Source: Leeuwenhoekiella palythoae (GTDB taxonomy: Bacteria; Bacteroidota; Bacteroidia; Flavobacteriales; Flavobacteriaceae). From it: DNA of 64,000 bases. Made by a program: the position numbers and the translations under genes. Shown in pieces: positions 1-64,000 of this stretch. The notes beneath the pieces were generated by a model. That model saw only the letters and a program-made list of their open reading frames with translations, did no database searches and had not been told where the DNA came from. The stretch covers positions 226,266-290,265 of the forward strand of contig CAXPYI010000003.1 of assembly GCA_964221315.1 (NCBI GenBank), read 5' to 3'. Numbering within the stretch: position 1 is the first letter of the stretch; every line of letters starts with the position of its first letter.

Positions 1-613
1 CCGCATCTACTTCGGTTGCACCTCGCTGGATAGCTTCACGAATAGGGATAACACAACCCAAACCACCATCAGCATACTCATAGCCATCTACTTTAGCCAA
101 AGACATAAACGGAATATAATTGCACGAAATCCAGATCCAGTTACAGAATTCCTCATAACTACACTCCTTAATGGACTTATACTCCACCCGATTCATTGAC
201 AGATTTGAAACCGTCACCACAACATCGTGCTTGGTCGCTTTTATTTTTTCGTACTCTTCCCTAGTAAAATTTTCCCTTATGTTTCGTTTTAAGGCTTTAC
301 TTTCTCCAAACGTCCGTTTCATCCTTATGAACTGCCATATGGAATTCACAAAATCTATGGATACAAACTCCCTATCACCCTTTTTGCGCTGCACAAACGG
401 GCTTACACTAAAGATATCCTCTTGTTGAACATTAGTAAAAATATCGTAGAGTTTCGATATATCATTCACGGCCAAATGTGGAACCAACAAACTACCCGTT
501 GAGGTTCCCAAAAACATATCGTAATTGCGTTTTTTGCGCTCCATAAGATATTGCGCCACACCACCAGCGAAAGCACCTTTACTTCCACCACCTGAAATAA
601 CCAATGCTCGCAT
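1..613 (-). CDS. Patatin-like phospholipase (partial; 3' end beyond window start; missing from the ORF track)
   Basis: Manual translation from ATG at 613: MRALVISGGGSKGAFAGG...GTSTG...YADGG, giving the patatin glycine-rich loop, GxSxG and DGG motifs; TAATG overlap with upstream stop. Confidence 0.9.
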   Translation of the reverse strand, partial: MRALVISGGGSKGAFAGGVAQYLMERKKRNYDMFLGTSTGSLLVPHLAVNDISKLYDIFTNVQQEDIFSVSPFVQRKKGDREFVSIDFVNSIWQFIRMKRTFGESKALKRNIRENFTREEYEKIKATKHDVVVTVSNLSMNRVEYKSIKECSYEEFCNWIWISCNYIPFMSLAKVDGYEYADGGLGCVIPIREAIQRGATEVDA

Positions 614-2577
614 TAATTTTTGTTTTGTTGAAGTTTCTCAGACATTTGTTTTGCAAACTTAACCAATCTCCAATTATGATGCGATTTTGCCTGGTCTAAG
701 TTAGAACGACATTTATCGTTGCAGGATTTTATAAGATCTAAGTACTGAAAAGCATTGATGCGCAAATCAGCGTTATGCTGTTGGTTAGTATAACCTACCA
801 ACTCCTCATAGAGCCCTTGTTTACTGTCTGCTTGGTAAAATGGCGTGTTCAGATTGAGAACCAACCATAGAAGCCTTACATTTTTGTCATTAAAACCGTG
901 TATATTTCTAGTTTTAGACAAATATTTGGCACGTTCTTCAGGAAAATTATACCAAAGATTATAAAGTGCATTTTCTATGGTAATATAGGATTTATCGTCT
1001 AGCAAGGTTTCGTATTCCTCTTTTAAATCCTTTGGAATCTGAGTCACATATTTAGAAATGGCCTGACGTACTTTTAGACCATGTCTAAAGGTGTCTGAAG
1101 TCACCAGTTCCGGTACTTGGGAAATAATTTTCACCTTGGCTTCATCAGAAGCATAGTACTTTAGGTATTCTGAGCATTTAGAGGATTTAGTTTCACAATC
1201 GACCATTAAATATTCATTGATATATGAAGATTGATTTTTCAACATGTCAAAAGCCGTATCCACAGGAAAATCTTTTTGTTTGATCCATAGATTAACAAAA
1301 CCCGACAGCGAATTGCCATATAAGCGCTCTACTTCAGAAATAAAATCTGAAGTTTCTACAGTGTCAAATTGATGCTTCTCTAAATAATTCTTGACTGCAT
1401 TTTTAAACACCTTCTCGCCTAACAAAGTTTTTAAGGCATGTAAAACCCACGCACCACGCTGATAAAACGTTAGACTACTCGATTTAGGGTCTAAAAGTGA
1501 TGTACCACTACCAGCAATATCCTGCCTACCCAGATCTACAGCAGACTCATAAAGCTTAAAATAATAATGATTATCGCCAAAAATATCGCGCTCAGCTAAT
1601 AAAGCATAGTAGGTCGCAAAACCTTCTTGTAGCCAATGATGCTCACCAGATGTTGCGGTCACTAAATTCCCAAACCATTGATGCGCCAGTTCGTGCGCAT
1701 TAACATTGATGTAGTTGCGGTCATTAAATCCGATGGAATCGACCACAAAGGCATCTGAGAAAATCGTACAGCTCGTATTTTCCATACCTGCATAGAGAAA
1801 ATCATGCACCGGGACTTGTTTGTAATTCTGCCAGGGATAGGCAAAACCTATTTCCTTCTCGAGAAAATCGAACATTTGTTTAGAGTAACGGTACGTTGGC
1901 TCAACTTTTAGTGAATCCTCAGGATAGTAGTAATACTCTAAAGGGATACCGCTTTCTGAGGTTTCTGTTTTTTTATTGTATTTACCAATAGCCAAAGCGA
2001 CAAGGTAACTAGACATTGGTTTTTGCATATCGTAATACCAGGTAATCGTTGAGTCGTTGATTTGTTTATTAGTTAGTTTGCCATTTGAAAGCATTTCATA
2101 ATCCTTGTTAACAAAACTAATCTGCAAATCAAACTCAATTTTATCATTAACATCGTCAATACTAGGCAACCAGTTGCTTGTGTATTTCCCCTGTCCCTGG
2201 GTCCAGATTTGAGGTTTCTCATTTTTATTCACAAAGTATAAAGCCTTTCTTGGTCTAACATCGTATTTAAAGGACAGTTCGTGTTTCTCACCGGCTTCGA
2301 AACGACTTATAAACCACAACTTTTCGCCATCATATTTATAATTTATACTGTCATGGTCGTATTCTTCAAACTGAAAATTCATTTCTTTAGCATCCAAATA
2401 GACAGAATCAACAGGTTTCAAAATTTTAAATTTAACCTTACTTCTTCCCCAGATTTTCAACGAATCAGCATTAACAATTATATCTGAATCTATTTTTTCA
2501 AAATCCACATAATCCGTTTGCTGAGCAAAGGCATTACTCATTGTGAAAAAGGATAAAACAACAAAAATTCTTTTCAT
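613..2577 (-). CDS. M1 family zinc aminopeptidase, secreted
   Basis: Signal peptide; AGMEN exopeptidase motif, HELAH (HExxH) and downstream WLQEG. Confidence 0.92.
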   Translation of the reverse strand: MKRIFVVLSFFTMSNAFAQQTDYVDFEKIDSDIIVNADSLKIWGRSKVKFKILKPVDSVYLDAKEMNFQFEEYDHDSINYKYDGEKLWFISRFEAGEKHELSFKYDVRPRKALYFVNKNEKPQIWTQGQGKYTSNWLPSIDDVNDKIEFDLQISFVNKDYEMLSNGKLTNKQINDSTITWYYDMQKPMSSYLVALAIGKYNKKTETSESGIPLEYYYYPEDSLKVEPTYRYSKQMFDFLEKEIGFAYPWQNYKQVPVHDFLYAGMENTSCTIFSDAFVVDSIGFNDRNYINVNAHELAHQWFGNLVTATSGEHHWLQEGFATYYALLAERDIFGDNHYYFKLYESAVDLGRQDIAGSGTSLLDPKSSSLTFYQRGAWVLHALKTLLGEKVFKNAVKNYLEKHQFDTVETSDFISEVERLYGNSLSGFVNLWIKQKDFPVDTAFDMLKNQSSYINEYLMVDCETKSSKCSEYLKYYASDEAKVKIISQVPELVTSDTFRHGLKVRQAISKYVTQIPKDLKEEYETLLDDKSYITIENALYNLWYNFPEERAKYLSKTRNIHGFNDKNVRLLWLVLNLNTPFYQADSKQGLYEELVGYTNQQHNADLRINAFQYLDLIKSCNDKCRSNLDQAKSHHNWRLVKFAKQMSEKLQQNKN

Positions 2578-2650
2578 ATTTAGATGTAAACAAGAATGAG
2601 ACCAAAATACAATTTTCTGCCATTATTACGAAGGCAGGAACCTAAAACGT

Positions 2651-2678
2651 GAGATTCTTCGCTGCGCTCTGAATGACA
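2651..2678. repeat. REP-like short palindromic element
   Basis: GAGATTCTTCGCTGCGCTCTGAATGACA; related copies at 41866 and 60740. Confidence 0.65.
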
Positions 2679-2725
2679 TCCCAAAGTGATTCTTTTCTTC
2701 ACAGGAATTAATTAAATTCGCAATT

Positions 2726-4828
2726 ATGAGTGTGAACTTACAAACACCTATCGACTACCTTAAAGGCGTTGGTCCAAACCGAGCAGATTTGTTGCGCTCA
2801 GAGTTAGGTATTCACACTTATCAAGACTTGATTAATCTGTTTCCCAATCGCTATATTGATCGTACCAAACACTATAAGATCAATCAGTTACAACGCAACA
2901 ATGCTGAAGTTCAGGTTGTTGGCACTATCACTGGTTTTAGGGAAGTCGCACAAAAACGAGGTAAACGCTTGGTTGCCGATTTTAAAGACGACACAGGCAC
3001 AATGGAACTCGTTTGGTTTCGTGGCCAAAAATGGATTAGGGAAAATCTTAAGATCGGTAAACCTTATGTAGCCTTTGGAAAAGCCAATTGGTTCAATGGC
3101 AGATTCAGTATGCCGCACCCAGAACTTGAATTACAAGCCGAGCATGAGAGTAATTTACGCTCAGCGATGCAGTCCATATACCCTTCAACAGAAAAACTGT
3201 CCAACAAAGGCATTAGCAACAGAGTGGTATCCAAAATAATGCAACAATTATTTTTGGAAACCAGAGATAAGTTTGCGGAAACCTTACCCGAGTCCATTAA
3301 AGGGGAATTGAAATTATTGGGTAAATCTGAGGCACTTTTTAACGTCCATTTTCCGAAGTCACCAGAATTACTTTCAAGAGCTCAGTTTCGGTTGAAATTT
3401 GAAGAATTATTTTATATCCAATTACAATTAATTTTAAAAAACCTCATTCACAAATCCAAGATAAAAGGTCTAATTTTTGAACAAGTCGGAGACTACTTCA
3501 ATACATTTTACAATGAGCATTTACCCTTTGAATTGACCAACGCACAAAAACGTGTTTTAAAAGAAATTCGATCGGATTTAGGCAGCAATGCCCAGATGAA
3601 CCGACTTTTACAAGGTGATGTAGGTTCTGGAAAAACTATAGTTGCATTTATGTCAATGCTTATGGGACTTGACAACGATTTTCAATGCTGTCTAATGGCG
3701 CCAACTGAAATTTTGTCAGTTCAACACTATAACGGATTACAAGAACGGTGTAATAAATTGAATATCAGTATTTCACTATTAACTGGTTCAAGTAAAACTT
3801 CAGAACGTAGAGAAATCCATGAAAATCTCGAAAATGGTAATTTACATATCTTGGTTGGTACGCATGCCCTGCTCGAAGATAAGGTAAAATTTAAGAATTT
3901 AGGTCTCGCTATTATTGATGAACAACATCGCTTTGGAGTGAAACAAAGATCAAAATTGTGGCACAAAAATGAGTTGCCTCCGAATATACTTGTGATGACC
4001 GCTACTCCAATCCCGAGAACTTTAGCCATGTCCGTTTATGGTGATTTGGATATCTCGGTTATTGATGAATTACCCGCTGGAAGAAAGCCGATAAAAACGG
4101 TACATCGCTATGACAATAATCGACTTAAAGTCTTTCGGTTTATGAAAGATGAAATTGCCAAGGGCAGACAGATTTATGTCGTCTATCCCTTGATACAGGA
4201 AAGTGAAGCGTTGGACTATAAAGATTTAATGGATGGCTATGAAAGTATATCGCGCGAATTCCCAATGCCTGATTATCAGATTTCCATAGTTCATGGTAAA
4301 ATGAAAGCAGATGACAAAGATTACGAGATGCAGCGCTTTGCAGAAGGTAAAACCAATATTATGGTTGCCACTACCGTAATTGAGGTTGGTGTTAATGTGC
4401 CGAATGCCTCTGTTATGGTTATTGAAAGCGCGGAACGCTTCGGTTTATCTCAGTTACACCAACTACGTGGTCGTGTTGGTCGCGGTGCAGAACAAAGTTA
4501 TTGTATTTTAATGACGAGCCATAAACTCAGTCAGGATAGTAAAACTCGATTGGAAACCATGGTGCGCAGTAGTGATGGTTTTGAAATTGCAGAAGTGGAT
4601 TTAAAATTGCGTGGACCAGGTGATATTATGGGCACACAGCAAAGTGGTGTTTTAAATCTTAGGATTGCAGACATTGTAAAGGATAAAGATATTTTAGAAC
4701 AAGCCAGATATTACGCCAAGTCGGTTTTAAAATTGGATCCGAGTTTGGCTTTGCCTGAACATAAGGTGATTTTGAGCACTTACAGGCAGATGAGTAAGTA
4801 TCGTAATATTTGGAATTATATTAGTTGA
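2726..4828 (+). CDS. recG: ATP-dependent DNA helicase RecG
   Basis: Wedge domain, QGDVGSGKT, DEQH, ATTVIEVG, QLRGRVGRG, RGPG motifs; 700 aa. Confidence 0.98.
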   Translation: MSVNLQTPIDYLKGVGPNRADLLRSELGIHTYQDLINLFPNRYIDRTKHYKINQLQRNNAEVQVVGTITGFREVAQKRGKRLVADFKDDTGTMELVWFRGQKWIRENLKIGKPYVAFGKANWFNGRFSMPHPELELQAEHESNLRSAMQSIYPSTEKLSNKGISNRVVSKIMQQLFLETRDKFAETLPESIKGELKLLGKSEALFNVHFPKSPELLSRAQFRLKFEELFYIQLQLILKNLIHKSKIKGLIFEQVGDYFNTFYNEHLPFELTNAQKRVLKEIRSDLGSNAQMNRLLQGDVGSGKTIVAFMSMLMGLDNDFQCCLMAPTEILSVQHYNGLQERCNKLNISISLLTGSSKTSERREIHENLENGNLHILVGTHALLEDKVKFKNLGLAIIDEQHRFGVKQRSKLWHKNELPPNILVMTATPIPRTLAMSVYGDLDISVIDELPAGRKPIKTVHRYDNNRLKVFRFMKDEIAKGRQIYVVYPLIQESEALDYKDLMDGYESISREFPMPDYQISIVHGKMKADDKDYEMQRFAEGKTNIMVATTVIEVGVNVPNASVMVIESAERFGLSQLHQLRGRVGRGAEQSYCILMTSHKLSQDSKTRLETMVRSSDGFEIAEVDLKLRGPGDIMGTQQSGVLNLRIADIVKDKDILEQARYYAKSVLKLDPSLALPEHKVILSTYRQMSKYRNIWNYIS

Positions 4829-4881
4829 ATTAAACCTTGCCTACCTTTGTTGGTGTTTTCCACCAAGGAGCTCAGGGCAAG

Positions 4882-4948
4882 AAAAAAAGGCCTGGCACCA
4901 ACAACAACCAGACCTTTAAAACACAACTGTACGTGTTTTTGCTGATGA
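4882..4948 (-). ncRNA. Candidate two-hairpin small RNA
   Basis: Minus strand: AAAAACAC-loop-GTGTTTT hairpin, then AAAGGTCTGG-loop-CCAGGCCTTT plus U-tract; no ORF. Confidence 0.3.
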
Positions 4949-5054
4949 AATACAAATTTTGTACACCACAAATTACTCCCATAATAAAAGCAAGCTTGTT
5001 AGAAAGTTGTTAAAGCGTACTGACATTCTGTTAATTAACGTATTGTTAAGACAT

Positions 5055-5080
5055 AAAAAAAAGGTGCTTTCGCACCTTTT
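5055..5080 (-). terminator. Intrinsic terminator of pmp3-SDR-pfpI operon
   Basis: AAAAGGTGC-TTTC-GCACCTTTT hairpin with A-run (U-tract on minus strand). Confidence 0.75.
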
Positions 5081-5100
5081 ATAAGTTAATAATTTTAAGA

Positions 5101-5661
5101 TTAGGCAGTTTGTTCCTCGTGTTTACCTTCGTAAACTTCTTCCACCAATTTAGCGTTGAATGCTGGTAAGTCGTCAGGATTTCTACTTGTCACCAATCCT
5201 TCGTCCACAACTACTTCTTCATCGACCCAATTGGCTCCTGCGTTAATTAAATCTGTTTTTATAGAATCATAAGAGGTTACTTTTCTACCTTCAATCACTC
5301 CAGCTTCGGCCAATAACCAAGGCGCATGACAAATCGCTGCAACGGGTTTATGCGCTTCAAAAAATGATCTTACAAAGGCTACTGCGTTTTTATCTTTTCG
5401 CAGTACATCTGGATTTATCTGTCCACCCGGCAATACCAAAGCATTGTAATCCTTTTGGTTCACTTCACTTAAAGTCTTATCTACTTTATATGAATTGCTC
5501 CAATTACCGTCGTTCCAACCTTTGATTTCACCAGATTCCAATGATACGATATGCACATCGGCACCAGCTTTTTCCAAGGCTTTTTTTGGCTCTCTTAATT
5601 CACTTTCCTCAAATCCGTTTGTTGCTAAAATTGCTACTGTTTTTTTATTTAAATTTTCCAT
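5101..5661 (-). CDS. PfpI/DJ-1 family type 1 glutamine amidotransferase-like protein
   Basis: GFEESE, LPGG, AICHAP nucleophile elbow, VTSRNPDDL. Confidence 0.93.
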   Translation of the reverse strand: MENLNKKTVAILATNGFEESELREPKKALEKAGADVHIVSLESGEIKGWNDGNWSNSYKVDKTLSEVNQKDYNALVLPGGQINPDVLRKDKNAVAFVRSFFEAHKPVAAICHAPWLLAEAGVIEGRKVTSYDSIKTDLINAGANWVDEEVVVDEGLVTSRNPDDLPAFNAKLVEEVYEGKHEEQTA

Positions 5662-5736
5662 TATATTTTTTTGTTTAATTATTCGTTATTCGATTAAATT
5701 CTTCATTCGTTATAGTCTTTCATATATAGGGTAAAC

Positions 5737-6378
5737 CTAATTAACAATTGTATTTAGGTTATTTATAGCATCTCCAATAAGTGTATCACCTTCTAAAATT
5801 TCGAAAGTCACATTATAAGGAGCATCATCATGCAGGGCTCTTACGAGTGTTTGAGCCACATCTGCCCTACTGATCTCACCCTTTTTGTTTAATTTTTCTC
5901 TAAGCTCAATTTTTCCCTTTCCGTCGAAATTATTTAAAGTTCCTGGTCTTACGATGGTATATTTTAGACCACTGCTCTTAAGATGTTCATCGGCATTTTG
6001 CTTGGCTTTCATGTAATCCTTCAAGTCATCGACCGCATCTGGGTTATCAGCTCCCATGGAGCTTAACATTACAAATCGATTGACGTGCGCCATTTTTGAA
6101 ACTGCCATTAAGCGCTTTGCGCCTTCCTGATCGACCTCAACAACGTTTTTACCTCCAGAGCCTGCTGCAAAAATTACTTTATCAATGTTGCTTACAGCAT
6201 GCGTTAAATTTTCGGTCAAATCTGCTAAAACAGTATCTATACCTTCCTCATTAAATTCTTCTAACTGCTCTTCCTTTCTTACCATCGCAATTGGATTGAA
6301 ATACTGGGAGGACTTTAAAAGTTTAACCACCTGTTTTCCTGTGGTACCGTTGGCACCTGCTACTAATACGTTCTCCAT
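5737..6378 (-). CDS. SDR-like NAD(P)H-binding oxidoreductase
   Basis: GANGTTG Rossmann motif, YxxxK (YMKAK), TIVRPG. Confidence 0.88.
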   Translation of the reverse strand: MENVLVAGANGTTGKQVVKLLKSSQYFNPIAMVRKEEQLEEFNEEGIDTVLADLTENLTHAVSNIDKVIFAAGSGGKNVVEVDQEGAKRLMAVSKMAHVNRFVMLSSMGADNPDAVDDLKDYMKAKQNADEHLKSSGLKYTIVRPGTLNNFDGKGKIELREKLNKKGEISRADVAQTLVRALHDDAPYNVTFEILEGDTLIGDAINNLNTIVN

Positions 6379-6380
6379 AA

Positions 6381-6533
6381 TTATCCGTTAACGATAAATG
6401 CATGAATCACACCTGGCAACCAAGCCAATAAGGTGAGTAGCACACTGATTAAAAATGTAGTTCCCAAACCGTGTTTTAGAAATACGGCTAATGGTGGTAA
6501 TAGTATATTTAAAATGATAGTTAATAATGACAT
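6381..6533 (-). CDS. YqaE/Pmp3 family small membrane protein (50 aa)
   Basis: ILLPPLAV...LAWLPGVIHA signature; start moved to the second ATG of the tracked ORF. Confidence 0.9.
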   Translation of the reverse strand: MSLLTIILNILLPPLAVFLKHGLGTTFLISVLLTLLAWLPGVIHAFIVNG

Positions 6534-6681
6534 GATATTATTTGTTTTGTTTCTTTCAAATATAATTGACATTACAGCCTATGTTTTGTCATAAAGAATT
6601 AAATCTTAACGCATATTAATTATTCAACGAGTTTGTTACCTCATTACAAAATTTTATTTTAGTCCAATAACCAACATCACC

Positions 6682-8076
6682 ATGCTCACCAAACTCGGTC
6701 AAAGATTTACAGACGGTTTTACCAAATACATGCCTAGCGCATATGTTTTTGCGCTGATCTTAACGATATTAACTGCTTTACTTGCTTTGCTATTTACTGA
6801 GAGCAAGCCCATACAAGTATTAGAAGGTTGGTATGGAGGCTTTTGGAACCTGCTATCCTTTGGGATGCAAATTGTTCTTATCATTATTACAGCCTATTGT
6901 ATTGCGCAATCACCATTGGTAAAAAAAGGCATTGACCAATTGGCAAGATGGATAAAAACACCGACTCAAGTATATCTTATCATTATTGCGCTTGGTTCAC
7001 TGCTATCGCTAATTAGTTTTGGTATGGTGGTCGTTACTGCGATTTTAGGGCGCGAACTCGCATTACGTATCAAAGGCATCCATTACCCTTTTTTGGTGGC
7101 TTGTGTGTATTTTTCTTTTAATGGTTGGGTTTGTGGCTTGTCGAGTTCGATTGCGCTTTTGCTAAATACGGAAAACAATTTTTTAATCGAAAGCGGTGTC
7201 CTTAACAATACCATTTCTACAAGTTACAGTTTAGGCTCCAATCTTAACCTTGCCATGATTGTCGTGTTTGTGGTAGTGGCTCCAATCTTGATTTGGCTAT
7301 TGATTCCGAAATCCTTTGAAGGCAAAGAACTCAAGGATCTACAAACGTCTCTGGATGATGAGGAAAGCTCGGTAAAAATGGAAGCACTATCCTATAAGTT
7401 ACCATTTAAAGCCGTCTCTGATGCACTTAATAACGCTGGCTGGTTGCAGATTGGAGTAGCGCTATTAGGAGTGATTTATATTATCTATCATTTTGCGACT
7501 AAGGGTTTTGACCTCAACTTTAACATCATGATATTTATATTCTTGATTGTTGGTATGCTACTGCACATCACTCCGATGCGCTACAGTATTGCCATGAAAC
7601 GCGCCAGCTCCAATATTTCAGGGGTCCTGTTTCAATATCCGTTTTATGCAGGCATCATGGGCATTATGATGACATCTGGTTTGGGCGAAAAAATCTCTAA
7701 TGTCTTGGTCTCAATTGCAACAGCAGAATCCTATGCGTTTATATCTTATCTTACAGGCGGTGTGATTAATTTTGCGATTCCTTCTGCAGGTGGTGAGTTT
7801 GCAGTCATTGGCCCAAGTATTATTACCATGGTACAAGACCTTGGTGCAAACCTCCCTCCTACCGAGACCACAGCCATGATTGCGAGAGCCTCTATGTCTG
7901 TAGCTTATGGAGAAAGCCTTAGCAATTTATTGCAACCTTTCTTTTTATTGATTGTATTCCCAGTTATGGGTAAAGGCATTAAAATACAAGCAAGGGATGT
8001 GGTAGGGTATTTATTTATTCCTTTTGTAGTGTTGTTTGTGATACAAGCGTTAATGGTCACTTATATCCCATTTTAA
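6682..8076 (+). CDS. Short-chain fatty acid transporter family (AtoE-like)
   Basis: Multi-TM; GFWNLLSFGMQ, FQYPFYAGIMG, PSAGGEF, NLLQPF resemble AtoE/TIGR00366. Confidence 0.85.
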   Translation: MLTKLGQRFTDGFTKYMPSAYVFALILTILTALLALLFTESKPIQVLEGWYGGFWNLLSFGMQIVLIIITAYCIAQSPLVKKGIDQLARWIKTPTQVYLIIIALGSLLSLISFGMVVVTAILGRELALRIKGIHYPFLVACVYFSFNGWVCGLSSSIALLLNTENNFLIESGVLNNTISTSYSLGSNLNLAMIVVFVVVAPILIWLLIPKSFEGKELKDLQTSLDDEESSVKMEALSYKLPFKAVSDALNNAGWLQIGVALLGVIYIIYHFATKGFDLNFNIMIFIFLIVGMLLHITPMRYSIAMKRASSNISGVLFQYPFYAGIMGIMMTSGLGEKISNVLVSIATAESYAFISYLTGGVINFAIPSAGGEFAVIGPSIITMVQDLGANLPPTETTAMIARASMSVAYGESLSNLLQPFFLLIVFPVMGKGIKIQARDVVGYLFIPFVVLFVIQALMVTYIPF

Positions 8077-8086
8077 CTCATTTGGT

Positions 8087-8728
8087 ATGGAAGTTGGCAA
8101 AAACACTATGTACTACAAATATAAATGGCTTAAGAACATTTTTAAAAACGGGCTTTTCTGGCAGGGTTTAAGAAATAGACTAGCCAGAGTAGGCATTGAT
8201 ATTATGCCCTACTATTGGGAAATTGGATCCACAAACATAGACCAGCCTCAAATAAGAGATGATGCCGCAAAATATAAGGTATCTCTCTTTGGCGAAAAAG
8301 AATTAATCTTTGCTAAAAACAAAATTATAGGTATTCAGCATAAAGATCTTTTACTTGACTTAAAAAATGGTGATACCTGTTTAGGTATTAAAAAGAATGG
8401 AGAAATTTCGATTTATACCTTTATAAAACATGAGAGTTTTGAGTTTAGAAATCGCCATTTTTATATACAACCCAATGAAGGTTATGTGCACAATACCTAC
8501 ACTTTTGAAGCGTATCGAGGTCTAAATTTAGCACCATATTTACGATACCAATGCTATCAATATTTAAAAGACAAAGGAATTACTACTTATTATAGTATCA
8601 GTGAATATTTTAACAAACCTACATTGAGATACAAACAAAAATTACAGGTTAAGCCTTTGAAACTTTATTTAAGTATTATTTTATTTAAAAAATGGTCTTT
8701 CAATTATACCCTAAAAACATATAAGTAA
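8087..8728 (+). CDS. GNAT-fold acyltransferase-like protein
   Basis: C-terminal YTFEAYRGLNLA resembles acyl-CoA binding motif A. Confidence 0.55.
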   Translation: MEVGKNTMYYKYKWLKNIFKNGLFWQGLRNRLARVGIDIMPYYWEIGSTNIDQPQIRDDAAKYKVSLFGEKELIFAKNKIIGIQHKDLLLDLKNGDTCLGIKKNGEISIYTFIKHESFEFRNRHFYIQPNEGYVHNTYTFEAYRGLNLAPYLRYQCYQYLKDKGITTYYSISEYFNKPTLRYKQKLQVKPLKLYLSIILFKKWSFNYTLKTYK

Positions 8729-8748
8729 CATACGACAAAAACAGATAA

Positions 8749-9480
8749 TCAAGTTTTTATGGTTTTGTTTTGATTAAATCTGTTAACATCCTCTAACACT
8801 TTTTTAATACGTATTTTTTTAAGGATAACCTTGGTGATGAACCTATTTAATCGATCTGGTAGAAATGGCAGTGGACGTAGTAAATCTATAATGAGTACTG
8901 CTCTACTTTCTTCTGCCGTATTCATCACTTCGTGCTCCCATGTATCATCAAACAGAATGCTCTCTTTTTCTTTCCAAGTATATAAGTGATCTTTAATTCG
9001 AATTTGAGGAGGATTTTTCTGCGGAACCTTAAGCCCTAAATGGTATCTCAGATATCCTCTATAAGGACCACAATGTGCCGGAATCGATTTGCCAGGTTCT
9101 AGGATAGAAAAAAACACTTTGTAAATATTTGGTGAATTTTTGACAAGATTACAGATAAAGGGACAAAGTTTTTTGGCAATCTCTGGTGTTTCACCTGAAT
9201 AATGTAACATAAACACTTTCCATTTTACATGCGGTGCTACTTTGCCCGAAATAGCATATTGCCTTTGCTCTATTTCATGATAGGCCGGAATATTAGAATG
9301 TTGCAATACATTTTCAAATTCGGCTTTTATATTATCATAATTATCTTCAAGTATTAATAACTCTGGAAATGTTTTGTAAGTATCAAAAACCACTGGCCTT
9401 GTCTGACCACCGTCAAATTGGCTAATCACTCTATTACCAATAGCCATTGACAAGTTAATTATTTTGTTCTTTATTTTCAT
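8749..9480 (-). CDS. Aspartyl/asparaginyl beta-hydroxylase domain protein (Fe/2OG dioxygenase)
   Basis: FSILEPGKSIPAHCGPYRGYLRYHLGL and FDDTWEH motifs. Confidence 0.88.
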   Translation of the reverse strand: MKIKNKIINLSMAIGNRVISQFDGGQTRPVVFDTYKTFPELLILEDNYDNIKAEFENVLQHSNIPAYHEIEQRQYAISGKVAPHVKWKVFMLHYSGETPEIAKKLCPFICNLVKNSPNIYKVFFSILEPGKSIPAHCGPYRGYLRYHLGLKVPQKNPPQIRIKDHLYTWKEKESILFDDTWEHEVMNTAEESRAVLIIDLLRPLPFLPDRLNRFITKVILKKIRIKKVLEDVNRFNQNKTIKT

Positions 9481-9866
9481 ACTTGAAGCAATTTAACTTT
9501 TTTTTGCTTGTAACCCACCAACAAAGCTCTCAAATTCCATTTTAAATTCTTCATACTTTTTACCAGTTGCCGTACAGTTAAAGCCTGAATGTATTGCACG
9601 GACTTTTAAACAGGACCAACACAAAACTAACAACCTAAACTTAGCGACATTAAATTCACCCAAAGGCAAACTAAAACCTTATTGCATAGTGTATTAAAAG
9701 CTTTTGAAATGCACTTCAAAGATAATATAGGCAACCTTCATTCCTTTAAAGAGTAATTCTATACTTACATCGATATTTAAAAAGTAAGTTACCAAAGTTT
9801 ATTTTTAACAGTTATTTTTATCGCACAAATCTAGATGCAATATATTTTGCATAAAACCAATTAACC

Positions 9867-11207
9867 ATGAAGAAAACCATTTTTTACTTAACCTGTTTTG
9901 CTATAGCGGCATTAAGCTTAAATAGCTGTAACAAAGATGACGACCAACCTACGACATTAGACACTTCGGATTACTCATCTGATGTTGTTATAGCTTGGAT
10001 CGATTTAACACTTAAATTAACCAAAGAAACACCTGGATTCTCTCCACCTGTTACCGCAAGAGTTTACGGTTATTCTGGACTGGCACTATACGAAAGTGTA
10101 AGACACGGCATGCCTGGATATAACTCTTTGGAAGGGCAATTAACTGAATTTGATTCTGGCACAATTCCTGCCATTGAAGAAGGCAAGGAGTACCATTGGG
10201 GAGCAGTAGCCAACAAAACCCTAAGTGTATTTTTACAAAATTGTTTCCAAACAGCTTCCACTGAGCACCAAACGATGATGAGTGATTTGGAAGCGCAGTA
10301 CGAAGAGGAGTTTAGAAACGAGGCTTCAGATGCTGTAATAGATCGCTCTATTGCATACGGACAAGCGGTCGCCAATGCCATATTAGCTTATGCTGACAGC
10401 GATGGACAATCAGAGTGCTACAATTCTAATTTTCCTTCATCTTATGTTGTTCCTGTTGGCGAGGGTTTGTGGGAGCCTACAAGTGAGGCCAACCCTATTC
10501 CATTACAGCCATATTGGGGAGATGTAAGACCTTTTATGGAAATAAATATAGACAACTTACTTCCTGTACCACCTCCTGCTTATTCAACAGATCCAAGTTC
10601 AGACTTTTATATTGAGGCTATGGAAGTGTATAATGCCGTAGAAAATTTAACTGATGAACAACAAGTGATTGCTGAGTTTTGGAGTGATGACCCAGGAAAT
10701 ACTGCGACTCCTCCAGGGCACTCGTATTCTATAATGATGCAAGTGTTATCTGATGAAGGTGCAGATTTAGCCCTCACCGCAGAGGTATATGCCAAACTTG
10801 GTATAGGAGTACACGATGCATTTATATCTTGTTGGAATGCAAAATACCACTACAATTTAGTGAGGCCAATAACGTTTATTCACGAGTACATAGATAACAC
10901 TTGGGACATTCCTTTGGCAACTCCACCATTCCCTGAATATACTTCGGGTCATTCAGTGCAGTCTGGTGCTACGGCTCAGATATTAACGGATTTGTTTGGC
11001 GACAACTATCCTTTTGTTGACAGAACACACGTAGATCGTACAGACATAGATGGTTCGCCTAGAAGTTTTAATTCTTTTTATGAATTTGCTGACGAGGCTG
11101 CTATAAGCCGACTATATGGAGGTATTCACTATATGTCTGCTATTGATATAGGTGTAGAACAAGGTAAACTGATTGGTGTTAATATAAACACATTACAGTT
11201 TAAATAA
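9867..11207 (+). CDS. Vanadium-dependent haloperoxidase / PAP2 superfamily lipoprotein
   Basis: Lipobox (LNSC); KYHYNLVRP, PEYTSGH, SRLYGGIH active-site motifs. Confidence 0.88.
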   Translation: MKKTIFYLTCFAIAALSLNSCNKDDDQPTTLDTSDYSSDVVIAWIDLTLKLTKETPGFSPPVTARVYGYSGLALYESVRHGMPGYNSLEGQLTEFDSGTIPAIEEGKEYHWGAVANKTLSVFLQNCFQTASTEHQTMMSDLEAQYEEEFRNEASDAVIDRSIAYGQAVANAILAYADSDGQSECYNSNFPSSYVVPVGEGLWEPTSEANPIPLQPYWGDVRPFMEINIDNLLPVPPPAYSTDPSSDFYIEAMEVYNAVENLTDEQQVIAEFWSDDPGNTATPPGHSYSIMMQVLSDEGADLALTAEVYAKLGIGVHDAFISCWNAKYHYNLVRPITFIHEYIDNTWDIPLATPPFPEYTSGHSVQSGATAQILTDLFGDNYPFVDRTHVDRTDIDGSPRSFNSFYEFADEAAISRLYGGIHYMSAIDIGVEQGKLIGVNINTLQFK

Positions 11208-11228
11208 TGAACTAAGATTATAAAAATT

Positions 11229-11268
11229 AAAACAGCAGGTAAATCGATCATTTACCTGCTGTTTTTTT
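11229..11268. terminator. Bidirectional intrinsic terminator
   Basis: AAAACAGCAGGTAAAT / ATTTACCTGCTGTTTT inverted repeat between convergent genes. Confidence 0.85.
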
Positions 11269-11307
11269 TACGATACCACCTTAAGAATTCCAGTTAATGA
11301 CTTGAGA

Positions 11308-12522
11308 TTACTCTTGCAGCAACTTACCAACAAAACTTTCAAACTCTGTTTTAAATTCCTCATACTTTTCACCAGTTGCCGGACCATTAAAACCCGTATG
11401 TATTTTTCTAACTTTACCAGTTTTATCAATAAATATTGATGTTGGGTAAGACAATACATGATTGAGCATTGGTAGTTTTTCCTGAGCCTTAACTTTGCTC
11501 GAAGTACCATATTGCGCCAAAAGTATAGGGTAGGCTATATCCAATCGCTCTCTTAAGCGCTTAATGCTAGCAAATGCTTTTTCTTCGGTTTTGGCATATT
11601 CAAAAGCCAGAGCTATAATCTCAACTCCACGCTCAGCATTGGCTTGGTAATATTTAGTGTAGTATTTGCTCTCGTCCAAACAGTTTGGGCACCAAGTTCC
11701 CATAATCTGCACAATGACAACTTTATTATCAAAACGCTCATCACTAAGTGAAACCATATTGCCATCCTCATCTGGGAATGAGAACTCCAAGCTATCATAA
11801 CCTTCCTTTAAAAAGGTAAGTTCGTTGGAGCTAGGTAGTTCATAATTCTCATTTCGTTTGGCCACAAACGGTTCCTTCCAATGGTTACCCGAATAAAACG
11901 TACCTTCCATAGTTGAATCTGAAACTAAAGCAGTAAACAAAAAAGCATGTGCACCATCAAAGGTTGAGAGTTTCATGGTGTTGCCATCCATAATTCCTTC
12001 GAGATAACGGTAATCACCAGTTGTGGTTCTAAAAGTCCCAGTGACGATATTTCCTTCTTGTTTAAAAACACCTTTTGCGATATACTCATCTCCTCCACTA
12101 TCTTTACTAAAAACAGTTTCCCAATTCCCACTTACATTAAAGGCTGGTCCTGTTCCTGGGTAAAATCGTTTAACGTTTCCATATTCTGCAGTAAAGGGAA
12201 CTACCCTTTCCAAACTCTCCTTAATGAAGCTGCCCTCAAGGTTTTTACCTTCAAATTTAGCAGCAATATAACCCTCAAAAACTGGAGCTTTTATAAAAAC
12301 GGAATCATTTCGGTATTCAATTTCATCAACCTCTATGATTTCCTCTGCATTAAATATTTTGAGCTCGTCTTTGGATGCCACTTCAAAAATAAAAGGCAAT
12401 TTCTCATCATCCTGAACTTCCAAAACTGCCCTATAAGTTCCTAATTCCAAATAACTTTGCGCTTTTTTCTCTTCGCAATTCCACATTACGATCACTAATA
12501 GCGATACCATTAATTTTTTCAT
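11308..12522 (-). CDS. TlpA-family thiol:disulfide oxidoreductase lipoprotein with N-terminal extra domain
   Basis: Lipobox (MWNC), WCPNC in C-terminal thioredoxin fold, YPTSIFID. Confidence 0.88.
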   Translation of the reverse strand: MKKLMVSLLVIVMWNCEEKKAQSYLELGTYRAVLEVQDDEKLPFIFEVASKDELKIFNAEEIIEVDEIEYRNDSVFIKAPVFEGYIAAKFEGKNLEGSFIKESLERVVPFTAEYGNVKRFYPGTGPAFNVSGNWETVFSKDSGGDEYIAKGVFKQEGNIVTGTFRTTTGDYRYLEGIMDGNTMKLSTFDGAHAFLFTALVSDSTMEGTFYSGNHWKEPFVAKRNENYELPSSNELTFLKEGYDSLEFSFPDEDGNMVSLSDERFDNKVVIVQIMGTWCPNCLDESKYYTKYYQANAERGVEIIALAFEYAKTEEKAFASIKRLRERLDIAYPILLAQYGTSSKVKAQEKLPMLNHVLSYPTSIFIDKTGKVRKIHTGFNGPATGEKYEEFKTEFESFVGKLLQE

Positions 12523-12610
12523 TACAACTGGTTTTTGATAAGTTTCGAAATTATAACAATGTGCTTACATAAAAAAACAATGTTCAATTTCATTAACATT
12601 TAAGTATTGC

Positions 12611-12618
12611 TATCTTTG
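12611..12618 (+). promoter_or_regulatory. Bacteroidota sigma-A -7 box for pheT
   Basis: TATCTTTG matches TAnnTTTG, about 20 nt before ATG. Confidence 0.7.
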
Positions 12619-12639
12619 TGGCTTCATTGAATTAAGACT

Positions 12640-15066
12640 ATGAAAATATCATACAACTGGTTAAAACAGTTTATTAAGATAGATTGGGATGCTGAGAAAA
12701 CGGGAGAACTATTAACAGACCTCGGCTTAGAAATTGAAGGGATTGAGCAATACGAATCCGTAAAAGGTGGCTTAAAAGGTATTGTTGTTGGTGAAGTCTT
12801 AACCTGCGAACAACACCCAAACGCAGACCGACTAAAAATTACTACCGTAAATATTGGAGATGATGCTCCTTTACAAATTGTATGTGGAGCACCAAATGTT
12901 GCTAAAGGACAAAAAGTCCCTGTGGCTACTATAGGCACTACTTTGTACACTGCTGAAGGTGAGGCTTGGAAAATTAAAAAAGGTAAGATTCGTGGTGAAG
13001 AAAGTCATGGTATGATTTGCGCTGAAGACGAACTTGGTCTTGGCGAATCTCACGACGGTATCATGGTTTTAGACCCAAAGATAAAAGTGGGTACTGCCGC
13101 AGCAGAAATATTTAATATTGAAAACGATGAAGTCTTTGAAATTGGACTAACTCCTAACCGTGCCGACGCCATGAGTCACTATGGAGTGGCTAGAGACTTA
13201 AAAGCCGGTTTGTTACAAAAGGAAGTGCCCATAGAGCTTATAACACCTTCGGTAATGTCTTATCACGTGGATACGAGATCGCTTAAGATTGATGTGGATG
13301 TGCAGGACAAAGAAAAATGCCCTCGTTATTGTGGTGTTACCATATCTGGAGTTAAGGTTGAAGCTTCACCTAGTTGGTTACAAAATCGTTTAAAATCCAT
13401 TGGCTTATCTCCAATAAACAATATCGTAGATATCACCAATTACGTATTACATGAACTGGGTCAACCTCTACACGCTTTTGATGCCAATAAGATCTCAAAC
13501 AATAAAGTTATAGTTAAAACATGTAAGGCTGGTACAAAATTCACCACCTTAGATGAAGTTGTTAGGGAATTACATGAAGATGACTTAATGATTTGTGATG
13601 GTGAAAAACCAATGTGTATCGCTGGTGTTTTTGGTGGGATAGATTCTGGCGTTACAGAAGGTACCACCAATATTTTCTTGGAGAGCGCTTATTTTGACCC
13701 TGTAAGTGTAAGAAAAACTGCAAAACGCCATGGACTAAATACCGATGCATCCTTTAGGTTTGAAAGAGGTATTGACCCAAATATTACGGAATACGCCCTA
13801 AAACGTGCCGCACTATTGATTACAGAAATTGCAGGTGGTGAAATAACAAGTGATATTTCGGATTCATATCCTAATAAAATAAACGATTTTCAGGTACGTC
13901 TAAGTTTTGAAAATGCAGCAAAGCTTATTGGAGAAGAGATTCCTAGAGAAACCATAAAAAGTATCTTAACTTCTTTAGAAATTAAGGTTAATAATGTTAC
14001 TGAGGCTGGTTTGGGATTAACAGTACCTGCCTACAGAAACGATGTGCAGCGAGAAGCAGACATTATAGAAGAAATTTTAAGGGTTTACGGTTACAATAAT
14101 GTTGGCACAACAGAAAAGTTGAATGCGTCTATCTCTAACTCTTCACGTTTTGAAGATTATAAACTTCAGAATGTTATCGGTAATCAATTGGTCTCTCAAG
14201 GGTTTTATGAAATTATGGCCAACTCACTTACCTCTCCAAAGTATGCTGAATTGAGTGGTGATTTAAACGAGGATCATAACGTGAAGATGTTGAATCCTTT
14301 GAGCAACGACTTGGAAGTAATGCGCCAATCGCTTTTATTTTCTGGATTAGAAGCTGTATCCCACAATATTAACAGAAAACGTAACGATCTTAAATTGTTT
14401 GAATTTGGTAAAACCTATCACCAATTTTCTGATAATAGAGAAGAACATAAGCATTTGTCATTGTTTGGTTCAGGAAACAAAAATGAAGAACGCTGGAACA
14501 CACCAAGCAGTCCGAGTGACTTTTTCTATTTAAAAGGTACGGTTGAAGCTATTCTGCAACGCTTAGGGCTAAACCGTTTAAAATCCGCACCTACCAAATC
14601 TGATGTAATAAGCGAAGGTATGAGCCTGTCAATAGGAAAGAAAAGACTAGTGGATTTTGGATTGGTTAAAAAATCGGTATTGAAGCATTTTGGAATTTCT
14701 CAGCATGTTCTGTTTGCAGATTTTAATTGGGACAATGTCTTGGAAATGGCGCAACACAACAAAATAAAATATGCTGCCATTCCAAAATATCCGGCCGTAA
14801 GACGAGACTTTGCTCTGCTGTTAGATAACTCTGTTACTTTTGAAGACATCCATACTATTGCCAACCAAACTGAAAAGCAATTACTAAAAAATGTGAATTT
14901 GTTTGATGTCTATGAAGGTAAAAATCTACCATCGGGCAAAAAAAGCTATGCGGTGAGTTTTACACTTCAGGATGAAAACAAAACGCTTACCGATAAGCAG
15001 ATTGATAAAATTATGAATAAGCTACAAGCCAATTTTGAGAATAAGCTTGGTGCTGAGTTGCGATAA
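12640..15066 (+). CDS. pheT: Phenylalanine--tRNA ligase beta subunit
   Basis: HPNADRL, CGAPNV, TPNRADAMS, RFERG, FDX-ACB C-terminus; 808 aa. Confidence 0.98.
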   Translation: MKISYNWLKQFIKIDWDAEKTGELLTDLGLEIEGIEQYESVKGGLKGIVVGEVLTCEQHPNADRLKITTVNIGDDAPLQIVCGAPNVAKGQKVPVATIGTTLYTAEGEAWKIKKGKIRGEESHGMICAEDELGLGESHDGIMVLDPKIKVGTAAAEIFNIENDEVFEIGLTPNRADAMSHYGVARDLKAGLLQKEVPIELITPSVMSYHVDTRSLKIDVDVQDKEKCPRYCGVTISGVKVEASPSWLQNRLKSIGLSPINNIVDITNYVLHELGQPLHAFDANKISNNKVIVKTCKAGTKFTTLDEVVRELHEDDLMICDGEKPMCIAGVFGGIDSGVTEGTTNIFLESAYFDPVSVRKTAKRHGLNTDASFRFERGIDPNITEYALKRAALLITEIAGGEITSDISDSYPNKINDFQVRLSFENAAKLIGEEIPRETIKSILTSLEIKVNNVTEAGLGLTVPAYRNDVQREADIIEEILRVYGYNNVGTTEKLNASISNSSRFEDYKLQNVIGNQLVSQGFYEIMANSLTSPKYAELSGDLNEDHNVKMLNPLSNDLEVMRQSLLFSGLEAVSHNINRKRNDLKLFEFGKTYHQFSDNREEHKHLSLFGSGNKNEERWNTPSSPSDFFYLKGTVEAILQRLGLNRLKSAPTKSDVISEGMSLSIGKKRLVDFGLVKKSVLKHFGISQHVLFADFNWDNVLEMAQHNKIKYAAIPKYPAVRRDFALLLDNSVTFEDIHTIANQTEKQLLKNVNLFDVYEGKNLPSGKKSYAVSFTLQDENKTLTDKQIDKIMNKLQANFENKLGAELR

Positions 15067-15084
15067 AAAACGCTCATAAAAATT

Positions 15085-15114
15085 AAGGCCTTAATTAAGT
15101 TTAAGGCCTTTTTT
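15085..15114 (+). terminator. Intrinsic terminator after pheT
   Basis: AAGGCCTTAA / TTAAGGCCTT followed by T-run. Confidence 0.75.
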
Positions 15115-15118
15115 GTAA

Positions 15119-15850
15119 TTACGCTTCAGCAATTTTCTTCTTTTTATGTTTTTTAGGTTTAAACCTTACTTTTAAATTCTTAAATGTTGTTGTGATATAG
15201 ACTAATAATGCATAAAGGAACGCAACAGCCCCAGACATTTCCAACAATTCTTCAAAAGAATACATCATGGCGTAAGTAAAAGTATACTCGGTATGGATTT
15301 CTGCATGCCAACCTCCCAACATTTCCATACCAACGGCACCACCTACATATAAAACACCTGCAATGACAAACAGCTTTAAGACACGTTTTGGTAAGCGCAT
15401 CATGAATTTAAAATAGGCAATCACGATTAATATGGTAACCGCTAAGTAAGGAATAAACCATGCAAAATATAAAAGTCCTGAGGTATTGAATAACGCTTCC
15501 ATTGGAGCGCGAAGTTGTTCATGGATTTGAATCATCTCATCAAATGCCAAAAAGATAAATATGGCGGAGAGCCCTAGCCAGTGCCAAAACCTATCACCCA
15601 GTCTCTTATGGGCAAAACCTATCATTGCCAAGATAAAACCATTGAACATTAAAACCAATGAAGAAAAATATGTCGGTAGATTGGCCTCAAGGTTAAAGTC
15701 GAAAAGTTTAATAAGCAATCTGGTGACTTTATTGTCCATACCTTCGGTATTGAACCTTAAATACACCGCAAAAAGATTCCCTAATAAAAGAAGTAATATT
15801 GTAATAAGTAAAATGCGTAAAATCTTAGATTTTTTCAATTCAAATTTCAT
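15119..15850 (-). CDS. Uncharacterised multi-pass membrane protein
   Basis: About 6-7 hydrophobic segments; start set at MKFELKK. Confidence 0.75.
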   Translation of the reverse strand: MKFELKKSKILRILLITILLLLLGNLFAVYLRFNTEGMDNKVTRLLIKLFDFNLEANLPTYFSSLVLMFNGFILAMIGFAHKRLGDRFWHWLGLSAIFIFLAFDEMIQIHEQLRAPMEALFNTSGLLYFAWFIPYLAVTILIVIAYFKFMMRLPKRVLKLFVIAGVLYVGGAVGMEMLGGWHAEIHTEYTFTYAMMYSFEELLEMSGAVAFLYALLVYITTTFKNLKVRFKPKKHKKKKIAEA

Positions 15851-16121
15851 AAAAAAGAAAATGATAAATAAAGGCAAGTAAGGGAATTTGCCTAACGATT
15901 TTGATTCAATTAATAGCTTTCAATACCGAAGGTAGAATTAAAAAAGTAAAATGATTAAATTACTTATACAAAAAACCTATTCTTTCGATTAAATGTTAAT
16001 TTAACATCACCAAATTGTTAACCAAATCTCTAACGAAATAAAAACAAGAGCAAACATTTGTATTTATTTAGCATATGAAACATTTATAATCTTTAAATTT
16101 ACAGTTTAAAACACAATATTT

Positions 16122-16622
16122 ATGGCAAATGTAACTTTAGGAGGCACTCCTGTAGAAACTATAGGCAACCTACCAGCAGTTGGTAGCAAAGCACCAGATT
16201 TTAAACTGACCGATACCGAATTGAACGACAAAACAAAATCAAATTTTGACGGCTCAAGACTTGTACTAAACATCTTTCCTAGTGTTGATACTGGCACTTG
16301 TGCAAAATCCATTAGAACATTTAACGAAAAAGCAAGTCAATTGGATAACACCAAGGTACTCTGTATTTCTAAGGATTTACCATTTGCTATGGCGCGTTTT
16401 TGTGGAGCTGAAGGCATTGAAAATGTCGTCAGTCTTTCTGACTATAAAACAGGAAAATTTGGTAAAGATTATGGATTAGCATTTAAAACAGGTGCTTTTG
16501 AAACTTTATTATCCCGTTGCATCGTAGTAATAGATACTGACGGTACTATTTTGCATACTGAACAAGTTTCAGAAATTGCTGATGAACCGAATTATGAAGC
16601 AGCGATAAAAAGCTTAGCATAG
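16122..16622 (+). CDS. tpx: Thiol peroxidase Tpx
   Basis: PSVDTGTC peroxidatic Cys, SKDLPFAMARFC. Confidence 0.96.
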   Translation: MANVTLGGTPVETIGNLPAVGSKAPDFKLTDTELNDKTKSNFDGSRLVLNIFPSVDTGTCAKSIRTFNEKASQLDNTKVLCISKDLPFAMARFCGAEGIENVVSLSDYKTGKFGKDYGLAFKTGAFETLLSRCIVVIDTDGTILHTEQVSEIADEPNYEAAIKSLA

Positions 16623-16627
16623 ACTTG

Positions 16628-16993
16628 ATGCAAAAAAAAGAGTCCTTTTTGGTTAATCGGCTTAAAAGTGTTGGCTTTGCCTTTAAGGGTATGCTCATTC
16701 TTATTAAAACAGAGTCGAGTATAAAAATCCAGGTTTTTATCGCTATTGCAGTCACCATTGCTGGTTTTTATTTTAATATATCTACTACAGAATGGATGGT
16801 GCAAATAGCAATGATTGGTTTGGTAATGAGCATTGAAGGTGTTAATACCGCCATTGAGTATATTGCGGATTTTATACATCCTGACCACCACCCTAAAATC
16901 GGACTTATTAAAGATATTTCAGCTGGTGCGGTTTTTATAGCCTCAATCGTTGCCGTCATTATCGCTGGTATTATTTATTTGCCAAAGGTTTAA
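16628..16993 (+). CDS. DgkA-family diacylglycerol/undecaprenol kinase
   Basis: EGVNTAIE, IKDISAGAV; 3 TM segments. Confidence 0.9.
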   Translation: MQKKESFLVNRLKSVGFAFKGMLILIKTESSIKIQVFIAIAVTIAGFYFNISTTEWMVQIAMIGLVMSIEGVNTAIEYIADFIHPDHHPKIGLIKDISAGAVFIASIVAVIIAGIIYLPKV

Positions 16994-17075
16994 ATACATA
17001 CCAAAACAAGAATTGGAAGCGTTACATATTGGTAATATTGCTCCAACTGAATCTTAAACCCTTCAAAGCTTTAAA

Positions 17076-17855
17076 ATGAAATCCCTAATTGCGTCATCCA
17101 TCATTATTCTTTTGTTTTTGAATTGCAATTCCAGAGATAGTAAAATGACGCATACAGAAGTTGTTGAAGTTACAACTGATACAGTAGCTTTAGATACTAT
17201 TAAAAAACAAACACCTTATATCAGCAAAGATTTTGTATTTGGTAAGTTTGATTACAGAACCGACTCAACTTTCACAAAAGTTGGTGACATATATGCTACA
17301 AAGGAGATTTATCTTAAAAATGAAGTTTACAATGCCTTCCTTAAGATGGTGGACTCTGCAAAAAAAGATGGCATACAATTAAAAATAGTTTCAGGAACCC
17401 GTAATTTTGAAGAACAAAAGGGCATTTGGGAGCGCAAATGGAGAAAATACAAAAACCTAGAACCCAAGCAAAGAACATTGAAGATTTTAGAATATAGTGC
17501 CATGCCTAGTTCTTCGAGACACCATTGGGGAACTGATATGGATTTAAATAGTCTAAATAATTCGTATTTTAACAGCGGAAAAGGATTGAAGGAGTATCAA
17601 TGGTTAACTGCAAATGCCAATAGCTTTGGTTTTTATCAGGTTTATACGGATAAAAGTAGTGGCAGAACAGGTTATAATGAAGAAAAATGGCATTGGTCCT
17701 ATTTGCCTTTAGCAAGTAAATATTTAGAGTTTTACAATGCTAATTTAAGTGTTAAAGACATCTCAGGTTTTGAGGGTTCTGAATATGCAGAATCTCTTTT
17801 AATTATTGAGGAGTATGTTAACGGTATTTCGGAAGAGGCAAGAAAATATAAATAG
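17076..17855 (+). CDS. M15B (VanY-like) D-Ala-D-Ala carboxypeptidase lipoprotein
   Basis: Lipobox (FLNC), SRHHWGTDMD and EKWHW zinc motifs. Confidence 0.88.
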   Translation: MKSLIASSIIILLFLNCNSRDSKMTHTEVVEVTTDTVALDTIKKQTPYISKDFVFGKFDYRTDSTFTKVGDIYATKEIYLKNEVYNAFLKMVDSAKKDGIQLKIVSGTRNFEEQKGIWERKWRKYKNLEPKQRTLKILEYSAMPSSSRHHWGTDMDLNSLNNSYFNSGKGLKEYQWLTANANSFGFYQVYTDKSSGRTGYNEEKWHWSYLPLASKYLEFYNANLSVKDISGFEGSEYAESLLIIEEYVNGISEEARKYK

Positions 17856-17887
17856 TAAAATGACTTTCATTGACATGAAAGATATAT

Positions 17888-20290
17888 ATGGCAAAAAAAA
17901 CAACTAAAAAGAAAAACACAACCAAGACAAAGGCAAAGTCAAAAACAACATTCAAAAAGCCTTCGTTAAAATTATCCAATCAGCAAAAACTCATATTCGG
18001 CAGTTTACTGATTATTATTGGTGTTCTACTTTTTATCTCGTTTTTATCATTCATCTTCACTGGGAAAGAAGACCAGAGTGTGCTCAACAATTTTCCAGAA
18101 CGTTCTGACGAATATAAAAACTGGGCAAGTCAATTGGGTGCTTGGGTAAGTGAACTTTTCATCACCAAAGGCTTTGGCATACCGTCATTTATCTTTTCTG
18201 GGCTTATCTTTCTTTCTGGAATTTATGTAACGTTAGACCTAAAAAAAGCCAAACTAAGAAAACATTGGATCTGGGGAACTTTAATCGTTGTCTGGTTATC
18301 TATCTTTTTTGGTTTTTTCACGCATAAATACGACCTATTGGGCGGAACTATAGGTTTTGAAATGAATCATTTCTTTCAAGATTATATCGGAAAAATAGGA
18401 ACCATATTCCTACTTCTCTTTGGACTTATAGCGTATTTGGCATTACGATTTAAGGTTACTGGCGACACCTTTGTTGGCCTCTTTAATCGTGCAAAAAAGG
18501 ATCTTAAAGATTCAACTTCAGAGTTAGAACAAGAAGAGACAACCGTTGCTTTAGATAATAGTTTAACCGAGGAGGCAGAAGCGATAAAATCTGCTTATGA
18601 AATTTCACTAGAGGACAAAAAAACGACAACAAGCCATGCGCCTAAACCAGAAACTAAGCCGGATAAACTTGAAATTGAAGTTGACAACAGTGAAGAAGAA
18701 CCTGAATTAAAAATTGAAGTTGAAACCTCAGAAGAAGAAGCGTCCGAAACTGATAACCTAGCGGACAAGCTTGTTGAGGATTTTGGACAATTCGATCCCA
18801 CTTTAGAACTGAGCAATTACCAATTTCCACCTTTGGATTTATTGAAGAAATATGATAACGAAGGGATTTCTATTGACCAAGAAGAACTTGAGGAAAATAA
18901 AAACCGTATCGTCGAAACCCTCAGCAATTACAAAATAGGCATCAGCAGTATAAAGGCCACTATCGGACCGACTGTTACCCTTTATGAAATTGTACCAGAA
19001 GCAGGTATTCGAATTTCAAAAATTAAAAATCTTGAAGATGATATTGCCCTTTCATTAGCCGCATTGGGCATTAGAATCATCGCACCAATCCCAGGAAAAG
19101 GCACCATAGGTATTGAGGTACCGAATAAAAACTCCACTATAGTTTCCATGCGATCGGTTATTGCATCACAAAAATTTCAGCAATCCAAAATGCAACTGCC
19201 TATTGCTTTTGGTAAAACCATTAGCAACGAAACTTTTGTGGTTGATTTGGCTAAAATGCCACACCTATTAATGGCTGGTGCAACAGGGCAAGGAAAGTCT
19301 GTTGGTTTAAATGCAGTACTAACCTCTTTATTGTACAAAAAGCATCCTGCTGAAGTCAAATTTGTTCTTGTTGATCCTAAAAAAGTAGAATTAACGCTGT
19401 TCAATAAAATAGAGCGTCATTATTTGGCAAAACTTCCAGATAGTGAAGACGCTATTATCACTGACAATACTAAGGTTATCAACACATTGAATTCACTTTG
19501 TATAGAAATGGACAACCGTTACGAAATGCTTAAAAATGCATTTTGTAGAAATATAGCCGAATACAACGCCAAATTTAAGGCTAGAAAATTAAACCCAAAT
19601 GACGGTCATCAATTTTTACCATACATTGTGTTGGTAGTCGATGAGTTTGCTGATTTAATAATGACGGCTGGTAAGGAAGTAGAGACGCCTATTGCAAGAT
19701 TGGCGCAATTGGCTCGTGCAATTGGTATCCATTTAATTATCGCCACACAACGTCCTTCTGTAAATGTAATTACAGGTATAATCAAAGCAAACTTCCCTGC
19801 ACGTATTGCCTTTAGGGTAACAAGTAAGATTGATTCGCGTACCATTTTAGATGGTTCTGGAGCTGATCAGTTGATAGGTCGTGGTGATATGCTCTATACG
19901 CAAGGTAATGATTTAATTCGTTTGCAATGTGCATTTGTTGACACACCAGAAGTAGAGAGAATCACAGAATTTATCGGTTCTCAAAAAGCTTATCCAGATG
20001 CGCACATGCTACCAGAATATGTTGGTGAAGAAGGTGGCACAAATCTTGATATAGATATTTCGGACAGAGACAAACTGTTTAAGGAAGCTGCAGAAATCAT
20101 TGTTACAGCGCAACAAGGTTCAGCATCATTATTGCAACGTAAACTAAAATTAGGTTACAACAGAGCTGGAAGAATTATCGACCAATTGGAAGCCGCAGGC
20201 ATTGTAGGTCCTTTTGAAGGCAGTAAAGCAAGGCAGGTATTAGTAACAGATTTAGTAGCTTTGGACCAATTATTGGAAAACGAAAAATAA
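17888..20290 (+). CDS. ftsK: DNA translocase FtsK
   Basis: N-terminal 4TM, GATGQGKS, VDEFAD, gamma domain LQRKLKLGYNRA. Confidence 0.97.
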   Translation: MAKKTTKKKNTTKTKAKSKTTFKKPSLKLSNQQKLIFGSLLIIIGVLLFISFLSFIFTGKEDQSVLNNFPERSDEYKNWASQLGAWVSELFITKGFGIPSFIFSGLIFLSGIYVTLDLKKAKLRKHWIWGTLIVVWLSIFFGFFTHKYDLLGGTIGFEMNHFFQDYIGKIGTIFLLLFGLIAYLALRFKVTGDTFVGLFNRAKKDLKDSTSELEQEETTVALDNSLTEEAEAIKSAYEISLEDKKTTTSHAPKPETKPDKLEIEVDNSEEEPELKIEVETSEEEASETDNLADKLVEDFGQFDPTLELSNYQFPPLDLLKKYDNEGISIDQEELEENKNRIVETLSNYKIGISSIKATIGPTVTLYEIVPEAGIRISKIKNLEDDIALSLAALGIRIIAPIPGKGTIGIEVPNKNSTIVSMRSVIASQKFQQSKMQLPIAFGKTISNETFVVDLAKMPHLLMAGATGQGKSVGLNAVLTSLLYKKHPAEVKFVLVDPKKVELTLFNKIERHYLAKLPDSEDAIITDNTKVINTLNSLCIEMDNRYEMLKNAFCRNIAEYNAKFKARKLNPNDGHQFLPYIVLVVDEFADLIMTAGKEVETPIARLAQLARAIGIHLIIATQRPSVNVITGIIKANFPARIAFRVTSKIDSRTILDGSGADQLIGRGDMLYTQGNDLIRLQCAFVDTPEVERITEFIGSQKAYPDAHMLPEYVGEEGGTNLDIDISDRDKLFKEAAEIIVTAQQGSASLLQRKLKLGYNRAGRIIDQLEAAGIVGPFEGSKARQVLVTDLVALDQLLENEK

Positions 20291-20361
20291 TAAACATTAG
20301 ATATTAGACCGCTTTGCTGTTAGAAATGAGAACAAAGAAGCATTAAATCTTAAAATTAAAT

Positions 20362-21003
20362 ATGAAAAAATTATTTATCATAGCATTTTTAGCATTAGGA
20401 ATGACGGGTTTTGCACAAAGTGATGCCAAAGCCGAAGAATTACTGACTGAGGTTAGTAAGAAAATAAAAGCCTACAAAAACATTAGTTTAGACTTTAAAT
20501 ATGAGCTAAATAATGTCAGTGAGAACATAAAACAGGAAACACGAGGTGACGTAGTCATTGAAGGCGAAAAGTACAAGCTCAATATTTTGGGTGTTACCAG
20601 AATCTTTGATGGTAAGACCTTATATACTATTAGTCCAGAAGATGAAGAAGTTACCATTTCTTCAGATAACACGGAAGACGAAGGCACTATTACACCAAGC
20701 AAAATGCTCTCATTTTACGAAGATGGCTATACCTATAAAATGGATATTGTCCAAAATGTAAAAGGCAGAAAAATTCAGTACGTAAAGTTGAACCCTATCG
20801 ACACCGATTCTGAAATAAAGCATATCTTATTGGGTATTGATGCTACTACGAAACACATATACAATCTTATAGAGGTAGGCAAAAACGGTACAAAAACAAC
20901 ATTAACTGTTAATTCTTTTAAAACCGACCAACCTATCTCAAAAACCTTATTTACATTTGACGAAAGTAAATACAGCGATTACTTTATCAATAGAATCGAT
21001 TAG
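20362..21003 (+). CDS. lolA: Outer-membrane lipoprotein carrier LolA
   Basis: Signal peptide, FDGKTLY motif, position after ftsK. Confidence 0.85.
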   Translation: MKKLFIIAFLALGMTGFAQSDAKAEELLTEVSKKIKAYKNISLDFKYELNNVSENIKQETRGDVVIEGEKYKLNILGVTRIFDGKTLYTISPEDEEVTISSDNTEDEGTITPSKMLSFYEDGYTYKMDIVQNVKGRKIQYVKLNPIDTDSEIKHILLGIDATTKHIYNLIEVGKNGTKTTLTVNSFKTDQPISKTLFTFDESKYSDYFINRID

Positions 21004-21022
21004 GTTTCTTAAAATTTAATGT

Positions 21023-23365
21023 GTGAAAATATTAGATAGGTACATACTTATCACATTCTTAAGGACGTTTTTTAGCGTCTTTATTATATTCATGTTCATC
21101 TTTGTGCTTCAAGGTGTTTGGCTATATATAGCTGAGCTGGCAGGTAAGGACTTAGATATTTCCGTTACGGCAAAGTTCATTCTGTACTACATGCCAAAGC
21201 TTATTCCTTTGGTTGTACCGTTGACCATTTTGTTGTCATCAATAATGGTGTTTGGCAATTTTGCAGAAAACTATGAGTTCGCTGCCATGAAATCCACAGG
21301 GATTTCCCTGCAACGTGCTATGCGAAGTCTTAGCGTATTTATTGTTGCGCTGGGTATAGCTTGTTTCTTTTTTGCCAATAATGTGATCCCTTGGGGAGAA
21401 TATAATTTTTACAACCTAAGACGAAACATTGCCAAAGTAAAGCCTGCTCTTGCCATCGCCGAAGGTCAATTTAACGAGATTGGAAACATTAATATAAAAG
21501 TTGAAAAAAAATCGGGCGATAGAGGTCAGTTCCTCGAGAATGTAGTTATCCACCAAAAGAGTTCTGTTAAAAGCGGAAATTATAAAGTCATCGTGTCTGA
21601 AAAAGGGGAATTGAAAAGTTCTCCAAATTCCAATGTGCTTCAATTAGAACTTATCAATGGTAATTATTATGAGGAAATCGTCAATAGGGATGCACGAAAA
21701 AATGTCGACAAACCACATGCCAGAAGCTATTTTGACAACTATATCATAAATGTTGACCTAGAGATTCTCAATTCTGAGGATTTAGATGAAAAGAACCATA
21801 AAGGTCGTCATTCTATGCAGAATATTGATCAACTAACCTACACCATCGATAGCCTTAAACAGCAACAAAAAGAAGATTACAAGCTTTTATCAAAAACACT
21901 ATACAGCCGTACAACATATTCGGCTTTAAATCTCAATATCAATACACCAGAAAAAGATTCATTGTTTTCTGGAGAAATACTTGATCTTTTCAATGCTGGT
22001 CAAAAAGTACAAATCACTAATCTTGCCATAAACTCAGCCAATAGTACAAGACAGATCATAGACTCCAATAAAAATAATTTTGAAACCAAGACTATATGGC
22101 TAAACAAGCATATTATTGCCCTACATGATAAGTTTGTATTGGCTTTTGCGTGTATCATTCTATTTTTTGTAGGTGCGCCATTGGGAGCATTAATCAGAAA
22201 AGGTGGGTTAGGTTTGCCAATGGTTATTGCCATAGTGTTGTTTTTAACCTATCATTTCTTTGGGATATTTGCCAAAAACAGTGCTGAAAAAGGGAGTTTT
22301 AGTCCAATAATTGGCTCTTGGCTGTCAACTGCCGTGATGTTACCATTAAGCATTTATTTAACGACAAGGGCTACTAATGATAAGGGAGCTTTTGAAGTTG
22401 AAACAATTCTTAGACCACTAAAAAAAATATTCAATCTCCAAAAAAATGAAGTTAGAGATAAATCATTTCTGGAAATTGAATCTGAGGATTATAAAACCCT
22501 AAAAGGATTTGATGATTCCAAGCTGATTCAAATCATAAAAAACCATAGAGATTTTGACTATAAATACGAGCATAAGAATTCTGCAATAGCAATACTGAAT
22601 GAGAGAGGCATTACAGAGCAAGAATTACGGCTTGCAGGTCATTTATCCAGTAGAAAACATGATGAAATTATAAGCTTGAAGAATGAATATGAAGAGGATT
22701 CGAAATTAGCTTTTATTTTTTACTTTATAATGACTGCATTCAATGTTGTGGCTGGAGTTTTTAACAACAATGGACCTCAATCATTAGCAATGATATTTTT
22801 CATTGTTGGTATCATATGTTTCTTGATTTTCATTACAGCTATAATAAAATCTATCATAAAACATATTGATTTGTTCAAAGCACTAGGTAAGTCAAGAAGT
22901 GCTAATGGTGCAATACTTTACTTCTTAGGTATGCCACTCTATTTCATATTTTATTTTGTCCAAAAGCGCCAAATAGGTTCTGAGTTGTTTAAAATAAATG
23001 AAAATAACAATGCTATTAAGGATGAATTATCAGGTCATTCAAAAAAAATATTAAAAGACTATAGAGATTATTCAAACACTAGCTTAGTTAGTTTTTTAAT
23101 TGGTGGTATTTTATTGGGATTATATTTTATCTGCAAAAACAATAAAATGCCAGAAATCGCTGAAGCTTCACTTAGCCTTAGTATTGTAGCACTGGTGTTC
23201 TTTGTTATCTATGTTATTGTAGAAACATTTGTTTATTTAAAACTTTACAAGATAACTGATAGAAAAGATAGACGTATTAATGCTTTAGCTTTATTTCTTT
23301 TGACGCCCTTTTATCCATTAAGATATTTTACTCTTAGAAACAAAGTAAATCAGGACTTTAGTTAA
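21023..23365 (+). CDS. LptF/LptG family LPS export permease with long C-terminal membrane extension
   Basis: ILDRYI start, ENYEFAAMKSTGISLQR, GAPLGALIRKGGLG; about 310 aa extra after the sixth TM. Confidence 0.88.
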   Translation: MKILDRYILITFLRTFFSVFIIFMFIFVLQGVWLYIAELAGKDLDISVTAKFILYYMPKLIPLVVPLTILLSSIMVFGNFAENYEFAAMKSTGISLQRAMRSLSVFIVALGIACFFFANNVIPWGEYNFYNLRRNIAKVKPALAIAEGQFNEIGNINIKVEKKSGDRGQFLENVVIHQKSSVKSGNYKVIVSEKGELKSSPNSNVLQLELINGNYYEEIVNRDARKNVDKPHARSYFDNYIINVDLEILNSEDLDEKNHKGRHSMQNIDQLTYTIDSLKQQQKEDYKLLSKTLYSRTTYSALNLNINTPEKDSLFSGEILDLFNAGQKVQITNLAINSANSTRQIIDSNKNNFETKTIWLNKHIIALHDKFVLAFACIILFFVGAPLGALIRKGGLGLPMVIAIVLFLTYHFFGIFAKNSAEKGSFSPIIGSWLSTAVMLPLSIYLTTRATNDKGAFEVETILRPLKKIFNLQKNEVRDKSFLEIESEDYKTLKGFDDSKLIQIIKNHRDFDYKYEHKNSAIAILNERGITEQELRLAGHLSSRKHDEIISLKNEYEEDSKLAFIFYFIMTAFNVVAGVFNNNGPQSLAMIFFIVGIICFLIFITAIIKSIIKHIDLFKALGKSRSANGAILYFLGMPLYFIFYFVQKRQIGSELFKINENNNAIKDELSGHSKKILKDYRDYSNTSLVSFLIGGILLGLYFICKNNKMPEIAEASLSLSIVALVFFVIYVIVETFVYLKLYKITDRKDRRINALALFLLTPFYPLRYFTLRNKVNQDFS

Positions 23366-23392
23366 ATCAACAAACAAAATATAAAATAAGCG

Positions 23393-23400
23393 TATCTTTG
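23393..23400 (+). promoter_or_regulatory. Bacteroidota -7 box for ribB
   Basis: TATCTTTG just upstream of the start. Confidence 0.65.
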
Positions 23401-23416
23401 CATCTTTAAATTTGTT

Positions 23417-24568
23417 GTGATGACCGTTAACACCATGAATACACAAACGAAGCTTAACACCATAGAAGAAGCCATTGAGGATATCCGTCAAGGCAAGGTC
23501 ATAATTGTTGTAGATGACGAAAACCGTGAAAACGAAGGTGATTTTGTAGCTGCCGCCGAAAAGGTAACACCCGAGATGATTAACTTTATGGCAACACATG
23601 GTAGAGGGTTAATTTGCACTCCGCTTACAGAACATCGTTGTAAGGAATTAGAGCTTAACATGATGGTAAGAAATAACACGGACCCTATGGAAACGGCCTT
23701 TACCGTTTCGGTAGATTTAAGAGGAAATGGTGTTAGTACTGGTATTTCTGCAAATGACCGAGCTAAAACCGTAAGGGCACTTGTAAACTACGAAACCAAA
23801 GCTTTTGAGTTAGCAAGACCTGGTCATATCTTTCCATTGGTGGCCAAAGAAGGTGGTGTTTTAAGGCGTACTGGTCATACGGAAGCAGCTATAGATTTTG
23901 CGCGTTTAGCAGGTTTTGAGCCAGCAGGTGTCATTGTTGAAATAATGAACGAAGATGGTACCATGGCACGCTTACCACAGCTCATGCAAGTCGCTAAAAA
24001 ATTCGACTTAAAGATTGTTTCTATCGAAGATTTGGTAGCCTACCGAATGGAATACGATTCCTTAATCGAAAAAAAGGAAGATTTTGATATCGAAACCCGT
24101 TTTGGAAGATTCAGACTGAGAGCTTACCTGCAAACAACCAATAATCAAATTCATATCGCATTAACCAAAGGCAACTGGAAATCTACAGAGCCCGTATTAA
24201 CCCGTGTTAACTCTAGCCTGGTAAACAACGATATACTTGGTACGTTGACCAATAACGTTGACCAAAAGTTAGACGATATGTTTAATGCTCTTAATTCTGA
24301 AGATAAAGGAGCTATTATTTTTATTAACCAACAGGCAGAATCTACTAACCTGCTTTCCCGGCTTTCTATACTAAAAGAAAATCAAGTAAAAGGGCAATTG
24401 GTTAAAGCGCCGAGAATCCCTATGGATGCTAAGGATTTTGGTATCGGCGCACAAATTCTACATGATCTAAAAATAAGCAAGCTCAAATTGATGTCTAATG
24501 CCTTACAGACCAAACGTGTTGGTATGATTGGTTATGGTTTAGAGATTGTTGAGTATGTAAATTATTAA
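23417..24568 (+). CDS. ribB: 3,4-dihydroxy-2-butanone-4-phosphate synthase fused to a degenerate GTP cyclohydrolase II-like domain
   Basis: [18 protein letters not shown]; C-terminal domain lacks the zinc Cys motif; exact start uncertain (23417/23420/23435). Confidence 0.93.
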
Positions 24569-25536
24569 TCGATTACCGTAAATTCTTTTAATAGTTTTTT
24601 TTCTTTGGCATTTGGCACCTCTGATATAAAGGCATATCGTCCAGGTTTTAAATCTGCATAAAAATACCCTGTACTACCAGCAGGCATGTCATTGACACCT
24701 CCTAAGAAAGTTACACCATTAGGCACAGGTGTAATTAGACCTTTTGGATGTGACCAATCCATCCAATCCTCTAGTGCTTCTATGTTGGCATAGTCTTTTA
24801 ACTTAACTAAGTTTACATCGTGCTGCATAAAGTTTTCGTGATGTTTCTGCTCTTTGTAAAAAACCGAAAACACTTGTTTTCCTTTTGTAATAGGTTTATC
24901 ATAGGTTATACCTTCATCATTGGAAACAGTAATATTAACCGTAGGTTCTGGTGGTGTATTGCCACTAACTTCATCAGTCACTATAATGGGTTTTGCCATA
25001 CCCATAGACGTATGAAACTTGCCATTTGGCATTTTCACATAACATTCCATTATATAATAACCGGGCTCTAAATAAATTGTGGTCACAGCCGTTTCTCTTG
25101 GGCCTATAAGTCCAGAGCCACCAGAAAACACAATATCTCCAAACCACTCAGGTAATTTACCAAAAGCAGCAAACCCTTCTTCACTTTTACCTTCATTAAT
25201 AAGTTGCATCCCTTCTTCAAATACAGGTGCGACTTCTTCTATGGTATGACCTACATTCTTTCCTTCTGGATATTTATCCATTAAAAAGAAATGGGTTTCG
25301 TAAGAGAGATTTTGATACTTAAAGGTATTCCACCCAGATGGTATTGTATCCTTAGTTGTAAACTCCATACTCCTGGTAATAATATCAATAGTGTTTGAAG
25401 GAATCACTACTTCTTCATGTTCAGCTTTAGTCTTTTCGGTGTTCTTTTCAACTTTCTTTTTATCTGATTTACAACTAAAAACCAGTAGAAATATTGAGCA
25501 GAATACAAGTAAGTTTTTCACTAATAAATTTTTCAT
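24565..25536 (-). CDS. Lipoprotein with two cupredoxin-like domains
   Basis: Lipobox (VFSC); H...PGYYIMEC-x8-H-x4-M in domain 1; related PGRYAFIS in domain 2. Confidence 0.6.
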   Translation of the reverse strand: MKNLLVKNLLVFCSIFLLVFSCKSDKKKVEKNTEKTKAEHEEVVIPSNTIDIITRSMEFTTKDTIPSGWNTFKYQNLSYETHFFLMDKYPEGKNVGHTIEEVAPVFEEGMQLINEGKSEEGFAAFGKLPEWFGDIVFSGGSGLIGPRETAVTTIYLEPGYYIMECYVKMPNGKFHTSMGMAKPIIVTDEVSGNTPPEPTVNITVSNDEGITYDKPITKGKQVFSVFYKEQKHHENFMQHDVNLVKLKDYANIEALEDWMDWSHPKGLITPVPNGVTFLGGVNDMPAGSTGYFYADLKPGRYAFISEVPNAKEKKLLKEFTVID

Positions 25537-25766
25537 ACCTAATTGATTTTATGTTTGTTATAAAATTACAAATTTCAATTTAATGCTTAATTGTATTAGC
25601 TAATAAAGCTTCAGACGCTGATCTCAATAATTTCAATAAAGAATTTTAATACTTCAAAATAATTTATGTCTTGAACTAAGTTTTGGGCTCTTTTTAATTT
25701 GATAACCAAAGTTTTAAACTTTAATCAAAAGCCTTAATAAGATGTTTACTACCATTACAAGTTGAA

Positions 25767-28700
25767 TTATTTAAACCCAATATACTCAAGCTCTGCATCT
25801 AAAATGCCCTTAACATAAGTCTTATAAGCTGGGTAATCTTCTGGGTTTATATTATCAAAGGGTGTGGTACAATCTATCGTAACAACGAGTTTGTTTGGTT
25901 TAGGTGTTTCATAGTTTATTGAGTACTCGTGGTTTTTAAACTTAAAACTCTTGCTTTCTGGAATTTCCACAAAAGACTCTTCTTCTTTGATTTCTATGAT
26001 ATATTGCGTATTGTATTTATCTACAGTTTCATATTGAATATAATCAATCATGTAATTACGTTCTTCTAATTGAATTATAGAATTTTCATACGGATGAGAG
26101 ATAATAGGCAATTGCAATATCTTTATTGATCCAATACTGCTCATTTTCTTGTTTAAGGTTAAATCTGATACAAAAGACACAGATGCTGTTTCATCGTCTT
26201 TTTTTATTTCAGAAATTTCGTTCAAGGTAAAATCATCGATGAGTTTTGCCTTATAATCATCAGTCATATTGTTCTTTATAACCTCAGCATTAGGTTCACT
26301 AAAGACTTCGTTATAATAGGATACATTATGGCCTTTTACCTCAGTTGTAATATCAAGATTCATGTGATCTTCAGTAACATTTAACACTACCAGGTTCTCC
26401 ACATGGGATTTTATTCTATTGGCATCATCTAAATGAATTAAATCATAGGTTTTCTTTAAATTTTCTGATGCTAATGGAATTTCTAGCGCTGTCGCACCTC
26501 GCAAACTTGTTGGTAAGGTCTTATATGGTAAATACTTGCTTGTTAATTCTAGGAACTGTGGTTTACCATCTATCATAACCTTAACAATACAATGATTAAA
26601 ATCCGTACTTGGTAACACCAAGTTGTGCCTTCCATAGTCTGATGTGAGAACTAGAACCAAATTAGATTTTAACTCTGCCATTTTTGCCAAGGTAACAAAC
26701 AAGGTTGAGAAGTCTTTACAATCCCCTAAACTGGTGTTGATGGTTTTTGCAGGCTTTTGCGGAATAAAACCACTTTGCTTAAAACTCACATAACTGTAAT
26801 TAAAATTAGATATAATGTAGTTGTAAATGATCTTTGCACGTTCGTCTTCGCTGAGCTGTTTGTAGCCATTTGGAAAAAGCTTGTCGAACTCCTCTTCTAC
26901 TTTAGTATTTATTTCAATTCTAGATCTTACCAAATCTGAATACCAAATAGATATATCATTCCAGTCATTTATAGTACTAAAGTGTAAATACTCAACATGA
27001 TCTACAGAATTAGGCATATAATCTTCAGCAAACATCAATGTTTCTGGATTATTAACCTCCCATTTGTACAAATTATGCTCCTTCTTTTTAATAATCTCTG
27101 GCTCTAAGTTACCATTCATATATTTATAGTGAAGATCTACGGATTTTGGCACTAATATCTCAACTGAAGCATTTACAATAGGGTGAAATGATCCCATTTG
27201 CATTCTATCCGAAATATCCTTGTAGAATCTACCTGTCGTAGTGACTATACCTTCGTAATCTATATACACCACATCACCAATACTAATATCGTTAAACACT
27301 AGGTTAGAGCCACTTCTATCTGCAGGAACTACATTGCCATTTGGTTTAACCAATTCTGATTTTAAAAACTTATAAGACCCACCAAGTCCTAAATTGTATT
27401 CTTTAAATGTTTCAATTCCATTATTGGATGTAACTTCGTAGATATAAACATAGCGGTATTTAAAACCTCCTTCTTCAAAAATCTCAATGTTACTATCGTC
27501 CATAAGAATGTTGAATCCATAGTTGTTGGTGGTAATCTTATTTCTGTTGGCGTCTATGTAATCATAGGCTTCTTCTAATACGAGATCGTTTATAAGATTT
27601 TCCTTTTTAGAAATATCGTTTATTTTATTTCTAAGTTGTGAATCCCCACTATTATGCGCAAGTGCCTTTTTGTAATACTCTAAAGCCTCATTAGACTTGT
27701 TAAGTTGCTTTAAAATATCACCTTTCAATTCCATAGTGGTAAAACTGTAAGGATAGTTTGCTAGCATTTCATCTACATATGGCAATGCTTTCTTATACAT
27801 TTGATGACGCGTATAGTTGTTTACAATTCGCTTGAGGTAAATATTATCCTTAGTTAAATTATCATAGTCCTTAATTACAAGTGCCAAGGACTTTTTCTTT
27901 TGGTTTTTATCTTCATAATATTTTATAAGCTGGTTTTCCGCACCTAGATTAAATCCATTTTCTACAATATCCTCTAAAATAGAAATCGTTTTATCTTGAT
28001 CTTGAAAAATCTGGTCATAGAATGGTGCATACTTTAATCTAAAACTATCATTGCCATATTTTTCTGCCAAAGTATTTAAGTTCTCCAATGTGTTTTTAAT
28101 ACCTGTAATATCTTCCTTTCTGGCATAAGAAATAAAATCGGCACTTGTTTTTATAAGCTCAGAGTCGAAAGCGTTTTTAAGCTTTACAATATATTCATCA
28201 AATTCATCCATGGTTAGTCTAGACAACTCACCATAATCAGATAGTTTGCTTAAGATGGGTAGGTAATAATCAGGGTCATCACGTTCAATATTTTCACTAA
28301 GCTCATTGGCAGATGTATAATCGTTTTCTAAATTATAGGTCTGCATTAAAGCATTGCGAAGAAATGAGCTCTTTGGATATGTCTTGTAATGTGGTGTTAG
28401 CACATTTCTAGCTTCTTCGTATTTTGAATTTCTTATATAAGTGGCATACAATGCATAATGATACAATAAGTTATTTGGGTTGTTTTCTATCTTTTTCTTA
28501 AAAAAGGCTTCAAAATCATTTTCTTGTACTTTAGGGTTTAAGCTTTCTAAGCTCGATGTGTTATAACTCACTGGGTCACTTACAATCGTTATATTTTCCA
28601 ATGGTTTTTTATTCTCATCGAAAAGTGACAACAAAAAATAAGAGGTAGAATTACTTTCTGCAGTTTTAACTAGTAATCTATTGTTACCTTTAGGCAGGTT

Positions 28701-29525
28701 AACCATTACACCATAGGCGTTTAAATCTGTAGAAACATCCTTATCGTTTTTAAATATCTCAACATCATTTAGAAATATCTTAAAGGCTGAGCCACTTCCC
28801 ATTCGGATAAACACCCTCTGGTCTTCGCTTGAGTTTACAAACGTCTGTGCATAATTAACACCAGCACCATATTCGTTATGGTTAGTAAAAAACTGATAGG
28901 CTTCTTTGCTATTTGTACCATCATACCATCCTAAAATACCATTGCTTCTAGCATCAAACTCGCTGTCGTTGCTTGCATCGGTTTCGGCATCGTAAAATTT
29001 ATCCAAACCGCTTTTGTTCAGGTTTTCAAAACTCCCACAATACTGCCATTGTCTAATACTGTTTATCTTATCATTAAAATTGTAATACGCATCCCAATCG
29101 TTTTGGTGTCTACCTTTTATCGCTTTTAGATATAGTAATGCATCTTTTAAATCCACATGTGATACTCCATGATCGCTAATATCGTCAATGGTTTGAAAAA
29201 CATGGTTATTAAATCCTTCATCTAAATAATCTTGAAACAAAAAGGATTTATTCCAAAAGGCGAATAGGTAAAATTCAAATTCTTCTTTGGATAAAAATTC
29301 ATCCAAAAACTTTTTACTTGTTAGAATCTTACCGGTTTCATTTCTTAATATTTCATTGGTGAGCAACCACTCTATATCAGAACTTTTTTGTTTTTGAATT
29401 AATTTCTCTGCCGCTGCTCTATCGTTAGACAGTAGTTTGTTCCAAAAATCTTCATAATTATTTTGTGCAAGGCAGTTGAAGGCAACAAAAAGAATTGCTG
29501 CCAAGGAAAGGTAAGCTTTCTTCAT
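25767..29525 (-). CDS. Large secreted TPR + DUF3857 + transglutaminase-like protein
   Basis: Signal peptide, TPR-like helices, GDCKD and FNHCI transglutaminase-like motifs. Confidence 0.8.
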   Translation of the reverse strand: MKKAYLSLAAILFVAFNCLAQNNYEDFWNKLLSNDRAAAEKLIQKQKSSDIEWLLTNEILRNETGKILTSKKFLDEFLSKEEFEFYLFAFWNKSFLFQDYLDEGFNNHVFQTIDDISDHGVSHVDLKDALLYLKAIKGRHQNDWDAYYNFNDKINSIRQWQYCGSFENLNKSGLDKFYDAETDASNDSEFDARSNGILGWYDGTNSKEAYQFFTNHNEYGAGVNYAQTFVNSSEDQRVFIRMGSGSAFKIFLNDVEIFKNDKDVSTDLNAYGVMVNLPKGNNRLLVKTAESNSTSYFLLSLFDENKKPLENITIVSDPVSYNTSSLESLNPKVQENDFEAFFKKKIENNPNNLLYHYALYATYIRNSKYEEARNVLTPHYKTYPKSSFLRNALMQTYNLENDYTSANELSENIERDDPDYYLPILSKLSDYGELSRLTMDEFDEYIVKLKNAFDSELIKTSADFISYARKEDITGIKNTLENLNTLAEKYGNDSFRLKYAPFYDQIFQDQDKTISILEDIVENGFNLGAENQLIKYYEDKNQKKKSLALVIKDYDNLTKDNIYLKRIVNNYTRHQMYKKALPYVDEMLANYPYSFTTMELKGDILKQLNKSNEALEYYKKALAHNSGDSQLRNKINDISKKENLINDLVLEEAYDYIDANRNKITTNNYGFNILMDDSNIEIFEEGGFKYRYVYIYEVTSNNGIETFKEYNLGLGGSYKFLKSELVKPNGNVVPADRSGSNLVFNDISIGDVVYIDYEGIVTTTGRFYKDISDRMQMGSFHPIVNASVEILVPKSVDLHYKYMNGNLEPEIIKKKEHNLYKWEVNNPETLMFAEDYMPNSVDHVEYLHFSTINDWNDISIWYSDLVRSRIEINTKVEEEFDKLFPNGYKQLSEDERAKIIYNYIISNFNYSYVSFKQSGFIPQKPAKTINTSLGDCKDFSTLFVTLAKMAELKSNLVLVLTSDYGRHNLVLPSTDFNHCIVKVMIDGKPQFLELTSKYLPYKTLPTSLRGATALEIPLASENLKKTYDLIHLDDANRIKSHVENLVVLNVTEDHMNLDITTEVKGHNVSYYNEVFSEPNAEVIKNNMTDDYKAKLIDDFTLNEISEIKKDDETASVSFVSDLTLNKKMSSIGSIKILQLPIISHPYENSIIQLEERNYMIDYIQYETVDKYNTQYIIEIKEEESFVEIPESKSFKFKNHEYSINYETPKPNKLVVTIDCTTPFDNINPEDYPAYKTYVKGILDAELEYIGFK

Positions 29526-29540
29526 GGTAAATTGATATGT

Positions 29541-30734
29541 TTAATTGATAGTTTTAATGATTTGTGCCATTTTATTGGCTCTGTTTGTAACCTCTTCTTC
29601 AGACCAAGAGAGTTTTATTAAACAAGATATATTTCTTCCTATAAAATGGTCTGATTGTTCAAAAGATTTTGTCTGAAGATATAGCAAACCTTCTTTTACT
29701 TCTTTAGAAATAGGATACAAAGATTTTAAATTCGTTAAATGGTCCCATTTTCTAACATAATGCCAATTGTTGTCATAATAATGAAAACAGCCATCAATAC
29801 CATCGTCTTTAAGTGCTTTGGAAACTTTTCTGGCAGAAACTAAATCTGGTAAAAAGAAATTTAAAAACGCATAACTTTCCTCACCTCCTTCTGGTACAGA
29901 TCTAAAAGTAACCTCAGGGATTTGGGATAAAGCCTCTCTTATAATGGTGTAATTTTTTTTTTGAATTGAAATAAACTCTGGCAATCTCCTCACTTGTGCC
30001 AGACCGACTGCGGCATTTAACTCTGATATTCTAAAATTATAACCTAAAAACGGGTGGGTTTCGGCACCTCTGTCGTTACCAACATGGTCATGCCCATGAT
30101 CTGAATAATGGTCCGCATTTATATAATATTCTTTATTGTTTGTCACGACTGCTCCACCTTCTCCACAAGTTATGGTTTTTACAAAATCGAAGGAAAAGCA
30201 ACCTAAATCGGCTATACTTCCAAGAGGCCTTCCTTTATAGCTACCTCCTATGGCTTGGCATGCATCTTCAACAAAAATAAGATTGTGTTTAATGCAGATT
30301 GAACGAAGTGCATCCATATTTGCCATGCTTCCGCACATTTGCACTACCATAACTGCTTTGGTCTTTGGAGTAACCGCTTTTTCTACAGCGTTAGGATCTA
30401 AGGTTAAGGTATCATCAATATCTACCAAAACCGGAATGGCACCCAACATCATAATAGCTTCAAAACTCGCAACAAATGTGAATGTTGGCATAATGACCTC
30501 ATCTCCTGCACCCACTCCAGCAGAAGCCAATGCCACCGAAACTGCAGCAGTCCCACTAGAAACCAATTGTACATATTTTGATTGAAAAGTAGATGCGAGT
30601 TCAGACTCCAGCTCTTTAGCTTTCCAGTGACCTTTGCGCATACCGTCAAAACCATATCGCATTAATACACCATTATCTAAAACATCATTGACTTCTTTAC
30701 GTTCTAAATCACCGAACAACTCAAATCCAGGCAT
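29541..30734 (-). CDS. DegT/DnrJ PLP aminotransferase, KdnA-like (8-amino-Kdo transaminase)
   Basis: EDACQ, SFDFVK PLP lysine; MPGFELFG and SDHGHDH..DRGAE recalled as matching Shewanella KdnA. Confidence 0.85.
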   Translation of the reverse strand: MPGFELFGDLERKEVNDVLDNGVLMRYGFDGMRKGHWKAKELESELASTFQSKYVQLVSSGTAAVSVALASAGVGAGDEVIMPTFTFVASFEAIMMLGAIPVLVDIDDTLTLDPNAVEKAVTPKTKAVMVVQMCGSMANMDALRSICIKHNLIFVEDACQAIGGSYKGRPLGSIADLGCFSFDFVKTITCGEGGAVVTNNKEYYINADHYSDHGHDHVGNDRGAETHPFLGYNFRISELNAAVGLAQVRRLPEFISIQKKNYTIIREALSQIPEVTFRSVPEGGEESYAFLNFFLPDLVSARKVSKALKDDGIDGCFHYYDNNWHYVRKWDHLTNLKSLYPISKEVKEGLLYLQTKSFEQSDHFIGRNISCLIKLSWSEEEVTNRANKMAQIIKTIN

Positions 30735-30807
30735 AAATTATTTTAAAATTAAAGTTTTAATATTAGGATAAATTAGGGATTCTGCCAAAGATTTGACATT
30801 ATAATTG

Positions 30808-31434
30808 CTACAATTCAATTACTGTATCCGTTAGTGGTTTTCTTACTTTTTTTAAACTTGCGAACATATCGTCTTCAGACCTGTAACCAACTGGTAACAT
30901 TAAGACCGAACTTAGTCCATGCTTATTTAAATCTAAAGCTTTGTCCAACTCGGCAGGCATAAATCCTTCCATAGGGCAACTGTCTATGTTTTCGATAGCA
31001 CACACTGTCATTAAATTACCTAAAGCAATATAAGCTTGTCTTGTTGCCCAATTATACTTTTTATCTGACGACATATTCCTTAAGGTTGTTTTCAGCCCTT
31101 CCCTGTACGGATCTAAGATATTATCTGGAGTATTTCTCACGGCTTTTACTGTATCAAAATGTTCATCAACGTCCAAAGCATCTATTTCATTTTGAATACA
31201 TAATATTAATAAGTGAGAAGCATCTACAACCTGACGCTGCCCATAAGAAAACGTCACTAATTTTTCTCTAATTTCTTTGTCCTCTATAATAACCAGCTTT
31301 AAAGTCTGCAATCCATAAGATAAAGCCGTTAGGTTAAAAGCCTCTTTTAATGTGCTTATTTTTTTGGGAGGTAATTTTTTATCAATATCAAATTTCTTGG
31401 TGGCATAACGCCATTTCAATTTCTCAATTATCAT
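30808..31434 (-). CDS. Nitroreductase family NAD(P)H oxidoreductase
   Basis: WRYATKKFD, SYGLQ, DSCPMEGF. Confidence 0.9.
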   Translation of the reverse strand: MIIEKLKWRYATKKFDIDKKLPPKKISTLKEAFNLTALSYGLQTLKLVIIEDKEIREKLVTFSYGQRQVVDASHLLILCIQNEIDALDVDEHFDTVKAVRNTPDNILDPYREGLKTTLRNMSSDKKYNWATRQAYIALGNLMTVCAIENIDSCPMEGFMPAELDKALDLNKHGLSSVLMLPVGYRSEDDMFASLKKVRKPLTDTVIEL

Positions 31435-31530
31435 GTTTTTATTTTTTGTAAAAATACATAATTAACACTAGCTGGTTGTTTTGCCCAAACATGAAATATT
31501 TTGAATACATTTATAGGTAAATACTCGTCA

Positions 31531-32115
31531 ATGAATATTGCTATTTTAATCTTAGCAGCCGGAAGTTCTTCTAGAATGAAGACTCCTAAACAGTTATTAC
31601 GCATCGGCAACAATACCTTACTTGGTGTTACAGTTGAACATGCCTTAAAATCAAAAGCCCAAAAAGTGTTTTGTGTTTTGGGCGCTAATTCGGAAAAAAT
31701 AAAACCCTCATTAACAAAATATGATATAGAAATTATACTTAACTCAAATCATAAAAAAGGACTCAGTACAAGTATTACAAAAGGTATTGCGTGCACACTT
31801 CCATATTCATACAATGCTGTTTTAATTATGTTGGCCGACCAACCCAATGCAGATAGCAAATACATAAATGCGTTGATTGATGCTTCAGTGAAACACCCAA
31901 AGAAAATTATTGCATCAAAATACCAAGAGACTTATGGTGTGCCTGCAATTTTTCCTAGAGAATTTTACGGTGGATTGTTGCAACTTAAAGGCGATAAAGG
32001 AGCAAAAACACTTTTAAATTCTAACCTAGACAATATTACAGGTATTGAAGCAAACCCTATACTTTGTGATATAGATACACAAGAAGATTATCTTAATTAT
32101 CTAAAACAAAGGTGA
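31531..32115 (+). CDS. MocA-like molybdenum cofactor nucleotidyltransferase
   Basis: LAAGSSSRM..PKQLL, LADQP, GDKGA, DIDT; adjacent to molybdoenzyme genes. Confidence 0.85.
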   Translation: MNIAILILAAGSSSRMKTPKQLLRIGNNTLLGVTVEHALKSKAQKVFCVLGANSEKIKPSLTKYDIEIILNSNHKKGLSTSITKGIACTLPYSYNAVLIMLADQPNADSKYINALIDASVKHPKKIIASKYQETYGVPAIFPREFYGGLLQLKGDKGAKTLLNSNLDNITGIEANPILCDIDTQEDYLNYLKQR

Positions 32116-32207
32116 GGATAATTTTTAATTGTTGATTTTTAAACACTTACAACTGTAAAAATCACATAAATATTTTATAACTTTAGCTGAACTCATTTTC
32201 TAGAATT

Positions 32208-32669
32208 ATGGCAACTTTTAACTTAAAGGTAAACGGTATCAAGAAAACCGTTGACGTAGATAACGACACTCCACTGCTTTGGGTATTGAGGGACGAACTC
32301 AACTTAGTAGGCACAAAGTATGGTTGTGGTATTGCCCAATGTGGAGCATGTACTGTACATGTTGACGGTGTTGCTGTAAGAAGCTGCTCAATACCAGCTT
32401 CGAGTTTATCAGATACAGAAATAACCACCATTGAAGGATTGTCCAAAAACAAGTTACATCCTGTACAGGAAGCATGGAAAGAACTCGATGTTCCACAATG
32501 CGGTTACTGCCAAGCAGGTCAGATCATGACAGCCACTTCATTTCTAAAGCAAAATCCAAATCCAAATAATGAAGCTATTAGAAATGCCATGCATGGTAAT
32601 ATTTGCAGATGTGCCAGTTATAATAGAATTGAAAAAGCTGTGGCTTTGGCTGCAAAAAAAATGTCTTAA
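32208..32669 (+). CDS. IorA-like (2Fe-2S) small subunit
   Basis: GCGIAQCGAC, QCGYC, CRC clusters. Confidence 0.93.
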   Translation: MATFNLKVNGIKKTVDVDNDTPLLWVLRDELNLVGTKYGCGIAQCGACTVHVDGVAVRSCSIPASSLSDTEITTIEGLSKNKLHPVQEAWKELDVPQCGYCQAGQIMTATSFLKQNPNPNNEAIRNAMHGNICRCASYNRIEKAVALAAKKMS

Positions 32670-32681
32670 AGCCAAATTATT

Positions 32682-34841
32682 ATGAAAAACAAAGACAATA
32701 TAAGATTTAGTAGACGTAATTTCATAAAGACTTCTGCCCTCGCTAGTGGTGGTCTATTAATTGGCTTTAATTTCTTAACAGCTTGCAAAGAAAGTGCTCA
32801 ACCACCCGTTGACATTTCAAAATTAAATTTTAATGATTTTAATGCATTTATAAAAATTGCGGATAATGGTTATGTCACCATATTTTCACCTAATCCTGAA
32901 ATTGGTCAAGGTGTAAAGACTTCGATGCCCATGATTATTGCTGAAGAATTGGATGTGCCATGGGAACATGTCTCGGTGCAGCAAGGTGTTTTAGATACTG
33001 AAAATTACCAAAGACAAGTCGCAGGCGGCAGTCAATCCATTAGATTTGGTTGGGATGCTTTAAGGCAGACTGGTGCAACGGCAAAACAAATGCTAGTGAA
33101 CGCAGCAGCAGCAAAATGGGGTGTTGATACTACTTCATGCACGGCATCTAATGGTGTCATTAAAAACAACTCCGGAGAAACATTGGGTTACGGAGATGTT
33201 GTTAATGAAGCAGCACTTATGGAAGTCCCAGAAAATGTGACCTTAAAATCACCTAAGGACTATAAAATTATAGGTAAAGATGCCATCAATGTAGATATGG
33301 ATGCCATTATTACTGGCAAACCACTGTTCGGGTTGGATTATACCGCTGAAGGCATGAAATATGTTTCCGTGGCGCGACCACCAGCTTTTGGTCAAAAAAT
33401 AAATTCTTATGATGCTACCGAAGCTAAAACCGTAAAGGGGGTTAATGATGTTATTCAGTTTGGTGACAAAATTGCCGTTTTGGCGTCGAGCACTTGGGCC
33501 GCAATGAAAGGCAAAAAAGCCTTAAAGATCGATTGGGCCAATGATGGTGATTTAGAAAGTTCATCAGACCACAACAATGAACTCAATAAAATTTTAGATA
33601 GCAATAAGCTTGATGTTAGACGTGAAGATGGCAATGTTGAAAAGGCTTTTGCAGAAGCCGACAAGATCATTGAGCGTACTTACGAATCCCCTTTCTTACC
33701 TCACAATTGTATGGAACCCATGAACTTCTATGCCAATGTTACTGATAGCAAAGTTCATTTGGTTGGCCCAATTCAAACTCCTGCAGGTACCGCAAGGCGA
33801 ATTGCGAACCTAATTGATAGAAACGAAGAAGATATTCATTTGGAAATGACAAGGATGGGTGGTGGTTTCGGAAGGCGTCTTTATGGAGATTTTGCATTGG
33901 AAGCTGCTGAGATTTCAAATATCACAAAACGACCCGTTAAAGTTATTTTCTCACGCGAAGATGATATGGCTGCTGGTATTTATAGACCTGCAATTAAATA
34001 TAGAATTAAAGCCTCTATAAAGGATGGTGAAATTACCGGATATCATTTAAAGGAGGCCGCCATAAATTCAAATATGTATGGCTTGATTCCTAATTTCTTT
34101 CCAGCTGGTGCTATTGCAAATTATAAAGTTGAGACAGGTAACTACCAAAGCAATATTACAACTGGTGCCTGGAGAGCACCTTACACTAATTTTTTAGCCT
34201 TTGCAGAACAGAGTTTTTTTGATCAGTTAGCTGAAGAGTTAAAAATGGACCCAATACAATTACGCTTAGACCTGTTGAGCAATGTTGAAGATGGTAAAGA
34301 CCCAAGTATTGAATACTCAGCAAAACGAATGACAGACACCATTAAACTTGTTGCTGATAAAAGTCACTGGGGAAAAAACAATAATGACACTTATCAAGGT
34401 TTTGCTGCATATTATAGTCATAATACACACGTTGCAGAAGTCGTTGACATTAGCATTAAAAATGGAATACCAATGGTTGAAAAAGTGACTGTAGCTGTGG
34501 ATTGTGGTATCGTTGTCAACCCTACTGGAGCGAAAAACCAAATTGAAGGCGGTGTGATAGATGGCATAGGCCATGCAATGTATGGAGATTTCTCCTTTGA
34601 GAATGGAAAACCACAAGACGTTAACTTCAACACCTATCGATTAATAAAAATGAAAGAAACGCCAATTGTTGAAACCTATTTTGTTGAAAATGAATTATCG
34701 CCAACAGGATTGGGTGAACCTGGCCTACCACCTGCAGGTGGTGCATTAGCAAATGCCATTAAGGCTGCAACCGGACAGGTTTTGACCAAGCAACCTTTTA
34801 TTAAAGAACTGAATAAACGAAAGACGGATTTAAGTGTTTAA
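32682..34841 (+). CDS. IorB-like xanthine dehydrogenase family molybdopterin subunit, Tat-exported
   Basis: SRRNFIK Tat signal, EIGQG, MGGGFGRR, QIEGG, GLGEP. Confidence 0.92.
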   Translation: MKNKDNIRFSRRNFIKTSALASGGLLIGFNFLTACKESAQPPVDISKLNFNDFNAFIKIADNGYVTIFSPNPEIGQGVKTSMPMIIAEELDVPWEHVSVQQGVLDTENYQRQVAGGSQSIRFGWDALRQTGATAKQMLVNAAAAKWGVDTTSCTASNGVIKNNSGETLGYGDVVNEAALMEVPENVTLKSPKDYKIIGKDAINVDMDAIITGKPLFGLDYTAEGMKYVSVARPPAFGQKINSYDATEAKTVKGVNDVIQFGDKIAVLASSTWAAMKGKKALKIDWANDGDLESSSDHNNELNKILDSNKLDVRREDGNVEKAFAEADKIIERTYESPFLPHNCMEPMNFYANVTDSKVHLVGPIQTPAGTARRIANLIDRNEEDIHLEMTRMGGGFGRRLYGDFALEAAEISNITKRPVKVIFSREDDMAAGIYRPAIKYRIKASIKDGEITGYHLKEAAINSNMYGLIPNFFPAGAIANYKVETGNYQSNITTGAWRAPYTNFLAFAEQSFFDQLAEELKMDPIQLRLDLLSNVEDGKDPSIEYSAKRMTDTIKLVADKSHWGKNNNDTYQGFAAYYSHNTHVAEVVDISIKNGIPMVEKVTVAVDCGIVVNPTGAKNQIEGGVIDGIGHAMYGDFSFENGKPQDVNFNTYRLIKMKETPIVETYFVENELSPTGLGEPGLPPAGGALANAIKAATGQVLTKQPFIKELNKRKTDLSV

Positions 34842-34853
34842 TATAAGAATTTG

Positions 34854-35909
34854 TTAAACCTTAGTTGCTTTTATTAAAGAACGATAAGCTGGAAAATAAT
34901 TGTCTTTTTGCATAATATCCTCACCATAATTAGCATCAAGCTTTTGTGCAACTAAATTGTTATAGACATCCTCGTTAACGATATACTTCCAGATTTTAAA
35001 TTCTTTGAAATCCTTTGAGAAACTACTTTTAAATCTAAAGAGTGAATCTTCATTACTTCCCAAACCGCCACCTAGGTTAAAACATTTATAACCTTCTTGA
35101 GTAGATTTAATACGCATTTCGTCTAAAATTAGTTTTATTGGGTTAAGGTCAAAATGCTCCTCGCTCAGTCCAGATAAATGGTATTGTACTAAATCACCTT
35201 TTTTCATAAACATAGAAGCACCAATAATCTCCTGTGTTTCATTGTAAATACAAATTGATAATTCAGATTCGTAATCATTACTAGATAAAATTCCTCGGTA
35301 ATACTCTTCCGAAAAAAAATAGCTTTCATCGGCATCTACTCGTTCCATATTTTGATGGTATAGCTTTATAAAAGCATCCAGGTGCTCTTCTACGTTACCT
35401 TCAATTACAGTGCAAGATCTTCGTGATTTATTCAAATAGGTTTTTAAACGCCTATTGAACTTAGCTCTTTGATTTTCGATAGTATCAGTTAAATCAATAT
35501 ATACAACGTTCCCTAAAGCAGTAATTGTACCCAATCCATTTAAGATTCTTTCTTGATGCTCAATAAAAGGGTGGAGTCTAGAAAAAACGGAAACAATATT
35601 GTTATCGTTGAGAAAGCTATTAAACTCAGTTTGAAAATTATCTACATTAAATTGCTCACCTATTTGTTGCACTATGGGTCCAGCATAACCATATACAGAT
35701 GTGGCATCTTTGTAATCGGAATTGGGTATATCCCTAACGAGCAATGGAATTAACAACAATGTTTTTTCATCAGAGTACTTAACTAGTACTGGGTCTTCAT
35801 CTTCATTTTTTGAGAGATGATGATAATCGTATGTATGATAAAAATCTGAATTTGCAACCAAAGCTACCTGTTCTCTCCAAACCTTCTTATCTTTTATTGC
35901 TTCAATCAT
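34854..35909 (-). CDS. FemAB-like GNAT acyl/aminoacyl transferase
   Basis: SVYGYAGP, FSRLHP, YHLSG, FNLGGG..LFRFK. Confidence 0.78.
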   Translation of the reverse strand: MIEAIKDKKVWREQVALVANSDFYHTYDYHHLSKNEDEDPVLVKYSDEKTLLLIPLLVRDIPNSDYKDATSVYGYAGPIVQQIGEQFNVDNFQTEFNSFLNDNNIVSVFSRLHPFIEHQERILNGLGTITALGNVVYIDLTDTIENQRAKFNRRLKTYLNKSRRSCTVIEGNVEEHLDAFIKLYHQNMERVDADESYFFSEEYYRGILSSNDYESELSICIYNETQEIIGASMFMKKGDLVQYHLSGLSEEHFDLNPIKLILDEMRIKSTQEGYKCFNLGGGLGSNEDSLFRFKSSFSKDFKEFKIWKYIVNEDVYNNLVAQKLDANYGEDIMQKDNYFPAYRSLIKATKV

Positions 35910-35967
35910 TTAATAGCTAATTATTGGATTATCGTTATAAAATTATCTTTTTCGATAAATTTACACA

Positions 35968-37146
35968 CTATATTCTAAACATTGCTCCTTTAGGAGTGAT
36001 TCCCAAATAAGCCATACCAGCTTGATTCATCCAATGTGGCTGAATAATACCATGTTGCAACACGGCATGAATATCCCTATGAGCTCTTTCAATTTTATTT
36101 TCCGTGTAAAGAGAAACTGTACCTGCAGCTGCGTAAATTTCCGTTACCATATCCCTAGCTGTGGTGGCTGCCTGTACTGATGCCGACCAAACATCGGCAA
36201 GCTGCTCATCAGTATATTCGTTTCCTTTTTTGGCTTCATCCCATATTACCGAAATGGAATTGTGTAATTGACCTCTTAAAGAACTAAATAAAGTCTTGCT
36301 TTTTGCTACCACACTCTGAATTCTTTCCCTATCCCTTAGGTCTGGGTTTTTACCAGGTGTGATTTTTTCAAAACAAATTTTTATAAGATCGTCCAAAGCC
36401 GCTTTAAATATGCCCAAAGCTATAGCTGCATTTCCGGCTGAATTAAAACAGCCTATAGGCAAACGACTGTATGGGTTATCTATTGCGACTGGACTTTCAA
36501 AATCTACAGCATAAGCCTCTTTAACAAAGTGGTTACTTACTTTTACATCATGACTCCCAGTACCTCTTAGACCACCAACGCTCCATGTGTCTATAATTTC
36601 GATTGCTTCTTTTGGTATAAAAAATAGTTTCAATTTAGCGCCTGGACCAAGCGTAGACGGCAGCCCATCACCAGTTACCAAACAACGCAAAACAAACCAG
36701 TCAGACATTTCACAACCAGAAACTAAAGTCCATCGCCCATTAACATTGTAGCCTCCATCAACAATTTCCGCAACACCTTCTGGTCGAGCGGAATTGGCAT
36801 AAACATCGTTTGGGTTTTTATAAACCTCCCTCATACTTTCCTCGTCAAGATAACGACCAAAGGTACATGCTAGGTGGTTATTCCAAACACTCCAACCAAC
36901 TGCTCCTTCGCCACTACTTAGTATTTCGTAGGCTTTTAACACTTCTACTGGATCGTCTTCCCAACCTCCGAGAAATTTTGGCAAACCCATTCTAAATAAA
37001 CCAGATTCTCTAAGTTTATCAACAAGTTTAGGTGCCAACCTTCTTAAATTTTCAGTTTCGTCTCGATGCGATATTGACGTAGAATGAACCTCATTTGCTG
37101 CGTCTGACGGTGACTTAATACTTCTTTCTAAAAGTGATTTGTGCAT
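35968..37146 (-). CDS. Acyl-CoA dehydrogenase-fold flavin-dependent monooxygenase oxygenase subunit (HsaA/IacA-like)
   Basis: GRWTLVSGC, WSVGGLRGTGSHD, RAHRDIH. Confidence 0.82.
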   Translation of the reverse strand: MHKSLLERSIKSPSDAANEVHSTSISHRDETENLRRLAPKLVDKLRESGLFRMGLPKFLGGWEDDPVEVLKAYEILSSGEGAVGWSVWNNHLACTFGRYLDEESMREVYKNPNDVYANSARPEGVAEIVDGGYNVNGRWTLVSGCEMSDWFVLRCLVTGDGLPSTLGPGAKLKLFFIPKEAIEIIDTWSVGGLRGTGSHDVKVSNHFVKEAYAVDFESPVAIDNPYSRLPIGCFNSAGNAAIALGIFKAALDDLIKICFEKITPGKNPDLRDRERIQSVVAKSKTLFSSLRGQLHNSISVIWDEAKKGNEYTDEQLADVWSASVQAATTARDMVTEIYAAAGTVSLYTENKIERAHRDIHAVLQHGIIQPHWMNQAGMAYLGITPKGAMFRI

Positions 37147-37332
37147 AATGCTAATTTAATACCGATGATAGTCATATCATCAAATTCCACATAAAATAAT
37201 GAATAAATTTTTAGAAATATGACTAAACAAGAGGCATCACTAAAAATTCAGGGCTATATAAGCACCAAGGTATAATTTAATAGATTAACACTTGAAAATT
37301 AATTGATTAAATGCTAAAAAAATTGATGAAAT

Positions 37333-37365
37333 AAAAAAACCACACAAGATAACTTGGTGGTTTTT
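37333..37365 (-). terminator. Terminator after tRNA-Ser
   Basis: AAAAACCAC / GTGGTTTTT inverted repeat. Confidence 0.65.
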
Positions 37366-37387
37366 ATTTCAAAGTGCAATACTTTTG

Positions 37388-37472
37388 CGGAGAAAGAGGG
37401 ATTCGAACCCCCGGAGGTGTGACCCTCGCTGGTTTTCAAGACCAGTGCATTCGACCGCTCTGCCATTTCTCC
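37388..37472 (-). tRNA. tRNA-Ser(TGA)
   Basis: GGAGAAATGGCAGAGCGG...CTGGT-CTTGAAA-ACCAG, long variable arm, GGTTCGAATCC; CCA not encoded. Confidence 0.97.
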
Positions 37473-37483
37473 ATTAGCGGGTG

Positions 37484-37491
37484 CAAATATA
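37484..37491 (-). promoter_or_regulatory. -7 box for tRNA-Ser
   Basis: TATATTTG on minus strand. Confidence 0.7.
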
Positions 37492-37638
37492 AAACCCTTT
37501 TTTTTGTAGTCAAAGATTTTTCTTCGTTTTTATTAAATTAAACTATTGGATATAAAAAAAATTAGCATCAATAAATTTAGCATCGTATTTTCGGCATAAT
37601 ATATGATTATAAATTGTTCTTATTTCAAATCAATCTCT

Positions 37639-38418
37639 ATGAAATATTGTCTTATATTTTTTTCAGTTTTATTGAGTCTACACGGCACAGCACAAAATAA
37701 AACAATTGCCGCTGGTGAAAAATTGGTTTACACAGCGTCTTATAACATGTCTGGCTTGTTAACAGATATTGCCCAAGTTAAAATGGAAACTAGCGAAGTA
37801 AAAACTTCAAAAAGCACTCTGATGCGATTAAAATGTACAGCCACAACCTATAAAAAATGGGACAACTTTTTTAAAATTAGAGATCTTTACGAAAGCTACG
37901 TAAACCCTAAGACATTAACTCCGTATTTATATAAAAGGGATATTAGCGAAGGTGGCTACTATAAGTTTATGCAATATAAGTACAACCATAAAGCCAAATT
38001 GGTGCAAAGCTTAAAGCGCAAAAAACGAAAAGACGGTACCACTTGGGACGAAAATAAAACAGTTAAAATAAACGCTTCCACTAAAGATTTAGTAAGCACG
38101 CTATACCATATTAGAAATTTAGATATTCACAAGGCCAACCCTGGAGATTCCCAAAACTTCACAGTACTTTTTGATAATGAAGAAACCACGATAACAATTA
38201 AATATATAGGTAAAGAAACCATATCAACAAAAATTGGTAGTAAGGAATGTTATAAACTCGCCATTTCCATTAAAGGAAGTGATATATTAAAAGGCAGTAA
38301 TTCAAATTTACTATGGCTTACAGCTGACGCTAACAAGGTGCCTGTTTACGCAAAGTTTAAAATCCCTGTTGGCAGTGGAGAATTAAAAATCGTTTCGGCC
38401 ACAGGTCTAAAACATTAA
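37639..38418 (+). CDS. DUF3108 domain secreted protein
   Basis: GEKLVYTASY, KIRDLYESY, LWLTADANKVPV pattern; start set at MKYCL. Confidence 0.75.
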   Translation: MKYCLIFFSVLLSLHGTAQNKTIAAGEKLVYTASYNMSGLLTDIAQVKMETSEVKTSKSTLMRLKCTATTYKKWDNFFKIRDLYESYVNPKTLTPYLYKRDISEGGYYKFMQYKYNHKAKLVQSLKRKKRKDGTTWDENKTVKINASTKDLVSTLYHIRNLDIHKANPGDSQNFTVLFDNEETTITIKYIGKETISTKIGSKECYKLAISIKGSDILKGSNSNLLWLTADANKVPVYAKFKIPVGSGELKIVSATGLKH

Positions 38419-38421
38419 GCA

Positions 38422-38757
38422 ATGAGAAAACTATTTATAATCCTAGGCTTTATTGCAGCAATTCTTGCTGTCGTCTTGGCTGTTACACCACTTTCTAATT
38501 TAGCCATAGCACCCATTATTGTGGCCTTTGTCTGTGGATTGTCTATTCTATATATTTCAAAAAAACAGAACAAAAAAACGAAAACCATACAATACATATT
38601 TCTATTGGTAATTATCTCGTTAGGACTGACAATTTACAAGGGTGTGTTTTCGACCTCCGAAATTGGTGACACTGAACAATTGGAGCAAAGAGACGAAGAA
38701 AACCTAGAGGATTCAAAAGAGATTCTCGAAGATATAGATATTGATGAAGATTTTTAA
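38422..38757 (+). CDS. Small membrane protein, 3 TM with acidic tail
   Basis: Hydrophobic N-terminus; operonic with DUF3108 gene. Confidence 0.75.
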   Translation: MRKLFIILGFIAAILAVVLAVTPLSNLAIAPIIVAFVCGLSILYISKKQNKKTKTIQYIFLLVIISLGLTIYKGVFSTSEIGDTEQLEQRDEENLEDSKEILEDIDIDEDF

Positions 38758-38825
38758 AATTTAAATTTAAACGTCAGAATTTATTTCATGTATTTAACTT
38801 ATTTTTACGGAAATCAAATAGTTAC

Positions 38826-39857
38826 ATGAAAGTATTAGTCGCCTCAGCTCTTGTTCTTGTTGGCTCTTGTGCTACACTTAGGCATAGTGAAAAAATCCAA
38901 AATTTAAAGGAAAGTATATCCTACGACGATAAGAAAGTCGTTGAAAAATACCTAAATACCATAAATCCGGAAGAGCTCAGAACCCATGTAGAGGAAATAG
39001 CCTCAGACAAATACAAAGGCCGAATGACAGGTGAAGAAGGCCATAACCTTATTTGCGATTATATAAGGAATTACTACAAATCTTTGGGTATAAAAGCCCC
39101 TGCATCACATCCAGATTATTACCAAAAAGTCCCTAAAGAAGCGCTGACAGAAAATTTAAATGACTCTCAAAATGTCATTGCCTACATAGAAGGTTCCGAA
39201 TTTCCAGATGAATATATCTATATCGCTGCGCACTCTGATCACGAAGGGATTGTTGATGGTAAGATTTATCCAGGAGCGGATGACAACGGTTCTGGTACAG
39301 CTGCCGTATTTGAAATGGCAGAAGCGTTCAAAAAGGCCTCGGAAGAAGGCTATAGACCTAAAAGAAGTATTGTTTTTTTACATGTTACAGGCGAAGAAGT
39401 TGGCCTACATGGTTCCCGCTATTACACCAACAATCCTATTTTTCCAATTGAAAATACTGTAAGTACGTTAAATATCGACATGATTGGTCGTGTGGATGAA
39501 AGACATAAAGATGATGAAGATTATATATATATTATTGGTGCAGATCGTATAAGTACCGAATTACATTTCATCGTACAAGAAGCCAATACAAGTTTCACAA
39601 ACTTAAATTTAGATTATAAATACAACGAAGACAGCGATCCCAACAGGTACTTCTACAGATCGGATCATTATAATTTCGCCCTGAAAAACATTCCAGTAGT
39701 TTTCTTTTTCAACGGAGAGCATGAAGACTATACCAAACCCACGGATACGGCAGATAAAATCAACTATAACCTATTAACTAAACGCAGCAAGTTAATCTTT
39801 GCTACAGCTTGGTATTTGGCCAACTCACCCACTCGTTTAAACCCAGAGACCATCTAA
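38826..39857 (+). CDS. M28 family metallopeptidase lipoprotein (short paralog)
   Basis: AHSDH, GADDNGSG, GEE, NIDMIG, RSDH. Confidence 0.9.
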   Translation: MKVLVASALVLVGSCATLRHSEKIQNLKESISYDDKKVVEKYLNTINPEELRTHVEEIASDKYKGRMTGEEGHNLICDYIRNYYKSLGIKAPASHPDYYQKVPKEALTENLNDSQNVIAYIEGSEFPDEYIYIAAHSDHEGIVDGKIYPGADDNGSGTAAVFEMAEAFKKASEEGYRPKRSIVFLHVTGEEVGLHGSRYYTNNPIFPIENTVSTLNIDMIGRVDERHKDDEDYIYIIGADRISTELHFIVQEANTSFTNLNLDYKYNEDSDPNRYFYRSDHYNFALKNIPVVFFFNGEHEDYTKPTDTADKINYNLLTKRSKLIFATAWYLANSPTRLNPETI

Positions 39858-39980
39858 TGTTAAAGTTTGTTAAAAGAAATTTGACGTAAAACTCATAGCA
39901 TACCAATTTCGTAATTTTAACGAGTCTTAAATTATTACTGAATAATTTCACTAAAAAAACTAATATATAATTTTATAAAT

Positions 39981-41561
39981 ATGAAAAAGCTTTCATTGGT
40001 CTTTTGTACCATAGGATTAATTTTGAGTTGCGGTACTTCTTCCAAAGGCAAAACAACTTCAGCTCAAAACGAAACCAAGGTAGTAGATCCTGCCGATTAT
40101 GCCTCAACAATCACCACAGAGGAATTAAAAGAGATGTTGTACACCTACGCCTCAGATGAATTTGAAGGAAGAGAAACCGGAGAAAAAGGGCAAAAACTAG
40201 CCGTAGAGTATTTAAAAGAACAGTACAAAGCAATGGGCGTTGACACACCTTTAGGTGATGATGACTATTTTCAGGAAGTACCATTGGAAAAACAAAGCGT
40301 TTCGGAAGCCAAAATTTCTGTAAATGGAAAAAGCTTTAAAAGTTTTGAAGACCATATCGTCTTAAGAGCCTCAGAAAATATTAGTGTTTCACCTGAGGAA
40401 ATCGTTTTTGTTGGTTACGGTATCGATGCAGACAACTATTCAGATTATAAAAATATTGATGTAAAAGGCAAAATTGTATTAGCAAAGTCTGGTGAACCAA
40501 AAGATGCAAATGGAAATTATCTTACCTCTGGGTCCGATGAAGACACAAAATGGACCAACGGTCGACAGTCTTTATCCAGCAAAAGAGATGCTGCCATAAA
40601 TAATGGTGCAATAGGCTTAATTTACATGGACGACAACTTATTTACAAGGTATGCGCCATACTACCAAAGACAGGCTACAGCAGGAACTTCGGGTCGTTTA
40701 TCTCTAAAAAGTTCGGATGCAGACTTTTTTATGCTAATGGTTTCTGAAAACCTCGGAAAGGCACTTCACAGTGAAATTTTAGAAGATGAAACATCGAAAG
40801 CTATCGGTTCAAAACTAGAATTATCCATTCAAAATAAATCTGAAGAAATTATTTCAGAAAATGTTGTCGCCTATATCAAAGGTTCAGAAAAACCTGAAGA
40901 AATTGTTGTGATTTCTGCGCACTTAGACCATGAGGGCATTAAAAATGGTGAAGTTTACAACGGTGCTGACGATGATGGCTCTGGCACTATCGCTATTTTA
41001 GAAATTGCTGAAGCTTTTAAAGCAGCCGAAAAAGCCGGTAATGGACCTAAGCGTTCCATTTTATTTCTTCATGTTACTGGTGAAGAAAAAGGACTACTTG
41101 GTTCGAGACACTACACCGACAATGACCCTATCTTTCCACTAGAAAATACTGTTGCAGATCTTAATATAGATATGATCGGAAGAACCGACCCTAAACGCAC
41201 AGAAGGTGACAGAAACTATATTTACCTTATTGGCAGTGATAAATTAAGTACTGATCTTCACAATATTTCAGAAGAAGTAAATGCCAAATATTGTAATGTA
41301 GAATTAGATTACACCTATAATGACGAAAACGATCCAAACCGTTTTTATTACAGATCTGATCATTATAATTTTGCCAAAAATAATATTCCTGTAATATTCT
41401 ATTTCAATGGAACGCATGCAGATTATCACAAACCAACAGATACTGCGGATAAAATTGAGTACGATTTATTGGAAAATAGAACAAAACTCGTATTCCATAC
41501 TGCTTGGGAAGTAGCTAACAGACCAGATAGAATTGTTGTTGATAAAATACAAGAACAGTAA
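39981..41561 (+). CDS. M28 family metallopeptidase lipoprotein with PA-domain insertion
   Basis: AHLDH, GADDDGSG, GEE, NIDMIG, RSDH, DYH. Confidence 0.92.
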   Translation: MKKLSLVFCTIGLILSCGTSSKGKTTSAQNETKVVDPADYASTITTEELKEMLYTYASDEFEGRETGEKGQKLAVEYLKEQYKAMGVDTPLGDDDYFQEVPLEKQSVSEAKISVNGKSFKSFEDHIVLRASENISVSPEEIVFVGYGIDADNYSDYKNIDVKGKIVLAKSGEPKDANGNYLTSGSDEDTKWTNGRQSLSSKRDAAINNGAIGLIYMDDNLFTRYAPYYQRQATAGTSGRLSLKSSDADFFMLMVSENLGKALHSEILEDETSKAIGSKLELSIQNKSEEIISENVVAYIKGSEKPEEIVVISAHLDHEGIKNGEVYNGADDDGSGTIAILEIAEAFKAAEKAGNGPKRSILFLHVTGEEKGLLGSRHYTDNDPIFPLENTVADLNIDMIGRTDPKRTEGDRNYIYLIGSDKLSTDLHNISEEVNAKYCNVELDYTYNDENDPNRFYYRSDHYNFAKNNIPVIFYFNGTHADYHKPTDTADKIEYDLLENRTKLVFHTAWEVANRPDRIVVDKIQEQ

Positions 41562-41656
41562 TAAATTAACTATAAAAAAATAAATCCTACACTATAAGTG
41601 TTAAAATTTTATACAAATCATTGATTTATTAGGTTTTTTGTGTATATTTAATGTGT

Positions 41657-41732
41657 TGTATTGGGGTGCTGATACATTTCGGCTGAGAAAAGACCCATAA
41701 CACTCGTTGGATAATGCCAACTAAGGAATACA
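41657..41732 (+). promoter_or_regulatory. TPP-riboswitch-like element, divergent and orphan
   Basis: P1 TGTATT/AATACA, GGGGTGC...GCTGAGA...ACCC, P5 GTTGG-ATAATG-CCAAC, AGGAA. Confidence 0.72.
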
Positions 41733-41740
41733 TTAACAAG

Positions 41741-41782
41741 TAAAGGGAACAATATGTATATCATTTGTTCCCTTTATTATTT
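41741..41782 (+). terminator. Intrinsic terminator after the riboswitch-like element
   Basis: TAAAGGGAACAA / TTGTTCCCTTTA then TTATTT. Confidence 0.75.
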
Positions 41783-41846
41783 AAGAAATCTGCCAAAAAC
41801 GTGTAATACAAAAAAGCCTTTCATTTCTGAAAGGCTTTGTCTTTTT

Positions 41847-41863
41847 GGGTGGAAGATGGGACT
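41847..41863 (-). repeat. 17-bp direct repeat of the tRNA-His 3' end
   Basis: GGGTGGAAGATGGGACT identical to 41955-41971. Confidence 0.9.
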
Positions 41864-41865
41864 TA

Positions 41866-41882
41866 CTTCGACTACGCTCAGC
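41866..41882. repeat. REP-like element core
   Basis: CTTCGACTACGCTCAG resembles the cores at 2651 and 60740. Confidence 0.55.
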
Positions 41883-41955
41883 ATAAACTTCTCGTCCTGA
41901 TATATTAAAACTGATCACAAAAAAAGCTCCTTATTTCTAAGAAGCTTATATTCTG

Positions 41956-42030
41956 GGTGGAAGATGGGACTCGAACCCACGACATCTGGTACCACAAACC
42001 AGCGCTCTAACCAACTGAGCTACAACCACC
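41956..42030 (-). tRNA. tRNA-His(GTG)
   Basis: G-1 GTGGTTGTAGCTCAGTTGGTTAGAGC, CTGGT-TTGTGGT-ACCAG, GGTTCGAGTCC, C discriminator. Confidence 0.96.
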
Positions 42031-42046
42031 ATGTTAATTAGGACTG

Positions 42047-42054
42047 CAAATGTA
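42047..42054 (-). promoter_or_regulatory. -7 box for tRNA-His
   Basis: TACATTTG on minus strand. Confidence 0.7.
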
Positions 42055-42090
42055 AATTATTTACGTTTTTCTACAAAACGTTTTCTTTAC

Positions 42091-42813
42091 TTATTTTAAA
42101 TCAAATAAAGAGTCTACAGCAGGATAACGCTCAACAGTATATCCTTCAGCATGTTCTACATTAATCAATCTGCCTAGATTTCTTGCCCTATACACAATAC
42201 TATCCGTAAAGTTTTCACTGGAAATTGGGGTATCAGGCTCTTCACTATTAGGATCAAAAAATTGAGTTTTATAAGCCAATACTGCTTCCATCTTTTTATC
42301 CATAAACCCAGAAACATCCACAACGATATCTGGCTCAATATCTTTCCATTGTATATAATGATAAACGGTCTTAGGCCTCCAAGCTTTTTGCTCTATGCTT
42401 TCATCCTTGTGTACGGTTTCTATTTTTCGTAAGCCACTTAAAAAACATGCGTCACTTACTAGCTTACTACCTTTTCCATGGTCTATATGCCTATCTTCAA
42501 TAGCGTTACAAATCACTATTTCTGGCCTGTAAAAACGAATCATTTTAATAAGCTCTATTTGATGTTCTCTATCGTTTTTAAAAAACCCATCGGCAAATCT
42601 CATATTAACCCTGGCATGTACTCCCAAAATTTTTGCCGAATTGAACGCTTCTTCGTCTCGAGTTTCTGCATTGCCGCGTGTACCCAATTCGCCTCTAGTA
42701 AGATCTATTATTCCAACTTTTTTACCATTGGCAACTTCTTTTGCTAGTGTTGCACCGCAACCCAATTCCACATCATCAGGATGCGATCCAATAGCCAATA
42801 TGTCTAGTTTCAT
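42091..42813 (-). CDS. bshB1: Bacillithiol biosynthesis deacetylase BshB1
   Basis: HPDDVE, GELGTRG, RHIDH PIG-L motifs. Confidence 0.9.
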   Translation of the reverse strand: MKLDILAIGSHPDDVELGCGATLAKEVANGKKVGIIDLTRGELGTRGNAETRDEEAFNSAKILGVHARVNMRFADGFFKNDREHQIELIKMIRFYRPEIVICNAIEDRHIDHGKGSKLVSDACFLSGLRKIETVHKDESIEQKAWRPKTVYHYIQWKDIEPDIVVDVSGFMDKKMEAVLAYKTQFFDPNSEEPDTPISSENFTDSIVYRARNLGRLINVEHAEGYTVERYPAVDSLFDLK

Positions 42814-43964
42814 TTCTTAATTTTATCTAAAGCATTATTTATATCTCTCTTTAAATCCTTCACCTCTTCAATTCCGACCGAAAATCGAATCAATTGATTG
42901 CTAATTCCCACTCTATCGCGCTCATCTTGGCTCAACAATGCGTGAGATGTTAAGTGTGGTGATAGCACGGTACTTTCAATTCCTGCTAAGCTCATTGAAG
43001 GTTTAATCAATTTTAATTCCTCCTGAAATCGCTTTGAATCCAAATCATCTGTCAATTCAAAAGATAACATGGCTCCAAATCCTTTCATCTGGGATTTAGC
43101 CAGCTTATGTTCTGGGTGAGATTTTAAACCTGGATAATAAACTTTGTTAACACTCGAATGCTCATCTAACCATTTAGCAAGTTTCATAGCATTTTCAGTC
43201 TGTGCTTTTACACGTAAACCAAGTGTTTTCATACTACGTTCTAACATCCAGACGGTCATGTCGCTTAGGCTTCCGCCTAGATTTTTGCCAACATTCCAAA
43301 TGCGTTCTATATGTTCTTTTGAACTTGCAACTGCTCCCGCACAAATATCGCTGTGGCCACCAAAATACTTAGTTGCCGAATGCATTACCATATCGATTCC
43401 AAAATCGATTGGAGTCTGGTTAACTGATGATGCAAAAGTATTGTCGATTGAAGTAAGAATATTTTTTGATTTCCCAAGTTTTGCAATGGCTGCAATGTCT
43501 GTAACAGTCAGCAGAGGGTTTGAAGGTGTTTCAATATGAATCAACTTTGTATTGCTACGTATGGCAGCCTCGAAATCTTCAACTTTATAGCCGTCTGTAA
43601 AAGTATATTCTATGCCATACTTAGGCAATTCTTCTTTGATGAAGTTTACTGTACCACCATAAAGCGTATTCTGCACTACCAAGTGGTCACCTTTTTGCAA
43701 AAATGCTAAGAACATTGTACTAATTGCCGCCATGCCAGAACCGAAGATCATCGCAGCATCAGTATGTTCTAAAGCTGCAATTTTTTTTGACAGGTATTCT
43801 TGGTTCGGTGTGTTAAAGTATCTAGGGTAGCGCTTTACATCAACATCAAAAAATTCATAAGACGAGCTGAGGTATATTGGCGAAACCGCACCTTTGAATT
43901 GTTCGTCCTTAATTTCACCTACGTGTGTACAAATTGTATTTAGGCCTAAAATAGATTTTGACAT
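42810..43964 (-). CDS. Cys/Met metabolism PLP enzyme (cystathionine gamma-synthase/beta-lyase family)
   Basis: SGMAAI, ETPSNP, DNTF, HSATKYFGGHSD. Confidence 0.93.
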   Translation of the reverse strand: MSKSILGLNTICTHVGEIKDEQFKGAVSPIYLSSSYEFFDVDVKRYPRYFNTPNQEYLSKKIAALEHTDAAMIFGSGMAAISTMFLAFLQKGDHLVVQNTLYGGTVNFIKEELPKYGIEYTFTDGYKVEDFEAAIRSNTKLIHIETPSNPLLTVTDIAAIAKLGKSKNILTSIDNTFASSVNQTPIDFGIDMVMHSATKYFGGHSDICAGAVASSKEHIERIWNVGKNLGGSLSDMTVWMLERSMKTLGLRVKAQTENAMKLAKWLDEHSSVNKVYYPGLKSHPEHKLAKSQMKGFGAMLSFELTDDLDSKRFQEELKLIKPSMSLAGIESTVLSPHLTSHALLSQDERDRVGISNQLIRFSVGIEEVKDLKRDINNALDKIKK

Positions 43965-44013
43965 TCCATTAGTTTTTAAGTGCTAAAATTAATGAAAATG
44001 CTTAACTACTCAC

Positions 44014-44781
44014 TTAGTTGGCAATACAAACTTTTCTAGACTGTGAAAATGTGTCGGAATCAATTATTACGATATAGATCCCGTTGGAAATTTCTGATGT
44101 ATTCAATGTGTGCTCTTCTTTAGAAATTTTTTCCTCGATAATTTTCTTTCCCTCTAAACTATATAAAGAAAGTAAAGCCCCAGCGCTGTTAAAAATTCCA
44201 CTTACGTACAGCTCATTATTTGATTTTGAATACCAAATGTTGACAGAGGCAACTTCATTATCTTCTACAGACAATAGATTATTGTTTATTTCTAAATGAG
44301 CAGTGGTCGAAAAGGTAATATAAAATCTATCTATATAATTATCAGCCTGTAAAGTTTGAGTGAAGTTTGAAGCATTTAATAGCGTATAGGAATCTAACTC
44401 TACATCATAAAGGTAGACATCTATATCTTCTTCGAAATTATTTAGTTCTGCAAGTGAAACTGTCACATCCACAGAATTAGTTAGAAACATACCTATAGGG
44501 TAATATTTATTAGTGTTAAATTCACCTACACCTTGTATAACATAACTATTGCCTTCTATTATCCAACCAAAATCATCCGCATAATCATTAAAAGTACCTC
44601 CATCGTATCCGTAATCATAACCGTCAGTAGCAACATTATCCGGAGTAAACCCTAACAAAAGTTGTCTTTGAAAACCTGTATTGGTTTCAAAATTTAAATA
44701 AATTCGTTGAATATCCTGCGCAGAGAGCTCAACAAAGAAGATTGCACAAATTAATACAAGTAGGCACGTAGTTTTTTTCAT
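44014..44781 (-). CDS. Small T9SS cargo protein (type A CTD)
   Basis: Signal peptide; LLLGFT..ATDG.DYGYD domain; C-terminal YSLEGK...NGIYIV...RKV. Confidence 0.82.
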   Translation of the reverse strand: MKKTTCLLVLICAIFFVELSAQDIQRIYLNFETNTGFQRQLLLGFTPDNVATDGYDYGYDGGTFNDYADDFGWIIEGNSYVIQGVGEFNTNKYYPIGMFLTNSVDVTVSLAELNNFEEDIDVYLYDVELDSYTLLNASNFTQTLQADNYIDRFYITFSTTAHLEINNNLLSVEDNEVASVNIWYSKSNNELYVSGIFNSAGALLSLYSLEGKKIIEEKISKEEHTLNTSEISNGIYIVIIDSDTFSQSRKVCIAN

Positions 44782-44952
44782 TTGATTTGGGTTAAATGAT
44801 AAAAATCTTAAGAAGCCAATATAATCAAATTAAATTATAAAATCCATGAAATACATTTTTTATCGATAAAAAACATTTTTCATTAACAATTAAGTCTCGT
44901 ATACAAAAAAAAAGAACTATTCGGTCGCTTATTTATAAAATAATTTCTGATA

Positions 44953-47900
44953 TTATTGCTTAATAACAACTTTTCTACTTAATATAGATCCGCTTTCTAA
45001 TTTCAGCTTTACAACATAAGCACCATGAGGAACTTGGGTTACAGGAATTCTTAACTCCGTATTACTTTCGGATGAAATGTCATCCCAAAGTTTAATAGAC
45101 TGACCTAATATATTGAATATCTCAATCTGTCTTATATCACTTGTATTGATCGAATTTACGTAAATCTCGTTAGTATTATCAAGATAGTAAAGACCAATAG
45201 AATTTTCTTCATAACCATTGATTCCCAATTCCTGAGATTCAAAGACAATAAAGAAACGATCCATATATTCACCTGAGCCAAGACTAATTGTAAACACATT
45301 ATTATATAAATTGGTGTAAGAATCTAACACACTATCATATAGAAACACATCTATATCGGTTTCAAAATTTTCTATTTCAATCGCTTCTAGAGCAATTTCG
45401 CCATCATTAACTATGCTTAAATTCAATGTGTAGATTTTGGTACTATCAAATTCACCAACTCCTTGAATAACAAAATCTCTGTCAGCAATTTTCCAAGATA
45501 TATCATCTGGCATTGCATCGTATAGCTCAGCATCATATCCATAGTCCACATCATCTGTAGCATCATTATTGCTTGTAAACCCTAATAGTAACTCCCTAGA
45601 ATAACCTTGGGAATTAAAAAGAAATCTAATTCTCCTAACAATTTGTTCTTCATTATTTTGATTATCAGTTGAAGAAACTGGGTTAGAACCATTTCTAAAG
45701 AATAGGGAATCATCTCCACTAGGTGTTTCAAGATCTACACCTTCTCTATAAAAAATACGCTGTCCATTGTTAAAATTAATTGTTCTAACACTACTCCCAA
45801 ATTCGGGCGCTTGAACAAAGAAACCTTGAGCTACAGGAATATATCTTCCCGGACGCTTAGGGTTTGCCGTAGTATTTCCTGAGATTAGTGATGAAATTAC
45901 CGCAGCAGGCACGCTACCCAACTTTGTTAATGTAGCATAGCCACCTTCATACTCTTCTAAATAGTGCGTTTGGTTTTCTGGGTAATGTTCCCAGAAATAT
46001 AAAGTACCATCAATAGCACCAGTACCAGAACCTGGTATATTGTCATCTATAAATTTATGGGAATCTAAAGCCGATGGATAAGGATTACCCAATAAGGTTT
46101 GGTGGTCTGCATTAATACTAAAATTAATATTATCTCCATTATTTGGTTTACCTACAAAAGCCCAGTTTTGCTCACCAAATGGACTAGTTAATCCGCTGCC
46201 TTTCATTGTATAGCCCAGACCAACATCAATGGCAGTACCTGAACCCAAATATTGCCAAGCATCATAATTGGTTTGCTCATCCTCAACATCATTTCTATTA
46301 TTGTAATACCATAACCAGTAACCTGCCATAGTAAGATTACCAGCAGAACCTATTGGATCTATTGCCCCATCATTAAAGGCTAAAGCACTAATACTATTTG
46401 CAGATGTTCCGTCTCTGAGCACAGAAGGCACTGTATAAGCTACATTATTTGAAGCCGCATTTAATGTACCGACTGGAGATGACCAATAATTATAATTTGT
46501 TGCGTTTAATGTTCCTTGTTGATGACGCTCTAAACTTCCAGTACTAGAAGTTGCAAGCACACTACCAAAATCTTGAATCAATTGTGACTGTCCGACCAAA
46601 TTAATATTTCCATCGAGTTCTAAATAATGGGTCACTCTTAACATTTGCCCATCATTAGCCTGGTCATTTGGAGTTAAAGGATCTCTTATCTCAAGTTCCT
46701 TATTTGGAGTATCGGATATTAAGCCCAAAACTGTAATATCCTTATCACCTGAAAATATATCATGGGAGATCTCTACTATGTTCCAATCAATAGGTGTAGC
46801 GTTATCTATACCTATACTATTGGGCGCATCCCAAACATTAAAATTTGTCCAAGTGTTATCTGTAGCCCACTCTTGCCCATCAACCCTAGAGGTATAAGGT
46901 ATTGGCGCCGTTTCCTGTTGTGCCGAATCCATATTTCTAAGAAGACCCGTTAAGCCTTTATAAGCTAACAACTTACCACAAAGAACATCCATACGGTAAT
47001 AGCCTTCTAAATCTACCCAAGGCAAACCTGTAACATCTAAAGGCACAACAACACCTCTAACCAAAGTATTATCATCTATTTCCTGATTCATCATATGACG
47101 AATCTGGTCCTGGGCTAATGCCGTACTCCAAATTCTAAGCTCATCCATCCAACCGTTGTAATAATTTACAGGTTTATTTGGTGGATTATTATTTTGATCC
47201 ATTGCACCAATAATACTAGCCATTGTATTGGTTGTTGGAGCTATACCAGCAATTGGAGCACTTACCTCTATGCCATCAATATATAGTCTATAACTCCCAT
47301 TATTATTAGTAACTGCGATATGATACCATCTATCTGTAGAAATTGGATAAGAAGATTGAATTGTTTCCGTTGAATTCCAATTAAATTGCACTGTAGCACC
47401 AGTCAATCTTAAATCATAACCAGAAGTTAAATCGTTAGCGTCTCGTTTAGAAAATAGTGTTTGGATACCTGTGACAGATTCTGGTTTAATCCAAACTTCA
47501 ATGCTAAACTCATTAGATAAATCATAATTATCTTTAAACGTTATATAATCATTAACTCCATCAAAGTCAATTGTAGGGCAACTTTCAATGGTAACAATAA
47601 TGGTATCAGAACAATTGATAGCAGGTACTGTCCATTTTACTTCATAAGTACCAGGATCTGCAGAAAATTTCGAAGTAGGGCTACCTAAATCCGAAAAAGA
47701 ATAATTACCACCGCAACTAGAGATTAAATTAGCTGACCAAACACCAGCCTCACCAGTTCCCGGATATGTTCCTGTTGCAAATACAACTGCATTAGCAACA
47801 CCATTTGCAATATTTTGTGCTGCGGTTAAGCTATTATCGTAAGCATTCAAATCTACATCTTCACCGCATTCACCAATAATTTGTGTAATATCCTCACCCG

Positions 47901-50610
47901 CATAAGCCAATGAAGCATTAACGTCAATAAACTCTGTACCTTCAGGACCATCTGCTCTACAGCCATTGATTAACGAAGTTACACCGTAAGTTTGAATTCC
48001 AGGAGTCACAGGCGTAATCGTTGTCGTAGAACCTGTAGTAACTACAGTTCCTGTACCATCCTCCCATTCTATAACTTCATCAACAGGAGCTTGTGGCAAT
48101 GTGATTCCATCAATTGCCCAAGAACTTCCGTATGTTGAGGTAAATGTAAATCTTACACGAAGATCCGTAAGGCCAATATAATCCGATAAATCTAAGGAAA
48201 CCGAATGAATTCCATCCTGTAAATTTACAGTTGGAACATTGTTTCCCCCATTACCTTGATTGACAAATCCACCTGAATCCCCTGGTCCATTGAAACTCAT
48301 TAATGTTACCGGATAAGTAGTGCCACCATCAACTGACAACTCAACTATACCTGATGCGCCAGACTGTAAATAGTATGCAGATTGAAAATCAATACTTGCA
48401 TTTGTTAGACCTAAAGTATTGAATACCGCAGTTTCTAAAGTTGTAACAGGAGGTGATGGGTCTGCTCCATTAAAATCACCATAAGTTATAGCAAACTTCC
48501 CGCCGCCTTGGTTTTTATACCGAACACCTTCAGTAATATTACTACTATTATTACCATTACCATTACTTATTCCTCTCCAAGGAGTAGGGCTGGTATTACT
48601 CCCTGAAGCATTCCACCCACTTACTCCATCAGCACCATCTACTAACCATCCGGGCAAGTTAGCTTCATTAAATTGCCCTCCATTGTTTAATTCAGTATTA
48701 ACCGAAAAAGAACTTTCTGCCTCTACAATAATAGCCTCACCTAAGCAAATAGTATACTCCGATGGCCCAATAATAGTAGGCGGAACATCTGGTGGCACTA
48801 CAGCAACAACTACAATAGTAGATGCTGCCTGACATGACCCTATTTGAACAATTGCTCTTACCAAAGTCGTCTCAACAATATTGGCGTAGTAGAATGTAGT
48901 TGTAGTATTCGCAACATTAGACCAAGTTATACCTCCATTATTTGAAGTCTGCCAAAAAGCAACATTTCCTGAATGGCCAGATAAATTAATTGTGGCATTT
49001 TGTGGCTCGTCAGGACAGGCCGTAACTTCTATAATATTATCAGAATCAGCAACAGTTTCGGTATTATTTAAATACCCTAAAGCGGTGCCTCCATCAATAT
49101 TTGGACTTGTTACAGTCACTGTCGCAGTGCAAGTATCTGTATTACCGTTGCCATCATCTACAGTTAAGACAACTATATTAGTTCCTATATCGGTACAGTC
49201 AAATACACTTTGAGATAAAGAAAAATTTACAATTCCACAATTATCTGATGAGCCAATATCTAGCTGTGACCCTATTATTGTAGCTGTTCCGGTTGTATCA
49301 TCCAATTGAATAGTTAAATCGTTACAAATTGCTATTGGATCTATTGTATCATCTATAACTACATTTTGAACTACATTAATGATATTTCCATTGCCGTCAT
49401 CAAATGTCCAATTAACAGCATATGATCCTTGCGAATTATAGGTCAGCGGGTCGGTCGTCGTTCCTGTAATAGTACCAGAACATCCATCTGATGTGCTTGG
49501 TACTGGGACTGTAGCACTACATTGATCAGTAATTATTGGAAGGTTTGGTGTCGTTGGATCGGTAACGTCGTCCACGATGACGTTCTGTGGAACTATGATG
49601 CTGTTACCGTTGCCGTCGTCAAAGGTCCAGTTGATGACAAAGGTGCCCTGTGTGCTGTAGGTCAGCGGGTCGCTGGTCGTTCCCGTTATCGTGCCCGAAC
49701 AGTTGTCCGTGGTCGTCGGTGCCGTGGCAGTCGCCGAACATTCTCCCGTGACATCTGCCAGTGTCGGTATTGTTGGATCAATATTGTCTTCTACAGTAAC
49801 TGTTGCAATGCAAGTGTCTGTTTGTCCATTGGTATCCGTAACCGTTAGTGTGACAGTATTAGAACCTATATTTGAACAGTTAAATGTATTTGGAGAAACC
49901 GTCATACTTGCAATCCCGAAATCATCGGAACTACCATTGTCTATGTTGGCTGCTGTTATGGAAGCATTTCCAAAGTTATCTAGTTGAGCCATATAGTTTG
50001 TACAAGATGCAATGGGAGGATTATCTAATCTAAATGTGGCGCTAAAATTAGCACCGCCATTATTAACCGTATGGGGAAAAGGATTGGGTGTTCCACCAAC
50101 AGAAAAATCCGCTGTAGTATATACTTCGATTGTATAATCAACCCCTGAAGTCAATCCTGATAAAATATTGATATTAGCGTTTGTAGTACTCCAATATTGA
50201 TTATCGCCAGTTCCACCACAGGCAGCACCAGAAAAATTCTGAACATTTGAACTTAAATCAATTGATAAAAAAGCACCTGAAGGGCTACCAGAAGGATAAA
50301 TTCTGTAATGAAGCCAACCCGAAGTAACATCATCAGAGCCACATTTAAAAATATTATTTTGACCTCCATTTAATATAAAGGTGTCTGCACTCTGGAAAGT
50401 TCCAAGATTTGCTCCGTTAAAATCGAAATTGGGAGTTTGGGTATGAGGGTTTAAATCATAATAGTTGTTACCAAAACCACTATCTATAACAACATAACAT
50501 TCAAAAATCCCCGACTGAGCATTTAAATTTACACTCAAAAAAAGCATAAATGATAAGTTTAATAGCAGAAACTTATTCATATAAAAAGTTTGAATATTAA
50601 TATACATCAT
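44953..50610 (-). CDS. Large T9SS adhesin-like protein with HYR/Ig-like repeats and LamG domain
   Basis: Repeats TVTDxNGxTDTC and WTFDDGNGN; LamG FSIEVWIKP/WYHIAV/DELRIW; CTD GAYVVKL..RKVVIK; start may be 50580. Confidence 0.9.
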   Translation of the reverse strand: MMYINIQTFYMNKFLLLNLSFMLFLSVNLNAQSGIFECYVVIDSGFGNNYYDLNPHTQTPNFDFNGANLGTFQSADTFILNGGQNNIFKCGSDDVTSGWLHYRIYPSGSPSGAFLSIDLSSNVQNFSGAACGGTGDNQYWSTTNANINILSGLTSGVDYTIEVYTTADFSVGGTPNPFPHTVNNGGANFSATFRLDNPPIASCTNYMAQLDNFGNASITAANIDNGSSDDFGIASMTVSPNTFNCSNIGSNTVTLTVTDTNGQTDTCIATVTVEDNIDPTIPTLADVTGECSATATAPTTTDNCSGTITGTTSDPLTYSTQGTFVINWTFDDGNGNSIIVPQNVIVDDVTDPTTPNLPIITDQCSATVPVPSTSDGCSGTITGTTTDPLTYNSQGSYAVNWTFDDGNGNIINVVQNVVIDDTIDPIAICNDLTIQLDDTTGTATIIGSQLDIGSSDNCGIVNFSLSQSVFDCTDIGTNIVVLTVDDGNGNTDTCTATVTVTSPNIDGGTALGYLNNTETVADSDNIIEVTACPDEPQNATINLSGHSGNVAFWQTSNNGGITWSNVANTTTTFYYANIVETTLVRAIVQIGSCQAASTIVVVAVVPPDVPPTIIGPSEYTICLGEAIIVEAESSFSVNTELNNGGQFNEANLPGWLVDGADGVSGWNASGSNTSPTPWRGISNGNGNNSSNITEGVRYKNQGGGKFAITYGDFNGADPSPPVTTLETAVFNTLGLTNASIDFQSAYYLQSGASGIVELSVDGGTTYPVTLMSFNGPGDSGGFVNQGNGGNNVPTVNLQDGIHSVSLDLSDYIGLTDLRVRFTFTSTYGSSWAIDGITLPQAPVDEVIEWEDGTGTVVTTGSTTTITPVTPGIQTYGVTSLINGCRADGPEGTEFIDVNASLAYAGEDITQIIGECGEDVDLNAYDNSLTAAQNIANGVANAVVFATGTYPGTGEAGVWSANLISSCGGNYSFSDLGSPTSKFSADPGTYEVKWTVPAINCSDTIIVTIESCPTIDFDGVNDYITFKDNYDLSNEFSIEVWIKPESVTGIQTLFSKRDANDLTSGYDLRLTGATVQFNWNSTETIQSSYPISTDRWYHIAVTNNNGSYRLYIDGIEVSAPIAGIAPTTNTMASIIGAMDQNNNPPNKPVNYYNGWMDELRIWSTALAQDQIRHMMNQEIDDNTLVRGVVVPLDVTGLPWVDLEGYYRMDVLCGKLLAYKGLTGLLRNMDSAQQETAPIPYTSRVDGQEWATDNTWTNFNVWDAPNSIGIDNATPIDWNIVEISHDIFSGDKDITVLGLISDTPNKELEIRDPLTPNDQANDGQMLRVTHYLELDGNINLVGQSQLIQDFGSVLATSSTGSLERHQQGTLNATNYNYWSSPVGTLNAASNNVAYTVPSVLRDGTSANSISALAFNDGAIDPIGSAGNLTMAGYWLWYYNNRNDVEDEQTNYDAWQYLGSGTAIDVGLGYTMKGSGLTSPFGEQNWAFVGKPNNGDNINFSINADHQTLLGNPYPSALDSHKFIDDNIPGSGTGAIDGTLYFWEHYPENQTHYLEEYEGGYATLTKLGSVPAAVISSLISGNTTANPKRPGRYIPVAQGFFVQAPEFGSSVRTINFNNGQRIFYREGVDLETPSGDDSLFFRNGSNPVSSTDNQNNEEQIVRRIRFLFNSQGYSRELLLGFTSNNDATDDVDYGYDAELYDAMPDDISWKIADRDFVIQGVGEFDSTKIYTLNLSIVNDGEIALEAIEIENFETDIDVFLYDSVLDSYTNLYNNVFTISLGSGEYMDRFFIVFESQELGINGYEENSIGLYYLDNTNEIYVNSINTSDIRQIEIFNILGQSIKLWDDISSESNTELRIPVTQVPHGAYVVKLKLESGSILSRKVVIKQ
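49441..49770 (-). repeat. Tandem 219-nt (73-aa) Ig-like repeat units, one with anomalous high GC
   Basis: 24-nt patches at 49441 and 49660 match at 22/24; 49561-49740 is 104/180 GC. Confidence 0.85.
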
Positions 50611-50790
50611 CCTGAATCTGATTTATTTAAAAATCAAATTTTGGAAAATGTTAATGTTTGCTATTAATCAGGGGAACAATTAAATTTAGAGATGTTTTCG
50701 CCGTTTAGGCAAATTAATCGACAAACTACCAAAATACCCTTTTACGGTTGATTATCAATAATTTATAGCGTAAATAGTTTTTTTATAACG

Positions 50791-52197
50791 CTAGACATTG
50801 ACCGTTTTCCAATAGCCTTTTTTAAACCACAAGATTCCAATCACAGTTATTAAGACTTCAGCTAAGGTAATTGCCATAAAAACTCCCAGTGGACCAAAAT
50901 CTAAAGTCAATGCCATAAGGTAAGCAAAAGGTAACTGAAACAACCAAAAACATACAAAGTTGATCCAAGTAGGTGTTTTGGTATCTCCAGCTCCATTGAA
51001 GGCATTAATGATTACCATACCATAACCATAGAACACATAACCTGCAGCAATAATCCTGAGACAGAGCGCCCCATTTTTAATGACTTCTGTTTCTTGTGTA
51101 AACCATGAAATTATTTGTGGAGCAAAGATGAGGTAAGCTATAGACACCAAGCCCATAAAAATGGCGCTGTACTTTCCTGTTTTCCAAACAGAATCTTCTG
51201 CTCGTTGCGGTTTTAAAGCTCCTAAATTCTGCCCAACCAAAGTCGCAGCGGCATTACTCATTCCCCAAGCAGGCATTAAGGTAAACATCATTACGCGAAT
51301 TGCTATCGTATAACCTGCAAGCACTTCACTACCAAATTCACTCATAATTCGCATTAAAAACACCCAAGAGGATGTACCTATTAAAAACTGACCTATACCA
51401 CCAAGTGAAACTTTAATAAGATTGAGCATCACAGCCACACGCAATACCAAATCCTTAAATCCAACCTTTATTTTGCTCCACCCATAAAAGAGCACTAATA
51501 ACTGAAATACAACAGCAGTTCCTCTACCAATAGTCGTAGCTATTGCAGCTCCCTCTACACCATAAGCTGGAATTGGTCCAAAACCAAAAATAAACATGGG
51601 GTCTAAAATGATATTTAATCCATTGGAAAGCACCAAAGCCCACATTGCAATCGAAGCATCGCCAGCACCTCTAAAGATGGCATTAATTAAGAATAGAAGC
51701 ATTATCGTAACGTTTCCGCCCAATAACACTTGCGTGTAACCATAACCTTCTTCTATGAGGTCAACTTCACCACCCATTAGCCCCAATATTTCTTTAGGAT
51801 AAAAAATACCTATTGCACTAATAATAGCTGCTACAAATATGCCAAGTCCAATGACTTGTACAGCAGCTTGTGATGCTCCTTCCCTATCCTTTTCGCCTAT
51901 ACGTCTTGCGACTATTGCCGTTGCGGCCATACTTAAACCAATGGCAACAGCATAAACCAAGGTAATCACAGATTCCGTAAGTCCAATTGTAGCAACTGCA
52001 TTGACACTGACTTGAGAAACATAAAAAATATCTACAATGGCAAAAATGGACTCCATAAGCATTTCCAAAATCATTGGAATAGAAAGCATAAACACAGCTT
52101 TACGAATACTACCAGAAGTGAAATCCTGTTCCTTGCCAGAAACAGCGATTCTTAAATATCTGAAAAATTGTTTTATTGAAATTTTATTGGATTGCAT
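50791..52197 (-). CDS. MATE family efflux transporter
   Basis: About 12 TM; FRGAGD, LNIILDPMFIFG, GAAIAT, GQNLGA. Confidence 0.93.
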   Translation of the reverse strand: MQSNKISIKQFFRYLRIAVSGKEQDFTSGSIRKAVFMLSIPMILEMLMESIFAIVDIFYVSQVSVNAVATIGLTESVITLVYAVAIGLSMAATAIVARRIGEKDREGASQAAVQVIGLGIFVAAIISAIGIFYPKEILGLMGGEVDLIEEGYGYTQVLLGGNVTIMLLFLINAIFRGAGDASIAMWALVLSNGLNIILDPMFIFGFGPIPAYGVEGAAIATTIGRGTAVVFQLLVLFYGWSKIKVGFKDLVLRVAVMLNLIKVSLGGIGQFLIGTSSWVFLMRIMSEFGSEVLAGYTIAIRVMMFTLMPAWGMSNAAATLVGQNLGALKPQRAEDSVWKTGKYSAIFMGLVSIAYLIFAPQIISWFTQETEVIKNGALCLRIIAAGYVFYGYGMVIINAFNGAGDTKTPTWINFVCFWLFQLPFAYLMALTLDFGPLGVFMAITLAEVLITVIGILWFKKGYWKTVNV

Positions 52198-52305
52198 AAC
52201 TTTTAATATTGAATAAAAACAAAGCCAAACAAAAGATATGTTTAGCGACTCACATCACATGAAGTAGTGATCATTTTTTACGAGATGGGAATATTATGCA
52301 ATCAT
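52190..52305 (-). promoter_or_regulatory. Candidate translational attenuator leader of MATE gene
   Basis: uORF ATG-ATT-GCA-TAA is perfectly complementary over 10 nt to the MATE start region. Confidence 0.45.
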
Positions 52306-52355
52306 AATGACACAAATATGCGTATTATTTTTTAAAAATCTAAGCACTCAATAAC

Positions 52356-52466
52356 TTAATCGTTGCGACTCGCTTTATTATAAGCACGAATCATAAGTAT
52401 AGCCCATAATGCGACTAACACTATAACTATAATAGAAAACCATAATACAATATCATTTGCTACCAT
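52356..52466 (-). CDS. 36-aa single-TM small protein (not in ORF track)
   Basis: MVANDIVLWFSIIVIVLVALWAILMIRAYNKASRND; overlaps upstream ORF by 14 nt. Confidence 0.6.
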   Translation of the reverse strand: MVANDIVLWFSIIVIVLVALWAILMIRAYNKASRND

Positions 52467-52641
52467 GATCTACAAGTTTTAAATAAATCATAACACCTAG
52501 CAACGTTGGTGCCCAAAGGCCAACAAACAATCCATGCATTTGATCTCCGGTTAGAAACAAATATTCTGCAACAAGAACTATAACTGCACATAATACTAGC
52601 ATCAATAGATTTGCAGTTCCTAATTTTTTGAAGTAACTCAT
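52453..52641 (-). CDS. 62-aa two-TM small membrane protein
   Basis: Two hydrophobic helices, HGLFVGLWAP. Confidence 0.75.
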   Translation of the reverse strand: MSYFKKLGTANLLMLVLCAVIVLVAEYLFLTGDQMHGLFVGLWAPTLLGVMIYLKLVDHGSK

Positions 52642-52679
52642 TTTTGAAGGTTAGTTTAAACCCTCAAGGTATAAAAAAT

Positions 52680-55600
52680 CTATTTATAATACACCTTATA
52701 TTTTCTATAAGCTAAGAAAGCTAAGATTGCGATTACTACCAACGTAATTGCTATGAACTGAAAGCTTAGAATTTGGTCTCCACTTGCATAGGCATGCAAG
52801 CCAGAAAGGTAAAAGTTGACACCAAAATAGGTCATTAAAATACTTGCAAAAGCCAAGATTGACATTAGATTATACAACCAACGGCCTCTCAAGCCAGGTA
52901 TCAAACGCATATGGATAACAAAAGCATAAATCATAATACTAATTAAAGCCCAAGTCTCTTTTGGGTCCCAGCCCCAATAACGTCCCCAGCTTTCATTGGC
53001 CCACATGCCTCCTAAAAAATTACCAATGGTCAACATAACGAGACCTACAGTCAAGGCCATTTCATTGATTATGGTTAACTCTTTAATGTTAATATCCATA
53101 CGGGCTTTGTTTTCCTTTGTCGTGAAAATCATTAGTATTAGCGCAACAACACCTAAAATCATACCTAAAGTAAAAGGTCCATAACTTGCAACTATTACTG
53201 ATACATGAATCATTAACCAATACCCTTGCAGAACAGGTTGAAGATTTGCAATTGCCGGATCCATCCAATTCCAATGTGCAATCATTAAAATCATTGATGT
53301 TACAAATGCACCGGCAGCAACCGTTAAACTTGATGTACTGGTTTTACCGATTAACGCAAATGAAGATTTTGATTTTTCGTTTTGTGTTGGTTTATCTTTT
53401 CCCCTTCCCATTCCCACAATAAAACCAAACAGCATTGTTGACCACGCTACATAGATCATGGATTCATAAGCATCACTCCAAGGAGCATGTCCAGATAAAT
53501 ACCAACGCCATATCAGACCTAAAGTATGAAGTATAAATAAAGCCCCAATAATTCCAATCATAATATTTATTGCAATCTTAAGCCCTCTACTTTTGTACTT
53601 AAAAATCTGAACAATAATCAGAATAAATAGAACAGTGGCTGCATACATATAATAGCTGAATAGTTTTTTGAAAATATCATACTTATTATATAATATTTCA
53701 GATTCAATCTTCTTATCTGAAAGCATAATTTCAGCACCGAATTTTTGCTGGGTTTTCTTTATGGCTTCCAACAATGCTTCGGAACTTGAAAAATCACCCG
53801 TTTGCTTGTCATTATTTAAGCGAATTAGATAAGAACTAAAACCATTATTGATAAAGTTTCCGTAAAGTGAATCCTTAATCTTTTCACGATAATTACCTTC
53901 CCTAAATTCTAAAGAAGAAATCCAAGTATTGTTCTCATCATTCGGTACCGGAAATATCTTTATTGACCTCCCCTCAATAGCATCAGACAATAATCCAAGC
54001 CTGCCATAAGCTTCTTTCACCTCTTTCTGAAAGCCGTTAGGTACTTGTGCTTTATAAGCATCCTCAACATATGGCCCTAACTTATTTCTACCATCTGGAG
54101 TAAAAAAGTCTAGCAAACTCACATATTTCTTATCATAGTCCACACCAATAATCGTGCGGATGGAATCTGCCTTTCTCGGTTTTAAATAAATGATCGGTAC
54201 ATTATACCAGAGCATTGGACTTTCTTGAATGGATAAGAATATCTGGGTTGCCGAAAAATCCTCGTAAGTATCTTTCTTAGATAGCTTTCTGAGCATTTCA
54301 GAGGCATAGGTATGCATTGGCATCATACGACCACTATAATCCTGTATCACCATTTTGGCAAACTTATCAGCTTGCTCTTGTGATGTGATATGTACTTTTA
54401 AAATAGAATCTACTTGAGTTTTAGTAGGTCTTCGGTTTTGAATATGATCGTGGCCATCATTTTCTGAATGCTCTTGCGCAAAGCCAGAGAAACTCAAAAG
54501 CAAGGCAATCATAGTCATTATTTTCGCCTTTTTTGCTTTCAGTTTTTTAAGTCGATTGCGTATATTGTCAAAGCGTGTGTTCTTAGCGAAGAGAATAGCC
54601 ATTAAACCAAAATACAGTAACATATAACCTGTGTAAGTTATATAAGTTCCCCAACGATCATGATTCACTGAAAGTATAGTGCCTTTTTCGTCTGGATCGA
54701 AACTCGCCTGAAAGAAACGATACCCTCTATGATCCAAGATATGATTCATATAAATATGATAATCAAAATCACCTTTGTCTTCGTCTAAAACGGTCACCTT
54801 ACTTTCGTATGAAGAATAGGCATTTTCAGTACCTGGGTATTTTTCAGCAATAAAATCATTGAGCTTAACCTGAAACGGCAACTGCTCTAATCTAGAGCCA
54901 AACCTTAAAGCGATATCTAAGCCTCCCACTTTAATTTCTTCAATACGGTTATAAGTACCAGGTCCACCTATGAGATTAATGGACTTTGTCTCACCATTGG
55001 CAGTAACATCCAGTACAATACCACTTTCATCTCCTTTAAGAATGGTTGGTTTTTTAACCACATCAAAAACCCCTTTTACAACAGGTTTAGGAAACACCAA
55101 TTGTAGGTTGCCTATAATGTAACGAGATCGTAATGCCAAAGGTTGTAAGCTGTCCTTAACCAACTTTCCTCTCTGACCAGTGGCCATGGTCATATATTCT
55201 CCTTCATAAGGTGATTTAATAAATAAACCATCTTTGGTATTAGTGATATTTATAGCACCTTGCTGATCTTTGTTTAAAGAAATTAGAACATTGTGCAGAT
55301 TAGAAACCTCACCTTCTTTTAAAAAATGATTGTGTGGTCTTCCATCACCAGCTTCAACGATCTTTAGGTAGCTTTCACCACTGTCATCTGGAACAATATC
55401 CTTTTCAGCCCCTTTGATGAATTTATTCAGCTTAAAATTGACCTCGGTACCACCGTAATCATAAGTTCTCTCAAAATCATTATCTAATCGAGGTGAAAAA
55501 TCCACCTCTTCCATAATGTTTCTTTGCTGCAACTGACCATTGATATTATAGTCTCCCAAAATGCGACCACTTATGTACGTTTTTTGGGAACGGAACTGAC

Positions 55601-55949
55601 TTTCGGTTTCTCCCTCTCGAATCGCCATCATTCCCTCATAACCAATATAGCGTGTTACCGCAGCACCTACTATTATGAAAATCCAAGCTAAATGCAAAAT
55701 AAGCGTTGCCCACTTTTCCTTTTTGTATAACCTGTATCTTTTAATATTACCTACAAAATTTATTACAAAAAGAACCATAATTGTTTCAAACCACCAAGCA
55801 TTATAGATTAATGTTCTTGTGTAAGGTGTTGGAGAGGTCTCCATATTTCTATCTAGAATAGTACCAGTCGCCATAGCAATGGCAAAAACAATAAATAAAA
55901 CGGCAGTAAGTCTAGTGGAAAATAGGAAGTTTGCGATTTTCTTTTGCAT
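52680..55949 (-). CDS. ccsA: System II cytochrome c synthase (ResB/CcsB + CcsA fusion)
   Basis: IYNAWWFE, LHLAW, GHAPWS, MIHV, WGRYWGWDPKETW; start moved to ATG 55949 because the tracked TTG lies in the promoter. Confidence 0.92.
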   Translation of the reverse strand: MQKKIANFLFSTRLTAVLFIVFAIAMATGTILDRNMETSPTPYTRTLIYNAWWFETIMVLFVINFVGNIKRYRLYKKEKWATLILHLAWIFIIVGAAVTRYIGYEGMMAIREGETESQFRSQKTYISGRILGDYNINGQLQQRNIMEEVDFSPRLDNDFERTYDYGGTEVNFKLNKFIKGAEKDIVPDDSGESYLKIVEAGDGRPHNHFLKEGEVSNLHNVLISLNKDQQGAINITNTKDGLFIKSPYEGEYMTMATGQRGKLVKDSLQPLALRSRYIIGNLQLVFPKPVVKGVFDVVKKPTILKGDESGIVLDVTANGETKSINLIGGPGTYNRIEEIKVGGLDIALRFGSRLEQLPFQVKLNDFIAEKYPGTENAYSSYESKVTVLDEDKGDFDYHIYMNHILDHRGYRFFQASFDPDEKGTILSVNHDRWGTYITYTGYMLLYFGLMAILFAKNTRFDNIRNRLKKLKAKKAKIMTMIALLLSFSGFAQEHSENDGHDHIQNRRPTKTQVDSILKVHITSQEQADKFAKMVIQDYSGRMMPMHTYASEMLRKLSKKDTYEDFSATQIFLSIQESPMLWYNVPIIYLKPRKADSIRTIIGVDYDKKYVSLLDFFTPDGRNKLGPYVEDAYKAQVPNGFQKEVKEAYGRLGLLSDAIEGRSIKIFPVPNDENNTWISSLEFREGNYREKIKDSLYGNFINNGFSSYLIRLNNDKQTGDFSSSEALLEAIKKTQQKFGAEIMLSDKKIESEILYNKYDIFKKLFSYYMYAATVLFILIIVQIFKYKSRGLKIAINIMIGIIGALFILHTLGLIWRWYLSGHAPWSDAYESMIYVAWSTMLFGFIVGMGRGKDKPTQNEKSKSSFALIGKTSTSSLTVAAGAFVTSMILMIAHWNWMDPAIANLQPVLQGYWLMIHVSVIVASYGPFTLGMILGVVALILMIFTTKENKARMDINIKELTIINEMALTVGLVMLTIGNFLGGMWANESWGRYWGWDPKETWALISIMIYAFVIHMRLIPGLRGRWLYNLMSILAFASILMTYFGVNFYLSGLHAYASGDQILSFQFIAITLVVIAILAFLAYRKYKVYYK

Positions 55950-55976
55950 AGCTTTATGGGCTTTTTTAAGCTCGTG

Positions 55977-55984
55977 CAAAGGTA
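55977..55984 (-). promoter_or_regulatory. -7 box for ccsA
   Basis: TACCTTTG on minus strand. Confidence 0.7.
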
Positions 55985-56053
55985 AGGCTTTTTGATGATT
56001 CTAAACCCTTTTACCAACCACCAAAAAGCGTTAAAATTTATATAACAGAAGTT

Positions 56054-56503
56054 CTAAGCAGATGCATTTGCTTTTAGCAATTTATTTTGCTCTTCCATAA
56101 GCTGTTTCAAATCCGATAATAGTTCAATATCCTTAGGAGTTGCAACAGTTTTATTCTTAGTATCGTGAGCCTTACTGCGCAATCTATTCATAGCCTTAAC
56201 AACAATAAAAACGGTAAAGCCTATAATTAAAAAATCTAAAAACACTTCAAATAATTTACCGTAAGCAATGGCAACTTCGGCTGTTGTAATTTCACCGGAA
56301 GTATTGGTTATGGCATCGCGGAGTATAATTTTTTTGTGCTCAAAATTGGTGCCATCAGACAATAAAGACAGTGGTGGCAACAATACCTGCTTTGCCAACA
56401 CATCTATAACTTTATTAAACGCTGCACCGATGATGATACCAATGGCCATATCCATCATATTACCTTTTACGGCGAATTCTTTAAATTCTTTTAGGAGTTT
56501 CAT
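56054..56503 (-). CDS. mscL: Large-conductance mechanosensitive channel
   Basis: FKEFAVKGNMMDMAIGIIIG, YGKLF. Confidence 0.95.
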   Translation of the reverse strand: MKLLKEFKEFAVKGNMMDMAIGIIIGAAFNKVIDVLAKQVLLPPLSLLSDGTNFEHKKIILRDAITNTSGEITTAEVAIAYGKLFEVFLDFLIIGFTVFIVVKAMNRLRSKAHDTKNKTVATPKDIELLSDLKQLMEEQNKLLKANASA

Positions 56504-56530
56504 AGTTTATTAAATGATTAATGTTTTTGT

Positions 56531-56923
56531 TTACTTTTCACTTCTAGCTTCAAAAATTTTCAAATATAAAAATGTTCCCATTTTGCGAGCTCTGCGTTTA
56601 GCATTTTCCGCGTTATCCCCTTCGAATAATTCGTTAATAGTTTCAAACCATAGATTAAGCCACAAGCCAAAATGTAGCTCTGTTATACTGTTATTGTGCG
56701 CTTCATCAACCTTAACGTGGGCTTCAAGCGGATTGCCATAATATTTCGTCTTTAAAAACAAGCTCGATTCCCAAAATGTCGTCAGGTGCTGCAGATGAGC
56801 ATCCCAATCGGTAATAGTTTCATTAAAAAAAGGGCCTAAGACCCTATCTTTTCTAACTTTGCTATAGAACCTAGAAACGAGCAAAAAAATATCTTCCCTT
56901 GATTTAATATCTTTTTTTGACAT
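56531..56923 (-). CDS. Group III truncated hemoglobin
   Basis: FYSKVRKD..LGPFF, HLQHLTTFW, PLEAH, HFGLWL. Confidence 0.88.
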   Translation of the reverse strand: MSKKDIKSREDIFLLVSRFYSKVRKDRVLGPFFNETITDWDAHLQHLTTFWESSLFLKTKYYGNPLEAHVKVDEAHNNSITELHFGLWLNLWFETINELFEGDNAENAKRRARKMGTFLYLKIFEARSEK

Positions 56924-56991
56924 AATTCAAAGTTATTCTTTTAATCCAAAACTTATGGTAGTTAAATGCTAATTCTTACTATTTTTACACC

Positions 56992-57753
56992 ATGATATCA
57001 GTAATACTTCTTGGATCGGGAAACGTAGCCACACATTTATATAAGGCTTTTAAAGCATCGAAAAGTATCACTGTAAAGCAGTGGTACAATCGCACTTACA
57101 GTAGCATATCATCTTATGCCAATGAGGTTGAGACTATAGACCAATTTTCGGATTTAAAGGAAGCTGACATTTATATCATGGCTGTTAGTGACGATAGCAT
57201 TTCGCAACTTTCTAAAGATTTACCATTTGAAAATCGATTGATCGCACATACGTCTGGCAGTGTTTCCATTCATGACATGGATAAAAAAAATCAACGTACT
57301 GTCTTTTATCCCTTACAGACCTTTTCTAAAGATGCTGAACTGAATTTTAGTGAGATTCCTATTTGCATTGAAGTTACGGAAAAGAAAAACCTTCAATTTA
57401 TGAAGAATTTAGCTGAAGCTGTGGGTTGTAAACCATATAAAATCAATACCGAACAGCGACAAACACTACATTTGTCCGCGGTATTTGTGAATAATTTTAC
57501 AAATCAATTATACCGCATTGCACACGAAATTAGTGATGCTAAAAGTATTAACTTTGATATTTTAAAGCCTCTCATACTAGAAACCGCTAAAAAGGTTCAG
57601 GAAATGTCGCCCTACATGGCTCAGACAGGACCTGCCAAACGCAATGACAAAAAGACGATTAAGCGTCATTTGAAGCAAATAGAATCTAAAGAACATAAAG
57701 CAATTTACGAACTTTTGACAGCCTCAATAAAGAAAACGCATAATCACAGATGA
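56992..57753 (+). CDS. Rossmann-like + DUF2520 domain protein
   Basis: GSGNVA, HTSGS, YPLQTFS, LHLSAVF, QTGPA. Confidence 0.88.
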   Translation: MISVILLGSGNVATHLYKAFKASKSITVKQWYNRTYSSISSYANEVETIDQFSDLKEADIYIMAVSDDSISQLSKDLPFENRLIAHTSGSVSIHDMDKKNQRTVFYPLQTFSKDAELNFSEIPICIEVTEKKNLQFMKNLAEAVGCKPYKINTEQRQTLHLSAVFVNNFTNQLYRIAHEISDAKSINFDILKPLILETAKKVQEMSPYMAQTGPAKRNDKKTIKRHLKQIESKEHKAIYELLTASIKKTHNHR

Positions 57754-58310
57754 TTAAATCAAATGCTTCAGTTAGTGAAAAGTCTTCGCCTTTTTATGAA
57801 GTAAACCAATCTTTCTGTTTAGAATTTGAAAAGTTTATTCTTGAAAGAAACGGCACCTGTTCAGGTTCATACAATGCTTGGTCTTATTTATTACTCGGAA
57901 AGATTTTAGAACCGAAAGAATGGGTTTTAGAATACAAAAAATCTACCTTCACTTCTGGAAATTTATTACTTTCATCTAAATCTCAAAACTTATTTACTTC
58001 AGTTATCTGGAAAACCAAAGGTTGCAAGAATTCAGATTTTATAATCAGAAGGAAGAAAGCAAAAGATACCTTTTTAAGGATATTCAATAGCCATATATCT
58101 AATTTTGATACTTTCAATAATTATATTTTGGTATCAAATACCAATACACCTTTCATTTCGGAAATATCTAGAGTTTTAAAACCTCTAATTATATCCAAAG
58201 AAGTTTATCAAATTTCAAACAAAAATAGACAGTTGAAAATTGAGTTGAGAACAGACAAGCATTATTTTGATATATTTAAACAATTAATTGATCTTGAAAT
58301 TTTAGATTGA
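57750..58310 (+). CDS. Hypothetical protein
   Basis: 186-aa ORF overlapping the upstream stop (ATGA) and 7 nt before the next gene. Confidence 0.6.
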   Translation: MIKSNASVSEKSSPFYEVNQSFCLEFEKFILERNGTCSGSYNAWSYLLLGKILEPKEWVLEYKKSTFTSGNLLLSSKSQNLFTSVIWKTKGCKNSDFIIRRKKAKDTFLRIFNSHISNFDTFNNYILVSNTNTPFISEISRVLKPLIISKEVYQISNKNRQLKIELRTDKHYFDIFKQLIDLEILD

Positions 58311-58317
58311 GAATTTT

Positions 58318-58851
58318 ATGAACAACGACAAAAGCTACAAAGAATACTTGGTCGATATCACTACATTTATTTTTGATGTGGATGGTGTACTTACAGATGG
58401 CACCATTAATGTAACAACAAACGGAGAAATGTTACGGACTATGAGTATTAAGGATGGTTTTGCTCTTAAAACCGCTGTTGATGCTGGTTTTAATATTTGC
58501 ATCATTTCTGGAGGATCTAACGAAGGTGTACGTAAACGTCTAGAAGGTTTAGGTATTAAAGATATCTTTCTTGGCGCACACAACAAGATTGACCAACTCA
58601 ACGAATACACTAGCAAAAACAATATTGATAAAACCAACGTGTTATATATGGGAGATGATATACCAGATTTTCCTGTAATGGAATTGGTAGGATTACCATG
58701 TTGTCCACAAGACGCTGTGCCAGAAATAAAGGCGATTTCGAAATATGTATCGCATAAAAATGGTGGAAAAGGAGCCGTAAGAGATGTGATTGAGCAAGTG
58801 TTGAAAGTTCAGAATAAATGGAATGGTAATTTTAGTGCTAAATATGATTAA
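58318..58851 (+). CDS. kdsC: KdsC-family HAD phosphatase (Kdo-8-phosphate phosphatase-like)
   Basis: FDVDGVLTDG, MGDDIPD, GGKGAVR. Confidence 0.85.
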   Translation: MNNDKSYKEYLVDITTFIFDVDGVLTDGTINVTTNGEMLRTMSIKDGFALKTAVDAGFNICIISGGSNEGVRKRLEGLGIKDIFLGAHNKIDQLNEYTSKNNIDKTNVLYMGDDIPDFPVMELVGLPCCPQDAVPEIKAISKYVSHKNGGKGAVRDVIEQVLKVQNKWNGNFSAKYD

Positions 58852-58856
58852 ACAAC

Positions 58857-59171
58857 ATGTCGCGAAAAGGTAGAAGACATAGTACAGGTTTTGGTTATAT
58901 TGGTTTTGGCAATAATCAAGCTACATTTAATCAAAAATCCAGTAAACCTTTTTCAGTTTATAAAGAAAAGCTTGACCTTGAAGCTCATCTGCACTATAAG
59001 TTGAACTTTTTGCACAGAGATCTCACCAAGCAAGACAAACAGAAGATAAAAGATAAAATAAGAAAACAAGAACGAATATTGTTTATCAGAGCCATTGCCA
59101 CAACGATAGTTGTATTTTCTGGGTTGGCGTATTTAACCTATTATCTCATCAACCAAATTCTTTCACACTAA
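58857..59171 (+). CDS. Hypothetical protein with C-terminal TM helix
   Basis: 104-aa ORF tightly packed in operon. Confidence 0.6.
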   Translation: MSRKGRRHSTGFGYIGFGNNQATFNQKSSKPFSVYKEKLDLEAHLHYKLNFLHRDLTKQDKQKIKDKIRKQERILFIRAIATTIVVFSGLAYLTYYLINQILSH

Positions 59172-59178
59172 AAATCAG

Positions 59179-60105
59179 ATGACCAATTACCTAAAACTTA
59201 TCCGTTGGAAAAACCTTTTGATGATTGCCCTAGTGCAAATCTTAGTTAAATACGCACTACTTCTACCCTTTTACGAAAGTCATGGAGTCATTACCACCCT
59301 AAGCCCATTGGCATTTTTTTTATTGGTATTGGCAACAGTATGTATAGCAGCAGGCGGTTACGTGATTAATGACATTTATGATATTGAGGCCGATAAAATC
59401 AACAAGCCAAATAAAGTCATAATCAATAACCATATTTCAGAAAAAATCGCTTTGCGTCTTTTTATAATTCTAAATGTAATTGGTGTTGGGATTGGTTATT
59501 ATTTATCACATGGTATCGGTAAATCAGGATTTTTCGTCATCTTTTTTATAGCCTCTGCACTGCTCTATATTTATTCATCTTACCTAAAACAAATACTTTT
59601 GGTCGGCAATATCATCGTTTCATTGGTGGTTGCACTAAGTATTTTATTGGTAGGCATTTTTGAATTGTTACCAATTATAAATGATAGGAATAGGGAAATT
59701 CAGATTTTCTTTTTCAGACTTATTTTAGACTATGCCATTTTTGCTTTTATGATTAATTTCATAAGAGAATTGGTAAAAGATATTGAAGATATTGATGGAG
59801 ACCATAAGGTTGGCTTGCAAACACTCCCAATTGTTTTGGGAAGGGAACGCACTACTAAAATAACATTTATTCTATCATTGATTCCTTTATTTGCAGTAGT
59901 CTATTATGTAATCACCAATCTTTTTAAGCAACAATTGCTCGTTGGCTATTTCTTGGTTTTGGTGATTGCACCTCTAATCTATACCGCTATAAAGTTGTTT
60001 AGTGCAGAACACAAAACTCATTACAAACACATAAGCCTTATACTTAAGTTAGTGATGTTAACTGGTATGCTTTCCATGGTGCTCTATTCTTATGTTTTAA
60101 AATAA
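59179..60105 (+). CDS. UbiA-family prenyltransferase (DGGGP synthase-like)
   Basis: YVINDIYDIEAD, KDIEDIDGD. Confidence 0.88.
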   Translation: MTNYLKLIRWKNLLMIALVQILVKYALLLPFYESHGVITTLSPLAFFLLVLATVCIAAGGYVINDIYDIEADKINKPNKVIINNHISEKIALRLFIILNVIGVGIGYYLSHGIGKSGFFVIFFIASALLYIYSSYLKQILLVGNIIVSLVVALSILLVGIFELLPIINDRNREIQIFFFRLILDYAIFAFMINFIRELVKDIEDIDGDHKVGLQTLPIVLGRERTTKITFILSLIPLFAVVYYVITNLFKQQLLVGYFLVLVIAPLIYTAIKLFSAEHKTHYKHISLILKLVMLTGMLSMVLYSYVLK

Positions 60106-60698
60106 TGCTTAACGACAAACTAAAAAACCATAACATTATTCTCGCTTCGGCTTCACCAAGACGTCATGCCTTTTTAGAATCAATGAACATAGATTTTGAA
60201 GTGAAGTTAAAACCCATAGACGAAATCTATCCAAAGCACTTAAGAGGTACAGAAATCACAGATTATCTAGCCAAACTAAAAGCTGAAGCCTTTATCAATG
60301 AGCTTCATCCAAATGATATTTTAATTACAAGTGACACCATAGTTTGGTTAGATGGAAAAGCTGTTGAAAAGCCAAAAAACGAAGACCATGCTTTTAGAAT
60401 GATAAAATCCCTTAGCGCTAAAACACACGAGGTGATGACGTCAATATGTTTTACACAAACTTCTGGGCAAAGATTGGTGAATACCATTACCAAAGTTACA
60501 TTTAAAGCATTATCTGACGAAGAAATATGGTACTATGTCAACACCTACAAACCATTGGACAAAGCTGGTGCTTACGGCATACAAGAATGGATTGGTGCCA
60601 TTGGTATCACCAAAATTGAAGGTTCGTACAATAACGTTGTTGGGTTACCAACACATTTACTTTACGAAACGTTAAATGCCATTGTAGAAGGCAACTAG
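60105..60698 (+). CDS. maf: Maf family nucleoside triphosphate pyrophosphatase
   Basis: LASASPRR, TSDT, DKAGAYGIQ, NVVGLP. Confidence 0.93.
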   Translation: MLNDKLKNHNIILASASPRRHAFLESMNIDFEVKLKPIDEIYPKHLRGTEITDYLAKLKAEAFINELHPNDILITSDTIVWLDGKAVEKPKNEDHAFRMIKSLSAKTHEVMTSICFTQTSGQRLVNTITKVTFKALSDEEIWYYVNTYKPLDKAGAYGIQEWIGAIGITKIEGSYNNVVGLPTHLLYETLNAIVEGN

Positions 60699-60739
60699 GA
60701 TTGTAACTTTGTTGTTCACAATCTTCTGGCATTTTAAAT

Positions 60740-60768
60740 TGTCACACTGAGCGCAGTCGAAGTGTCTC
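60740..60768. repeat. REP-like short palindromic element
   Basis: Reverse complement GAGACACTTCGACTGCGCTCAGTGTGACA resembles the 2651 copy. Confidence 0.7.
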
Positions 60769-60789
60769 AAAACCTTTAAACCTCCACCT

Positions 60790-61716
60790 ATGAAGACAAT
60801 ACAAATACTATCAATTTTTTTAATAATTCTAACATCGATTTCATGCAAAGAAAACAAGCCTGAAACCTCAGATACTATTTCTATTTCAGAAACAAAAGAG
60901 AAAACGCTCTCACCTAAAACAGAACTTTCTAAAGAATTTAAGGACTACTGGTATAATGGCGAAGCCGAAATCACATCCTACAAACTCGAACAAGCACGTT
61001 ATGGAGAGTTAAGAGAAGGAACTGCTGTTTTAGTCTATGTTACTGAAGATTTTCTGCCAGAACAACAAGTGAAAGCAGATAATTATAATGAATCCAACAT
61101 TCCCATTTTAAAATTAAATGGCACTAAAAACTTTAATACTGGCATTTATCCATACTCCATAATGCAGAGCACGTTTTATCCTGTGGCAAACAATCAACAT
61201 GCGTTAAAGATTACGGCTTCGGTACAAGAATGGTGCGGCCATGTCTATTCACAACTCAATAACCGAGATGATTTTGAAATCGTGTCGCATTCCTATTTTC
61301 AAGGTGAAGCTGATCAAAATTTTAACATTGCAAAAACATGGACCGAAAATGAACTTTGGACAAAACTCAGAATTGACCCTGAAAGTCTTCCAACTGGTGA
61401 ATTAAACATAATTCCATCCTTAGAGTATACAAGATTGCGACATAAAACAATAAAAGCCTATAAAGCAATTACCACAATTGAAAATGGCACCTATACCATT
61501 TCCTATCCAGAATTAGACAGAACATTAAAAATCAATTTCAACACTGAATTCCCGTATGATATTTTCAGTTGGGAAGAAACTTCAAAAAGCGGTTTTGGTG
61601 CTTCAGCACAAACGTTAACAACTAAAGCCACTAAGCTTGAATCCATAAAATCTGCCTATTGGAGTAAAAATAACAATGCAGACGAAAGCCTCAGGGAAAA
61701 ATTAAAATTGCAATAG
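60790..61716 (+). CDS. Uncharacterised lipoprotein
   Basis: Lipobox (SISC); WYNGEAEITSY, SVQEWCGH. Confidence 0.8.
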   Translation: MKTIQILSIFLIILTSISCKENKPETSDTISISETKEKTLSPKTELSKEFKDYWYNGEAEITSYKLEQARYGELREGTAVLVYVTEDFLPEQQVKADNYNESNIPILKLNGTKNFNTGIYPYSIMQSTFYPVANNQHALKITASVQEWCGHVYSQLNNRDDFEIVSHSYFQGEADQNFNIAKTWTENELWTKLRIDPESLPTGELNIIPSLEYTRLRHKTIKAYKAITTIENGTYTISYPELDRTLKINFNTEFPYDIFSWEETSKSGFGASAQTLTTKATKLESIKSAYWSKNNNADESLREKLKLQ

Positions 61717-61764
61717 CTTTTTAAGGAATCTAAACTATATTTGTTAAGTACCAACACGCTTTAA

Positions 61765-62298
61765 ATGTCAAATTTTTTCAACACATATCAATACGAAATA
61801 ATCTCAACGCTCGTACTGTTTTTCATACTTCTAATCATTAGAACCATTATAGTTGTTACTGTAAAGAAAATAGGTAGAAGAAGTGGGACAACAGAGGCAA
61901 GAGCAAATCTTATCGGGCGTTATGCCACGGTAACCTTATTGCTCATTGCCCTACTTATCGAAGCCTTTATTCTTGGTTTTCAGACACATGATATCACTCT
62001 AGTGTTTTCCTCTGTTTTTGCGGTAATAGGTATTGCACTTTTTGCGATTTGGTCAATTTTGAGCAATATCACTTCTGGGATTATCATGTTTTTTTCTTTC
62101 CCTTACAAAGTAGGTGATAAAATAAAAATACACGATAAGGATTATCCCGTTGAAGCTATAATAGAGGATATTAGGGCATTTCAATTAATTCTAAGGGAAG
62201 ACAATGGTGACTTGGTAACCTATCCAAATAATCTTATTCTTCAAAAAGCAGTAACTTTAATGGAGAAAGATGCTTTAGATGACAGCAGTATATTATAG
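61765..62298 (+). CDS. MscS family mechanosensitive channel
   Basis: SNITSGII..FPYKVGDKI, VTYPN. Confidence 0.88.
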   Translation: MSNFFNTYQYEIISTLVLFFILLIIRTIIVVTVKKIGRRSGTTEARANLIGRYATVTLLLIALLIEAFILGFQTHDITLVFSSVFAVIGIALFAIWSILSNITSGIIMFFSFPYKVGDKIKIHDKDYPVEAIIEDIRAFQLILREDNGDLVTYPNNLILQKAVTLMEKDALDDSSIL

Positions 62299-62301
62299 TC
62301 C

Positions 62302-63381
62302 ATGTTGAAAAAAAGAATAAAAAAACGTACCCAAGAACACAAAAAACACATTGGCCAGGTCCCAGGAACACTGGTCTATACTGGTAAAAAATCCAATAAA
62401 GACTTCCATGTTGAATGTTTTGATTACACCAAGGAAAGTATTGAGGAAACCATTTTGCTCAACATTGGTGATGCGGTTAATTACAAGGATACTGACTCCG
62501 TAACATGGATTAATGTCGATGGGCTTCAACACATAGACAAAATTGAGGATATTGGTAAGCAGTACGACTTACACCCTCTAGTTTTAGAGGATATTGTAAA
62601 CACAACACAGCGTCCTAAAATTGACGAATACGAAGACTACCTCTTCGTGGTGCTTAAGATGCTCTATTACGATGCCAACGAAGAAATTGTCATAGAGCAG
62701 GTAAGCTTTGTGTTAGGCAAAAACTACGTTTTGACCTTTCAAGAAGCCGAAGGAGACGTTTTTGGTTCAATACGAGAGCGATTACGCTATGCTAATGGTA
62801 GAATTCGAGGGCTCAAATCAGACTATTTATTGTACGCTTTAATTGATGCCGTTGTGGACAATTATTTCAGTATCATAGAAACTTTGGGCAATAAGATTGA
62901 GGATTTAGAAACCGAGTTATTTACAGGCCATGCCCGTGAAGATGTCAATATAGAAGTGCAACAATTAAAGCGTGAAATCCTAAAAGTACGTCGTGCCATT
63001 TTTCCATTACGAGAAATTATCAACCGTATCGAAAAAGGTGAACATCAATTAATTTACAAACGCACAATTACCTACTATAGAGATGTTTACGACCACTTAA
63101 TTCAAGTATCAGAAAATATCGATATTTATCGTGAAATGATCTGGAGTTTAATGGACATGTACATGACCACCATTAGCAATAAGATGAACGAGGTGATGAA
63201 AGTACTCACCATAATGTCTTCCATTTTTATTCCCTTATCATTTTTGGCTGGTCTTTACGGAATGAACTTCGAGTACATCCCAGAGCTCAAATACCGTTAT
63301 GGTTATTTTGTGCTTTTGGGAGTGATGTTTACCATTTTTATTGGGTTGTTATTTTATTTTAAACGTAAGAAGTGGTTGTAG
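62302..63381 (+). CDS. corA: Magnesium/cobalt transporter CorA
   Basis: LHPLVLEDI, QRPKIDEY, YGMNF, PEL. Confidence 0.96.
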   Translation: MLKKRIKKRTQEHKKHIGQVPGTLVYTGKKSNKDFHVECFDYTKESIEETILLNIGDAVNYKDTDSVTWINVDGLQHIDKIEDIGKQYDLHPLVLEDIVNTTQRPKIDEYEDYLFVVLKMLYYDANEEIVIEQVSFVLGKNYVLTFQEAEGDVFGSIRERLRYANGRIRGLKSDYLLYALIDAVVDNYFSIIETLGNKIEDLETELFTGHAREDVNIEVQQLKREILKVRRAIFPLREIINRIEKGEHQLIYKRTITYYRDVYDHLIQVSENIDIYREMIWSLMDMYMTTISNKMNEVMKVLTIMSSIFIPLSFLAGLYGMNFEYIPELKYRYGYFVLLGVMFTIFIGLLFYFKRKKWL

Positions 63382-63408
63382 AGTATTTATTCTTTTTACC
63401 CAAGAGCT

Positions 63409-64000
63409 ATGAAAAGCAAAAACACAGAAGTCTTAAATAAAATTCAAAATTTGATAACTGATGAATTAAAGGAAAAAGGCCTTAGTAAAAGTGGTAGGAC
63501 TTACAACAGTACAATTGAAAAAGGCTTAGTTCATGTAGTTAATTTCCAAAATGGAAAAAGAAGCATGCAAGGAAAATTCACAGTGAACCTAGGTGTTTAT
63601 ATTGAAGAATTGGATGAAGTAAAAAGTAACAATTCAACTAAAAAAGAATATGACTGCGCAATACGAGTTAGATTAAAAGAGTTAATTTCAAATAAAGATG
63701 TATGGTATAATCTTAATGAGGATTTTCATAAAACTTCGCATAGAATCACAAAAGATCTAAAACAAGAAGGCATGGAATGGTTTGAACTTTTTAATTCCAG
63801 AGAAAAAATCATTCAAAATCTACAGAAAAAATCAATAGGCAACTTCAAAAACAGAAACAGGGCTATACTTGATGCTGCTCTCATTCAACTGAATTTTGAT
63901 ACCAATGAAGGTACTAAAATTTTCAAAGACTATTTTAATTCTATCAAAAATAACACACCACATAAAGATTATGTTGCTAGATTAGCAAATGTTAATGGAA
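63409..64000 (+). CDS. DUF4304-like protein (partial, runs off window)
   Basis: Manual translation MKSKNTEVL...GLSKSGRTY...HVVNFQ...KFTVNLGVY; open to the window end. Confidence 0.6.
   Translation, partial: MKSKNTEVLNKIQNLITDELKEKGLSKSGRTYNSTIEKGLVHVVNFQNGKRSMQGKFTVNLGVYIEELDEVKSNNSTKKEYDCAIRVRLKELISNKDVWYNLNEDFHKTSHRITKDLKQEGMEWFELFNSREKIIQNLQKKSIGNFKNRNRAILDAALIQLNFDTNEGTKIFKDYFNSIKNNTPHKDYVARLANVNG

Follow-up and report, generated by a model that had tools for sequence, protein, structure and literature searches.

By definition, a riboswitch joins an aptamer to an expression platform through which the gene behind it is controlled, and several aptamer-bearing RNAs are known whose output is something other than attenuation of a gene directly downstream. 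SreA and SreB of Listeria are SAM riboswitches that act in trans while still being leaders of real operons, EutX/Rli55 is a small RNA harboring a B12 riboswitch, with its effector domain located after the riboswitch terminator, and Vc2 c-di-GMP aptamers lie at the 3' ends of small RNAs in Vibrio. The orphan TPP-like aptamer described here resembles these RNAs in this respect and differs from SreA/SreB and EutX/Rli55 in having a terminator alone 3' of the aptamer and no partner that we could find.

With the TPP riboswitch (THI element, RF00059), as represented by the E. coli thiM leader and by the thiS-thiC and thiM leaders of Winogradskyella, the orphan shares the three-way-junction fold, the pyrimidine-sensor helix GGGGUGC ... 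GCUGAGA ... ACCC, the L5 sequence AUAAUG and the junction adenines. Unlike these riboswitches, its G60, C77 and G78 are replaced or paired, it appears to have its own conserved promoter directly 5' of P1, it seems to lack an antiterminator or start-site-sequestering platform, and it has no downstream gene. A second relevant type, for which the OMthi operons of Bacteroides provide the comparison (PMC5613172; bioRxiv 10.1101/867226), is the TPP riboswitch linked to TonB-dependent receptors. It occurs in the same genome, belongs to the same aptamer family, likewise lacks the J5/4 CG and scores 33-51 bits, but it lies 50-100 nt 5' of the receptor ORF with a conserved leader and keeps a P4 of the form CCUG/CCUA ... 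AGG, features in which the orphans differ. The HMP-PP riboswitch (thiS motif) is a thiamine-pathway sensor whose ligand is not TPP, and thus illustrates that precursor-specific sensors exist (PMC6478431); its fold is unrelated to that of the orphan, and it is tiny, embedded in a terminator and always found 5' of thiamine biosynthesis genes, whereas the orphan is not. A literature search, whose scope did not extend to the variant classes of Weinberg et al. 2017, found no description of the orphan family.

We consider the chances slightly better than even that the locus encodes a free-standing small RNA which descends from a TPP riboswitch, probably senses a thiamine-family ligand and acts by means other than downstream attenuation. 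It concerns the most widespread riboswitch class, of which an aptamer has here long been kept, in at least 16 genera, without a platform or a gene, and it combines a regulated-looking promoter with a systematically altered ligand pocket.

An aptamer unit between an M28 peptidase gene and tRNA-His

The window, that is, the whole 64,000-nt stretch of DNA that was analysed, contains three Rfam matches above threshold (cmscan, Rfam 15), one of which is a full-length match to RF00059 (TPP) at 41652-41744 on the plus strand, with 54.3 bits and E = 7.2e-8, a match far beyond chance. The score is exactly the gathering score of RF00059, and family membership is thus reached at the borderline; the threshold may have been fixed with this sequence, or one almost identical to it, as the lowest-scoring member accepted. 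The features of the unit and of its downstream flank are as follows.

41599..41606, plus strand: upstream motif TGTTAAAA, about 56 nt 5' of the predicted start; candidate UP-like element or binding site of a regulator
41621..41650, plus strand: predicted promoter of the flavobacterial sigma-A type (TTG at 41621-41623, 19-nt spacer, TATATTTA at 41643-41650)
41652..41744, plus strand: TPP-riboswitch-like aptamer (RF00059; covariation of P1, P2, P3 and P5 over 39 homologues)
41657-41661/41728-41732, plus strand: helix P1 of the aptamer
41657-41662 with 41727-41732, plus strand: P1 motif in the sequence, TGTATT with AATACA
41662-41667/41691-41697, plus strand: helix P2 of the aptamer
41663-41669, 41682-41688 and 41693-41696, plus strand: pyrimidine-half motifs in the sequence, GGGGTGC, GCTGAGA and ACCC
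41668-41672/41679-41683, plus strand: helix P3 of the aptamer
41684-41689, plus strand: aptamer junction J3/2, UGAGAA
41703-41706/41722-41725, plus strand: helix P4 of the aptamer, weak
41706-41710/41717-41721, plus strand: helix P5 of the aptamer, with the sequence motif GTTGG (41706-41710), ATAATG, CCAAC (41717-41721)
41733..41741, plus strand: linker UUAACAAGU between P1 and the terminator, invariant in the three-species alignment
41742..41782, plus strand: intrinsic terminator, stem AAAGGGAACAA / TTGTTCCCTTT, extended by a bulged upper stem; tail ATTATTT
41813..41838, no strand assigned: second, bidirectional terminator hairpin (terminator scan), part of the convergent tRNA-His unit and outside the RNA gene
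41955..42029, minus strand: tRNA-His(GTG), intact, the convergent downstream neighbour

All the sequence motifs that a first-pass annotation had quoted for this element were present where it had placed them. In the cmscan alignment P1, P2, P3, J3/2 (UGAGAA) and P5/L5 of the window copy are intact and the optional P3a hairpin is absent, J4/5 is deleted, J5/4 is reduced to a single C and the 4-bp P4 contains one mismatch. The pyrophosphate-sensor junctions are indeed divergent, as had been claimed, with CACTC replacing the consensus ACCTGAT and TA (41722-41723) replacing CGT.

The promoter box resembles the flavobacterial sigma-A consensus, TAnnTTTG at -12 to -5 (PMC9723704); the promoter ends about 5 nt before P1, and transcription is predicted to start at ~41655, 2 nt 5' of P1. 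Counted from this start to the U-tract, the predicted RNA comprises ~128 nt (~41655-41782). A 131-nt RNA from the locus gave a fold z-score of -4.4 relative to shuffled sequences. The strong terminator noted in the first pass was recovered at 41742-41782 as a hairpin that folds at -16 kcal/mol, precedes a U-rich tail and is present in the minimum-energy fold, with arms at 41742-41752 and 41764-41775 and a T-tract reaching 41782. At the level of sequence, then, the unit is a predicted short non-coding transcript delimited by its own promoter and its own intrinsic terminator. Two small ORFs within or behind the RNA, one of 11 codons at 41651 and one of 48 codons at 41754-41900, were considered and rejected, neither being conserved in the orthologues.

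Upstream, the unit is flanked by an M28 peptidase gene, which ends at 41561. Downstream, there is no plus-strand ORF of credible size, in agreement with the earlier statement that the element has no gene to control; the accompanying claim that only tRNA-His remnants follow was mistaken, as the tRNA-His gene is intact. The terminator at 41813-41838 is kept beside tRNA-His in congeners that lack the aptamer, and 17 nt of the tRNA 3' end are duplicated at 41847-41863. In the region 41809-41971 the tRNA-His terminator is followed by the 17-nt copy, ~90 nt of unrelated sequence and a second terminator, and then by the intact tRNA. This interruption, which looks like a small insertion into the tRNA 3' end or a partial tandem duplication of it, is shared by genomes G015 and G006, while the region is uninterrupted in G012, G009, W. 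ouciana and SS_bin_48. Beyond tRNA-His lie three minus-strand genes, encoding a PIG-L family deacetylase, a PLP enzyme of Cys/Met metabolism and a T9SS-tailed protein.

Distribution and selection across Flavobacteriaceae

The source genome (3.5 Mb, 14 contigs) contains three TPP-like matches: the window unit, a TonB-receptor-linked riboswitch (47.9 bits) and a further gene-less copy on contig 13.

C13:102558-102654 (locus L003 1501-1597), minus strand: second gene-less TPP-like aptamer plus terminator, 44.2 bits, below the Rfam threshold

The two orphan copies are 74% identical over promoter and aptamer. In the contig 13 copy the terminator directly follows the aptamer and is shared with a convergent MscS-like gene. 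This copy is also divergently oriented to a gene for an FKBP-type isomerase.

A covariance model, R1, was built from 12 orphan units; it scores these 12 units, from 9 of 97 Winogradskyella species genomes, at 71-110 bits, and gives the receptor-linked and biosynthetic riboswitches of this genus 48 bits at most. The separation is clear, with orphans at 57 bits or more and receptor-linked riboswitches at 48 bits or less. R1 was further used on 401 Flavobacteriaceae genomes from 302 genera, and an exact IUPAC pattern of the unusual J2/4-P4-P5 segment was scanned over one genome each of 185,579 species. Together, these searches brought the total to 39 loci, distributed over 36 genomes and at least 16 genera of marine Flavobacteriaceae; the carriers outside Winogradskyella are Formosa maritima, Aquaticitalea, Hanstruepera ponticola, Altibacter lentus, several MAGs and a dozen further genera. 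Had the RF00059 model scored the element as an ordinary TPP aptamer, this would have spoken against a divergent one; the window copy reaches such a score only at the borderline of 54.3 bits, and its paralogue and most members of the family fall below the Rfam threshold. Since most orphans and the receptor-linked riboswitches of the genus are below 54.3 bits, routine annotation misses them.

The order of elements is the same in all members: promoter, aptamer, a linker of 2-12 nt, terminator hairpin and U-tract. A TAnnTT(T) box, fitting the flavobacterial sigma-A consensus TAnnTTTG, begins 18-23 nt 5' of the P2 GGGG in 38 of the 39 members, and a TTG precedes it by 17-21 nt in 25, so that the members have conserved boxes at -33 and -7 in addition to an upstream motif. 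The latter, TGTTAA, is located 61-67 nt (mostly 64-67) 5' of the P2 GGGG in 24 members, while three others have it at 54-55 or 75 nt (27/39 overall); its background frequency in the genome is 0.49 per kb per strand. TGTTAA(A) is a candidate binding site of a regulator. A terminator hairpin with a U-rich tail was found in all 37 units tested (-12 to -24 kcal/mol), the usual stem being GCAAAGGGAA.../...UUCCCUUUG. This architecture of promoter, aptamer and terminator, apparently with no antiterminator, best supports the first pass's reading of a stand-alone RNA among those it had offered.

In a three-species alignment (the source genome, W. ouciana and Winogradskyella SS_bin_48) the unit, taken as block 41597-41782, is ~94% identical, with about eight variable positions, compared to 74-82% in the flanking genes (74-79% for the M28 gene and 79-82% on the PIG-L side). 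The spacers on either side, including that after the M28 stop codon, are unalignable, and conservation ends directly after the U-tract. The terminator of the SS_bin_48 orthologue carries a compensatory change, A-U to U-A. Covariation among the relatives' copies, which the first-pass annotation had suggested looking for, was strong across the 39 loci: 91.5% of cells in the 39-sequence alignment are paired, compared to 37-48% with slid partners, both sides change in 18 of 25 pairs, and none of 500 shuffles reached any of five measures. All eight pairs of P1 covary, P2 shows U-A to C-G and G-C to A-U changes, and P5 is wholly exchanged in genome G620 (CUCUG/CAGAG). As judged from these alignments, the unit is under purifying selection.

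These data bear on a proposal of the first pass, namely that the element is a decaying relic, a pseudo-riboswitch left over from the leader of a thiamine operon whose genes were lost. Consistent with such decay, tblastn with congeneric queries detected no homologue of ThiC, ThiS, ThiM or ThiE in the source genome, P4 is weakened in the window copy, and five congeners lack the unit at the syntenic site. The proposal is nevertheless not supported, and we regard it as extremely unlikely: the identity of the unit exceeds that of the neighbouring coding genes and has sharp boundaries, all helices and the terminator show compensatory changes, the promoter is conserved, the same gene-less layout occurs at the M28-peptidase/tRNA-His locus in three genera, no thi gene lies behind a family member in any relative examined, and the thiS-thiC leaders of the genus are of a different, canonical type (71 bits) and located elsewhere. 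The order M28, RNA, tRNA-His, PIG-L is kept in Winogradskyella (W. ouciana and SS_bin_48), an Aquaticitalea MAG and genome G620, and a second recurrent site, convergent with prfB, is shared by Altibacter and at least four other genera.

The distribution is patchy, as the nine carriers among the 97 Winogradskyella species illustrate, and in the five congeners with the same M28/tRNA-His synteny the site is cleanly empty (30-40 nt), indicating that the RNA is dispensable in many lineages. The RNA is old but often lost. Mobility of the unit was considered and rejected, as a non-exhaustive comparison with the empty sites revealed no terminal repeats or target duplication at its boundaries.

Ligand pocket and thiamine context

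In TPP riboswitches the positions U39-A43, U59, A80, G60, C77 and G78 are highly conserved; the metal-pyrophosphate site holds G60, C77 and G78, of all residues only G78 touching the pyrophosphate directly (PMC3764141). The pyrimidine-sensor half (P2/P3, the J3/2 T-loop U39-G40-A41-G42-A43 and G19) is present in the window copy, and the description of this half as canonical withstood comparison with the family, GGGGUGC, GCUGAGA and ACCC being nearly invariant over the 39 homologues. L5 and the GGAA junction are nearly invariant as well. By contrast, the pyrophosphate contacts G60 (J4/5), C77 and G78 (J5/4) are absent from the window copy, and they are also altered in the family consensus, ACUUCG..CCAACUGAAGG (ACUUCG-NN-GG-AUAAUG-CC-AA-C-U-GAAGGAA), the 3' strand of which is of canonical length. 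In this consensus G60 is replaced by a paired C and G78 by a bulged U, U79 is replaced by a G that pairs with the C in place of G60, and C77 pairs with a G standing in for A61/U62. The window copy falls into a subgroup with a P4 of only 2-4 bp and with junctions of varying length and sequence; in the window copy itself P4 is down to 2-3 pairs, with one G of the SS_bin_48 orthologue deleted, and its function could be weaker than that of the family consensus. In nine class-2 members, from Winogradskyella and Hanstruepera, CUGAGA has become CUGAAA (G42 to A) and P3 is degenerate.

A remodelled pyrophosphate pocket in an aptamer that keeps the pyrimidine-binding half, L5 and the A-minor adenines suggests binding of a thiamine-family compound, and is compatible with the first pass's idea of a variant aptamer with shifted specificity. 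The receptor-linked riboswitches also lack the J5/4 CG, and therefore a non-canonical J5/4 alone does not prove that this lineage lost the sensing of thiamine compounds. One could nonetheless suppose that the fold was exapted without ligand sensing, the TPP scaffold being kept as a structural RNA, for instance for protein binding or as a decoy. The replacement of G60 and G78 and the pairing of C77 throughout the family fit this idea, given that all three are highly conserved in TPP riboswitches (PMC3764141), as do the nine Winogradskyella and Hanstruepera members with CUGAAA and a degenerate P3; but U39-G40-A41-(G42)-A43, GGGGUGC with G19, L5 and the junction adenines are nearly invariant over at least 16 genera, which is what ligand and tertiary contacts demand, whereas a mere scaffold would be more tolerant. 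Loss of ligand sensing therefore seems unlikely to us.

If the sensor RNA binds a ligand, it offers a natural variant in which to study how the specificity of the TPP aptamer changes and, for marine bacteria auxotrophic for thiamine, whose community ecology is shaped by B1 compounds, a test case of autonomous sensing by aptamers. A more specific version of the free-standing sensor, which we put forward tentatively and think possible though doubtful, is that the orphans constitute a sensor-RNA class of the Flavobacteriaceae with a pocket rebuilt for unphosphorylated thiamine or a pyrimidine-bearing relative, encoded by its own regulated gene and signalling vitamin status in trans to a partner, either RNA or protein. 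If true, a riboswitch aptamer would have been turned into an autonomous signalling molecule.

Lacking ThiC, ThiS, ThiM and ThiE homologues, the source organism appears to depend on imported thiamine and is probably a strict thiamine auxotroph. In most of the 97 Winogradskyella genomes there is just one receptor-linked riboswitch (33-51 bits); seven carry a canonical leader of 71 bits 5' of thiS-thiC, and two more leaders, of 67-68 bits, precede thiM-thiE in one case and two uncharacterised genes in the other. As to a link with thiamine prototrophy, carriers of orphans and of thiC leaders overlap only in W. bathintestinalis, and most species have neither; in W. ouciana, W. ursingii and strain A3E31 the orphan units are the only TPP-like elements. 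The receptor-linked riboswitches, at C2:733265-733356 (L002) in the source genome and in homologues L046-L060, have leaders that share a AAGAAUAAUUACCUCUUUUUAUUCGAUUAU block just 5' of the start codon.

The thiamine economy of the host also bears on whether the RNA might be a ligand buffer or sponge, in which case an abundant aptamer RNA would soak up thiamine compounds or toxic analogues without regulating any target. An aptamer with a strong promoter-like signal and neither expression platform nor target gene would suit such a role. Against this, a thiamine auxotroph gains little by sequestering a scarce cofactor, and the lost pyrophosphate contacts argue against tight TPP binding, and so we judge this role very improbable.

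Output of the RNA and its neighbours

A canonical riboswitch would be expected to harbor an expression platform whose structure excludes that of the ligand-bound aptamer, and thermodynamic prediction revealed none in the orphan units. Aptamer and terminator coexist in the full-length minimum-energy folds, and when folding is stopped at the terminator loop, the probability of upstream pairing of the terminator 5' arm averages 0.19 (median 0.16, n=37), compared to 0.64 in the W. bathintestinalis thiM leader, whose P4/P5 strand evidently takes part in an antiterminator. In complementarity to the aptamer, the terminator 5' arm did not surpass its shuffled versions (mean z = +0.67). These results, from thermodynamic folding with the thiM leader as its single positive control, are suggestive of the absence of an antiterminator.

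Two candidate pairings were tried and rejected. An antiterminator between aptamer CCCAUUG and terminator CAAAGGG showed no correlated change in members with CAAAGAG or CAAUGGG arms or with CCCGUCG aptamers, and its duplex energies did not exceed those of shuffled arms; W. ursingii shows a pairing between the P1 5' strand and the terminator 5' arm, which was not conserved.

No thiamine synthesis, salvage or transport gene lies co-directionally downstream. With neither alternative pairing between aptamer and terminator nor a gene behind it, the output of the RNA should not be classical cis attenuation. We infer its expression, ligand and target, and propose the following course of events. A sigma-A promoter preceded by the TGTTAAA motif would start the transcript ~2 nt 5' of P1; the transcript would fold into the three-way-junction aptamer descended from a TPP riboswitch, and an unconditional intrinsic terminator would end it, resulting in an RNA of ~128 nt. 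This RNA may bind a thiamine-family compound, possibly with a relaxed or changed dependence on pyrophosphate, and its folded or unfolded state would then act elsewhere, most likely in trans on an RNA or protein partner, or alternatively by controlling the stability of the RNA itself. A crude duplex scan of 2,589 5' regions, in which long-sequence energies are uninformative, gave no signal for trans pairing with the TonB-receptor leader (the thiamine receptor leader ranked 2,438th and 1,368th), and no conserved seed for trans pairing was identified.

Among 20 independent loci, ~18 have a convergent downstream neighbour, a bias that a purely trans-acting model leaves unexplained. The convergent neighbours (prfB, tRNA-His, murI, MscS-like, hisIE and others) have no common function, and the co-directional ones, a glutaminase gene in two Winogradskyella and a gene for a hydroxylase-like membrane protein in one genus, each lie behind a full terminator. 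The bias might be accounted for by a cis riboswitch that gates antisense read-through, the terminator being skipped without ligand and the transcript running antisense into the convergent neighbour, which here would mean tRNA-His, the PIG-L family deacetylase and the Cys/Met PLP enzyme. The B12 riboswitch/AspocR of Listeria and the S-box antisense system of Clostridium acetobutylicum are systems of this kind. Convergence at ~18 of 20 loci, compared to the 50% expected of random orientation (binomial P ~2e-4), and the succession of aptamer and terminator, which is the normal layout of an OFF switch, speak for such gating; it is at odds with the lack of a conserved antiterminator, with convergent genes that have neither a common function nor a link to thiamine, and with the second terminator, at 41813-41838, between the unit and the tRNA. 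Thus, we hold antisense gating to be improbable, and the free-standing RNA acting elsewhere in the cell remains our preferred reading.

Finally, Winogradskyella bathintestinalis (L063/L095) was found to harbor two orphan units 3 kb apart on the same strand, one located 5' of a glutaminase gene and the other 3' of a gene for a DnaQ/GIY-YIG-type exonuclease; the adjacency of exonuclease gene and RNA recurs in genomes G010, G013 and G057.
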